A stretch of DNA of 64,000 bases from Chiloscyllium plagiosum (Eukaryota). The stretch is from contig NC_057752.1 in assembly GCF_004010195.1 (NCBI RefSeq), forward strand, positions 4,021,872 through 4,085,871. The letters run 5' to 3'. Positions 1 through 64,000 of this stretch are shown in pieces. The position numbers and the translations under genes are program-made. Position 1 is the stretch's first letter. Each line of letters opens with the position of its first letter. The notes beneath the pieces were generated by a model that saw only the letters and a list, made by a program, of their open reading frames with translations, was not told where the DNA came from and did no database searches.

Positions 1-215
1 AATCTATGGAATTCCTTGCCCAGTGAAGTAGTTGATGCTACTTCAGTCAACGTTTTTAAAGCTAAGATAGATTTTTTTTGAACAATAAAGGAATTAATGG
101 ATATGGTGAGTTTGTGGGTAAGTGGATCTGAGTCCACAAACAGATCAGCCATGATCTTATTGAATGGCAGAGCAGGCTTGAAGGGCCAGGCAGCCTACTC
201 CTGCTCCTAGTTCTT
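1..215 (+). mobile_element. CR1-clade LINE 3' end fragment
   Basis: aatctatggaattccttgcccag...gatcttattgaatggcagagcaggcttgaagggcc...cctactcctgctccta is a typical shark CR1 3' terminus. Confidence 0.75.
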
Positions 216-217
216 AC

Positions 218-1187
218 TGTCCAATGGTCTGGCCGAAAGAGCAGTTCAAACTTTGAAAGCAGGCTTAAAGAAACAGCCGACAGCTTCACTTGATACCAAA
301 CTGTCCCAGTTCCTATTTGATTATTGGACCATCCCCCATGCAGCTACAAAGATATCTCCAGCACAGTTGCTAATGGGGAGAAGACTCCACACCAGGTTAA
401 GTCTGATCTTCCCGGACCTGGGGGGAGGGGGATGGAGGTGAGGGTGAAACAGCACCAGGAACGCCAATGCCAGACATAAGACTCTGCTAAGTGAGAGAGA
501 TAGTTTACTTCATGGGACAAACTCTGGTGGCAAAAACATGGAAATAGCCTGACTGGGTAAGGGGCATGGCCGACATGAAGTAAGGTCCCGTGACCTACAA
601 AGTAAGTAATCCTGAACAAGCATGTGGACTGCCTGAAAGCTGCAAATTTGCAAACGGGACAGGGGCAAAACATACCCGGCCCCTCAGAACACCTGGAAAG
701 CTGTTGATAACCATGGGTTCTCCCCCTCTGCCCAGCGTCAAAGAGACCTCGGAATCTGAAATGGACACAGTGATGGCACAGCCTCGATGCCTTTACTACC
801 TGAAGAAGAGGATGAATTCCTTCCGAGATGCTCTGAGCACAAGAGGCGGGCTCTGGTCTGGTACATGCTGCCTATATCCAAGGCCGAGTCAGAAGAACCA
901 GACCCAGTGTAAAAACGCCTCAGGAGAGGCTACAAGACAAAGAACAGGCCTACATCCCTGGACTTGGAGGGGGATGTCGTGATTGTAACGAGGTCAGCCT
1001 GGTGGACCTCATAGAATGAGTTCCGTGATTGGACCAGATCAACAGCCTCAATCAGGGTGCCCTGGCTGACAGATATAAACAGGAGGGTTAGAGCTTCTGT
1101 TCACTCTGAGAGCTGGCTCTGAGGGAGCTGGATCAGTTTGAAGAACTCTCCACGTGTAAATAAAGGGTCAATTGTGGAGTTATTTCA
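218..1187 (+). mobile_element. Gypsy-type LTR retrotransposon 3' part: integrase C-terminus, PPT and 3' LTR (975-1187)
   Basis: SNGLAERAVQTLKAGLKK...YWTIPHAATKISPAQLLMGRRL is an integrase core end. The PPT ggagggga precedes TG at 975. The LTR has TATAAA 1074-1079 and AATAAA 1159-1164 and ends in CA at 1187. Confidence 0.8.
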
Positions 1188-3919
1188 GGATTTGTCTTGA
1201 TAATGGAGACTAGCACATAATTTCAAGTTATACAACGATCCTTGACCCAAGAATCAAAATGAGTATGGAAAGGAAACATATACATTTCAGAGACTGAGGG
1301 ACAGGATTTGATTAGATGCTATTAAGCCTGCCACAAACGATGCTGGATAGAACATTACAACTAAACACATCCTTAACCCCTAAAGCCATGTAAAAACCCA
1401 GGGTCAATCAAGGAAACAAATACTCTGGAAAATTCCTCTTTGACATCTTTGTACAATAGGACTCAGTCAATGAGATCACATGGACCAAGTGCTATTAAGT
1501 TTCATAAAATAAATAACAAAATAATTTTGTTTTATTCTCCAAAAAGGGAGATAATATCAAGATCATTTCGGAAGTTTTGCAATGAGATCTTGCACAAATC
1601 TTCTTCTTCTGAGAAATTTGGCAACAAAAGGAGTGGAAAACAATGGGACCATCACAGTCATTTGCTCCTCCAATATTTCTTATTTAAAGGCCCCTTGGCT
1701 CAGAAATTTATACTTTGAAAAGAAAACTATTTCCGTCTATAAATCTGCATTGCTGTTTTAACTTTGCTTTTATTATACCTTTACTTTTGGTTCCTGCACT
1801 TTTCCAAATGACGAAGGATGGTCATGGTTGATTTAGTACATTTTAGGCTCTCTAGCCTTCAACCCCATCCCACTATCCCCCAACATTAATTCCTCCATGC
1901 CAATGCATGCCTTTCCCACCTCGCCACACAGTCCCTCATACCCCTATGCCAATTCAACACAAACCCACCCAGCTTCCATCATAGGCAGACTTCAGGAGCC
2001 ATGTGGAGATGGAAAAATACTGTACTCTTAAAAAAAAATCTAATCCAGATCCTGCAATACATACTTGATTGTGAGAATAAACACTCATTCTTGAAAGCAT
2101 CAAACTTTTTAAATTTACTTATGATTAATCTCTTATAAAAGCAAATAAATATGTGTTCATATCCCTAGCCTCTTTTAAGTAGTCAATCAAATGGTGAACT
2201 CAAAACCCACTGCTGATATAATTGTAGCTTTGAAAAATAGTCAAGTCTTCATAATGAATAGCTGCTGTAGAAATGTCAACAAAGACCTCTATTGAAAGAA
2301 TACTGTGATGCAGCGGTAATATCCCTGCAAAAGGGATAACCAAATAACCAAAGGATTTTGGTTGAAGTCCCACCCACCACAAAAGCAGCTCATGATCTGT
2401 CCGAACAGTTTGCTTTTAACAAAAAAGCTTTCTTATATCGCTAGCTGGCTTGTCAATCAGAGCATTCCACCAGAGGTTTCACAAACAACTTAAGGCAGTT
2501 ACCTTTTACAGTTTAAGGAGATTTAAAAACAACTTCAGCTCACGACAGTTAAACAGACCTCAGCCCTTTACAAGCTTTTGTGTTTACTCAATACATTTGT
2601 GACTCCCACAATGCCGGTTAACACCCTTGTAACAGCCTAAAAAGGGTACGTTTGAATTCAGCACTAAGTTGAAATGGCCCTTGGAGTTTTGGCTTCCCTC
2701 CAGTGTGAATCTCACTACTCCTTGTTTCCCTACCAGCAACAATAAGGGGAGCATATGTGTGTCCAGCCACCCATCCACCATCTTTAAAACTCCACAGAGC
2801 CTTCCCAACTCCATGAAAATCTAGTTCAAAGATTTTGTGTTTGGGACACCGTGATCACTACACTTTAGAAGGACATGATGGTCCTTAAATTGGATGCAGA
2901 GAGGATTTGTCATATTGATTCCAGAGATGATGAATACTAACTCTGAGTAGATTGGTGAAGCTGGGATTGTGATTGCAAAAAAGGAGGGGAGATATAATAG
3001 CAGTGAACAAGAATATGACAGGCTTAGATAAGACAGGCAAAGAAAAGCTGTTCCCATTAACTGATTGTGCAAGGACTAGGGAACATAGATTTAAGGTTTT
3101 AGGCAAGTGATGCAGAGGGGATGTGCAAAAGAACTTTCTTTCGTACAGCAAGTGGCAATGACCTGGAGCCCACTGCCTATCATGGTGGTGCAAGTGAAGA
3201 TGATGGATAATTTGAAAAGTAAATTAGGGCACGAATGATGAAGATCCGCATGGGAATTTTATCTGTCTTTGTTTAATCATGTATGAAATGGCCCTAAACT
3301 ATGCTCAAATGGCTGTGAAACCAAATTAGAGATATGAAGTAATCAGTCTCTTAAAAAAGTTTAGATTGCGACACTGCTAAAAGAATTAAGACTCTACAGA
3401 TGACCATGAAATCATTGTTGATTGTTGGGAATACTATCTGGTTCACTGTTGTCCTTTAGGGAAGGAAATCTGCCATCCTCACCTGGTCTGGCCTACATGT
3501 GACTCCAGGCCAACAGCAATGTGGTTCACTCTTAACTTCTCTCTGAAATGGCCGAGCAAGACACTCAGTTCAAGGGCGGCTAGGGGTGGGCAATAAATGC
3601 TGGCCAACCAGCAACACCCATCCCACAAGTGGATAACAAAAATGCCTTAAGGTCTGTAGCAGTTGCAACATTTGCATTCCTGTATGTGGAGGATGAGGTA
3701 AAGCAGTCTAAAGTATATGTTTCAATTCTCTAATCGGCACCAGAGTGAATTGCATTTGATAAAGGTTGCTAGGATGACTGCAGTTAACCCCTTGATTATT
3801 TAACAAGTGCTCAGTCATTTTTACATTTGTTTTCTTTCTGAACAGTTCAGTTTGCTGAATATTCTTGACTTAGGATTTAGGTTGACTAGCTGTGATACTA
3901 ATCGGCCTATTACGCAGCA

Positions 3920-4205
3920 GATGGCACTGCTGCCTCACAGCACCAAGAACCCGGGTTCGATTCCAGCCTTGAATGACTGTCTGTGTGGAGTTTGCATGTT
4001 CTCCCTCTGTCTTTGTGGGTTTCCTCCGGGTGCTCCAGTTTCTTCCCACAGTCCAAAAATGTGCAGGTTAGGTGGATTGGCCATGGGAAATGTGGAATTA
4101 TGGGATACGGTGGGGGGTTGGGTTTGGGTGGGATGCTCTTTGGAGGGTTGCTGTGGACTCGTTGGGCCAAATGGATTCTTTCTGCACTGCATGAGTTCTA
4201 TGATT
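3920..4205 (+). mobile_element. HE1-like tRNA-derived SINE
   Basis: gcactgctgcctcacagc...ccgggttcgattcc (B box)...tgtgtggagtttgcatgttctccc...ttcccacagtccaaa core; same family as 18265-18587. Confidence 0.85.
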
Positions 4206-4735
4206 ATTAGAACAAAACAGGCCCTTTGGCCCACTGTGTCTGTGGAAACCATGTGATGCCTTGCACATCTACTTTAAACTTTCCCCCTCTCACCTTAAAC
4301 CTATGCCCCCTAGTCTTTGACGTTTACACCCTGGGAAAAAGACTCCAACTATCCACCCTATCCATGCCTCTCATAATTTTATATACTGCTATCAGGTCAC
4401 CCCTTAGGCTCCGACAATCAAGTTTGTCCAACTTCTCCTTATAGCGAATACACTCCAATCCAGGCAACTTCCTGGTAAACCTAATTTATACCCTCTCCAC
4501 ATCCTTCCTATAGTGTGAGGACCAAAACTGCATGCAATACTCCAAATGTGACCTAACTAAAGTTTTATACAGGTGCAACATGATTTACCACATTTTATAC
4601 TCAATCCCCTGACTGATGAAGGCATGCATGCCGTAAGCCTTCTTTATCACCTTATCCATTTCGTTGCTGTTTTCAGGAGCTATGAACCAGCAGCCTCAGA
4701 TCCTTCTGTCTATCAGTGCTCCTAGGGATCCTGTC
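4206..4735 (-). mobile_element. HER1/CR1 LINE 3' fragment
   Basis: cttccccctctcaccttaaacctatgccccctagt...aggtcacccct is the reverse complement of the CR1 ORF2 C-terminus (RGDLI...RGHRFKVRG). Confidence 0.8.
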
Positions 4736-4748
4736 ATTTTACTGTGTA

Positions 4749-4967
4749 CAGGTCGTTCTGCTATAACCCATGTTTTGTCAATGCAAATTCGCTGTAAAGT
4801 GATTGATGAATTGGGGAAGCTGTTTCTAAAGCGTGAACTTTTAAAACGTATGTTGGCTATAATGCGATTATATCGCCAACACTTTCAGTGTTATTTGTAA
4901 TGTGCGATTCTTATATAGCACAGGGTTGCACAGGAATGCGAATATTGTGCTATAGAAGAAATGACTG
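4749..4967. mobile_element. Tc1/mariner (pogo/Tigger-like) MITE
   Basis: Starts TA|CAGGTCGTTCTGCTATAAC and ends GCTATAGAAGAAATGACTG (imperfect TIR). A related end occurs at ~34259. Confidence 0.55.
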
Positions 4968-6429
4968 CATTTTCCTCTTGGATTTGACCTCATTGTAGTC
5001 GTGATAATATGTGCAATATAACATACTCTGAAAGTGGGAACCTTGGAGACTGACAGCACCACGAATCTCTCCGCTCATTTAGCTAAGTGAATGCAAGTTC
5101 TGGGTGAACTATGAGGAAGATTTGCAACTCTATACAATAATTTGTATAGCTTTACGTAATGAAATGTCCTAAGGTGCTTCACAGGAACATATTGAAGCAA
5201 TGTTTCACCCATTGGTCAGTTTTAAGGAGCATTTAATGAGGAGAATGAGAATAAGATGTGGAAGGAGAGAACTCCAGAATTTGGGATTCCAGGCAACTGA
5301 GGTCACAGCTGCCAATAGTGGAGGGATTAAAATCAGAGATACTGAGGAGGCCAGAATTAGGGGAGTGCAGATCTCTCAGAGGGTTATGGGCCTGATGGGC
5401 ATGACAGAGATTGGGGGTCAAGGAGGGATTTAAAAATACAGAACATGAAATTTAATGACAAGAGCCAATGTAGGAGCCATTGTGTAGGCCTGCGAGCACA
5501 TAGGTGATAGGGGAACAGAACTTGGTGCGAGTTAAACTGTGAACAACAGAATTTTGGATGACCTCAAGCTTATAGAAGCTAAAATAAGATAAACAAGCTA
5601 AGATTGTATTGGGGTAGTGGTAGAAAGAGAAAACAAAGAGTGCTTTTAATTAGATAACACTTTCAAAGAGCTAGCAAACTGTCGAAGGATTGAATTACCT
5701 CTCTTTCTTCTATTTGATTCACCGCCTTTGTGATTTTGTGCATCGATCTCCACCTATTAGGCCATTGCAACACTCACTGTTTCAGATCAGTGTGATACCA
5801 AATACCTTAGCATTCTGTTCTTCATCAGCATTGCCTCGCACAGTGTAGTTAAAAGAATTCCCCCTTCCTTTACAGTTTGGAGTGGGATTTTTCAACTCAT
5901 GCCTACTGCAAAAGCCTCAACCACACTCTTTAAAATGTTAATGGACTGATTCTTCTTCTGGCTTGTCTGTCATTGCCTGATATCCTACAAGCTGAAAAAC
6001 TTCTTACTTTCAATGAAACCATGCCCCTTTTGTGCACATTATCTGCCACAGCCATGCCCAAAAGCAGTGGAAAAATGAAATCTTTGGCATAATTGTAAAG
6101 CTAAGGGTGGTAGTCTATGGGTGTCATTCTGCTTTTTTGTTGCATTGAAAACTTAAAATAATGATTCACAATTAAGTTATGCTAAGTATTGTATGGTCTG
6201 AAATATTAGCACGACTCAAACAATTACTATCATGAAAAGAGGAAGAGAGAGAGAGAGAGTAAGAGAAGAGCCTCCATAATTCAGAGGAGTAATTCAGTAA
6301 TGATCTGGGACCTTATTGTATTTTTCCATTGCCAGATTGTGTAATATAACTTAGGGTAAACAAATGGTTTGAGTTTCTTTGATACTGGTATTATTTTCTT
6401 GGATTGAGTATATTCAAATATCCTGATGT

Positions 6430-6560
6430 ATTCCTGAAGAAGGGCTTTTGCCTGAAACGTCGATTTTACTGCTCCTCGGATGCTGCCTGAACTGCTGTGC
6501 TCTTCCATCACCACTAATCCAGAATCTGGTTTCCAGCATCTGCAGTCATTGTTTTTACCC
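6430..6560 (+). mobile_element. PLE terminal-repeat remnant with minimal hammerhead motif (6430-6465)
   Basis: attc-CTGAAGA-a-gggc-tttt-gcct-GAAACGTC, followed by gatgctgcctgaactgctgtg...ccagcatctgcagtc. Confidence 0.7.
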
Positions 6561-8169
6561 TGTATTCAAAGATCTGTATGGGTGGGCACCTTGTTGAGAC
6601 AGGAAATTGCTGTGCATTAATTTAAATTGATTTACATTGCAGCCTTCATAGTTGAACAAAAGAAACATGGTCCCCTTTTAAGAGGTTTTAGTGACCTTGA
6701 CCCAATAGCTTGAATACAGTCTTAAATCAGCATTACTTTACTTAGAGTGGGTCACCAACCTTCTGTTACTTGTTTGCAAGTGCACAACACAACGATGTAA
6801 CGAGCAACGAATGACCTGTGTCCTTGAAGTTGATGTAATGGAAATTGGACATTGCGCTCCTATCCTTTCAAAATCTCTTTCTGACTGAATAATCAAAATG
6901 AAAAGACTACATGAAGAACCAAGGCTTACACCAGCAACGTTGGGAAAAAAAAAGTTTAGGTTGATTTGAGACTTAGATGACACCAAATTTGGGTTTTGAA
7001 AGCTTACTGATGTTAGGAGGAGAGGATTGTCTGGCAGAAGTAAAGAGTTCCACATTTCTGAGCTCCAAACAATAAGTGTAAAGTAATAGAATCTGCTGTC
7101 AAGATATGCGTTAAAATGGCTTATTTCTTTAAGTATCATTAGGATTATGTCTGTTGGAATGAATAATGAATGCCCTGGCTAAGTCTTGGAGTTTTGTGTC
7201 TGTTTTCAATTTGCAGCAAAATCTCGAGTAAAAACAATTGGAGATCTTCCCCAATTTACTCAGAAACTTCAGTTTTGAGATTTATTAAAGCAGCGATGCT
7301 TTACGCTAATTGTCTCTGACCTGTAATTGTCTGTTCTGATATGTCTGTCACACATATATTATATTGGGAGTATTGCAAATGCTGGGAAGGATAGTGATGG
7401 CATCAAGAGGACTTGGGCTGATGGAATAACAGACACATGACTGTAGAGAAGCATTAAGTGATAATATTTGGTAGGAGAAATGAAGAGAGGCCGTAGAAAA
7501 TAAGGCTGTGGTTGCTGCCAGCCACGTGCACTTGTGGCAAAATCTTTCAAAGATATTTAAATAGAGTGATTTAAAAACCTGACAAACACCTGAAAACTAA
7601 AACAAAATGAAAATGTACATAGATGAATAGAAAAAGAACAGTTAAAGAAAGTAGGATTATACGAAACTTTTAATAATCTGTTTCATACTGTGCATGCACA
7701 TAAAAAATTGGAAGTGAGCATTGAAATACAATCATTGATGTCAGTAGAGATATCAACAAAATAAATGGCACAATTCTAAAGTAGGTGAAGGAGCCCAAAT
7801 CATTGAAGGTGCCAGGATAGATTGAAAAAATGGTTAATAAAGCATATGGGATTCTAGGCTTTGTAAATAGAGGCATAGAGTACAAAGGCAAGAGAGTTAT
7901 GGTGAACCGTTTTCTATAAAACATTGGTTTGGCCTCAGTTAGAGTATTATGTCCAATTCAGGACCCAACAATTTAGGAAAGATGTGATTTCAAGAGGGTA
8001 CAAAACACCTTAACAAGAATGGCACCAGGGATGAGAGACTTTAGTCATGTCCCTGGATTAGAGCAGCTGGGTTGATATCATGGAGAAAAGAACATTGAGA
8101 GGTGATTTGACAGACATGTTCAAAATCATAAGAGTAAACAGGGAGAAACTGTTTTAAAAGGTTCAAAGG

Positions 8170-8550
8170 TCAAAAGGTTGTGGGTTCAAGTTCCATTCTC
8201 AAGATTTGAACACGCAATTCAACACTGACAGTCCAGTGACATTCTGAAGGAATGCTGCATTGCCTGAGGTACCACCTTTTGAACGAGATTTGAAATAGGC
8301 TTTGTCTATCCTCTCAGGTGAGCATGAAAAAAATCTAGTGGCACTATTCTGAAGCAGTATTCTGAAGCAGAGCAGGGCAGTTATGTCCAGTGACTTGGCC
8401 AATATTTATTCCTCAATCAACACTGCAAAAGCATTACCTGGTTATTATCAAATTGCTGTGTGTGGGAGCTTGCTGTGTGCAAACTGCCATGTTTCTTACA
8501 TTATTAAAATGTCTACACTTCAGAAACATCTCATTGGCGCTTAAAAACAA
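8170..8550 (+). mobile_element. Deu-domain SINE (decayed)
   Basis: gggttcaagttcc B box followed by gaaggaatgctgcattgcctgaggt...ttgaacgagatttgaa, a Deu-like core. Similar copies lie near 9150-9910, 23480-23700, 39300-39720(-), 54510-54900 and 58790-59560. Confidence 0.6.
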
Positions 8551-9296
8551 GTATTCTTATTCTACATTTTTAACCTAAATCTTTTTGATAATTTGATTTA
8601 TTTTCTATTATGGAAAGTCCTATCCAGAGTATTTATTTTTCATTCTTCCCTTCAGATGCTGATAGACTTGTGCTGTGATACAAGCAGTTTTGTTTTATTT
8701 CAGTTTCTCTGCATTTACACTATCTCTTAATAACATAGCTTGACTCGTTATCTTTTCACCTAACGTGGTATCAAATCATTACTTGTGGAAGGTCAATTCT
8801 GTGGCCTAATGAACTGTTTTAAATTAAGGAGAGGTATATAGATTATATTTTTCTGTAATAGGTTATATCACCTGCTTAGCTATGTTTTGACTGTGTACTT
8901 TGTTACTTTGCTTGAATGTTGTGGCTTTTTTGTTGTAAACTTTGTATTTCCATATTGCTAATAAAGAACCAAACAAAACTCATCGCAACTGGTGCATTTA
9001 TTTAGTGTCGTGATAGTTTCATTATTTTTGGATTGTGAGATGTAAAACAAAGAACAGAAATAGTTAAACTTCGTACTAATCAAAATGAAGCATGTCTCTA
9101 TGGGAGAATAGAATACTGCTTCAGTTGCAGAATGAAGCTCACTTTCAATGTCAGCTGTGGCTAATTTGGTTGCTGTTGTATTAAAAAAAACTCTGGATTC
9201 AGGTTTCCCTCCAGGGCAACAGCATTAAAATCAAGGCTGACACTGGAACAGCGAGGGAGTGCTGCATTGTTGAAGGTGCTGTCTTTTTAATGAGAG

Positions 9297-9760
9297 TTAA
9301 CAATCACACAACACCAAGTTATAGTCCAACAGGTTTATTTGAAAGTACTGTACAAGCCTTTAGAGCGCTGTTCCTTTGTCAGGCAACTAGTGGGGCAGGA
9401 TCATAGAACATAATTTATAGTAAAAGATCAAAGTGTCATACAATTGATGTGATGTATTGAACAAACCTAGAGTGCTGTTAAGTCTTTAATCACTTAGAAT
9501 GGGTATGCAGGCTTCGATTAATTAATATGTAAATCCCAGGATTTCTTTCAAGTCACATTCTCGAGACAACTTAAGGCTTTATCAGTATAAAAACAAAGGT
9601 GACATCTCAGCTCAGACAATGCATTAAAGGTATGAGATTACAGTTTGTCTGTATCCCAATGTTGAGTCAGACTGGTTCTATTTCCAAAGTTGGAATTTAT
9701 AAAATACCACATGGACTGTCTGCCTACAGATTGTGTGCTTTTTGAACAAAATGGAATTTA
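9297..9760 (-). mobile_element. PLE 3' region inserted into a Deu-SINE
   Basis: tcacacaacaccaagttatagtccaacaggttta...tagagcgctgttcc is related to the reverse complement of the 3' end of the PLE at 21423-22940. Confidence 0.65.
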
Positions 9761-10971
9761 TCTGCCCTCTTGGGTGATTTGTAAAAAATCCTAAGGCACT
9801 GTTTTGAAGAAGAGCAGGGGAGCTATCCTTGGTGTCTTCATTAATATTTATCCTCCAATTGACATCACAAAAACAGATAATCTGGTCATTTTGCTGTTTG
9901 TGGGAAATTACAGACAGAAGCCATTCAGCCAATTGTGTCTGTGTCAGCTCTCCAAATGTGCAAATCACTTTGTGTCATTCTCCTGCCATCTCCCCGTAAC
10001 CTTGAACATTCTTTCTTTTCAGATAACAGTCTCATTCCCTTTTGAATGCTTTGAATCAAGCTGCCTCCGCACACTCTCAAGCAGTGCATTCCAGTACTAA
10101 ACCAGTAGCTGCATGAGAAATTGTTTTTTTTTCCATTTCTTCTTTTGCCAATTATTTCAAATCTATGTCCTTTGATTCTCGATCATTTTGTGAGTGGGAA
10201 CAGTTTCTTCCAATCTTCTCTGTCCAGACCCCTCCATGATTTTCAAAGCCTCTATTAAATCTCTCTGTTTTCTCAGCTCCAAGGAAAACAGAGCTAACTT
10301 ATTTAATCTATCTTCATGACTGAAGTAACTCATCCCTGAGCCATTCATACGAATCTTCTCTGTACTCTCTCCCATGCCTTCACATTTTTCCTGAAGTGTC
10401 ATTCCCACAGTTGGACTGAAATCAAATTAATATCCTATACAAGTAACTGCTTGTTCTTGTACATGATGCCGTTATTAAAACCTAGGATATTACATTTTTT
10501 TTTAGTTAACTGCTCTCTCAAACTGTTCTATCACCTTTAATGACTAATGCACATACACACCAAGTCCCTTTGCTCCTGCTTTTCCTTTACAGTTACACCT
10601 TTATTTTGTATTGGCTCCATGTTCTTCCTACAAAAATGTATCACCTCATATTTCTGTGGATTAAATCTCATCTGCCACTTGTTTGCCCATTCCACCAGTT
10701 TGTCTATGTCCTTTTGAAGTTTTTCATAATCCTTATGGTTTACAATGTTTCCAAGGTTTGTATCATCTGCAAACTTTTAAATTGTGCCCTGTATACCAAA
10801 GTCTAGGTCAGACTAGGGGGCAGATATTTAAGGTGAGAGGAGAGAGATTTAAAAAAGACATGGGGGGCACATTTTTTACACATAGGGTGTAACATTCACG
10901 TGTGGATTGAACTTCCTGAGAAAGTGGTGGATGTGGGTACAATCACACTTATCAAAATGTGTTTTAAACAT

Positions 10972-11626
10972 TGTATGTATGTTTGCTCACTGAGCTGGAA
11001 AGTTCATTTTCAGATGTTTCGTCATCATACTAAGTAACATCTTCAGTGAGCCTCTGGTGAAGCACTGGTGTTAGTGACCCGCTTTCTATTTATGTGTTTA
11101 GGTTTCCTTGGGTTGGTAATGTTATTTTCTGTGGTGATGTCAGTTCCTGTTCTTTTTCTCAGAGGGTGGTAAATGGGGTCCAAGTTGAAATGTTTGTTGA
11201 TAGAGTTCCAGTTAGAATGCCATGCTTCTAGGAATTCTCGTGTGTCTCTGTTTGGCTTGCCCTAGGATGGATGTGTTGTCCCAGTTGAAGTGGTGTCTTT
11301 CCTCATCTGTATGTATCCTTACTTACAAGAATTCCGAGAAGAATGGCATTCCAATTGGAACTCTATCAACAAACACATTGACCTGAACTCCATTTACCAC
11401 CCTCTGAAAAAAAGAACAGGAACTGACATCACCACAGGAAATAACATTACCAACCCATGGAAACCTAAACACATAAATAGAAAGTGGGTCACTATTATCA
11501 GTGCTTCATCAGAGGCTCACTGATGATGTTACCTAGTATGGTGATGAAACATCTGAAAACGAACTTTCCAGCTCAGTGAGCAAACTTACATACAGAACCT
11601 TAATTTGAGCTACAAATCTTCTCAAA
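10972..11626. mobile_element. Truncated PLE with inverted terminal segment and hammerhead motif, nested in a CR1 3' end
   Basis: 10972-11160 is the reverse complement of ~11410-11594. Coding remnant REEWHSNWNSINKHIDL; CTGATGA-tgttacc...ggtgat-GAAACATC at ~11520-11553. Confidence 0.75.
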
Positions 11627-13124
11627 ATTTTTATAAGTGCCTGAATAGGAAAGGTTTGCAGGTATATGGGCCAGCAGCAGGCAAGTGGGACTAGTTTAGT
11701 TTGAGATTATGTTTGGCATGGACTGGTTGGACCAAAGGGTCTGTTTCTGTGCTGTATGACTCTATGACTCCAATAATACATATCAGGAAAAGCAAGAGTC
11801 CCATCACTGACTCGTGGGGAACTCTACTACAAACCTTCCTCCAGCCCAAGAAAAATCCATTATCCATTACCTAACGATCTGCCAATTTTGTACTCCTGTT
11901 GCCATGGTCCCTTTTATGCCATGAGCTCTAACTATGCTTGCAAGTGTGTCTTTTAGCACTGTATTAAATGCCTTTTTGAAGTCTATGTTAACATCATTAC
12001 TCTCTTAAACCCTCTTTGTTCTCACTTCAAAAGACTCCAAAAACTTAGTTAAATATGATTTTCCCTTAGGATATCCATGCTTTTTTGTTAACTAATCCTA
12101 ATCCACATTTGACAATCTAACATATTAATTTTGTCCCACCTTATAATTTCTAGAAGTTTCCCAACCACTGAGATTAACCTAACTGATTGCTGGGTTTATT
12201 TTCATCACTTTCTCATGTCATGTATCTCATCTGATCCTGATACCTTATCAACTTCAATTACAGACCATCCATTCAGAAGCACCTCTTCATTGATTTTAAA
12301 CCCTTCAAGTGTCTGTACTACTTCCTCTTTCACCATGGGCTGAGTACCATCTTCATTGATAAAGACAGTTGTAACATACTTGTTTAACACATCAGCCATG
12401 CTTTCTGTCTTTATACGTAAATCCTCTTTTTTGTCCCACATTCTTTCTCTCTATCTACTCATCCTCATTTAAGAGACTCCGTATACCTGCTGCTTTGACT
12501 AATCTTTTGTTCACCTATCCAAATATATCAATGTGCAGATCAGTGTCAAATTTTGTTTAATAACATTCCTGTGAAGTGGCTCGAGTCAATTTTTTTCAAT
12601 GCGAAAGAGGCTTTATAAATTCAGATTGTTGAAGATTCAATATTAAAGAATCCAATATAATATCCATCCAGGACTCATATCAGTTGACAATGCATAATGT
12701 ATCCATTGAAGATACAATTGACGATTTAGGACTTTAATGGAATTTGCTACCTCTGGTGGTGGAAATGGAGCCAATGAATGATTTCAAAAAGAATTTGGAT
12801 GACTACTTGACAGAAATAAACTTGCAAGGCCACGAGGACGAAATGGTGAATGGGACTGAATATGTTGTTCTATAGTGACTGTCGTGGACTTAATGGGCTA
12901 AATGGTCTCCTTCTGTGCCATAATGACTATAATTATTGAAGTTTCAACTCTCCAAATGTTGATGGTTTGATCCCATTGTCATAACTGAGGAAACCTGACT
13001 GGAAAGGAATATTGTTTATTGCTGAACACCAAAATAGAGCCACTACTCATGGTGTACATAGGCTAGTCCCAGCCTAAGGCAGACAGTTCTGCAGACCCAA
13101 CTCTGGGTCTACTTTATAAGCTAT

Positions 13125-13938
13125 TTTTAATCAACCTGTTTATGGACACTATGACATGCAATTGGAGCAGCAGGACTCAAACTCAGGCCTCCTGGCTTAG
13201 AGGTAGAAGTCTGTTTTATAATTATTACTTAACAAACCTGTTCAGAGATGTTATCATACAGCTGCGGAGCAGGAAGGATTTGAACACAGGACTCCTGATC
13301 CAATGCACCACAAGAACCCTAAACAAATATCTTCTAATCAACCTGTTCAAAGATGTTATTACACATCTCTGGAGTAAGTGGGACTTGAACCCAAGTCTCC
13401 TGGCTCAGAGGTCTGCTTAAGAAGTATTTTTAATCAACCTGTTCAGATATCATATTCATTGAATATTCAGTGTTACATTTGCTGAAAATTCAATATTCCC
13501 CACATTGACCTTTTTCAAAGCTTTTTGCTGGTGCAAAATGAAACTTATGGGGAAATATTTTCACTACTGCAGAGAAGACTATCTGGATGGTTTATTAAAT
13601 TGAATGCTTGTAATTTTTTGAAATGTATCTGTTTATGTTTTAAGGTCTGGAATTTCTTTTATTTTAAGATATATTATCAATAGATGATTGAACTGAAATA
13701 AAACCAGCAAGGGGAAAAGTGTTTGATGCAAAGTTTACTGTAAATAAATGAATATAACTTGGTTGATGACTTAAGTGTATTTAATACTGGATGACAAATG
13801 ATATATGTAGATACTTGGTGCTTAAATTGTTTCTTGATGTTTTTAACCAACCTTTTCAGAAATACCTCTGGAGTAAGTGAGACTGGAACCCGGGTCTTCT
13901 GATCTAGAGGTAGGGGCACTGCCACCATATCACAACAG
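13125..13938 (-). repeat. Cluster of 4-5 short tRNA-derived SINE-like copies
   Basis: Repeated aatcaacctgttcagagatgttattacaca...ggacttgaaccc units at ~13125, 13230, 13333, 13428 (partial) and 13840. On the minus strand they carry a B-box-like GGTTCAAGTCC. Confidence 0.65.
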
Positions 13939-14439
13939 CTCATTTGAATTGGTTCTGATATTTGGCCCAAAATAGGTCAGTCAGGATTCCAACTAATTCA
14001 GAATAACATTGGATTTGGCTGTGAATCCTGCAACTACTAAACAGTCAGTCAGTCAACGGTCACTGTGTGAGGGATTGGACTGTCATGAAATATGGTGTGA
14101 CAGTTAAGAGAGAAGAACATTGATGTACAGCTAAATTATGATTTATAAAGCAAATAATTAGAGAAATTGACTAAATGCTAGCATTTTCAACGTCTACTGA
14201 ATAAAGTTAATGAATCGATATTTAATTAATTCTGTCATTATTTACTGAGGTAAAAACTGAGAGGAATCATTTTAAAACGGGTGGCCGTATAGTTTTCTGT
14301 AAGATTGAAATTCTTGCACTTTATAACGTAAAATAACAGAAGAGTTATATTAGTTTACTTTAGTAGAAACCAATTTTGTCAAACTTGTAATCAAACACTT
14401 CCCATAATTTCTCAATACAACAAGAGTTATCTGGCAAAA

Positions 14440-14535
14440 TCAATTAATTTGTGTTGGAACGGACCCGGAACCTTTCGTCGTGGCCGCTTTGGTTGCGAAG
14501 AGCATGTTTCTGTGATGGACAGAAATGGCAGCCTC
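14440..14535 (+). promoter_or_regulatory. Probable TATA-less BCDIN3D promoter/5'UTR with ETS-type CCGGAA core
   Basis: CpG cluster directly upstream of the ATG; CCGGAA at 14465-14470; YY1-like AAATGGCAGC spanning the start codon. TSS is not determinable from sequence. Confidence 0.55.
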
Positions 14536-14734
14536 CACCCGCGAGGAGAGGCATGAACAAGTGAAGGTGGAAAATTATCAGTGTGAACCCGGAGCAGCAC
14601 TATATGGGAATTTCACTAACTATTATCGTTTTAACCCTCCAGGCGAGCGGCTACGACTCATTCCGGCCGTCGATTTATTGGAAGTGTTCCCGGGAGGAAG
14701 AGTGGTGGCGCTGGACGTGGGCTGTAACTGTGGG
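14525..14734 (+). CDS. BCDIN3D: BCDIN3D exon 1 (70 codons), RNA 5'-monophosphate methyltransferase
   Basis: MAAST...EPGAALYGNFTNYYRFNPP...VALDVGCNCG contains the Bin3-family GNFxNYY motif and SAM-binding motif I (LDVGCNxG). It ends at a phase-0 donor GGG|GTAGGA at 14734/14735 and is locally CpG-richer than its flanks. Confidence 0.95.
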
Positions 14735-16049
14735 GTAGGAGCCTACTCTAATAGGCCTGAGTGTTTCGTTTTAATCTAGTCAGCAATGACACCAGCATAC
14801 TGCTTCAAATAATGTCACATAATATGAAAAGTCGACTTTTGTCTAATTTGATAGTTTCAATATGCTTTAAAAACGCTATTCAGCCCTTGTTCCTACGATT
14901 GATTTTCTAATGTTACAGGCACTCACTAATGTTTTCTGCATTTTAATACTGTTGCCAGATCCATTTCGTGTCCCAGAGGTTAATCCTTCCAGAATAAACC
15001 AGATGTTGGAAGTTTGAAATGAAAACAGAAACTGTAGGCAAAACTCAGAGGTCTGGCAGTATTTGTAGAGAGAGAAAGCAAAGTTAACGTTTCGGGTCCA
15101 GTGACCCTTCTTCAGACATGCTGAGTTTCTTCAATAATTTCTACCTTTCTTAATCTTTCCACGTTGTGTTGGCATAATTCATCGCAACTCCCATCCTTTT
15201 ATCAATCAGTGACTTGTACTTTACAAATAACAAATTTTAGGGTACTGATGGATGTTTGCACTTCAAGTGGAAAAGTGGGACGACTTCACCACCACAATTG
15301 GTACAATATTTCATTGAAAGCCTGGCAGCAGTACTATGTTTAGTGTAGCAAACTGACATCGGATTTGTCGAAGTACAGAAGGAGCTCTGGGTAAAATTAA
15401 CTAATCCTTCAGTGGCAGTAAAAGTGTCAAGCTTGAACACAGACTTTGTACATAACAGTGGAGTTCAAGTTTTTGTCGTAGATTCTAGCATGTCCAGCTC
15501 TACTGGAAATTTGGCAAGTTGTGCTAGTTTCCAAAATGACTTTCATATGGCTGCACTTAATGCAGATTTCAATGATGTTTAATGCCATTGGGCATAATAC
15601 AGCACAGATGGAGACCATTTGGTTAAAGTCTATGCTCGTTCTTAGGAAGTTCAATCCAGTTAGTCCTGCTCTCCCACTCTTTCCCCACATCCCTTTGAGC
15701 TTTTCTGTTTCAATCCAATTCCCTTTTTTTTTAATCAGACTGTTCATTCCAAATCCAAACACTCATTGTGTTTAAAAAGGTTTTCTTTATTTTACTATTA
15801 TTTTCCCCCTTTGCAGGTGCAGAATGCCAACTCTGGGAAGCAGACTGCTTAGTCAATGTTTTACACTATTTGAATCAGGTGCTGGTATACCGGATTACAA
15901 ATCAATGCAGAGTATTCCCTTGCTCTGTCGCAAGCATGTGTTATTCTTCATGCTGAAAAAAAAACCAACCACTACCAATTCCAATACCCAAGCTAATCAG
16001 CTCCTTCCATGATTACTATAAACTGAATGAAACTGCTGATTTAGGGCAT

Positions 16050-16271
16050 CAAAGGTAGACAAGCAGGAGGCTGGAAGAACACAGCAAGCCAGGCAGCATC
16101 AGGAGGTGGAGAAGTCAACGTTTCAGGCGTAACCGTTCTTCAGTCCTGAAGAAGGGTTACTTCCGAAACGTTGACTTCTTTACCTCCTGATGCTGTCTGA
16201 CTTGCTGTGTTCTTCCAGCCTCCTGCTTGTCTACCTTGGATTCCAGCATCTGCAGTTTTTTTTGTCTCTAA
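16050..16271. mobile_element. Palindromic PLE terminal-repeat pair in the BCDIN3D intron
   Basis: aaggtagacaagcaggaggctggaagaacacagcaag... is mirrored by ...cttgctgtgttcttccagcctcctgcttgtctacctt. Two opposed CTGAAGA...GAAACGTT cores. Near-perfect TSD ctgattta(a)gggcat at 16036 and 16272. Confidence 0.75.
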
Positions 16272-16531
16272 CTGATTTAAGGGCATGGCATCCTTGCCCA
16301 CTGGAGTTCCAAATTAGGCCCCACTATGATCTCAGTGCCACTGACATCTGATGTACTTTTCCCTTCATTTAAATATTAGGATTTTCTTTTCCCCTGAAGG
16401 TTTGCTATTTTGCAGTTAACTTTAGCTCCAGTGCTATTATTCACCGCAACATTTCTGTAGCTACCAGTCTGCTCATCTCTCACTCCTTCATCTTTTGTCT
16501 CAGTAGCCATTAAAACCATTAGCTCTCTTGC

Positions 16532-16930
16532 TGTATAAAAACCAAAAGAATTACAGATGCTGTAAATCAAAAACAAAAACAGAAGTTGCTGGAAAAGTTC
16601 AGTAGGCCTGGCAGCATAGAGTCATGGAGATGTACAGCATGGAAGCAGACCCTTTGGTCCAACTTGTCCATGCCAACCAGAATATCCCAACCCAATCTAG
16701 TCGCACCTGCCAGCACTTGGCCCATATCCCTCTAAACCCTTCCTATTCATATACACATCCAAATGCCTCTTAAATGTTGTAATTGTATCAGCCTCCACCA
16801 CTTCCTCTGGCAGCTCATTCCATACAAGAACTACCCTCTGCGTGAAAAAGGTCCCAGACCTGAAATGTTAACTTTGATTGCTCTTCACAGATGCTGTCAG
16901 ACCTGCTGAGCTTTTCCAGCAACTTTTCTT
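16532..16930. mobile_element. Inverted PLE terminal-repeat pair with a nested HER1/CR1 3' end (16617-16850)
   Basis: 13-bp TSD ttagctctcttgc at 16519-16531 and 16931-16943; arms gttgctggaaaagttcag / ctgagcttttccagcaac. Confidence 0.7.
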
Positions 16931-18264
16931 TTAGCTCTCTTGCACTGATTGTTCACATGATACATCTTCCGTTACAGTTCACTTAAATCCAGAGGGCTCA
17001 GATTTGAGGGTTAATAGTGGACAATTGATTTAACCATTCACTGCCAGATTTGGTTGACCACCTAAAACACCTATTGGAGGAGTAAATTACTACAGATGCT
17101 GGAATTTTTACTGAAAACAACAAACACTGGAGATCACAGCGGGTCAGGCAGCATCCCTGGAGAGAGAGAGCAAGCTAACGTTTCGAGTGTAGATGACTCT
17201 TCAACAGAGTTGAAGTGAAGTGTGGAGGGGGCAGCATTTATGCAATAGTTGGGGGGTGGCGGTGGTGGAGAAAAGATTTTGATAGTTCAGTTTGTGATCA
17301 GAATGTGAGAATGGCAGAACAATGGTGTGTCTAACTGCCAGACTGGAAAGAGAAGGCACTGCAAGTGGGATTGGGGGAGGGGAGTTGCTGTCCATCTAAG
17401 GAGAAACATTGCTGAACACTCAGATTCTTGTCCTCGCACCCGTTTGTTAGCTGCCATTATCTCTCCTCAACTATTCTCTCCCCTCTCTTCACATGAGCTG
17501 GCATTAACCCCTCTGTCCTTGCAATTTATCACCCCATCTCCAACTTTCCTTTCTTCTGCCAAGTCCCTGAACGTGCTGTTTACTCTGAAATTAATGCCTT
17601 CTTTCTTGCAACTTGCATCTTTCAGTCAGGTTTCAGCCCACTCTGCAGCTATGAAACTATGGTTATCAAAGTCACAAATGACAACTTATGAGACCTTGAT
17701 GCACTCATTCCTCTTGGCCTCTACTTGACATAGCTAACCACAACATCTGCTCCAACATTCATTTTTTGTCCTGAGGTAGAATTAATTTTTCTTTGTTCCA
17801 TTCTGTTATCTAGGTATAGCCAGACAATCATCTACAATGGCTTCTCTTTCTGCACCATTTTCTCTGCTGTCCCCCAAGGATTTATCCTTTAAGTTCCTTT
17901 TGTTTTTAAGCTACATGCCACCCTTCAACCACATTTGAAAACACTGTTGGCTCCATGCATCTCCAGGGCTATCCAGCTATACTGCAATGTTTCTCCTACC
18001 TGTACTTCACCATCACTTTCCTCAGTCCATCGACTATTTCTGATTTGTCCTACCTCTTGGATTGCACTGAATGAGCAGAATTTTCTTTCGTATGCAACAT
18101 TAGAGAACTCTGAAGTCATTGTCTTTGGTCCTTGCTGCAATCTTCTGTTTTAGTTGTCAAATCTCTCTCTAACCTTGTGTGGCCCTGCAACTTTCCAAGA
18201 ACTCTGCGCTTCTCTATTTTTGCCTTTTGCACATCCTCTGATTTCAACTGCTCCATCATTAGTG

Positions 18265-18587
18265 GGCGGCATGGTGGCACAATGGTTAGCACTGCTGCCT
18301 CACAGCGCCAGAGACCCGGGTTCAATTCCCGCCTCAGGCGACTGACTGTGTGGAGTTTGCATGTTCTCCCCATGTCTGCGTGGGTTTCCTCCGGGTGCTC
18401 CGGTTTCCTCCCACAGTCCAAAGATGTGCAGGTCAGGTGAATTGGCCATGCTAAATTGCCCGTAGTGTTAGGTAAGGGGTAAATGTATGGGTGGGTTACG
18501 CTTCGGCGGGTCGGTGTGGACTTGTTGGGCCGAAGGGCCTGTTTCCACACTGTAATGTAATCTAATCTAATAATGTAATCTAATCTA
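18265..18587 (+). mobile_element. Near full-length HE1-like SINE
   Basis: A box tggcacaatggt, B box gggttcaattcc, conserved core, (taatct)n tail, and attagtg direct repeat on both sides. Confidence 0.9.
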
Positions 18588-18716
18588 ATTAGTGCCTGTC
18601 TTCAGCAAACCAGCCAATATGCACGTGCATTTCCTTTCTAAACCTCTCCACCTTTCACCTTTTTTAGATCTATCTCATTAACCAAACTTTTGGTCACCAT
18701 CTTATGATCTCTTCAT

Positions 18717-19320
18717 TTAGAGTCATAGAAATATACAGCATGGAAACAGACCCAGACGTTCAACTCGTCCATGCCGACCAGATATCCCAAACTAATCGAG
18801 TCCCATTTGCCAGTACTTGGTCCATATCTCTCTCAACCCTTCCTAATCATATACCCATCCAGATGCCTTTTAAATGTTGCAATTGTACCAGCCTCCACCA
18901 CTTCCTCTGGCAGCTCATTCCATATATGTACCACCCTCTGCATGAAAATGTTGCCCCTTAGGTCTCTTTTATATCTTTCCCCCTCACCCTAAACCTATGC
19001 CCTCTAGTTCTGGACTCCCCCAGCCCAGGGAAAAGACCTTGTCTATTTATCCTATCCATGCCCCTCATAATTTTGTAAACCTCTATAAGGTCACCCCTCA
19101 GCCTCCGACATTCCAGGGAAAACAGCCCCAGCCTATTCAGCCTCTCCCTATAGCTCAAACCCTCCAACCCTGGCAACATCCTTGTTAATGTTTTCTGAGC
19201 CCTTTCAAGTTTCACAACATCCTGCCGATAGGAAGAAGACCAGAATTGCATGCAATATTCCAACGACCTAACCGACGTCCTGTACAGCCGTAACATGACA
19301 TCCCGACTCCTGTACTCTGA
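18717..19320 (-). mobile_element. HER1/CR1 LINE 3' fragment
   Basis: ORF 18958-19419(-) reads EYRSRDVMLRLY...LERAQKTLTRMLPGLEGLSYRERLNRLGLFSLECRRLRGDLIEVYKIMRG...TRGHRFRVRG. Confidence 0.9.
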
Positions 19321-19543
19321 CCAATTTCCGTTAGTGTTAAATATTGTTTGATATCCCCTGTGAAGTGCCTGCAACATTTTATTATGTGAACGGTGCTTGT
19401 TTGTAATGTGAGACACCAAGAAGGTAACTAAAATTCAACTTGCTCATAAGTCATAAACTCAGTTTTAAATGTTGCCCTTTTGTGGACGTTCTTGCTTTAA
19501 GATCTATAAGTTTTTTCAAACTCTGTCCAAATGCCTTCCTCAG

Positions 19544-20125
19544 GATTTCAGCGTTGCCGTGTACAAACATCTTTATGATCTAACGGAAAACCGGATGTGG
19601 ATTTCCCCAGATAGACTGGACCTGAAGCTACTTGGTTGTGACATCGATCCTGACCTGATTCGAAGAGCCACTGAATCCAATTCCTTTCCTGAATCCATTT
19701 CGTATGCTACTCTGGATGTCATGGATTCTGCTTCCCGCGAGGCCGTATTAAAGTCTTACTTGGAGAAATTAGACCGTACTTCTTTTGATATTTGCTTTTG
19801 TATGTCCGTGACAATGTGGATCCATCTCAATCATGGTGACCAGGGGCTACTGGATTTCCTCCTGTATGTTTCAGGACTTTGCAAAGCTTTACTGATTGAA
19901 CCACAACCCTGGAAGTGCTACCGAGCTGCAGCCCGCAGGCTGCGCAAGCTGGGCAAAAGCAGATTTAACCACTTCAGTACACTCTCTATTAAAGGGGATA
20001 TGGCCCACAAGATTCAGCAGTTCCTGACAACTGACTGCAATATGGAACTAGTCAGGTGTTTTGGGAGCACCAATTGGGACAGGAGTTTACTGCTTTTTAA
20101 AAAACGTTCCTTGAGCCAAGAATGA
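19544..20125 (+). CDS. BCDIN3D: BCDIN3D exon 2 (193 aa + stop)
   Basis: The acceptor ccttcctcag|GAT is in phase 0, matching exon 1. It encodes DFSVAVYKHL...LLGCDIDPDLI...CMSVTMWIHLNHGDQGL...LLIEPQPWKCYRAAARRLRKLG...FGSTNWDRSLLLF, the Bin3 domain signature. Spliced product is 263 aa. Confidence 0.95.
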   Translation, partial: DFSVAVYKHLYDLTENRMWISPDRLDLKLLGCDIDPDLIRRATESNSFPESISYATLDVMDSASREAVLKSYLEKLDRTSFDICFCMSVTMWIHLNHGDQGLLDFLLYVSGLCKALLIEPQPWKCYRAAARRLRKLGKSRFNHFSTLSIKGDMAHKIQQFLTTDCNMELVRCFGSTNWDRSLLLFKKRSLSQE

Positions 20126-20182
20126 ATAAACCGAATATTTCTAGTAGTTGACGAAGCATTTTATTTTGCATTTAAAATTAAA
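20125..20182 (+). terminator. Candidate polyadenylation signals of BCDIN3D
   Basis: AATAAA at 20125-20130 overlaps the TGA stop; ATTAAA at 20177-20182 is followed by T-rich sequence. Confidence 0.5.
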
Positions 20183-21422
20183 ATCTTTTATAAAACTACA
20201 CTAAACAGTCTGTTTTTAATGGTCTTGGCTGAATTTGTTATCGATGAAGCTAAGCATTGTCATTGGTATGTAAAGTACACAGATGTTGGAAATCTGAAAT
20301 GTAAACAAAGTCCTGGCATCAGTGGCGAAAGAAGCAGTTAATGTTTTGAGCCCATCAAGACTTCTTGGTTCAAAACAGTCATATTGGACTGAATGTTAAC
20401 TCTGTTTCTCTCTGCAGATGTTGCAAGAACTGTTGAATTTCTGCAAAACTTGATTTACTTCATTCTCACTGGTTCAAGTGTCACAATTTCCAGGTTAGTG
20501 AGAGTGTTATCCAGCCATACTGCAATGTTTTTCCTGCATTAACCCATAAAATTAACTTCTCTCAGCCCGACTCCTGGTCATTTTCACAATTTATCTTCCT
20601 TGCATCAGTGTTGTTCTTGTTTTGCTGACCAACCTGTGTGCGTGTGACACTGCAATGCAGATTGGAATTACAGAAACAGGGTGTTTGGCTCAACCAGTCC
20701 ATTTTATGTTAATGTGTGACCCATGTCACCTCTTCTTTCCCCATCCCTTATTCTCTTTTTAATTTAATTTGGTTGGGGCTCTGATCTCTTCAGTATATAG
20801 AGTAATTTTATCTTTTGGTATTTGTGCCTATTGTTTTCATTCTAGCTGTTAGTAATACTGGACAAATCAGATCCCAGATTGGAAACTGGTTTGATAGGTC
20901 ACATATTTAATTTTTTTTAGTTAGTTGGCATGGTGGGTAGTTACTGAAACATATTCACATGATGCTTGCAGATGTTCTTTAACATCAGAATATAAGTTAA
21001 TGACACAGAATAGAAAGTAAACCAAAAGATAAAGCAATTTCGAAAGATCTCAGTATAAAGTTTCAATCTGTTTTACAACATAATCCATTACAGAGACTTC
21101 AGTCCAGAAAAACTAAATTGTTATCTCGACTCTTTAAAGTATCTACTGTACTGACTCCTTCCAGTTTCTCTTCCATGGAATGCAGGAATAATTTTACGAT
21201 TGCTTTCTCAGTCTGCGGGCATAAACAGTTCACAATTCTGAGGCCTAAACATTTTCAGTTCTAACAACTTGAACTATCTATCTAAGCCCTCCTGGCTTAC
21301 AACGTCCACAGAATAGAAACCACTTCTGCTGAAGTGCTAGGATCTCCTAAACTGAACTGAACTGGAAGAAACTTGATTCCTCTGCTATTAGTAGGTAAAA
21401 ACAAAGCTACCTTTGTTCTGTT

Positions 21423-22940
21423 CCTCCTCATCTGCTCAGATGAGGAGGAACGTGATGGGCACCTGGAAGTACTCAGGGATGCCCTCACAAGAACAGGGTA
21501 CAATGCTCAACTCATCGACTGCCAGTTCCGACATGACACAGCAAGGAACCGTAATGACCACCTTAGGAGACAGACGCGCTGCAACCAACAGGGTACCCTT
21601 CGTTGTTCAGTACTTCCCAGGAGCTGAAAAACTACGCCATGTTCTTTGTGACCTGCAACACATTATCAATGAAGATAAGCACCTCGCCAAGACCTTCCCC
21701 ACACCTCCACTGCCTGCCTTTAAACAACTGCCAAACCTCAAACAGATCATTGTTCATAGCAAGCTGCCCAGCTCTCAGGACAACTCCATACAACCCTGTC
21801 ACGGTAGGCGCTGCAAGACGTGTCAGAGTGGAGACATGGATACCACCATTACACGTGGGGACACCTCCCACCTTGTACGTGGTGGTACTCATGTGACTCA
21901 GCCAACGTTGTCTATCTTATACGTTGCAGGCGAGGATGCTCTGAGGTATGGTACATTGGGGAAACCGAGCAAAGGCTACGACAACGGATGAATGAGCACC
22001 GCACAACAACCAACAGACAGGAGTGTTCCCCCTCAGTTGGGGAACACTTCAGTGGTCCAGGATATTTGACTTCGGACCTTCGGGTGACCATCCTCCAAGG
22101 TGGACTTTGGGACAGGCAGTAGCGAAAAGTGGCCGAGCAGAGGCTGATAGCTAAGTTCGGTACCCATAGGGAGGGCCTCAACCGGGACCTTGGGTTCATG
22201 TCACATTACAGGTGACCACACAGAAACTCCTACACACACACACTCACACATAGGCACTCCTATACACAGACACCCACACCGACACACACACTCCCACACT
22301 CTCACATGCACCCCCTCACAGACTTAAGATACTGTACACTCACTACACACACATATACACTCTTTCACACTCACAACCCCCAACCCAGACAGACAGACAC
22401 ACACACAGACAGACACAAAGACCCACATGCAAACATATATTTCGTGGGGTGAATTTGTACTTGCAGAGTTACATTGTACTTTGCTCAAAAACTGCATGAA
22501 TTTATGTACAACTCTGTAATCGCACTTTTTAGATTAGAATCAATCTAAACATCATGGCATAGACAGAGAACACAGGGGGCTAACACCTTCAACATATTGT
22601 CTAGCTAACATCAATTGTTACAACTAACCTGAGAATGCAACTTTTAAAAAAAGAGTTTTGTGATTTACACATGAAAGAAGTGAAACTATCATGGTATTCG
22701 AACAGATGAAAGACTCCACAGACAATCAAGGTATTTTTCAATGTGTAATTTCAGTTACATCACACTGTAAATTCTTGCTATAAATTCTGTGCCTTACAAT
22801 TGTGTCCTCCACTATCAACTGATGAAGGAGCGGCGCTCCGAAAGCTAGTGTGCTTCCAATTAAACCTGTTAGACTATAACCTGGTGTTGTATGATTTTTA
22901 AGTTTGTACACCCCAGTCCAACACCGGCATCTCCAAATCA
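21423..22940 (+). mobile_element. 5'-truncated Penelope-like element (RT C-terminus + GIY-YIG endonuclease, CA-rich 3' region, hammerhead at 22816-22850)
   Basis: Frameshifted ORFs ...RVPFVVQYFPG...PCHGRRCKTC...SANVVYLIRCRRGCSEVWYIGETEQRLRQRMNEHR (GIY-YIG). 11-bp TSD tttgttctgtt at 21412-21422 and 22941-22951. Confidence 0.9.
22232..22435 (+). repeat. Imperfect (CA)n-rich tract within the PLE
   Basis: Interrupted cacacaca/cagaca runs. Confidence 0.8.
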
Positions 22941-24154
22941 TTTGTTCTGTTTGCTCTTCTTGTGATAAACTGAACAGTATAAACATTTTATCAGTTAACA
23001 CCACAGGGGTCCACCGAGGCACTTGACTGCAGTTGTGTGTCATTAGATCTGATGTACATGGGTCACTCTCTAAATTAGTCACTTCTTGTTGGGGGGTGAG
23101 CAACACCTCTTGGTGAGGGTTGAATCTAGCAACATCTGTTGTGAGCTTGTGGATGCAAGCCTGAGGAAGAAATTGTCCTCCACAAATTTTAGAAATCATG
23201 CTACCTTTTCCCTCTTTACTCCCAATCCCGACCAATGAACAGATAATTAAAATCTTTCAGAACAATAATATTTCAACTCCTCTTGATTTGTATCCAAATT
23301 TCCCACCCATAATCTATGGCTCTTGAACAATCCCAACTAGACTAACCATCTCTTTGTACCTTTTGATCTCTTTAGTGTACATCTTTTCTATAATTGGCAC
23401 TTCTCTCTAAGTCAGATGATTTATAGATTCGAGTCTCACTGAAACCCGTTCAGCACAGAAATCTGTGTTGTCACTGCTGTGCCGTAAAGGAGAGCTGCAC
23501 TGTTGAAGATGCCATCTTTTGAAAGAGATGTTAAACTGAGGCTCTATCTGCCCTTTTGGATGGGAACTTAAGTTAAAATCAAAGATTGGCAAAAGCTTCA
23601 GGTGTTCTGAGCAATGTTTTTTCTCCAATTAGAGTTGGATAGAAACCGATTACCTGTTCAGTTTACATGTTGCTGTTTGTGGGGTAACAACTTCACTTGT
23701 ATCACACTGTCAATGTAGTAAAACATTCTAAGATGCTTAATAGGACAAAGCTTTACAAAAGCGACATTAGAATACCATAGGTTCGGTCAAAGAGATTTTA
23801 AGGAGCATCTGAAAAGAGAGAGAGCAGTGGACTGGTTTAGTAAGGGAGTTCCAGAATTTGGGACCTAAGTCAGCTGAAGATTATCGGTGGTGGGGTAAAG
23901 TATACTTTGGATGTTTGACAGGACAAACTTACCCATTCCCTGATAGGTTATAGAGCTAGAGGAGAGATTGATGAGGCCAGGAAGACTTTGAAGACGGGAT
24001 GGGAATTTTAAATTTGAGGTGTTGGTGGACAAGGAGCCAATATTAGTCAGCAAGCAAGGGAAAAATAAATGTGTGACTGGGGCTTGTTGCAAATTGGGAT
24101 GTAAACAGCAAAGGTTTGGATGAGTTGAGGGAGTCAAGAGGTGAGTTACTTGTA

Positions 24155-25260
24155 GTATTCCTAGCTTCTGACCAGCTCTTGTGTTTATATGGCAAGTTCA
24201 GCTGAGCTTCTGGTCAAGGGTAACTTCTAGATGTTAATAGTGCGGGATTCAGTGATGTAACATCATTGAATTCATAGAGCAGTGCTTAGATTCTGTCTTA
24301 TTGGTGATACTCATAGCCTAGCATTTATGTGACACAAATGTTAATTGCCACTGTCAGCCCAAGCCTGGATATTGTCCAGATCTTGTTGCATTTGAACATG
24401 GACTGCTTCAGTATCTATGCAGTTGTGAATGGTACTGAACATTGTGCAATCAATAGCGAACATCCCCACTTCCGACCTTATGATAGAGGGAAGGTTATTG
24501 ATGAAGCAGCTGAAGATGGTTGGGCCTAGGACACTACCCTGAGGAACTCCTGCAGAGATGTCCTGGAGCTGAGATGACTGACCTTCAACAACCACAGTCA
24601 TCTTCGTATGTGTCAGGTATGACTCCAACCACTGGAGAGCTTGCCCCTGATACCCATTGATTCCAGTTTTGCTCGGGTTCCTTGATGTCACACTTGGTCA
24701 ATGCAGCCTTGATGCCAAGGGCTGTCACTCCCCTCCCCTCTGGAATTCAGCTCTTTTGTCCATGTTTGAACCAAGGCTGTAATGAGGTCAGGAGCTGAGT
24801 GACCCTGGTGGAACCCAAACTGGGTGTCACTGAGCAGGTTATTGCTGAGCAGGTGCTGCTTAATAGCACTGTGGATGGCACCTTCCATCACATTACTCAT
24901 GATCAAGGGTAGACTGACAGGGTGATAATTGGCCGGGTTTGATTTGTCCTGCACTTTTTTCGTGTACAAGGCATACATGGACAATTTTCCACATTGTCAG
25001 GTAGATGGAAATGTAACTGTACTGGAAGAGATTGGCCAGGGGAGTGACAAGTTCTGGAGCACAAATCTTCAGTCCTATTACTGGAATGTTCTCAGCACCC
25101 TTTGTGGTATCCAGTGTCTCCAACCATTTCTTGATATCATGTGGAGTGAATCAAAGTGGCTGAAGACTGGTATCTGTAATGCTGGGGACCACTGGAAGAG
25201 GCAGAGATAGATCATCCACTGAGCATTTCTGGCTGAAAATTGTTGAGAATGCTTCAATCT
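24155..25260 (-). mobile_element. CR1/L2-clade LINE reverse transcriptase fragment
   Basis: KSNPANYHPVSL...QFGFHQGHSAPDL...QWLESYL...SAGVPQGSVLGPTIFSCFINNLP...MQQDLDNIQAWA, split by frameshifts. Confidence 0.9.
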
Positions 25261-26110
25261 GCTGCTGGCAGATTGGTAAAGGTGAGGTCAAGTATTTTTT
25301 TTTCCCTCAGCAACTGCTGTGGACCCTTTCTAGCAACTATGTCCTTGAGGACAAACCAGCTGTGGAGACTGGACTGTCAAAGTCCTAACAACAGCTGTTG
25401 AGAGTGGTGACCTAGCTCTGTTGTTAAGTGTCTGTACATTCCAAATTTGATTCTTAGTAAGAATTGAAACTTCCATAGACCTACTCAGGCTATGTCTGAT
25501 TTTTGTTTTGTTTACATTACCCTAGCATGTCTCTCCCATGTGTCAGTTTATTTTTAAATGCAAGTTGCTTGAGAATCAAGATGTTTGACTGAGTTGAAAG
25601 AAAAAACTTACATTTATATAACACTTTAACATAGCGCAATGTCCCAAGGCACCTCACAACCACCCAAGGTCTAGTAATATAATTGTAGTATTTGCTTAAC
25701 TGATCAGTTCTGTCTTTATTCATCAAAATTGTAGCTTCTTGTCCACATCAACAACACCGGACTCTGGAGTGGCAAAGATTCAAACTGTCAGCATTTGCTG
25801 TCCTTACCTGTCTGAAATTGACAGTAACGTCCGGAATTTCTGACGTGCAAGTAAATGGGCAAATCCAGAAATTGCTGCCAGTGATTCTATGCTTCACTCT
25901 GCAGTTTTGAGATTGTCCACCAGACTGCAATCAATTAGAAATTGCATACTGTCGCTGTAAACACCCTTGAAAAAGTTATACCTTGTCGAATGAGATGTAA
26001 CTGGGATTTCAACAGCATTAGTACTGCTAAATATCTTCACTGACCCCACAAAACTAATTTTATATTTATGAAACTTCTGCATTACATTGAATAAAAGTAA
26101 TCTTTTTTTA

Positions 26111-26322
26111 AGATTTGGAGATGCTGGTGTTGGACTGGGGTGTACAAAGTTAAAAATCACACAACACCAAGTTATAGTCCAACAGGTTTAATTGGAAGCA
26201 CTAGCTTTCAGAGCGCCGCTCCTTCATTAGGTGGTTGTCACACCTGATGAAGGAGCGTCGCTCCGAAAGCTAGTGCTTCCAATTAAACCTATTGGACAAT
26301 AACCTGGTGTTGTGTGATTTTT
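26111..26322. mobile_element. Palindromic PLE terminal-repeat pair with hammerhead motif at 26241-26275
   Basis: aaaatcacacaacaccaagttatagtccaacagg... is mirrored around ~26237. cac-CTGATGA-a-ggagcg-t-cgctcc-GAAAGCTA-gtg. Confidence 0.8.
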
Positions 26323-28194
26323 AATCTTTTTAAAGTTCCTGATATTTTAGATTCCACCTTACTCCATTGTGTATGTTTCAATTTACTGTAAAATGTGTAA
26401 AATTCAAAAATGAAATGTGAAGAATTTGTCAGTTTTTAACTTTAAGGTTTGCTCTCTATAAGAAAACTTAAATGTGACTGGCTGCTTACCCTGCCTAGTG
26501 CTAACCCTGCTATCAGAAGCTTAGAAATTCCCTTGATGTCAGGCAAGGGGAAAACCATGTAGCAGAGGTAGCTTGATTTTTGGAAGCAGCTTCCTTCAAG
26601 AGCAGTGGTTAATGCAATCACTTTGCTGCCCACCAAGAAATTCAATCTCATGAAATGATTTGGACCCAACTTCGTCTCAATGCTGGAGTCTATATATACA
26701 AAAACTGCAGCCACTACTCACCACAAGGTGTCACCAATGTGCCATTTTTGTCTCAAAAGGTGAGTCATACATGGAAAGGTCCTTGTCACAAAGCCTTTGT
26801 TCACTGCCAAATTTCACCAAACCAACCTGTCAGATCTTATGCACAACCTCTTTGTTATCGAATAATTGATGACTAAATGTGATACTGTCTTCGCTATTCA
26901 CATGGGAAACTATTGTTAGATTCAACATTCAATTTGATTTTGCTGCTTTTGCCTTTTCTCTCGTTGCCACCCTTAATCCATAAACTAATTTTCTTTTTCA
27001 AGATTTGTGATCAGCGTTTTTTGCTGATCACAGGCAATACCTTTTGTTGATTTGTTGAAACAGGTGTACAGCTTTTGCAGTGACAACAAGGAAACTGTCA
27101 GGAGATGTCTGTCAGGAGTCTGGGGAGTGGTTGTTAATTTATTTTTTGTTTGACAGACTTATGGCTGCTTTTGGAAGGTCTTTTCAACCCACGCCTAACT
27201 AATTTTTAGTGGGATTTCATAGGAATAAGTCCTGGCCAGTGAGTTAAAGAGAAAAAGATTGCCATTAACTTTTTAATCTACTTCTCCTTCTTCACCACTA
27301 ATTTTTTTTCACTGCCTCAAAATCTTGTCATATGCTGCTGTTCTCTTGTTTTCTCCCTAAACTGACCAATTTGGCTTTTCTTCATGTGTATGCCGAGAGT
27401 GCTTGTATTAGTTGGAAGAAATTACTCAGTAAGTGTGCCAGCATGAACTGAGGAACAGCTCAGCATTAATTAGGAGCACTGTGCTGCCAAGTTAGGCATG
27501 GCTCAATGGATATGATGTCTTGGTTTGGTAAGGTATAGGTTCTAGACCCACTCCAAAGACATGAGAATAGAAATCAGAGTACGATGCCCAGGAGGCTGAA
27601 GTCACAGCTGCCTGTGTTGGTGTGGAGGAGAGAGGGGCATGCACACGAGGTGCTAATCAGAGGAAAAGAGAGTTACAGGTGGATGGCACTTGTGAGGCTA
27701 TTCAAAGTTTGCATGAGGACTGCGAGGTTCCTGGGACACAAACAGCTACAAAGAAACAAGAACAATGGCTACTTTCATTAATAATTACACCACATATTCT
27801 GTTTGCTTCTGTTACAGCTTCATCTGGTATTCTGTATGGAAATTATAAGTGAATACTATATACAAACTGTTATTTCAAAATAGTACAACACTACTAACAC
27901 AAATATTTTGAAATGAAAGTATTGCTGGAGAGGAAGAATAGAGACAAATGAGAACAGGGGAGATTAGCAGATGTGCCTCCCAACTGCTTAGGCTGTCAAC
28001 TCTGGAACTCCTTTGCTTTTCCAAATCTCTTTCTCTCTGTCTCTTGCTTTAAAGAGAAAAACTTTTCATGACCATAGGATGTCCTAGAGTACTTTACAAC
28101 CAATTACAATTATAGGGTATATTTATAACATACATTTCATGTCACACGTTCTCTGGTGTATACAGCCCCTTAGTGCACTATGGCGAGAAGGTCC

Positions 28195-28420
28195 TTTGAG
28201 TGAGCCTTTATGGCAAATGTCCCAAGCTTCAGTGCATCCCGTAGCATGTAGTTGTTGACCTTGCCAGTCTGTAGCATTCACTTGTCGCCAGCTATTTGCG
28301 CTGGTAGCTTCAGATAGACCAAACAGTGTATTTTGCCAAATTGATGCCCCTGCATCATCATTACCTAAATATTTGCAGGAACAGCACAGAAACTAAAATG
28401 CTACCAAATGAGCTCAAGTC
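28195..28420 (-). mobile_element. Decayed Tx1/L1-clade ORF2 C-terminal fragment
   Basis: Minus-strand translation YQRK*LATSECYRLA / NYMLRDALKLGTFAIKA resembles the C-terminus of fish and shark Tx1-type ORF2 (recognised from memory, unverified). Confidence 0.45.
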
Positions 28421-30516
28421 TTCACTGGCATTCAATGATGGCCTCTTTCAGGGCCAACTTTTCCTGATACTCAGTACACCATCAGGCATTCTGGTAATTT
28501 TCTATGTCTACTCAGAATCAGAGCAGCTTTTCTTGTACAGCATTATCCTTTCATTTCCAGTTCCGTAATCCCATTCCAATAATCTCCCTAAATCCCAAAT
28601 TTAGAGGAGTACTTTGTATTGTATCAGAGTGAAATTTTGGACAATCTACACAATGCCAGCCCTTAATCTAAATAATAATCAGTGACAAGCTTAAAATTTT
28701 ATATGCCAGTAATTGTTTAGGCACAAGTCAAGTATTTGATGTGGTTCAAACAGTGATTAAAAGTTCTAATATACATCTGTATCAGCAATCTTCATGATCC
28801 ATTTTAATTATATAGAGATGGGAAATATGAATTAAACCAGTTCAATATTTTCAACAAGAGATGCAAAATGATACTAACCATACACATCAGAAGGCTCTTG
28901 GTTCAATTCCTGCCTCATTCTTGATTCTGAAAGATGCAGACACAGTTCTTTTATTTTTCAAACAATTTCAAATCTTTCATTGGATAAAAATAAATTTGTT
29001 CCACCCTGTCCAAAGTCTGTGTGGTATGTACTGTCAGCTAAGTCTATAAAATTTTGGTGTTCCTTAAAGTGAATAAGATTTACATTGGAAACATTTTCAA
29101 TTTTCATTCTCATTCTTGGTATCGAGTTGTTGCAAAGGAAGTGTTGGATTAAAAGGAATGGCCCCATCATTTCTCACACACAAAAAAACTTTAGACTCAA
29201 TGTCACTTCCATCACCTCAACAGCGTTAGTCCTGTATCTTATTCTGATGTGCTCCTCGAATGAAAATCTCAATTTTGTCTGAGATGCAGGGATCAACTCC
29301 CTATCCCTTAAGAGCTGCAGTTCACAAAAAACTATTCTTTTTTTTAATTAGCAATTGATCTCGCATTAATTTTGTTTGCAGAAAAGAATTCCAAACTTTG
29401 AGTGTCCTTTGTATGTAGAAATATTTCTGAATTTTGCTCCTCGAAAATATGGTTCTTATTTTTAGATTTTGTCTGAGACTCCCAAACTAGCAGTGATAGT
29501 TTCTCTCTATCTACCCTATCAGTTCCTTTTAGTTCTTGAAGTCGCCAATCAGAACATCTTTTAAATTCCAGACAATACAACCCTTGTTTATATAATCTCT
29601 TACATCCCTGTGTAATGTTTAGAGTTCAATGGAAAGTAAATATTATCTCATAGAATGTATATTTCGATTTACTGGCAGTGTTCTGATGTACTCTATCTTT
29701 GAATAGGATTTAGCTTTTAGAACGATGATTTAACTCAAAGGCCTCTTTCACTCTGTAATGCTCTTTAAATTCCATTTAAAATGATACAAAATGTCAGAGC
29801 TGCCACCTTTGGACAAACCTCAGGTGTAAGATTCTCAATCCTCTTCACACTGAAAGCAGGAATTAGATTAAAATGCCAGACTATTCTTGATAGGGGCACA
29901 AGAGGTATCACGCCTTTGCTGTATTCTGAGTTCCCCTCTTGTCACTGCTGTTGTGGCAGCTATGGTAAAAGACCTGAGTCACACACCCTGGTTGTTTCTA
30001 TCGTATCGCTTGGAAAAGGTAATCAAGACATTAGCACTCACTTGGAGCAAGGCTTACTTTTTTTTTAAAAAACTGAAGAATTGCGGATGCTCTAAATTAG
30101 AAACACAAACAGAAATTGCTGGAAAAGCTCAGTAGGTCTGGCAGCATCTGTGGAGAGAAATCAAGAGTTACATTTCAGGTCTGGTGACCGGACCTAAAAC
30201 GTTAACTCTGATTTTTCTTCACAGATGCTGCCAGACCTGCTGAGCTTTTCCAGCAATCTCTGTTTTTATTTGCACACTTTTTTGTTCTGGTTTCAGAATA
30301 CAATGTATATTGAAGTATCTAACTCTTAACATGTATTGAAATCATTTTATCCCTTTGATCACCTGATTCACCCTCTGGCTCCATAATCTTGATGGCTAGG
30401 TGTAACAATATTTTGCCCTTAAGAGAGATTTGTTCTGTGCTGTTTCTCTTGCAGAAGTGTTGCCATAGGAGATGGAATGTCTGCTTCATAAGCAGTGGGC
30501 AAACAGCTTTAAGCAT

Positions 30517-31198
30517 TTAGGGTGTAGGTTTGCTCGCTGAGCTGTAGGTTTGATATCCAGACGTTTCATTACCTGGCTAGGTAACATCATCAGTGGCGAC
30601 CTCTAAGTGAAGCGAAGCTGTTGTCTCCTGCTTTCTATTTATATGTTTGTCCTGGATGAGGTTCCTGGGGTTTGTGGTGATGTCATTTCCTGTTCGTTTT
30701 GAGGGTTTGATAGATGGTATCTAGATCTATGTGTTTGTTTATAGCGTTGTAGTTGGAGTGCCAGGCCTCTAGGAATTCTCTGGCATGTCTTTGTTTAGCC
30801 TGTCCCAGGATAGATGTGTTGTCCCAGTCGAATTGGTGGTTTTTTTCAATCCGTGTGTAGGGCTACGAGGGAGAGAAGGTCGTCCTTTTGTGGCTAGCTG
30901 GTGTTCGTGTATCCTGGTGGCTAACTTTCTTCCTATTTGTCCTACTTAGTGTTTGTGGCAGTCCTTGCATGGAATTTTGTAGATGACGTTGGTTTTGTCC
31001 ATGGGTTGTACTGGGTCTTTTAAGTTTGTTAGTTTTTGTTTGAGAGTGTTGGTGGGTTTGTGTACTACTAGGATTCCGAGTCGCCACTGATGATGTTACC
31101 TAGCCAGGTAATGAAACGTCTGGATATCAAACCTACAGCTCAGCGTGCAAACCTACACCCGAAATCTCAACCTGAGCTACAGACCTTCACAAACCTTG
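30517..31198. mobile_element. PLE fragment with inverted terminal repeats, inserted in the 5' LTR
   Basis: 13-bp TSD cagctttaagcat at 30504-30516 and 31199-31211. GIY-YIG remnant on the minus strand. Opposed hammerhead motifs at 30557-30596(-) and 31084-31123(+). Confidence 0.85.
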
Positions 31199-32725
31199 CA
31201 GCTTTAAGCATCCTGAGTGTTTTTAAATGAGACAAAAGAAGCATGAGTGGGTGGGTTCATACAGACCCAGGGTTTTAGTTTTGCTTCAGTTGGGGTTTTG
31301 GAGTTGGCTGTTGAAGCTTATGGATACAGCTCTTTCCCTGCTGTAGCAAAATACTTGAGTTCTGTCTCTGCTGATAGGTTGTTTAGTTTGGTGTTGCTTC
31401 CTCCTGAACTGGAAGGGAGATAGCATATGAGGAAAATCTGTTGCTGAATTTGCCTTTGCCAAGGGTGTGTTTATTGGATGCTGCTATATTGAAACAGTTG
31501 GTGATTAGTAGTTAAATAACATTATTTTATTAACTATTTCAACAGAGTTAAAGTTATGCCAATTCTTCTTTTTGTTTGTACTTTAACTGTGTTGTAAGAA
31601 TAAGGTGTGTTTTGCTTAAAGCCTAGGGGTGAACCAATCAAATCATATCTGGAATACAGCACTTTACACTTGCCTATAAATAAAATAAAACATTAGGATC
31701 TAGGCCATCTCCTTGATATATTTTGAGAGGATTTGGTCTGATTAATAACAAACTGGGGGCCCATCTGTGATAAAAATCTCTAATTCTAGGTTGGGTTTAG
31801 GATTATTGGACTTGAAGACAGTGAGTGGTGAGTGTTGGTGCTCTCTTTTTGGTTGAATTTGGTTGGTTGAAACAATGTGTGCCTTGTGTAGTAATGGCTT
31901 TTTCAGTCACTAAGAGTTTCCTGGGAATGGAAGAATTCATTTGGGGCAAAGCTTTCGGAATTGGCAGACAAGCTGAAGTTGAGGTTGCCTATGTCAATGA
32001 CAAAAGAGGAGGTAATTGTAGCAATAGCTCAGCATCTACAATCGCCAGGATACAATTAGAATCATTGGAAATGGCTAAAATTCAACTGCAAATGGAGCAG
32101 CTTGCATTAGAGGCAAAAGAAAAGGAAAGAATAGTCCTAGCAGAATAAAGGGATAAAGAGAGAACTTTTAACTTCAGAAGTTAGAAGTGAAAAGTGAAAA
32201 TCGACTTAAAATGGCAGAAGTAAAAGTAGAAGGTGGGAGTGGTGATGAGGACAGTGATGAAGAGCAAACGCATCACAGCCAAAGGCCTAGTGGAGATCTG
32301 TTTAAATATGTCAAAGCATTGCCAAGGTTCGACAAGAAGGATGTAGAAACCTTTTTTTATTTTGTTTGAGAAAGTGGCTAGACAAATTAAATTGCCATTG
32401 GCCATGTAGATATTGAAACAAAGTTGACAGGTAGAGCTAATGAGGTGTTTGTGTCACTATCAGAGGAGGTATCCAGGGAATATGATGGAGCGAAAAATGC
32501 CATCTTAAATATCTATGAACTAGTGCCAGAAACCTACAGACAACATTTCAGGAATCTAAGGAGGGAACCTGATCAAACATACAAAGAATTTGAAAAGATC
32601 AAACAAAGTAACTTTGATAGCTGGATAAGCACATTGAAAATAGATCAGACGTATGACGGTTGTGGAGAGACTTATTTTGGAGGAGTTCAAAAATTCACTT
32701 CCTGAAATAGTGAGAACTCATGTAG

Positions 32726-33074
32726 CATGATGGCTCAGTGGTTAGCACTGCTGCCTCTCAGCGTCAGGGATCCAGTTTTGATTCTACCTTTGGGCGACTG
32801 TGTGGAGTTTACATGTTCTCCCTGTGTCTGCGTGGATTTCCTCTGGGTGCTCCGGTTTCCTCCCACAGTCACAAAGATGTGCAGGTTGGGTGGATTGGCC
32901 ATGCCAAATTGCCTATAAAGTCCAAGGATGTGTAGGTTAGTTGGGTTAGCTATGGGAAACGTGGGGTTACAGTGAGGTGGGGGGGGGGTGTGAGTCTGGG
33001 TGGGATGCTGTTTGGAGCATTGGTGTGGACTTGTTGGGCCGAATGTCCTGCTTTCATACTGTAAGAATTCTATG
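32726..33074 (+). mobile_element. HE1-like SINE inserted in Gmr1-like gag (further copies at ~33866-33950 and ~34304-34612)
   Basis: tggctcagtggttagcactgctgcctc head and conserved core. It interrupts the gag reading VRTHV|EEQ. Confidence 0.85.
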
Positions 33075-35056
33075 AGAAGAGCAGAGAGTTCAAACTGCAA
33101 GATTAGCAGTAGAAATGGCAGATGATTTTGAGTTAGTTCATAAATCAAAGTTTGGCTACTAGCACCAATTTCCATCTGTGAGGGATAGAAATTAGGGAAA
33201 AGCGAAATCCTCAGGTAGTAAAATAAAAGGAGATCTCATTCAAGATAGTAAAGATAGTTTACCACAAATTTTTAAAAAATCAATGGGGGAGGGGAAGAGA
33301 AGTAAAAAAACTTTAGGTGTTTTCACTATAATAATGTAGGCCACACAAAGTCGCAATGTTGGTGGTTTAGAAAAAGCATGGGAAGATGCATGTCAGAAAA
33401 CAGGATAAGCAGTGAGTTTTGTTCAAGTGGTAAAGGAAAGCACAGTGGAAGCTAAAAAGCTGCAAAAGAATGTACAGCCTGGTCAGGAGTTGGTTGAGAA
33501 GAAAGTGCCAGTTCTCTTTAAATAATTTATTTGGTGAGTGATGAGGAGATATATATTTCGGAACGAGTATTGCTAGAAAAGATGAGAATATGTTGAATTG
33601 AAAGTGAGAAGAGCAGTGTTCCATTATATAAAGTGAGGTTGGCGAGTCTGATGAAAAGTGATGTAATAGTAGTAGGAGTAACAAAAAAATTTACCGTTCT
33701 GGAGATAGAATTTATCCTTGGGAATGACATAGCTGGATCACAGGTGGGAGTGATGCTTATTGTGGTGGAAAAGCCAGTGGAAAATCAGACAACTGAGGTA
33801 TCACAAGAAGTATACCCTGGGACTTTTTCCTGACTTTGTGGTAACAAGGTCACAAAGTGGCCTTGGGGTGGCACAGTGGCTCAGTGGTTAGCACTGCTGC
33901 CTCACAGCACCAGGGACCCAGGTTCAATTCCAGCCTCAGGTGACTGTCTATCCCTACATTCTATATCTTCAGTCAAGAGTATCCAGAGGATTGGAACAAA
34001 GGGATTCCATTTGTACTTTTTGCAATTAGGGATGAAACAACTAAATTTAGTACATTTGACTGAGTTTTTGGGCATGAGGAGAGAAGACCACTTAAATTAA
34101 TTGTAGAAAAATTGGTGAGTAGAGTTCACAGAGTCCATATTTGGACTATGTGTCAATGTTAAGGAGAGATTAAATAGAGCGGGTGAGTTGGCTCAGACAG
34201 CATTTAAAAGTAGCACAGCATATTATGAAACGGGAAGCAGATAGATCAAAAATTTGTACAGGTCATTCTGCTCTAATGCGACAGTTGCATTACCCTGTGT
34301 GGGGGGTGGCACAGTGGCTTGGTGGTTAGCACTGCTGCCTCACAGTGCCAGAGACCCAGGTTCAATTCCAGCTTTGGGCGACTGTCTGTGTGGAGTTTGC
34401 ACATTCTCCCTGTGTCTGTGTTGATTTCCTCTGGGTGCTCTCGTTTCCTCCCACAGTCCAAAGATGTGTCAGGTGAATTGGCCATTCTAAATTGCCCAAA
34501 GTGTTTGGTGCATTAGTTAGAGGGAAATGGGTCTGGGTGGGTTACTCTTTGGAGGGTCGGTGTGGATTTGTTAGGCCAAAGGGCCTGTTTCCACACTAGG
34601 GAATCTAATCTACCCAATTTTGCAGTGCACATACACGATCTGCTGATTTTTTAGCCACACACGGAAGGAACATTTGAAGAACAAGTGCAATTGTTCAATC
34701 GACTTCAGGAGGTGGGCTTGATCATAAACCTGGCTAAGAGTGAGTGTGCAAAAGTCCAAGTCATATTCCTAGGCCATATCATTGGATATTGACAGATGGT
34801 CCCATGGGATGTGAAAATAAAGGTTATTAAGGAATTTCCTGTACTGTCAACGAAGAGAGAAGTCGTACAATTCCAGGGACTGAATGGTTTTTATCAAAAA
34901 TGCATACTGACTTTTAACAAGGCAGTTACTCCACTGACTGACCTGTTGAAACAATGCAGAAAATTTCAGTGAATGGAACAGTGTCAGAAAGCATTTGACA
35001 GACTGAAAACTGTGTTGACCACTGCTCCAGTGTTAACAATTATTTATGCAAGGTTG

Positions 35057-36067
35057 GAGAAAGTGAGGTCTGCAGATGCTGGAGATCAAAGTTGAAACTT
35101 TATTGCTGGAACAGCACAGCAGGTCAGGCAGCATCTAGGGAACAGAAGATTCGACGTTTCGGGCACATGCCCTTCTTCAGGAATGAGCAGAGAGTGTTCA
35201 GCAGGAGAAGATAAAAGGTAGGGAGGAGGGACTTGGAGGAGGGGCGTTGGAAATGTGATAGGTGGAAAGAGGTCAGGGTGAGGGTGATAGGTCGGAGTAG
35301 GATGGGGGCGGAGAGGTCAAGAAGAAGACTGCAGGTCAGGAAGGCGGTGCCGGGCTTCCTGACCTGCAGTCTTCTTCTTGTCCTCTCCGCCTCCACCCTA
35401 CTCCGACCTATCACCCTCACCTTGACCTCTTTCCACCTATCACATTTCCAACTCCCCTCCTCCAAGTCCCTCCTCCCTACCTTTTATCTTCTCCTGCTGA
35501 ACACTCTCTGCTCATTCCTGAAGAAGGGCCTGTGCCCGAAACGTCGAATCTCCTGTTCCCTGGATGCTGCCTGACCTGCTGTGCTGTTCCAGCAATAAAG
35601 TTTCAACTTTGATCTCCAGCATCTGCAGATCTCACTTTCTCCTCGAAGATTTCAACCTACTGCGAATCCTCTTACAAGGATGCCTTCCTTGAAGAAGCTC
35701 TCTGCCTCTCTCTACAAAGATCTAACACTCTCTGCTCATTCCTGAAGAAGGGCCTGTGCCCGAAACGTCGAATCTCCTGTTCCCTGGATGCTGCCTGACC
35801 TGCTGTGCTGTTCCAGCAATAAAGTTTCAACTTTGATCTCCAGCATCTGCAGATCTCACTTTCTCCTCGAAGATTTCAACCTACTGCGAATCCTCTTACA
35901 AGGATGCCTTCCTTGAAGAAGCTCTCTGCCTCTCTCTACAAAGATTTCAGTGAGTCCCTAACACTCTCTGCTCATTCCTGAAGAAGGGCCTGTGCCCGAA
36001 ACGTCGAATCTCCTGTTCCCTGGATGCTGCCTGACCTGCTGTGCTGTTCCAGCAATAAAGTTTCAAC
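35057..36067. mobile_element. PLE-derived fold-back plus tandem terminal repeats, inserted in the Gypsy RNase H region
   Basis: ~290-bp inverted arms (35057-35343 vs ~35356-35641, giving mirror-image 113-aa ORFs) followed by tandem units. TSD tttatgcaaggttg at 35043-35056 and 36068-36081. Confidence 0.9.
35514..35549 (+). ncRNA. Minimal type I hammerhead ribozyme motif (identical copies 35738-35773 and 35974-36009; antisense copy 35149-35184)
   Basis: ATTC (stem I)-CTGAAGA-A-GGGC-CTGT-GCCC (stem II)-GAA-ACGT (palindromic stem III)-C|GAAT (stem I). Predicted cleavage after GUC at 35545. Confidence 0.7.
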
Positions 36068-38124
36068 TTTATGCAAGGTTGTTCAAGGTGGCTATTGCTA
36101 CAAGTATTTGGTGGTCGATGCTGTTCCTTGCAAGAAAACAACAACAGTATTGAGAGACCTATTGGATATTTTTACAGAAAGTTGAATATTCATCAAAAGA
36201 AATGTTTCACCATTGAGAAAGAGACCTTGAGTTTGGTGGTGGCGTTGCAACATTTCAACATTTATGTTGCCAGTAATGTATCTGAGGCAATTTCTCAGAT
36301 CATAACCCCTAAACATATCTGGATAAATTTAAGGATAAAAATACATGACAGTTAAGAAGGACTGTTATAGTCATTCAATTTGAAAATTACAGATGTGGCA
36401 GTAGGAGAGAACATAATTGGCGACACATTGTCACAACTTTAATGAAGGAAGACAGAAGTGTTCGGTGGCAGAAGAAATGGACTGAGATTGACTATAGTAT
36501 TAAATGTTTGCATGCTTAGGTTTAGTGTAATGTAAATACGTAATGTAGAGTACTTATAGTGTGAGACTAAGTCTTTGAAAATAAAGCCATCTTTGTATAT
36601 TGATGTTTCTTTTTTTAAGAGGGAAGGTGTGATGTGTCTTTAAAAGTGATTTGTTCTGTGTTGTTTCTCTAGCAGAGAGGTGTTGGCCCAGTGGTGCTGG
36701 AATGTCTGCAGTGGGTAAACAGCTTTAAGCTCCTTAAGAGTTTTTTAAAAATTAGACAAAAGAAGCATGTCTGGGTGGAGTCAGGCTCAAACAGACCCAG
36801 GATTTTAGCTTTGCATTTAGTTGGAGTTTGGAGTTGGCTGTTGAAGTTGATAGATACAAAGCTTGCACTCTGCTGCAACAAAAAGCTTGAGTTCTCTCTC
36901 TGCCTCAAGGTTATTTCTTATGGTGTTCCTTTCACCTGGATTGGAAGGGGGATAGCATGTAAGGAAAATCTGTTTTGCTGAATTTGCCTTTTCCAAAGGT
37001 GTGTTTATGGGATCCTGCATTGGAACAGTTGAAGATTAGTAGTTAAAGGATATATTATTTTATTAAGTAGTTAGTTATGCCAATTCTTCTTTTTTGTTTG
37101 GATTTTAACTGTGGTGTAAACATAAAGTGTGTTTTGCTTAAAGCCAAGTGATGAATGAATCAAATCATATCTAGAATACAGTGCCTTATACTTGCCTATA
37201 AATAAAATAAAAAGTTAGGGTCTAGGTATCTCCTTGATATATTCTGAGGGGGTTTGGTCTGATCATAACACATAAGGTAAAGATGGGTACTGGCTGTGTT
37301 ACAATCTGACCCAGGCATTGTTTCCAAAGTTAGTGCAGTTCCAGATAGATATCCCCAAATCATTAAGCTCCCACTGAGCAGGAACTGGCTCTCCTTCTTT
37401 ACTCACCTGTCCCCTCAGTTGGTTGTAACCAGGTTAACTTAAAAGAGGATTTCTCCCCTGGTGATGCCTTTCTCCCATATCAAATGAATTTATTATTTAA
37501 AAGGAGCCAAGGCTTCCTTGAATTAACCAAAGAATGAATTTATAGCTACAAAGGTGAAGGTAAAGTCATCATACTCCCAGAGAACCATCGAGTTGTTCTC
37601 TCATTAGAGATACAGATGACTGGCAGTGGTTTAACCTGAGGTTGAAAAGGAGGGACCTTCATGGTAACCTCAGTCAATGTGGGAATTGAACCCACACTTG
37701 TTGACATTACTCTGCATTGCAAATCAGTTGCCCACCTATCCCAATGCCTCACTAGTTAATAAATGTGAGATGACATAATAACACAACACAAACACACAAG
37801 CTAGGAATAAGACATGAGTCCAAAAAAATGATGAAATGAATATGGATCAGTTTCTCCAGGTCTTTTGTGAAAGGTAGATCATTGAAAAGTCAATTTTGGG
37901 TTCTTGGCTTTGCGGGTTAGTTGAAATCCTTTTGTTCTGTTTCCTTTGGACAGCAGTTGCTTAGCAGCAATCAAAGTGAGAGAGTTCTTCTTGTCCTTTT
38001 TCCATCAACTGGCTTGCTGGCTAGTTGGCTTCTAGCACTGAGTAACGAAGTTCTTTTACTTGCAACACTGGTCGTTCTTTGACTGTGACTTTTACAGCAT
38101 ACTAGCACTCAAAGCCAGGCTAGT

Positions 38125-38900
38125 ACACACAGAAAATGTGGTACTGGTTACACCTCACAGTAAAGAACCAAATCCAGATGATTCTGGATTTGATAATGAG
38201 AAAGTTCTCAAAAATTGGGATAAATTATTGAGTTACGTTCCAGACGAAAATTGAAATGACCCAAAAGAGTCATTACAATCACAAGAAGTTATATGTGGGA
38301 ATAAACTGGGAACTATTCAACTGGTTATACATGATGTAAACATAGGAAAAGCTAATCCAATTAAGCAACATTCTGAAAGGTTTAACCCTCTAAAATCGGT
38401 ACAGGTTTCAAACAGAGATTGAAAGCATGCTCAGAGATGATATAATCAAAGTGAGTTCTGGCAAATGGAGCTCACCCACAGTGATGGCACTAAAATCAGA
38501 TGGTACCCAATGATTACATGTGGATTATTGCAAAGTCGGTTACGAAATGCAGTTATGAAATCCAATTTGTATGCTCTTCCACATTTGGAAAAGTGTATTG
38601 CGAAGGTGGGGCAAGCAACTTATATTTCTAAGCTGGACTTACTCAGAGGACACTGGAAGAAAGTGAGGACTGCAGATGCTGGAGATCCAAGTCAAAAACT
38701 ATGGCACTGGAAAAGCACAGCAGGTCAGGCAGCATTTCAGGCATAAGCCCTTCATCAAAGCTACCTTTATCTGAAAGGGTGAGGAAATTTTGACTTTCAT
38801 GACACCGAATTGACTTTACCAGTTTAAAGTTATGCCATTTGGTATGAACAATGTGCCAGCCACATTTCAAAGTTGAACCAATAAGGTAATTTGGGGTTAC
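38125..38900 (+). mobile_element. Gypsy (Gmr1-like) RT N-terminal fragment, with a PLE end inserted at ~38657-38758
   Basis: NPIKQH...WSSPTV...LYALPHLEKCIAKVGQATYISKLDLLRGHW...VMPFGM remnants, frameshifted. Confidence 0.8.
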
Positions 38901-40755
38901 ACGCAGATACTTCAGTCCAATACCATACCTTCTTCCACTAGCATACATAGACCAGAGTTGTCGTCAGTTTTTAATTGTGTACTTTGTGTGCATTTCTTGT
39001 GTATTCCTGAAAGGGCAAAACACAAAAGAATGTCTGCAAGAGGTAGCTTTCTGCTGAGAGAGGGAAGATAGTCTGCCCTCCCCTGTTATTTCTCTGTCTT
39101 TCTCTCTGTTTGAAGTTTCTTTAAAACCCTACAGGTGCAACATTGTACGAGTCCCACACAGAACTCTACCAGATAGCGAATGAACTCACATCTGCAGTAA
39201 CTTTTGTCCGTAGTAGTACACATTTAAAAAACAATGGGATTTTGTATTAAAAGTTAAAAATACCCATAGTACTTTAGGGTTCTGCTGCTTCAAGTGAAAA
39301 TGAAAGACCTGCATCTCTATAGCCCCTTTCATGACCTCGGGACACCCCATGATGCTTCACAGCCAATTAAGTATTTTTGAAGTGCAGTACTGTTGTAATG
39401 CAAGAACGCAGCAGCCAATTTGCAAATGTCAAACTCCCCAAAACAGCAGTATAATAATGACCAAATAACATTTTTATGAAGTTAATTGAGGGATAGATAT
39501 TGGGCCAGGACACCAAGGTTAACTATCCTGCCCTTCTTTGAATAGGTGGATTCATTTACATCCAGCTGAGAGGGCATACAGAACCTTGGTTCAGAATCTC
39601 ATTGAAGAGGCAGCAGTTCCAGCAGTACAGCATTTCCTCAGTTCTGCACTGAGATATCAGGTGAAAATGTTGCACTCAAGTCTAAAGGGAAACTTTAACC
39701 TAGCACCTTTTGTCTCAGGGTGTAGGAATGCCAGGTTAGCTGCATTGCATGTGGTGGAGCAGCTGGAGGTGATGGTGCTTTGTGAAATAGGCCTCCTTAA
39801 AGAGGTCATGTCAACTTCAGTCATTGCCATGTCAGGATGACGATGCAATGTAAGGTCCAGCCGCCAGCTTGCAAATGAATCACCAACTAATAACCCTCAG
39901 CACATCTTCACACAGCACAGCCAGGCACTTGAGGGCTGGGCATGATCCAAGAAGTACAGATATTTGCATGTTGAAGGGTATGCATGCAGTGCGATGTCTG
40001 ATGGGCGGTGAGCAATGAATGATTGATGGCAGGTTTTTGCTATTGCATCAGCTTCATCTAACAGTAGAGCTTACTTACTCTGCATCAAAGATAAAAGCAA
40101 TGACAGGTGAAATTTTAAGACAAGTTGTAACACACACATTGTGAAATTCAAGAATTTATGGGTGCAGTCTGCCACTTTTGGGATTCATCCAAAGTCGGCA
40201 ATGCTTGCAGTAGTTTTTATTTGAACCCTTAAGACTCAGCTAATTTTGCATTAAGGCCTTGACGAGAAAGGATTCTTCTGACTTTGCATTTTTTGAAAGG
40301 CCATCGCAGAGAAAGTAATCCGTTATTGCCTGTTGCTAATGTTTATCTCTGCACCATTAAATCACAGTTTCTATTACTGTTCTTCCCCCGGAGAACCGAG
40401 ACTCATCTGATGACAGCCTGAATGCCAACTGAAACCAAGATACGTTGCTGCCTCTCATGATGTTCACATGGAAAGGCTTTTGGCCTGCAGCCTTGATTAT
40501 CCATTGTTGTCCTGAGCAAATCAGCAGTATTGATATTTTAGTGCAGGTAATCTCTGTAATAATTTCAGTCTTCACACCAGAATTCTAAATCTGTTATTAG
40601 GGAGACTGAAGCAATGTAGTAATGTTACTTGACCCTTCCATGACATGAGTTAAAATCCTACCACAGTACCTGGAAGTAGCTAAATTCAGTTCATGAATAA
40701 AACTTTGGAATAAATTGCTAGTCTCTTTGAAACAACACAAACATCTAATCAGTAA

Positions 40756-43290
40756 TAAGACCATAAGACGTAGGAACAGGAATTAGGCCATTTGGCCCAA
40801 TGAGTCTGCTGCACCATTCAATCATGGCTGGTAAGTTTCTCAACCCCATTCTCCCATTTTCTCCTCATAACCTTTGATCCTCTTGGCAATCAAAAACCTT
40901 ATCTATCTCTGTCTTAAATATACACAATGACTTTGCCTCCATAACCTTCTGTCACAGTGGATTCCATAGTTTCATCACTCTCTGGCTGAAGAAGTTTCTT
41001 CTCATCTCTATTGTAAAAGGTCTTCCCTTTAACTCGAAGGCTGTGCCCTCGGCTGCTAATGGAAAACATCTTCCTAATGTCCACTCTGCCCAGGCCATAC
41101 AGTATTCTGTATGGTTCAATTAGATCCCTCCTCATCCTTCTAAATTCCATCGAGTATAGACCCAGAGTCCTCAAACGTTCTTCATATGTTAAGCCTTTCA
41201 TTCCTGGGATCATTCTCGTCAACCTCCTCTGGACGCATTCCAGGGCCAGGTATCCTTCTTAGATATGGGGCTCAAAATTGCTCACATTATTTGAAATGTG
41301 GTCTGACCAGAGCCAGAGAACTTCAGAAGTACATCCCTGCTTTTATATTCTTGTCCTCTCGAAATAAATGCCAACATTGTATTTGCTTTCTTAACTACTA
41401 GCTCAACCTGCAAGTCGACCTTGAGAGAATCCTGGACAAAGACTCACAAGTCTCTTTGCACTTCAGATTTCTGAATATTCTCCCCATTTAGAAAATAGTC
41501 CATGCCTCTATTCTTCCTACCAAAGTCTATGACCTCACACTTTCCCACGTTGTATTCCATCTGCCACTTCTTTGCCCACTCTCCTAACCTGTCTAAATCT
41601 TTCTGCAGCCTCCCTGCCTCCTCAATGTTACCTGTCCCATCATCCATCTTTGTATCATCTGTGTCGGAGAAATTCAGCCCAGTGAATCAGAGACCACAAA
41701 TGAGGATCGCGGTGAAATTGACCAGTGGTTTATTCAACAAAGCGATATCACAGAAGAGAAATTGACCAGGCTGACACAGAACTGATTCTCTGCACAGATG
41801 GCCAGAACGCTCTCCCCCGAGCGGAAGGTGCCGGTAAGTTTTACAGGGGTACAACACAAAGGTGATAACTGTAAAGCAGTTACAGTATAGAAATTGTAAA
41901 CCGAGCCTGCTCTTAGGGTATTGGGACCACAGTGCTAAGAGCTTTACTGTGAAAGCTGTTTGGGAAGTGTATTCTCTGGTCTGGGAATAGCTTGGCCATG
42001 TCTGGTTTCTTTGTTAGCCTGTTTGGCTAGGACTGGGGCATTGTGGGTGTGTTCTGTATATGTTGGCAGGCTTGATTGCTGTGTTTCGCAGGCCTGCTTC
42101 TGTGTTTCTTATGTGGTCACGCTGTAGGTGGCAGGGCAGCAGATCGTTCCCCCACAATCTGCAAACTTAGCCAGAATGCCCTCAGTTCCTTCATCTAGAT
42201 TATTAACATATCAAGTGAAAAGCTGTGCTCCTACAACTGAGCCTTGTGGAACACCACTAGTCACCGACTGCCATCCTGAGAAGAATCTTTTTATCCCCAC
42301 TCTTTGCTTTCTGCCAGACAGCCAAGCTGCTATCCATGTTAATACCTTGCCTCCAACACCATGTGCCCTTATCTTACTCAGTAGCCTTTTATGTGGCACC
42401 TTGTCAAAGGCTTTCTTGAAGTCCAGGTAGATAACATCCTTTGACTCTCCTTGGCCTAACCTGCTCGTTACCTCCTCAAAGAATTCTAGCAGATTTGTCA
42501 GGCATGACCTCCCCTTGATGAAACCATGACTTTGCCCTATTTTACCATACACTTTCAAGTATTCAGAAATCTCATCCTTCACAGTGGACTCCAAAATCTT
42601 ACCAACGACTGAGGGCAGGCTAATCACCCTATAATTTCTCAACTTTTGCCTACTCTCTTCTGAAACAAGGGGGTTACATTAGCGATTTTCCAGTCCTCTG
42701 GGACCCTCCCTGACTCTAGTGATTTCTGAAAGATCACTATTAATGCTTCCACTATCTCTTCAGCTATCTCATTCAGACCTTTGGGGTGGAGTCAGTCCAT
42801 CTGGTCCAGGTGACTTATCCACCTTCCGATCTTGCAGTTTTTCTAGCACCTTTTCCTTAGTGATGACCACCATACTCAGCTCTACAGCCCTGACATGAAT
42901 TTTTGGGATGTTACTCGTGTCTTTCACTGTGAAGAATGACGCAAAGTACTTTTTCAGTTCCTCTGCCATTTCTTTGTTTCCTTTCTCTACCGTCATTTTC
43001 AAGCAGTCCAATGTCCACTTTTGCCTCTCTTTTACCCTTTATATATCTAAAGAAACTCTTGCAATTTATTTTATATTACTGGCTAGCTTACCCTCATATT
43101 TAATCTTCTCCTTCCTTATTTCTTTTTTGGTTGTCCTCTGTTGGTCTTTGTATGTTTTCTAATCCTCTGGATTTCCACTGCCCTTCACACCATAAGATGC
43201 TTTCTCTTTTGCTTTTATGCTGTCCCTGATGTCCCTTGTCAGCCATAGTTGACTTGTCCTTCCTTTAGTATGTTTCTTTTTCGTGGGGAT
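40756..43290 (-). mobile_element. Long CR1 LINE fragment, interrupted by a solo LTR
   Basis: ORFs NYRVISLPSVVGKILES...HGFIKGRSCLTNLLEFFEEVT...YLDFKKAFDKVPH...SGVPQGSV, LQKDLDRLGEWAKKWQMEYN, and TRMIPGMKGLTYEERL. Confidence 0.92.
41662..42156 (-). mobile_element. Solo LTR (495 bp) with 5-bp TSD
   Basis: TG...CA termini; ATCTG duplicated at 41657-41661 and 42157-42161; AATAAA on the minus strand at 41729-41734. Removing it restores the CR1 sequence tgtatcatctg-caaactt. Confidence 0.85.
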
Positions 43291-44886
43291 GAATGTCCAC
43301 TTTTAGGATAGGGAATCTGCCCTTACCCAATTTGGCTGAAATGTGACTTAAAATCTATACCAATATGTTGATTCTTAACTGCCCTCTGAAGTGGCCACTC
43401 AGTTATAGACAACTCATGACGACTTGCTCAAGGGCAGTTCAGAGTGGGCAATTATTGCTGGCTTTGTCATGGCACGCATATCCCAGAAACAAATTAGTAA
43501 AAAGAAAAGCTTGCTACAGAGTTAAGCAAAGGCTCGTAAACCAGAAGTGTTAACTCTGTTTCTCTCCTCACATATGCTGCCAAACCTGCTGGGTATTTCC
43601 AGCATCTGTAGTGTTTTGCTTTTACACAGAACAGGAGGAAAGGCCACCTAGCCCTTCAAGCCTGTACCACCATTTATTTAGATCAAAACTGATCTGTAAA
43701 CGGTTGATTCCATTTACCTACCTTGGTACCATATAGCTTTACCTAACAAAAATCTCTCGGTCCAGATATTGAATTTTTTAATTAATCCCCAGTTTTTGAG
43801 GGGAGAGCTCCAGATTTCCACTGTTTGTATGGACGAAATGCTTCTAGACATCACTGCTGTTTAGACTAGCTCTATTTTTCCCACCTGAGGAAAGCCTTTG
43901 TCTCTATCGACCTTTTAAAATTGATGAATTATCTCAAGCACCTTAATTAATTCATCCCTCAATCGCTTAATCTTCTATAACTATATGAGAGAGGGCGTAG
44001 AGGCAATTTACAAGGATTTAGCCAGGCCGAAAATTGCAGCAATAAGGAAAGGTTGGGCTTTCTGTCCTGAGAACAAAGAAGCCAAGGGGAGATTTAATTG
44101 AGATGTACAAAATTGGGAGGAGCCTGGATAGAATGGCTGGGAAGGGCCTATTTACCTTGCAGACTCTTCAGTGATTGGTAGAAGGATGAGAGGGATAATG
44201 AGGAAACATTTTACAACCAGAATATGTTGGAACACACTGCATGAAAGGGTAGAGGAAGGAGAATCCCAGAACTCATTTAAAAGGTATCTGGATATGCATC
44301 TGAAGTCCTGTAACCTCCAGGGATATGGATAAAGTGCTGGAAAATGGAAATAGGTTGACTGGACTATTTTTCAGCTGGGACAGATATGATGGGCAGAGTG
44401 GCCTCCTGTGTTATAAATGTTTCTACACTTTCTAAATAACTGAAAGGGTTTGGGGAGAGCTGATTGTACAGGGATGTAAGGAGTGGGTGGACGAGGGACA
44501 GTATGTGAATTGCTCCATAGGAGGCTCCATGGAAGTGATGGATTATAAATGGTCATTATTTAGTACCATAAATATTCTATGATTCTAATTTATGCATCCA
44601 TTTGTCATAACTTAACCTCTTTAGCTTGGTTATTTTTCAGGTGAATTTGCACTACAGCCCCTCCAAGACGAATATACTTCCTGAGGTACAGTGCAAACAG
44701 CAGAATGTTATAACCCATGCACAGTCTAACTAAAGCATAAACAACTATACCACCCTATGGAATTAAGGCTAACATCCCACTAGCCTGTTAAATTATTGTT
44801 GTACAACCGGATCTGAAAATTGAATTCAGCATCTGTCTTGAGATTGCTTGCAGAAAATTGAGTTTCATTAGATGCTGCATCAACTG

Positions 44887-45510
44887 TTCTGCCACCGACA
44901 AACGGACCCCACCACTAGAGATATATTTTCCTCCCCACCCCTATCTGCTTTCCGTAAAGACCATTCTCTCCGCAACTCTATTCCACATCCATCAAAGTTT
45001 CACCTGCACTTCCACACATGTCAATTACACTATCCAGTGCTCCCGATGCAGTCTCCTCTACACTGGGGAGATAGTTTGTCTACTAGCAGAGCGCTTCAGA
45101 GCACATCTCTGGGATACCCGCACCGACCAACCCACCGCCCTGTGGCCGAACACTTCACTCCCCTTCCCACTCTGCCGAAGACATGCAGGTCCTGGGCCTC
45201 CTCCACTGCCACTCCCTCACCACCCGACGCCGGAGGAAGAATGCCTTATCTTCTGCCTCGGGACCCTCCAACCCCAGGGCATCAATGTGGATTTCACCAG
45301 TTTCCACATTTCCCCTCCCCCCACCTTACCCCAGTTTCAACCTTCCAGCTCAGCACCGTCCTCATGACCTGTCCTACCTGTCAATCTTCCTTTCCACCTA
45401 TCCACTCCACCCTCCCCTCTGACCTATCACCTTTACCCCCACCTCCATCCATCTACTGCACTCTCAGCTACCTTCCCCCCAGCCCCAAACCCTCCTATTT
45501 ATCTCTCCGT
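44887..45510 (+). mobile_element. Penelope-like element GIY-YIG fragment
   Basis: QSFTCTSTHVNYTIQCSRCSLLYTGE...LAERFRAHL...LGTLQPQGINVDF; same family as 61415-63476. Confidence 0.85.
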
Positions 45511-45926
45511 CCCTGAGGTTCCTGTTTTGGTACCTCTCTACCTGGTAAATTATGAGGGACAGTCCAGGGCATGGATGGGTTTTCTGCCACCCTACATTGT
45601 GATGTGCTCACTTCATCACTGAGTATCTGCCTGGCAACAATGGAGGAGGGTGAAGAGGAAGAGTATGCGTAACATCCAGCCCACATAATCTGGTCGTTCC
45701 TTGATTGTTGTGTGTGGGACCTTGCCGTGTGCAAATTGTTTGGTGCATTTCCTACAGAGCTGGTGCAGACCCAATGGGCTGAAAAGCCTCATTCCTCACT
45801 GGAACAATTCTGTGATCGAGAAAGTATTGGCAGCAAAACGTGCTGAGGGATTTGGAGTTTGCGAAAGGTGTTATCAAAATGCAAATTCTTTCTGTCCTTC
45901 CATCTACATCCAGTTCAGTATCTCAC

Positions 45927-46039
45927 CTCAGTTACAAAGAGTTCCTCCATATTTCTGTAGGCAGTGCTGGTGTTGTTGTTGAGGTCTTCAGTAAAGTTCC
46001 AATTGATGATTGAAATTGAAGCTCTGAATGCAATAAAGG
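45927..46039 (-). CDS. Internal exon encoding the N-terminal half of a SEA domain (parent gene unidentified)
   Basis: Minus strand: acceptor ttgttgacttttcag|CC, open frame xFIAFRASISIINWNFTEDLNNNTSTAYRNMEELFVTE, donor GAG|GTGAGA. Phase 1 in, phase 0 out. The F-x-x-x-I-x-I-x-N-x-x-F-T-x-D-L-x-N-x-x-S-x-x-Y pattern is typical of SEA domains. Confidence 0.7.
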
Positions 46040-46439
46040 CTGAAAAGTCAACAAATTGAGACATTCAGTTATTATAAAACTACCTGTGGCCATTCAGGAT
46101 GAAAACATGAACATATGTCATGCAGTAGTGAAAGGTATGATAGAAATACAAGTCCTCCTTTCATTTAAAATCCTTCTCTGTCATGTACAGGTCTGGTGAA
46201 GCCTACAATACTGAAACCTCAACATTTGTCTTTCCTTTTTACAGATACTGATTGGGCTGCTGTGAATTCTAATTGTTGCAATTTCTCATTTGGACTATAT
46301 TCCCTGCTCCACAACTTCAACCAATCTACACAGAGACAAATAAACATCTCTAATACAAAAGATGCGGAGAACAGTTGAAAGGTTAGAGCACAAAAATAGG
46401 TCACTCATTCCAACATGTCTGCATCGGCTGAGTAAAGTA

Positions 46440-46875
46440 GTCATAGAGCCATAAAGTCATTGAGTTTTACAGCGCAGAAAATTGGCCTATGTCCCTCTAA
46501 ACCCTTCCTATTCATGCACCCATCCAGATGACTTTTAAATGTTATAATTGTACCAGCCTCCACCACTTCCTCTGACAGCTCATTCCATACACGCACCACC
46601 CTCTGCATGAAAAAGTTGCCCCTTAGTTCCCTTTTAAATCTTTCCCCTCTCACCCTAAACCTATGCCCTCTAGTTCTGGACTGCCTCACCTCAGGGAAAA
46701 GTTCTTGTCTATTTACCCTTTCCATGCCCCTCATGATTTTATAAACCTCTGTTTATAATTCCTCAGCCTCCAACACTTCAGGGAAAACAGCCCCAGCCAA
46801 TTCAGCCTCTCCCTATAACCTCCAACCCTGGCAACATCCTTGTAATTCTTTTACGAACCCTTTCAAGTTTCATGA
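46440..46875 (-). mobile_element. HER1/CR1 LINE 3' fragment (similar fragments at 51447-51925 and 56470-56930)
   Basis: MRGMERVNRQELFP...TRGHRFRVRGERFKRELRGNFFMQRVVRVWNELSEEVVEAGTIITFK. Confidence 0.88.
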
Positions 46876-47180
46876 TTTCAAATAAACCTGATGGACTATA
46901 ACCTGGTGTCGTGTGACCTCTGATTTTATCCATCCCAGTCCAACACCGGCACCTCCACATACCCAACACTTCAAGCACACTTGCCCTCTATATCTGCAGA
47001 TTGTGCACTGGACTCATCAGGCATCTTAGAAGAAATTGCCTCAGAAGAGAAGAAGGAAGGAGAAAATTAACACAGTTCTTAATTGCATTACTGTGGTCCT
47101 GATCAAAACTTCTTTATGTGTTAAGAAAAAAAGATTAAATAGTCTGTGCAGCTGAAAGCTTGGGATAGATGCTATCTAGA

Positions 47181-47389
47181 ATCAAGAGTGTTGTGCTGGA
47201 AAAGCACAGCAGATCAGGCAGCATCCAAGGAGCAACAGAATTGACGTTTTGGGCATAAGCCCTTCATCAGGAATGAGGGTTATACCCAAAACGTCGTTTC
47301 TCCTGCTCCTTGGATGCTGCCTGACCTGCTGTGCTTTTCCAGCACCACATTCTCAACTGATCCCAGCATCTGCAGTCCTCACTTTCTCC
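47181..47389. mobile_element. Palindromic PLE terminal-repeat pair
   Basis: Opposed gctggaaaagcacagcag/ctgctgtgcttttccagc arms; 16-bp TSD atagatg(c/t)tatctaga at 47165-47180 and 47390-47405. Confidence 0.8.
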
Positions 47390-47543
47390 ATAGATGTTAT
47401 CTAGACCTTGCCCTGCTAGTGACCTTAGTTTAAAAGACGAATGCATGACACTGTAGCTAATCATTCAGACCAGTTTAAAGTGCTGTATTTGCTGTTAAAA
47501 TTGAAATGTATGCAATGGGTTTAAGGTGAGTAAGAGGGAAATA

Positions 47544-48327
47544 CAGAGGAACCTCAATTATCCAAACGAGATGGGCAGGCAGTATTTCATTCAGATAATT
47601 GATTATTCACATAAGTGACTCAATGCCTCTCCTCTGGGACTTGGAGTTTTCTGAAGTTTCCTTTTTCCTCTCTGTCTCAGGGTTTGTTTCTGAGCAGACA
47701 CAGACTTGTGTGTAAGGGACCTGCAGCATTGCTGTAGCCTCTCCCCACCGTTGCCTCACTTCAATGGGATTGACAGAGTGAGCACTTGCTATGTCCGCGC
47801 CCCATTCAGGAGACTAGGTAGCAGCACACCACACAACACTGCCCACACCCCCACCCTGCCCCCCCACGCACCCCCGCCCCCACCCCTGGAATGGAGACAT
47901 AGCCAGACTGGACACCAACAGCAAGACTGCTGCTACCTTTGGGGGGGGGTGAGTCTCAAAATACCACACACACACACACACAACTTTTTGACAAGTTCCC
48001 ATCTGCCCTGTACAGGACAATGTTGGAGAGATTGTCTGGGGAAGGGGGGGTTTAGGGTACACCCCTGTGTGGAACTCCAGGGAAAGTTTGAGGAGAGAGA
48101 GAGGGCAGGTGGTCAGTCATTTGGAGACGGTGCCTGGGCTCCCATCAATGTCCAGGACTGTTCTTGGCAGCATTTCAGTAAGCAGAGTTCATTTTTAATC
48201 ATTGTAAACAAAAGATGTGATTAGTGTTGGTAACACCTCTTTGATGTAATGTTTTTATCAGGACCTTGAGATCTTCAGATAATCCAAAATTTGGATCATT
48301 TTTATTCGGATTATCGAGGTTCCTCTG
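47544..48327. mobile_element. Non-autonomous Tc1/mariner (pogo/Tigger-like) DNA transposon, 784 bp
   Basis: TIRs CAGAGGAACCTCAATTATCC and (reverse complement) CAGAGGAACCTCGATAATCC; TA on both flanks. Confidence 0.85.
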
Positions 48328-49115
48328 TATTTGAACAGACAAATTAGGAGCAGGAGGAGGTCTCTCAAGCCTGACAAGAAAATGACTTAGAAGTAGAATT
48401 ACTGTTGAGCTGTCACTTTTGGAACAAAGCAAATCGAATTCTGGGCCGAGCAAAAAAAAGTCAAACAGTAAAATAATACCCAATCCAGTTAGTAGCAAGC
48501 TCCCTCTGGACTCGGTAGGGTTTAGACATATGATTTAATGAACACTGAAGCAGTACTGAGGATTTGCTATTTTGTTGGCAGCATCTTTAAACAAGAAACT
48601 AAGAATCTGATCAATATGTATGCTGGCTGCTGCGATTGCCTGAAAAATGGCAATGCCAACTCTTCAATGGCAGTGAGAACAAAGTCCAACTGATGCCACA
48701 TTTCATTCTGTTAATGGAATAAAACTATAATTTTAGATTGAAGAAACAGCTAGATGATGGCAGGCATGGTAGAGAGGGCTCGGTGAATTGGGAGGGCTGA
48801 TGTATTGCCCTTGATGAGGTTGCAGTAATGATCCTGTGCAAAATGTCTTACAGCAATTCTATTCTGGGCAAATGGCATATAGTGTCCAGGTGCTCTATTA
48901 CGAGAAGGAAGATTCACCCTGGGCAGCTCCACTATCAGAGCACTATTGACAATACCCTGGCAACAGCCTGTCCTTTAGGCAGGAAAGCAGGTGGGGAAAA
49001 TATCTTAATCAGGAAGTCTTGTGTGAAACTCACAGCAAATGCATCAGGAAACAAGTAACAATGATCTTATATTCTGCAACAGCGAGACATCTTAAAAGAC
49101 CCATTCAAATACCTA

Positions 49116-52100
49116 GGGCTGAATATTACATATTTTTCACTAATTGTGAGTTGCATTGAGTTTTTGTGGAGGGATTTTTGCCATGAGGCTTTGTGGGATT
49201 TCTTGCTGTATCTTTCAAAACACACTTTTATAAACTACCTACCCTGTTCTCTGGTGTCCCTCACATTCAATCTGTCCTCACCTTACCATGTGTTGTTTCC
49301 TGAACAACTCACCATTCAGCAGATATCCACCGAAGAACCAGCATACCTTAAGACCACACTATCTTTGAAAGGCTGCTGTGCACCCTGATGAGCACCTGCA
49401 TTCCGAAGTTGCTTTGCTTGATCAAGGATGGACTCTAAACATGTTGGAGTAGGGGGAGATAGCACTATGAGTTTTCAACAGGTAGCTGGTGGTTCTAGTC
49501 AAGGAAGTAGTGCAAAAGAGAGGTCTCCTCTTCCTAGAAGACTGGCAGAGGGGGCTGTATCACCAGACTATGCTCCCACACTTTGTAAGCCTAATGTTCC
49601 CCACAGGGTGTCAATATCTAAGCTGGTAGGGGAGTGCAGGAGGCAGCTTCGCTAATGCTTCCTCTCAAGCCTCGGTACTCTCAACCTCAGAGGCTGAGAA
49701 GATGACTTCTGTGGAGCCAGTCATTTCTCCATGTTGGTGGGCATTCTGCTGATATCTGAAAGAAATATGAGTGAGAAAGCATACTTTCTCCAGCTTAGCT
49801 TCACTGCCAAGCAAGCTCCTTCCATGCCAGTTGTGCAACCAAGGAGTACATGTACTGGTGCCATGGGCAGGAAAGGAAGAAGAAAGTTTATTGAAGACAC
49901 TTGACAATACGCTGCATATTATTTGGTATTTTACTACAAATGGCATGGTTTTGACTGTACATTTGGTTGTTTGGGTGGCTCAGAATGTCATTATTCCAGC
50001 TTGAAGCATTACTTCATGGTCACACAGAATGTATGATGGGTTGAGAGCTTGTTGCAGCACGTGGAAGCAAGATGAACAATGGTGTCCTGCTGACAGCATT
50101 GGCCCTCATCCTCCAATATCCCCTTTCTTTTCCTAGCCTCTGTGTCCAACAGTGTTGCTGTGAATGAAGTGGTCAGTGATGTCTGGGGAAGGAAGGTGCA
50201 CAACATACAGGGAGTCAATGCAATGGGATAGCCAGGGATTTGGGACCCCACAGATCTGTGCTCTGTACAGTGCATGGGGTTGTGTGTAATATTCTTGCAC
50301 TTTAAAGGCCCTTGCATCAATGAGTTCTACAGCCCTCTTCCTCACAGGCACAGACACTTACCCCACCAGCTCCAAGGGTGATTGCATTCATTTTCTTTCA
50401 CATTGCAACCTTTTGAATTCCAGCACGATGGAAGGAGACAGAGTGCTCTTCAGCCAGTAGCTTCCAACCATTGTCTCAATATGTCTGTAAGAACCAAACA
50501 TCCTGACAGCCCTCCCAGTGAACCTCATAGGCATGTTGTGTCCCTATCTCGCAAGGTCCCCACTCAACCCATCTGCATGTGCCTACCCCTGCCCCCAGTT
50601 ATATGGAGTCACCATACTAGATGACTCCTTGCTTCTGACCATGGAGGGATTCCCCTCCCACATGACTCCTTTCCAATAATGCAATACATATCCCCTCCAT
50701 GTGAATATTGTTGCCCAACTTCACAATTGTTACTCCCCATCCCCCACCCCCCAGTCCAGAAGAATAGTTTACCAAGTCCCCAGAAGCAGCCCCCTTTCCC
50801 ATAGTTTCTCTGGACTAACCCAAGAGACAGACCGTGACCCATCTCCTCAATCAACCTAACCAGACAATCTTAGATGAGAAGTGCCCAGACACCTGACTGG
50901 TGGCTATATATCTCCAAGACTGCATTAGACCTACTCCCAGACTAGTCACTATAGAGCCAAAGATGAAACTGACTCCCCAGACTGCAGAGACACAGGTCCC
51001 CTGAATGAGAAAGCCCCAATTGGCTGTCTGACTGTAGCCAATCCATGGACTTGTATTGATTACTGCCTTTGATTTACTCTGCTGGACCTCCCTGACTGAC
51101 AGCTGCCTCAATGTATTTCAGTGAGAACTGCTCTCCTAAGACTTGACATATGGATGCCTGCTTGCTGCACATACAATGAGTTTGCCACATAAGTTGCTGG
51201 CATATGGTGCAGGTGTGTCATTTACGCAGCACGGTAAGATCCCTTGACTGAGAACTACTGAGAGCAAGGCAAACTGCCCAGTTGTGTGACTGCATAAATT
51301 GGCAAGGCATGGATAGTGTGAGCATCCAGATTGGTGCTACATAAGCAAGTGCTCAGAGAACAAGCAAGCAACCATGCAATGTAGCCTGGTCCAATCGGTG
51401 AACTGTATGCCTGTCTCTGCAAGCAAAATGTCCTTGCTGCAGACTTATAGAGTCATACAGCATGGAAACAGACCCTTCAGTCCAACTTGTCCATTACGAC
51501 CAGGTTTCCTAAACTGAACTAGTCCCATTTGCCTGCATTTGGCCCATATCCCTCTAAAACCCTTCCAATTCATGTTGTGATTGTATCCGCCTCTACCACT
51601 TCCTCTGGCAGCTCATTTCATAAACACACTACCCTCTGTGAGAAAAAGTTGCCCCTTAGGTCCATTTTAAATCTTTCCCCCAACCTTAAACTTATGTCCT
51701 CTAAGTTTTGGACTCCCCTTACCCTATGAACAGGACCTTGGCTATTCACCTTATCTATGCCCCTCATGGTTTAATAAACGTCTATAAGGTCACCCCTCAG
51801 TCTCCATCTCCAGGGAAAAAAGTGTCAGCCTATCCACCCTCTCCTTATAATTCAAACCATCTGTTCCCAGCAACATCCTCGTAAATTTTTTCTGCACCCT
51901 TTCTAGTCTAACAACATCCTTCCTAATTGTTGGTGCGCCCTGCAGTGCAGCTCTGTGCTTTCCTACACATGAATCAGAGAGGAGCCATGATGGTTGTGAG
52001 GGTTGGCAAATGCTGGATGCCAATGTCCATGGACGAGGGGTGCATGCAACTGGTGCACATTGATCATACACTGAGATACTATTCGTCCGAAAGGACACAC

Positions 52101-52432
52101 ATCAAGTGGTGAGCTGAAGTCGCCAGGTACCACTCTGATTTCCATGTCAAAGATTTCTCAATGTCTAGCTTATTTGGCATATTTTGTAAGATAGGAAACA
52201 GAACATTAATGAGGGGAGTTGGTCCATTAACAATGCATTTAATAAGCAATAATCCCCCTTGATTAGCAACTTGGCACTATCTCGCAAGAAACTCTCTATG
52301 CTGCTCAGCAGAAGCAAAAAAGGTAGAGCAAGATGCTCTCAGCTGTAAGATAGACCACACTGAACTTCTTGTCCGATTCTGCCGAAAATGCACCATACTC
52401 CACATTCCTCAGACCTCTATAATATTCCACCT
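49116..52432. mobile_element. Putative decayed PIF/Harbinger-type DNA transposon
   Basis: Imperfect 13-bp TIR GGGCTGAATATTA vs AGGTGGAATATTA (10/13); 3-bp CTA on both flanks. No recognisable intact transposase ORF. Confidence 0.4.
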
Positions 52433-53234
52433 CTAGGAAATAAATAGATTTATCAAGAGTAATCTCAAAATAGGTGAAAATCTTTCCTGTCTAACAAATT
52501 GAGATTGATATCCTATAGTTTAACAGCATTGTCAGGGATTGGGCGTTCCTGCAAGATTTAAAAATTGGGTGCTTAATAAATCTTGCAATTCAAAGAATCT
52601 TTTAATTGCTCTTCACATCACCCTTTTGTGTTGAAAGTCTCTATCAGTCATGGACGGTGTATATGATCTAACCTGATCTCTGAAACCAGCAATGAAAAAA
52701 TACTTTGTTTGCCTGACTGCCTAGCTTTCTGCCCTGAAGTAAAAGTTTTTTACTCCTGTAGTTCTGACATTTGTATGCTAACCACTAGAGAAAATATTTA
52801 GAGCTTTTTGGATGACATTGCCCTCCAAATGAGTTTGTCAGCCATTTAGTCTTTACCCATTCAATAATTTTTTAATGTAGTGTTGCTTGCATTATACTAT
52901 AAGAATCAAACTTGCAGAGACATGCAACAGTGCTTTATAAATTACCTTCCTTTTCATAACGTGGTGCAGCCGTTCTGCACCTGCACAAACAGGTAACAAC
53001 ATGAATTATTGGTTAATCTATTTTTTTAACTTTTTTTTGATTGAGGGAGGAACATTGGCTAGGACACCAAGGGGAATTTTAGCTTTCTTTTGAACAGTGG
53101 GATCTTTATAAACCAGAGAGTCAGGTGGGTAGTCCCTTGGTTTAATCGTACACCCAAAGAATGACACCTCTAATAAAAGTGCTTGGATTGAAGCTGATGC
53201 AAACTACAAATGAGCTACAAGACAGAAAATAAAT

Positions 53235-54490
53235 CACAGAATTGTTACAGTACAGAAGGCGGCCTCTTGGCCCTCTGTCTGCACCAGTTCTATTGCCTAG
53301 TGCCAATCTCCTGTTTTTTCCCCATATCTCTACACACCATTGCTATCCAAATAATGATCCAATCTCCACTTGAATGCCTCAATTGAACCTGCCTTCACCA
53401 GCTGTCCAGGCAGCACATTCCAGACCCCAGCAACTCGCTGTGTGAAAAGGTTTTTTTCTCACATCACTCTTGCTTCATTTGCATAGCACTTTAAATCTTT
53501 GCGCTCTCCCTCTTTTTCCTTTTATAAGTGGAAACAGGTTCACCCTATCTACTTTGTTCAATTTGCTCATGATCTTGAAAACCTCTATATTTCAGCCTTC
53601 ATCTCTCTAAGAAGAACAGTCCCAAATTCTTCAGCCTATCCTCATTACTGAAGTTTCTCAGTCCTGGAGCAATTCTTGTAAATCACTTCTGCACGCTCTC
53701 CAATGCGTTCATATGTTTCCTGTCGTGTGGGGCCCACAACTATGCACAATACACCAGCTGAGGTCTAATGAGTGTCTTGTACAAGTTCAACATCACTTTT
53801 TTGCTCTTGTACTTTGTGTCCTAATAGTTCAGTTGGCTGGATAGCTGGTTTACAATTCCTATACCAACTATGGTTATCATGAAGGACTGTCTTCAACCTC
53901 TCTCGTTGCCTGAGGCTTGGTGACCATCAGGTCAAACCCAACACTAGTTGTCTCTTCCTAACGAGAGAGCAGCCCTATGCTTTGATAGGATTAGAGCGAC
54001 TTTATCTTTTACTTTGTGCTACTATTAATAAAGCCGAGAAAACTGTATAATTTATTAACGACTCTCTCCATCTGTCCTGCCACTTTTCGTGATTTGCACA
54101 TAAACACCCAGCTCCCTCTGCTCCTGCACCCTTTTTAGAATTGTATCTCCTATTTTATATTGTCTTTCAATGTTCTTCCTACCAAAGTGCATCACACTAT
54201 TCTGCATTGAACTTCATCTGCCATCTCTCTGCCCACTCCACCAACTTTTCAATGTCCTTTTGGAGCTCCACACTGTACTCTTCACAGTTTACAAGTCTTT
54301 CAAGTTTTATGTCATCTATAAGTCCTGAAACTGTCTTCCGCACATCAAGATTCAGACAATTAGTAATTATCAGGAAAAACAAAGATCTCAATACTAACCC
54401 TGGGGTATTCCATTACAAAGCTTACTGCAGCATGAAAAATATTGAATGACCATAATTCTCTTTTTACAATCACTCAACCAATTTTGAATC
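53235..54490 (-). mobile_element. Older CR1 LINE fragment
   Basis: DDIKLERLVNCEEYSVELQKDIEKLVEWAERWQMKFNAE plus a CR1-like 3' region; interrupted by a SINE at ~53820-54010. Confidence 0.75.
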
Positions 54491-57400
54491 CAAGGAATTC
54501 AGTGAGGCAGAGGTCAGGTGTGGCTCAGTTGGTGGTATCCTCATTTCTGAGTCAGTATTGGTTGCGGGTTCAAAAATCTCAGATGATATTGCAGGGAGTA
54601 CTGCACTGTCAGTTGTGCCAGCTTTCAGATGAGATATTAAACTGTCTTGCCTTTCAGTGGTAGTAAAAGGCCACAACACTTATTTCAAAGAAGCGAAAGG
54701 TTGATTGGATAGGGGAGTTCTCAGTATCTTGAGCCAATATCATGAAAAGAGGTTGTGGGATCTTGCAGTGCTTAAATGGGTTTTTGTGTTTCTTTTGCTA
54801 CAACAATGTACACTTCTAAAGTGTTTCTTTGACTGTAAAATGCTTTGGGACAATCTGAGGGCATTAATGGTGCTACAGTAATGCAAGACTTTCTTTTCAA
54901 CTTTAACGAGGAAGGAAAATCTTTGAGTGCCTTAACAGCTCTATGAGCAAGCTTGTGTGGATTAAAATGATTGCCAAATGATGTGCTTGTTTAAGCGCAT
55001 CATGTCACAACAGCAATTGTGCTGAAATGTGAGATTCCAGTTTTTTTCCCAAAGCTGTACCTGGGTATGACTTTTACTGCATTAATTTTGTTTAACTGGA
55101 CCTTTCCTGCTTGAATACTCTAAGATGAAATACTACAACAAATTCTTTCAGTGAAAAAAAGATTATTGGGCCACACCCTATACTCTACAGTTCTCCTCCA
55201 TGAATCATCATGTGGTTTTGGGCCAGCAGCTACAGAACACAGAACTCAAATGAGGCAATGGCTTCAAGTTGCCCAGTCCAAACCTGCCTTATACTAATGT
55301 AAAAATAGTTAGGCAGGTCCAAACTAGGCCTCACATTGCTATTGGTTTAATTGGCAAGCATGAAAACAGGATTGTTTTACTGCTCATATTACATTTCTAA
55401 AAACTCCCAGTTAAGCAACGCCTAGCTGAGGCTGTCTGATGTAAAATTATTCTCATCCTGTTTTTTTTTGATTGTAACATCATAAGTTGGGCCATCAGTT
55501 ATCTTCACACTGAACTGGCAAAACTGCACATCTCAGAATAGAACAGTGACAACAATTGCCTTCGTACTGAGCTTTAATGTGGTAAAGCCTCCTGCGATAC
55601 ATTGCAGAAATATAATTGGAACAAGTTTTAGAAGAAGCAATGTAAGGAGATAAGAGGACAGATCTTAAGAAAGGTGGATGTGTGGAGAGGTTTAGTAATT
55701 GAATTCCAGAGCTTACCCTTTCGACATCTGAAAACATGGGCTCCTAATTGTGCAGACCTGAGAGTTTTGCATCCACACAAAACAGAGTTCTGACTGAACA
55801 GAATGTGGTAAAATTGGGGGTGCACAAGAGGCCAGAATGGGAGGAGTACAGACATTTCAGAGATAGGGAGAGGCAAGCTCTTGGAGAAACGATCAGAATT
55901 TTAAAATTTTTGTGTTGCCAGATAGGAAGGCAACAGAGGTGATAGTCAGCACAGGGGTGCTTGGACTGTGGGACTTGCTAGAGTCGTAACCAAATGGATG
56001 GAGAGTTGCTGAAGTAAAATGTGGTTGATTGTATCAGAGGTGACAGAGTGGTCAAGAAAGTAAAAAATGGTAATTTGATTTTGACACACACAGGATGTGA
56101 TTTCACATGAATTGAACATCCATATACAACCATGTGTTCTCTTATCTACTCTGCTAATTGGAACAGGAGCAAAGAAAAGAAAGCAACAAACAGTATCAGC
56201 CAACATGGGGCCAAGAATGGAAGCTGTGTGGTCAAAGGTTTAGTGGGATTAAGATCAAGACAGCGGGAGGTGTGTCTCATGGACAAGATGAGCTTAGACA
56301 TGGTACGAGGCAGGATAGGATTTCAGGGCTAAGGAGTAGGGAAACATTTGTTTGACATGGTGGGCTTGGGAAAGGGAGGAAAGTGGCAGAGACAGGTTAA
56401 TGTATGGTCGCAACATTTGGGACAAAACTGCACAGAGAATTCCTCACCTTGCAGTGGATGAAGCAAAACATAGAGTTATAGAGTTGTACAGCACAGAAAC
56501 AGATCTTTTAGTCCAACTCGTCCATGCCAACCAGATATCCTAAATTAATCTAATCCCATTTGTCAGCATTTGGCTAATATCCCTCTAAACCCTTCCTATT
56601 CATATACCCATCCAGATGCGTTTTAAATGTTATGATTGTACCAGTCTCCACCACTTCCTCCGGCAGCTCATTCCATACATGTACCACCCTCTGATTGAAA
56701 ACGTTGCCCCTCAGGTGCCTTTTAAGTCTTTCCCGTCTCACCTTAAACCTATGCCCTCTAGTTTTGAACTCCCCTACCCTGGGGAAAAGACCTTGCGTAT
56801 TTACCCTATCCATATCTCTCATGATTTTATAAACCTCTATAACGTCACCCCTCAGCCTCCGATGCTCCAGGGAAAACAGCCCCAGTCTATTCAATCTCTG
56901 CCTGTAACTCAAACCCTCCAACGCTGGCAACAGTGCTTTAACCCTACACGAGTTGACAAGTTTAATCTCCAATAAAGTACGAATAATTTGATATAAACAT
57001 TCACTGCTTAGAGTCAAGTTGTGTGAAAATATTGGATTTAAAAAGAAACATTGTTGATTGGGCTCCTTTAACACACAATTCTATGTTTAGAGTTTTGAAC
57101 TGCGTAACTGGCTGGAGCTTGGAAGCAGAAGGAGACCATTTAGCCCCTTTAGCCTTTTCTATGATGCATTGAACTATGGTTGATCTGAGACCCAATTCCA
57201 TTCTAGGATAGCTAGTGACTTCTGAAAGTTGCACTCTCCTACATCGACATTTGTTATGCATGCAGGTCAAATTGATGAGGCTGGTTATCTTTCCCACTTG
57301 ACCTTTTGTTATAACAGTGATGATTGATTTCAGTCCTTTAGAATTTGTATAGACAAGAAGCTTCCCGAAAAGCTGAGTTTAGATCAATGAACAGGAGAAG

Positions 57401-60400
57401 GGCAGGCTGATTTCCATAAAAACTATATATGGGCACTGACAGAAGTATTTGGTTTTTACAATTTTTTTTGTCTGGTATTGGTGTACTTTAAGCTAATGGT
57501 GAAGTGCTGCCTCTTTCCTCATTCCCAGATAATAGTCAATTCATTACTCTTTGCCTGCAAGGGTTTTTGGTACAGAGTATGACTGCACACACCCTGTGAG
57601 GAAATATGCACTCAGGCAGTTATTGACCACCCTGACTAGTTTGGGAGCATTCCTCCCAGTATTTATTTTACTCTGCAAAATCACACCACATTGAGTTAGA
57701 AATGTGACCAAAACAGGTTCCATTCAAAAAGGACATATCAGCTCAAAATAAATGTGTTTTAAACAAAGCCATTGTATTCCTTTTTTGTGACTATCTCATA
57801 AAATTCAAAAGATGCTTATTACAAGGACAGACAAATAAGTTCAAAAATATCAGTTTCATAAGCCTGTAATGCAAACGATTAATTTGTTAGCATTTTTGGA
57901 ACTTTTTGCTCTGGTAATTCACCATATCAAAGGGCTGGGACAACACGTATACAATTTTGGGCTTTTTACCCATCAACAAAGTGTTGTAACTTACTTACCC
58001 AACCCTGAGCTCTGATCCATGTTCATAAGTTTAGGGATATGTATACTTAACAGTGGAATAATCTGCACTTCAAGCATTCAGGTTCAACTTCAAGTATACA
58101 TTTATATGGACTAATGCCCTCTCTGGTCTGCCCCCAAGCATACCTCAACTCCAAATTCAGAAGCGCATCTCCCTACTTCACCAGTGTGACATATTCTATT
58201 TCCAACCACAGCCAGCTTATGAGCTCTGAATGAAAGTGCCTGTTCGGGTCAGAGTCATGAGCACTAGGGACTGGATTGAGGTTTTCATTGGACATGTCTT
58301 TATACAGTGACTAAAATCAACACATAATTTTTATGTGGTTGCATTGAATCTTTAAAAATCTTTATGGTGATTGACAAAAGAAGCAATGATGAGGTATAAG
58401 GCAGACCTTCATGTAGGAAGTGGTTACAATCCGGAATGCTCTGTTTGAACCATGGTGGAGGCAGATTCAACCACAAGGGTATTGGATCATTACCTGAAGA
58501 GAAACATTTTTCAGGACGACAGGGAAAATGCAGAAAAGTGGCACAAGGTTCTTGTAGACAGCCAACACAGATACAACAGTGTGAATGATCACCTGTGTTT
58601 TAACCATTCTATTTTTCTATGAAAGCTTTCCAAAATTTCTAACAGCAGTGACACGGGGGGGTTGTGGGTGGATGAGTTCAGCTGGAGTAATGATAAGTGA
58701 CAATATGTTTGAGCTCCACATATTGAGATTTGATTGCCCTATATCCTTCAGAAAGAGTGTAGAGTTAAACAAAGATCTACATTAATATAGCACCATTCAC
58801 AAACTCAGGATGTCCCAAAGCAGTTTGTAGTTAGTGAAGTGCTTTTTTGAAATACAGTCACTATTGTATTGCAGTAAGATATCATAAATAGCAATGTGTT
58901 TAGATAATTTTTTTTCAAGTGATTAAGGGATTAAATAAGAGACAAGACACTGGGGCTAACTTCCTATTTTTCTTCAAAACAGCTCAAAAGGATATCTTAT
59001 GTCCTTGAGAAGGAAGACAAGGTGTCACCTGAAAGATAGCATCTGTGACAATGCAGCATTCCCTCATACTTCCACTGGAGTTTCAGCCTGGATTTTTATG
59101 CTCATGTCTTTGGAGCGGAGTTTGAACTGACAATCCTCTAACTCAGAGGCAGAGGTGTTGTCAACTGAAGCACCGACTAACAATTTAACTATTCCTGAAC
59201 ATAGAACCCACTTTCTTCTGTGCCCTAACTCTGAAGACAAACACATAATTTATGTTTAAACTCTAGTGCAATGTTGAAGGAGTGCTGCACTGTTTGAGGT
59301 GCCATTTTTCAGATGAGACATTGAAGCAGACTCCCATCTGCTCCCTTGGTAGATGTAAAAGTTCTTGGGGCACTATTTCAAACAGGAGCTGGGAAATCTT
59401 CCTTGGTGTCCTCGCCAAACTTTATCCCTCAATCAACATTACAGTAAACAAATAACCTGCTTATTATCATACTATGTTTGTGGGAGCTTGCCATGCACAA
59501 ATTGGCTACAACATTTCCTTCATGACAAAAGTGATTATATCAAGAAGCACTTCAAGAGGACACAATTAGTCAACAACCGAGATCTATGTGAACTATAAGG
59601 CTGAAGAAAGAAACAAAGCAAGGCAGTGAGTGAGGTCGTGCAGAAGGTTGAAAATGAAGATAAGAATAAAATTGTGCCATTGCTTAGCTGGAAGTCACTG
59701 TTGGTCTGCAGGAACAGGGGAGCTGAATGAGTATGAGCTCTTTTGAGTTAAGACCCAAGCAGGAGAGTTTTGAATTACTTCAGGTTCTGGAAAGCTGGAG
59801 AGGTCTGCCAGGATTGCATTAGAACAGTCAAATCTAGAGATAGTAAAGGCATGAATGAGGATTTAAGCAGCAGATGAGCAGAGACAGAGATGAAGCCAGG
59901 CAACGTTATGGAGGTGGAAATAGATAGTCTTAGTGATTGGGCAAATATCTGATCCAAAACACATCTTTATGTTTAATATGACATTGAGAACAGTCTGATT
60001 CAGCCTCAGACAGTTACCATTGTCAGGAAATGAAGTTTGGGACAGGAACCAAAGGCAATGGTTTCAGTCTTTCCAATGTTTAATTGGAATAAATTTCTGC
60101 TCATCTGACAATTTAGAGGTGGTGCAGCAGTTGAGAGAGGTGCTGAGGCAGAGATGGGTATCATTGTGTATATGTGGAAACTGTCGTAGTATTTCTTTGG
60201 ATGATGTTGTCAAAGGGCACAGAGTGCCATGAGAAGTTGGAGAGGCGTAACTTGGGGGATGCCAACGCTAACAGTGCAGGAGTAGAAAGAGAAGTCATTG
60301 CAAACCCTTGTATCTTGATAGAATTAGATAAGAATGGAACTAGGTGAAAGCAGTCCCACCTAACTGGATGACAATGGAGAGATATCAGAGGAGGATGGTG

Positions 60401-61414
60401 GGGTCACCTTGTCAAAGGCTGCAGATAGGTCGAGAAGGATGAGGAGGTATAAATTACTCTTGTATATATAGATACTTGGGATAAAATAATAGCTACAATA
60501 CACAGTAATAGCTAATGGAAGATGCTATCCAAAAGACACAGTCATAGATATCTGAGGATAATGTCTATAATTAATAAATACAAGGAGATGAAATCTGTAA
60601 TTATAGTTACTGAGGTTAATTTCTGTGCTAGTATCAGTATATAAACTCAATATTCTGGGCATGTTCTGTAATATTATACCTCCCAGTCAAGATCAGAACC
60701 TATAGTGTTTAACATAGTTTTATTTGAGCAGTGAGCAGAGGTGATAATACCTGTTTATTCCTGTGTTGTGGCATTGAGTGCCATGTAGTATTATTTCTGT
60801 GTCATTCGATGACATTATTGTATTATGCAAACTGGTCCGTGAATAACTGAAAGCAGGAATTTCAATGAAGCGTGCAATGCTATCGAGCTTCCCTTAAAGG
60901 AAGTAAAAATTTGCTTATCAGTCACATCACTCCACCTAGCAACCCAGTTGATACCTGACTAGATCTTATCCTATTATATGCATTTCAATGTACCTTCCAA
61001 ACACAACATAAAATGCTCAAACATAGTTTGAAATTTTAAAAGCATCATTGACAATTGTTGAATGAGGTGACCATTTTCCAAATAATCCCTTTGTTGCTTT
61101 GTTATTCTATATTAGGTGATGCAAAATAATTACCAAATGGAAAACATCTGCTTAAAAGTTCCTTCCAGCTTAGTCAAAGTAGCAAAGTTAACATGCTCTC
61201 ATTAATTATTAGTCAAATAATGAGCTGGCTTCTGTGTTGGTGCTCTCATCTCCAAGAGAAAGCATCCTTGCTAAATAATGCTTCAGCTATAGCCAGATGT
61301 GTTTTGCATGATGTTATTGGGAGTGTAATTTTTTAAAAAAATTCCCTAAATCAGTTAATCAAGAATAGGAGGAGGCAATGCCCTGGTGGTATTATCGCTA
61401 GACAATTAATCCAG

Positions 61415-63476
61415 GAACTCCCCACATATGTTTGGGACACCACCCACGCCCTCCACCTCCTCCAAGACTTCCGTTTCCCCCGGCCCCCAATGCCTCATCT
61501 TCACCATGGACATTCAGTCCCTCTACACCTCCATTCACCATGACCAGGGCCTCTAAGCCTTCCATTTCTTCCTCTCCTGACATGCTCACCAGTACTCTTC
61601 CACTGACATTCTCATTCGTTTGGCTGAGCTGGTCCTCACCCTCAACAATTTCTCCTTCGAATCCTCCCACTTCCTCCAGACAAAAGGGGTAGCCATGGGC
61701 ACCCGCATGGGCCCCAGCTATGCCTGTCTCTTTGTCAGCTATGTAGAACAGTCCATCTTCCGTAGTTACACCGGCACCACTCCCCACCTTTTCCTCCGCT
61801 CCATTGACGACTGCAATGGCACCACCTCGTGCTCCCGCGAGGAGGTTGAGCAGTTCATCAATTTCGCCAACACATTCTACCCTGACCTTAAATTCACATG
61901 GACCATCTCTGACACCTCCCTCCCCTTCCTGGACCTCTCCATCTCCATCAATGACGACCGACTTGANNNNNNNNNNNNNNNNNNNNNNNNNNNNNNNNNN
62001 NNNNNNNNNNNNNNNNNNNNNNNNNNNNNNNNNNNNNNNNNNNNNNNNNNNNNNNNNNNNNNNNNNNNNNNNNNNNNNNNNNNNNNNNNNNNNNNNNNNN
62101 NNNNNNNNNNNNNNNNNNNNNNNNNNNNNNNNNNNNNNNNNNNNNNNNNNNNNNNNNNNNNNNNNNNNNNNNNNNNNNNNNNNNNNNNNNNNNNNNNNNN
62201 NNNNNNNNNNNNNNNNNNNNNNNNNNNNNNNNNNNNNNNNNNNNNNNNNNNNNNNNNNNNNNNNNNNNNNNNNNNNNNNNNNNNNNNNNNNNNNNNNNNN
62301 NNNNNNNNNNNNNNNNNNNNNNNNNNNNNNNNNNNNNNNNNNNNNNNNNNNNNNNNNNNNNNNNNNNNNNNNNNNNNNNNNNNNNNNNNNNNNNNNNNNN
62401 NNNNNNNNNNNNNNNNNNNNNNNNNNNNNNNNNNNNNNNNNNNNNNNNGGACCAGTTCCACCACAGAACACACCAGATGGCCTCCATCTTGAAAGACTGT
62501 AATTTCCTCTCCTACGTGGTTGATGATGCCCTCCAACACATCTCATCCACGTCCCGCACCTCCACCCTCAAACCCCACCCCTCCAACTGCAACAAGGACA
62601 GAACCTCCCGGTCCTCACCTTCCATCCCACCAACCTCCGTATAAACTGCATCATCTGCCGACATTTCTGCCACCTACAAACGGATCCCACCACCAGGGAT
62701 ATATTTTCCTTCCCACCCCTTTCCACTTTCTGCAAAGACCATTCCCTCCATAACTACCTGGTCAGGTTCATGCCTCCCAACAACCCACCCTCCCTTCCTA
62801 GCACCTTCCCCTGCCACCACAGGAAATGCAAAACCTGCGCCCACACCTCCCCCCTCACCTCCATCCAAGGCCCCAAAGGAGCCTTCCACATGGATCAAAG
62901 TTTCACCAGCATTTCTATAAATGTCATTTATTGCATCCATTGCTCCCGATGCGGTCTCCTTTACATTGGGGAGACTGGATGCCTTCTCGCAGAGCGCTTC
63001 AGGGAACATCTCCAGGACACCTGCATCAATCAACCCCACCGCCCCATGGCCAAACATTTCAACTCCCACTCCCACTCCCACTCTACCAAGGACATGCAGA
63101 TCCTGGGCCTCCTCCACCGCCACTCCCTCACCACCCAACGCCTGGAGGAAGAACGCTTCATCTTCCACCTTGGAACCCTTCAACCCCAGGGTGGACTTCA
63201 CCAGTTTCCCCAGTTCCAAACTTCCAGCTCAGCACCATCCTCATGACCTGTCCCACCTGTCAATCTTCCTTCTCACCCATTCGGTCCACCCTCCTCTCCG
63301 ACGTATCACCTTTACCCCTTCCTCCATCCACCAATGCACTCTCAACTACCTTCTCCCCACCCAAGGCTTCCAGCCTCATTCCTGATGAAGGGCTTATGCC
63401 CGAAACTTTGATTTTCCTGCTCCTCGGATGCTGCCTGACCTGCTGTGCTTTTCCAGCACCACTCTAATCTTGACTT
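61415..63476 (+). mobile_element. Penelope-like element (RT + GIY-YIG), 5'-truncated, spanning an assembly gap, inserted in a tRNA-derived SINE
   Basis: LVLTLNNFSF...QTKGVAMGTRMGPSYACLF...FLRSIDD...LPFLDL (PLE RT); CKTC...NVIYCIHCSRCGLLYIGETGCLLAERFREH (GIY-YIG). 12-bp TSD caattaatccag at 61403-61414 and 63477-63488. Hammerhead-like core from 63382. Confidence 0.9.
61967..62448. other. Assembly gap (482 N)
   Basis: Run of N. Confidence 1.
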
Positions 63477-64000
63477 CAATTAATCCAGAAACTCAGCTAA
63501 TATCCCAGGGTTTACATCCCGTCATGGCAGATGGTGGAGTTTGAATTCAATAAAGAATCTGGAATTTAAGTCTAACGATGACCATGAAACCATTGTCGAT
63601 TGTCAAAAAAACTCATCTCGTTCACGAATGTCCTTTAGGGAAGGAAATCTGTTCTCCTTACCTAGTAAGACTACATGTGACTCCAGACCCATAGCAATGT
63701 GATTGACTCTTAACTGCCCTATGGGCAATTAGGGATAGGCAATTAGGGATGGCCAGTGACACCCTCATACTGTGAATAAATAAAAAAAGTACAGTTACTA
63801 TGGTAGGTATCAGTAAGAATGATATCCTTACCAAGCATGCGTCAAGAAGTAAATTATGATGAGATACTGACAATAATCATCCTTAAGAAATATTAAATAA
63901 CTTAGTTGTGAAAATAGAAAATGCTAGAAGATGTTCAGCAGGTTTAGAAGCTTTTGTGAAAAGAGAAAGAGAGCTAACACTTCAAAGCTGTGACCTTTCA

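Follow-up and report, generated by a model that had tools for sequence, protein, structure and literature searches.

Insertions of Penelope-like elements (PLEs) have been described as combining a partial tandem, an inverted 5'-truncated copy and a tail of 30-40 nt at one end (PMC8557442). A related account gives a 31-bp tail, duplications of 9-10 bp and a pLTR that holds the first 12-22 codons (PMC3846280). In work on Poseidon-Ac (PAc) from Anolis carolinensis, the tail was traced to two reverse-transcription start sites, with both strands of AT-rich DNA being cut and extended, and the PAc hammerhead was reported to cleave only together with its protein, cleavage being dispensable for insertion (PMC11167929). 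Cleavage by minimal PLE hammerheads is weak, also in dimeric and trimeric form (PMC4209133); dimer cleavage is credited to Lunse et al., as cited in PMC6765202. The circles of animal retrozymes are described as self-paired and furnished with canonical hammerheads (PMC7229834). Additionally, a 2026 preprint (10.64898/2026.07.22.740005) reports that 20 of its 31 vertebrates carry tandem hammerhead arrays, its single chondrichthyan among them (mean unit 363 bp), derives them from pLTRs and finds cleavage in one of the nine that it tested.

We analysed a 64-kb stretch of DNA from the shark Chiloscyllium plagiosum (64,000 nt, hereafter the window), in which an insertion of about 1.0 kb carries three sense hammerhead motifs and a fourth in an inverted arm. 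Our analysis makes it probable that this locus is a short, non-coding insertion of PLE ends, likely produced by one recent reverse-transcription event at an AT-rich nick, in which a mini-unit was copied twice, and which is probably inert. A literature search outside subscription journals and Repbase found no paper on the insertions of this shark PLE family.

Layout and target site of the insertion

In the assembled sequence, a target duplication of 10-14 nt stands at both flanks of the insertion. By exact string match, its left copy occupies 35043..35056 and its right copy 36068..36081, and the 14-nt string occurs exactly twice in the 64-kb window, which bears out an earlier reading of the letters alone (the sequence-only reading) that had described a single insertion bounded by a target-site duplication. 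The length is given as a range because 3 nt on the right side and 1 nt on the left can be assigned to either element or target. The site is AT-rich, and the duplication length fits the variable-length type of EN+ PLEs.

The host sequence is the decayed pol of an LTR retrotransposon (34655..36355, plus strand; RT end and RNase H-like, by profile matches), which the insertion splits. Positions 3-24 of the RT_RNaseH_2 profile match on the left of the insertion and positions 45-95 on the right, with positions 172-205 of RVT_1 matching further left. The decayed LTR retrotransposon as a whole spans 31800-36450 and includes, near 32400, a gag-like piece that matches SCAN weakly, then RT and RNase H at about 34650-36350, and two related SINE-like copies at 33865 and 34303. 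Elsewhere in the window, a 218-codon frame at 19469-20125 (+), with the insertion lying about 15 kb downstream of it, carries a Bin3 methyltransferase domain (E 5.8e-22). We take this frame to be probably the main exon of BCDIN3D.

The left part of the insertion (35056..35354, minus strand) is an inverted, 5'-truncated copy of a PLE end, comprising 3'UTR, hammerhead, pLTR end and tail together with an 11-nt centre (35344-35354). The inverted arms, at 35056-35343 and 35355-35642, are 288 nt each and 97% identical, with nine substitutions, and the complete fold-back measures 587 nt including the centre. The 11-nt centre appears to extend the 3'UTR of the left arm, and the truncation points of the two arms lie at most 11 nt apart. 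A tandem behind a fold-back of about 590 bp had been proposed earlier; the fold-back is real, but the first sense hammerhead (A) lies inside its right arm rather than behind it. A 32-nt tail is present on the left end (35056-35087), and the right end is without a tail. The insertion contains both a partial tandem and an inverted 5'-truncated copy at the 5' end.

The right arm starts with pyrimidine-rich PLE 3'UTR (35355..35499, plus strand), and three direct units follow, beginning at 35500, 35724 and 35960 with spacings of 224 and 236 nt. Unit A (35500..35723, +; 224 nt) is composed of the element's last 111 nt, 111 nt of body start and 2 nt at the joint, and equals unit B minus 12 nt. Unit B (35724..35959, +; 236 nt) joins the element's last 111 nt to the body's first 125 nt, and unit C (35960..36070, +; 111 nt) is a pLTR end without the tail. 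A tandem repeat was called here with a period of 224 and 2.5 copies. Units A and B show no difference over 222 nt and units A and C none over 111 nt; the joint letters of A and B are identical, and a single 12-nt indel lies between them. Differences between the arms, at 9 of 288 sites, compare with 0 of 333 between the direct units (p=0.0009). The earlier view of a young insertion with no coding capacity is supported.

Source element, family alleles and the repeat count

By homology, the insertion is made of end pieces of an abundant shark PLE, probably of the Neptune type. Positions 35362-35594 align to 63255-63458, directly after a GIY-YIG ORF with RT upstream, and the 3'UTR part of the right arm aligns to 63255-63458 and to 45372-45508, in both cases after GIY-YIG ORFs. 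The shark PLE origin proposed from the letters is supported, since an RT + GIY-YIG PLE in the window has a homologous 3' end. That PLE copy, at about 61420-63476, is 5'-truncated. It retains parts of RT and GIY-YIG, its hammerhead is altered at the end of the core, a 12-nt duplication flanks it, and it is interrupted by a gap of 482 N; its best protein matches are in Chiloscyllium punctatum (73% and 89%). It is a diverged subfamily and not the parent of the insertion. The CX2-5CxxC linker motif, given for Neptune and Nematis in PMC8557442, is present in the related PLE copy at 62527-63246, and the insertion itself carries no such sequence. Inverted head-to-head pairs of PLE ends from different subfamilies also occur in the window, at 16055-16270, 30100-30272 and 47180-47392; the 16-kb and 47-kb pairs have 8-nt exact flanking duplications, and the tail of the 47-kb pair is one-sided. 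Decayed PLE endonuclease regions lie at 44880-45520 and 21395-22230, the latter from a different family and followed by a CA-rich tract.

To describe the family, the stretch 35835-36500 was aligned at 90% likeness with three contig runs and one RNA run. The family is very abundant, with 27,014, 22,568 and 3,412 contigs aligned in the three runs and 1,401 reads in the RNA run. Upstream of the unit start, the natural 3'UTR is found in 12, 11 and 10 contigs and in 63 reads (agreement 0.96-1.0), and the last 30 nt of 35355..35499 are this natural upstream sequence in all four runs. Past 35959, eight contigs (run X3) run on into further body sequence (agreement 0.95). Because contigs continue naturally on both sides of the joint, the unit is the element's last 111 nt joined to the body's first 111 or 125 nt. 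Furthermore, the contigs and reads of the family break off at 35866-35868, 32 nt beyond the pLTR end, with unrelated continuations (agreement 0.33-0.56, all four runs), and 39 contigs (run X1) stop at 36070 (agreement 0.56). The left end of the insertion corresponds to the family end point at 35866-35868 and its right end to that at 36070.

Joints of a similar kind occur elsewhere in the family. Eleven of the 15 joints listed (63 in all) lead from the body at 35868-35939 to the pLTR at 35971-36048, each at its own place, although their short sides (20-27 nt) at 90% likeness carry a risk of repeat artefacts and 10 of the 11 have unknown letters between the two parts. Varied joints of this sort suggest that mini-tandems are a routine product of the PLE family, and the aligned contigs favour joints that are specific to a locus. 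They also bear on the idea of an established multi-copy retrozyme family with a fixed 236-nt monomer. The array is a tandem with at least two complete motifs below -5 kcal/mol, which is the computational retrozyme definition of the 2026 preprint apart from the preprint's own descriptors, and such arrays are reported in its one chondrichthyan genome. However, contigs that run out of the joint on either side pass into ordinary PLE sequence, the other joints are located at other positions, and three other motif matches in the window lie outside such units. Moreover, summed depth over the spacer end at 35927-35949 is 17- to 63-fold below that of four pLTR bins (run X1), a measure that is not copy number. 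We therefore regard an established family as highly improbable.

The family alignment also informs the history of the two arms. Four arm differences fall within the aligned stretch, and all are family alleles, at about 10%, 7%, 9% and 94% (run X1). Since these differences already exist as family alleles, they point to a second template RNA and suggest that the left and right arms were copied from two different RNAs. Two templates do not in themselves account for both arms ending within 11 nt of each other. Divergence of the arms after insertion was also considered and is less likely, the four testable differences being family alleles, though at variable sites.

Coding capacity was examined at the protein level. 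The sequence-only reading had reported no RT or endonuclease coding sequence, and this was confirmed, with no match in the insertion for 52 PLE proteins by tblastn or for six frames against 169 PLE proteins by blastp. Three frames of 103-119 codons in the arms had no Pfam match, and the intact RT + GIY-YIG ORF that marks an autonomous PLE is absent. Nevertheless, the units still hold what is likely the start of the PLE ORF, with its first 14 codons in unit A (35680..35721, +) and its first 18 in unit B (35904..35957, +), according to N-terminus scoring and contig continuation. Scored against the N-termini of 12 long PLE proteins, the ones left out of 169 after filtering by length and motif, the 18-residue start ranked above 995 of the window's 998 Met-started peptides, and the frame from the ATG at 35904 stays open for 10 further codons in the continuing X3 contigs (read by eye). 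We grade this assignment only as likely because direct database searches with the peptide gave nothing credible: the 46-residue frame with the likely ORF start had no match among 10 candidates, and its single phmmer match (E 1e-3) was to a repetitive protein and was dismissed as chance.

As assembled, the array has three units. In our assessment it is unlikely that the count is an assembly error, with a dimer as the true locus and units A and B as two alleles distinguished by the 12-nt indel, or as a duplicate introduced in tandem by gap filling. Identity is 100% between the direct units but not between the arms, as such an error would predict, and the 482-N gap inside another PLE copy indicates that PLE repeats trouble the assembly of this window; complex PLE insertions are described as troubling short-read assemblies in general (PMC8557442). 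Among the contigs listed, none bridges a unit joint or a flank joint (53,675 further pieces are unlisted), so that an assembly error and a circular template each retain a low probability. On the other hand, the target duplication is intact and both ends of the insertion fall at family end points. The alignment of one 295-nt contig (run X3) begins at 36068 exactly, where the duplication has its first base. This agrees with a real insertion point, the filled and the empty allele being indistinguishable in this contig. The fold-back, for its part, is not a copied read, since its arms differ at nine sites.

Hammerhead motifs and the retrozyme question

Hammerhead cores are located at 35518, 35742 and 35978 on the plus strand and at 35180-35154 on the minus strand. 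The hammerhead pattern gave seven matches in the window (four exact and three with one mismatch) and none in 100 shuffles, and the four exact matches are the four motifs of the insertion. Hammerhead A (35514..35549, +) is a minimal type I motif, by pattern and predicted fold, with its C17 at 35545; the hammerheads of unit B (35738-35773, +) and unit C (35974-36009, +) have theirs at 35769 and 36005. The minimal hammerhead of the inverted arm (35149..35184, -) has one change in loop II. Correctly read from the letters alone were the three identical sense motifs with these predicted C17 positions, the antisense motif in a near-perfect inverted arm (97% identical to its partner) and the assignment to minimal type I hammerheads with palindromic stem III. 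The core CUGAnGA / GAAA / UH, helices I and II and the palindromic 15.2-16.2 are present. The same reading had advised a search with hammerhead covariance models, and in Rfam no hammerhead match was obtained at E<=1 or at E<=10. Pattern scans of metagenome and viral contigs gave 0 matches. A miRNA gene in the hairpin was considered and rejected, because the Rfam miRNA matches were all below the gathering score and such matches reflect any long duplex.

The adenosines of the GAAA core vary in transcripts. At 35999-36001, family-wide reads of run X21 show A>G in 27 of 296, 51 of 299 and 52 of 307 reads in one direction and in 1 of 241, 5 of 239 and 5 of 243 in the other, with 0.04-0.4% in DNA contigs. 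The pattern resembles A-to-I editing, which would inactivate the hammerhead core; a strand bias also appears in seven of nine control variants, the RNA comes from another sample, and the reads are not assignable to this locus. Heavy editing of Penelope has been described in a lizard (PMC5625713).

Predicted folding gives little reason to expect an active array. For a single motif, the predicted fold has helices I and II and an energy of -7.1 kcal/mol, which does not surpass that of shuffles, and the probability of helix II formation in context is predicted at 0.67-0.93 outside the hairpin. A nested double hammerhead would lie 11.7-14.7 kcal/mol above the ensemble, in a model without tertiary contacts and protein, and hammerhead A is predicted to be fully paired when the whole insertion is folded. 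Compared with shuffles, linear monomers of 224 and 236 nt are not more stable (z -0.28 and 0.17), and circular monomers give z values of -0.29 and 0.11 with 52-59% of bases paired. In a read-through RNA, the arms would pair into a 288-bp duplex and hammerhead A would be hidden in the fold-back; hammerheads B and C could form at most one weak dimer, possibly protein-assisted. These models indicate that the insertion is probably inert as a ribozyme. The expectation that intramolecular dimers would release monomers of 224 and 236 nt runs against them, since the dimer is predicted to be about 12 kcal/mol less favourable than the ensemble and hammerhead A to be paired.

Nor was the broader claim upheld that the array behaves as a retrozyme, given that the units are a PLE end plus a body start and that the monomers fold no better than shuffles. 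The canonical type I hammerhead of Cervera 2020, defined by its usual helix sizes and by contacts between loops 1 and 2, is not found here, helix I being 4 bp, the helix III loop absent and Rfam silent, and neither is the stable self-paired monomer of the same work, the z values being near 0. In the RNA run, no read falls on the unique right flank at 36088-36225 and no end pile-up appears among the reads listed, which is a weak test, as this run is one poly(A) single-cell library of which 2% was read, and such a library would miss circles.

A retrozyme at the moment of its birth is a separate proposition. Here, the PLE protein would have gone round a 236-nt circle from a partial-tandem source more than twice before switching to a full PLE RNA for the 3'UTR, with a second RNA priming the other strand. 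Units A and B share one joint and the units are identical, and two laps of one unit are the expected trace of a circular template. The length of 236 nt lies within the 150-450-bp range of animal retrozymes (PMC7229834), circular templates have been proposed for PLE tandems in the discussion of PMC4209133, and the number of template switches is no higher than in our best explanation. Nevertheless, two cleavages and a ligation would be needed from minimal hammerheads that cleave weakly (PMC4209133), cleavage in PAc depends on the protein and is not needed for insertion (PMC11167929), and eight of nine Xenopus candidates showed no cleavage (preprint 10.64898/2026.07.22.740005). As stated, circular monomers gain no stability over shuffles (z 0.11 and -0.29), and the 3'UTR upstream of unit A cannot derive from a circle. 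On balance, we find a nascent retrozyme unlikely. If it were true, hammerheads B and C would free a 236-nt circle from the transcript, and a natural substrate would be at hand for asking whether PLE tandems come from circles. Should circles or efficient cleavage occur, they would tie PLE insertion directly to the origin of retrozymes. Unit ends set by ribozyme cleavage were also considered and rejected, as the units start 46 nt upstream of the cut site.

Proposed origin and comparison with known systems

Our preferred reading is a single reverse-transcription event on PLE RNA. A PLE protein acting in trans would cut both strands 10-14 nt apart, as the duplication implies. On the right side, copying would start at the pLTR end (36070), run for 111 nt and then reach a joint at which nearly all of the element is passed over; copying would resume 125 nt into the body start, as the sequence on both sides of the joint shows. 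This joint may be a template jump, made at this locus or inherited from the source copy. At this stage the template carries the same 111 nt at either end, which makes a slip possible: the growing DNA strand may have moved back once and recopied the spacer, losing 12 nt. Alternatively, the unit may have been duplicated in DNA soon afterwards, which would be indistinguishable from a slip. Copying would go on for 145 nt into the 3'UTR and then stop. For the left arm, synthesis would begin at a second start site, which lies 32 nt beyond the pLTR end and so yields the tail; its template was likely a different RNA of this family, and the product would then be joined head-to-head to the right copy.

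Units A and B agree in their joint letters and are told apart by a single 12-nt indel, so the simplest history is one origin of the joint followed by two rounds of copying. A history of two separate jumps onto one acceptor was rejected as more complicated, given that the letters at both joints agree. The second copy of the mini-unit most likely came from a polymerase slip or a later duplication, as far as the sequence can tell; a slip on linear RNA, a later DNA duplication and laps on a circle all leave the same sequence. Template jumping, which the sequence-only reading had offered as its alternative, gains support from the PLE layout and from the family joints at other positions.

The closest counterparts are the insertions of EN+ PLEs of the Neptune and Nematis groups, as described in PMC8557442 and PMC3846280. 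They share with this locus the 5' truncation, the partial tandem, the inverted head-to-head 5' copy, a tail of about 30 nt at one end, a variable duplication of 9-14 nt, the ORF start beside the pLTR and a hammerhead in the pLTR. In contrast to those insertions, nearly the whole ORF is absent here and the deleted mini-unit is present twice, so that three sense hammerheads lie 224 and 236 nt apart, where the described insertions have two about 3 kb apart. PAc, as presented in PMC11167929, resembles this locus in its two start sites separated by the tail, its AT-rich target, the ATT adjoining the duplication and the cutting and extension of both strands. However, the CX2-5CxxC motif carried by the related shark PLE of the window is a mark of Neptune and Nematis and not of Poseidon, and the ORF start lies downstream of the hammerhead here, whereas it lies in stem II in PAc.

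The motifs themselves agree with the minimal PLE hammerheads described in PMC4209133 in the 4-bp helix I, the extra base between positions 9 and 10.1, the G10.1-C11.1 pair, the palindromic 15.2-16.2 and the lack of loop 3. Helix II is 4 bp here, compared with 6-8 bp in the schistosome and fly motifs. With the metazoan non-LTR retrozymes of PMC7229834 and the preprint, the insertion has in common non-coding tandem units of 224-236 nt, a type I hammerhead, a GC content of 48%, a duplication longer than 4 nt and derivation from a pLTR. It differs from them in that the hammerhead is minimal and not canonical, the monomer is not stably self-paired, and an inverted arm, a tail and PLE 3'UTR are present.

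In summary, the locus is a further truncated copy of a very common shark retroelement. Its layout is already described for the PLE class, and pLTR-derived tandem hammerhead arrays are known from the 2026 preprint, including in a cartilaginous fish. Its value lies in being a clean and young record of PLE insertion, which preserves one joint copied twice, two start sites at two ends and arms that seemingly derive from two RNAs.
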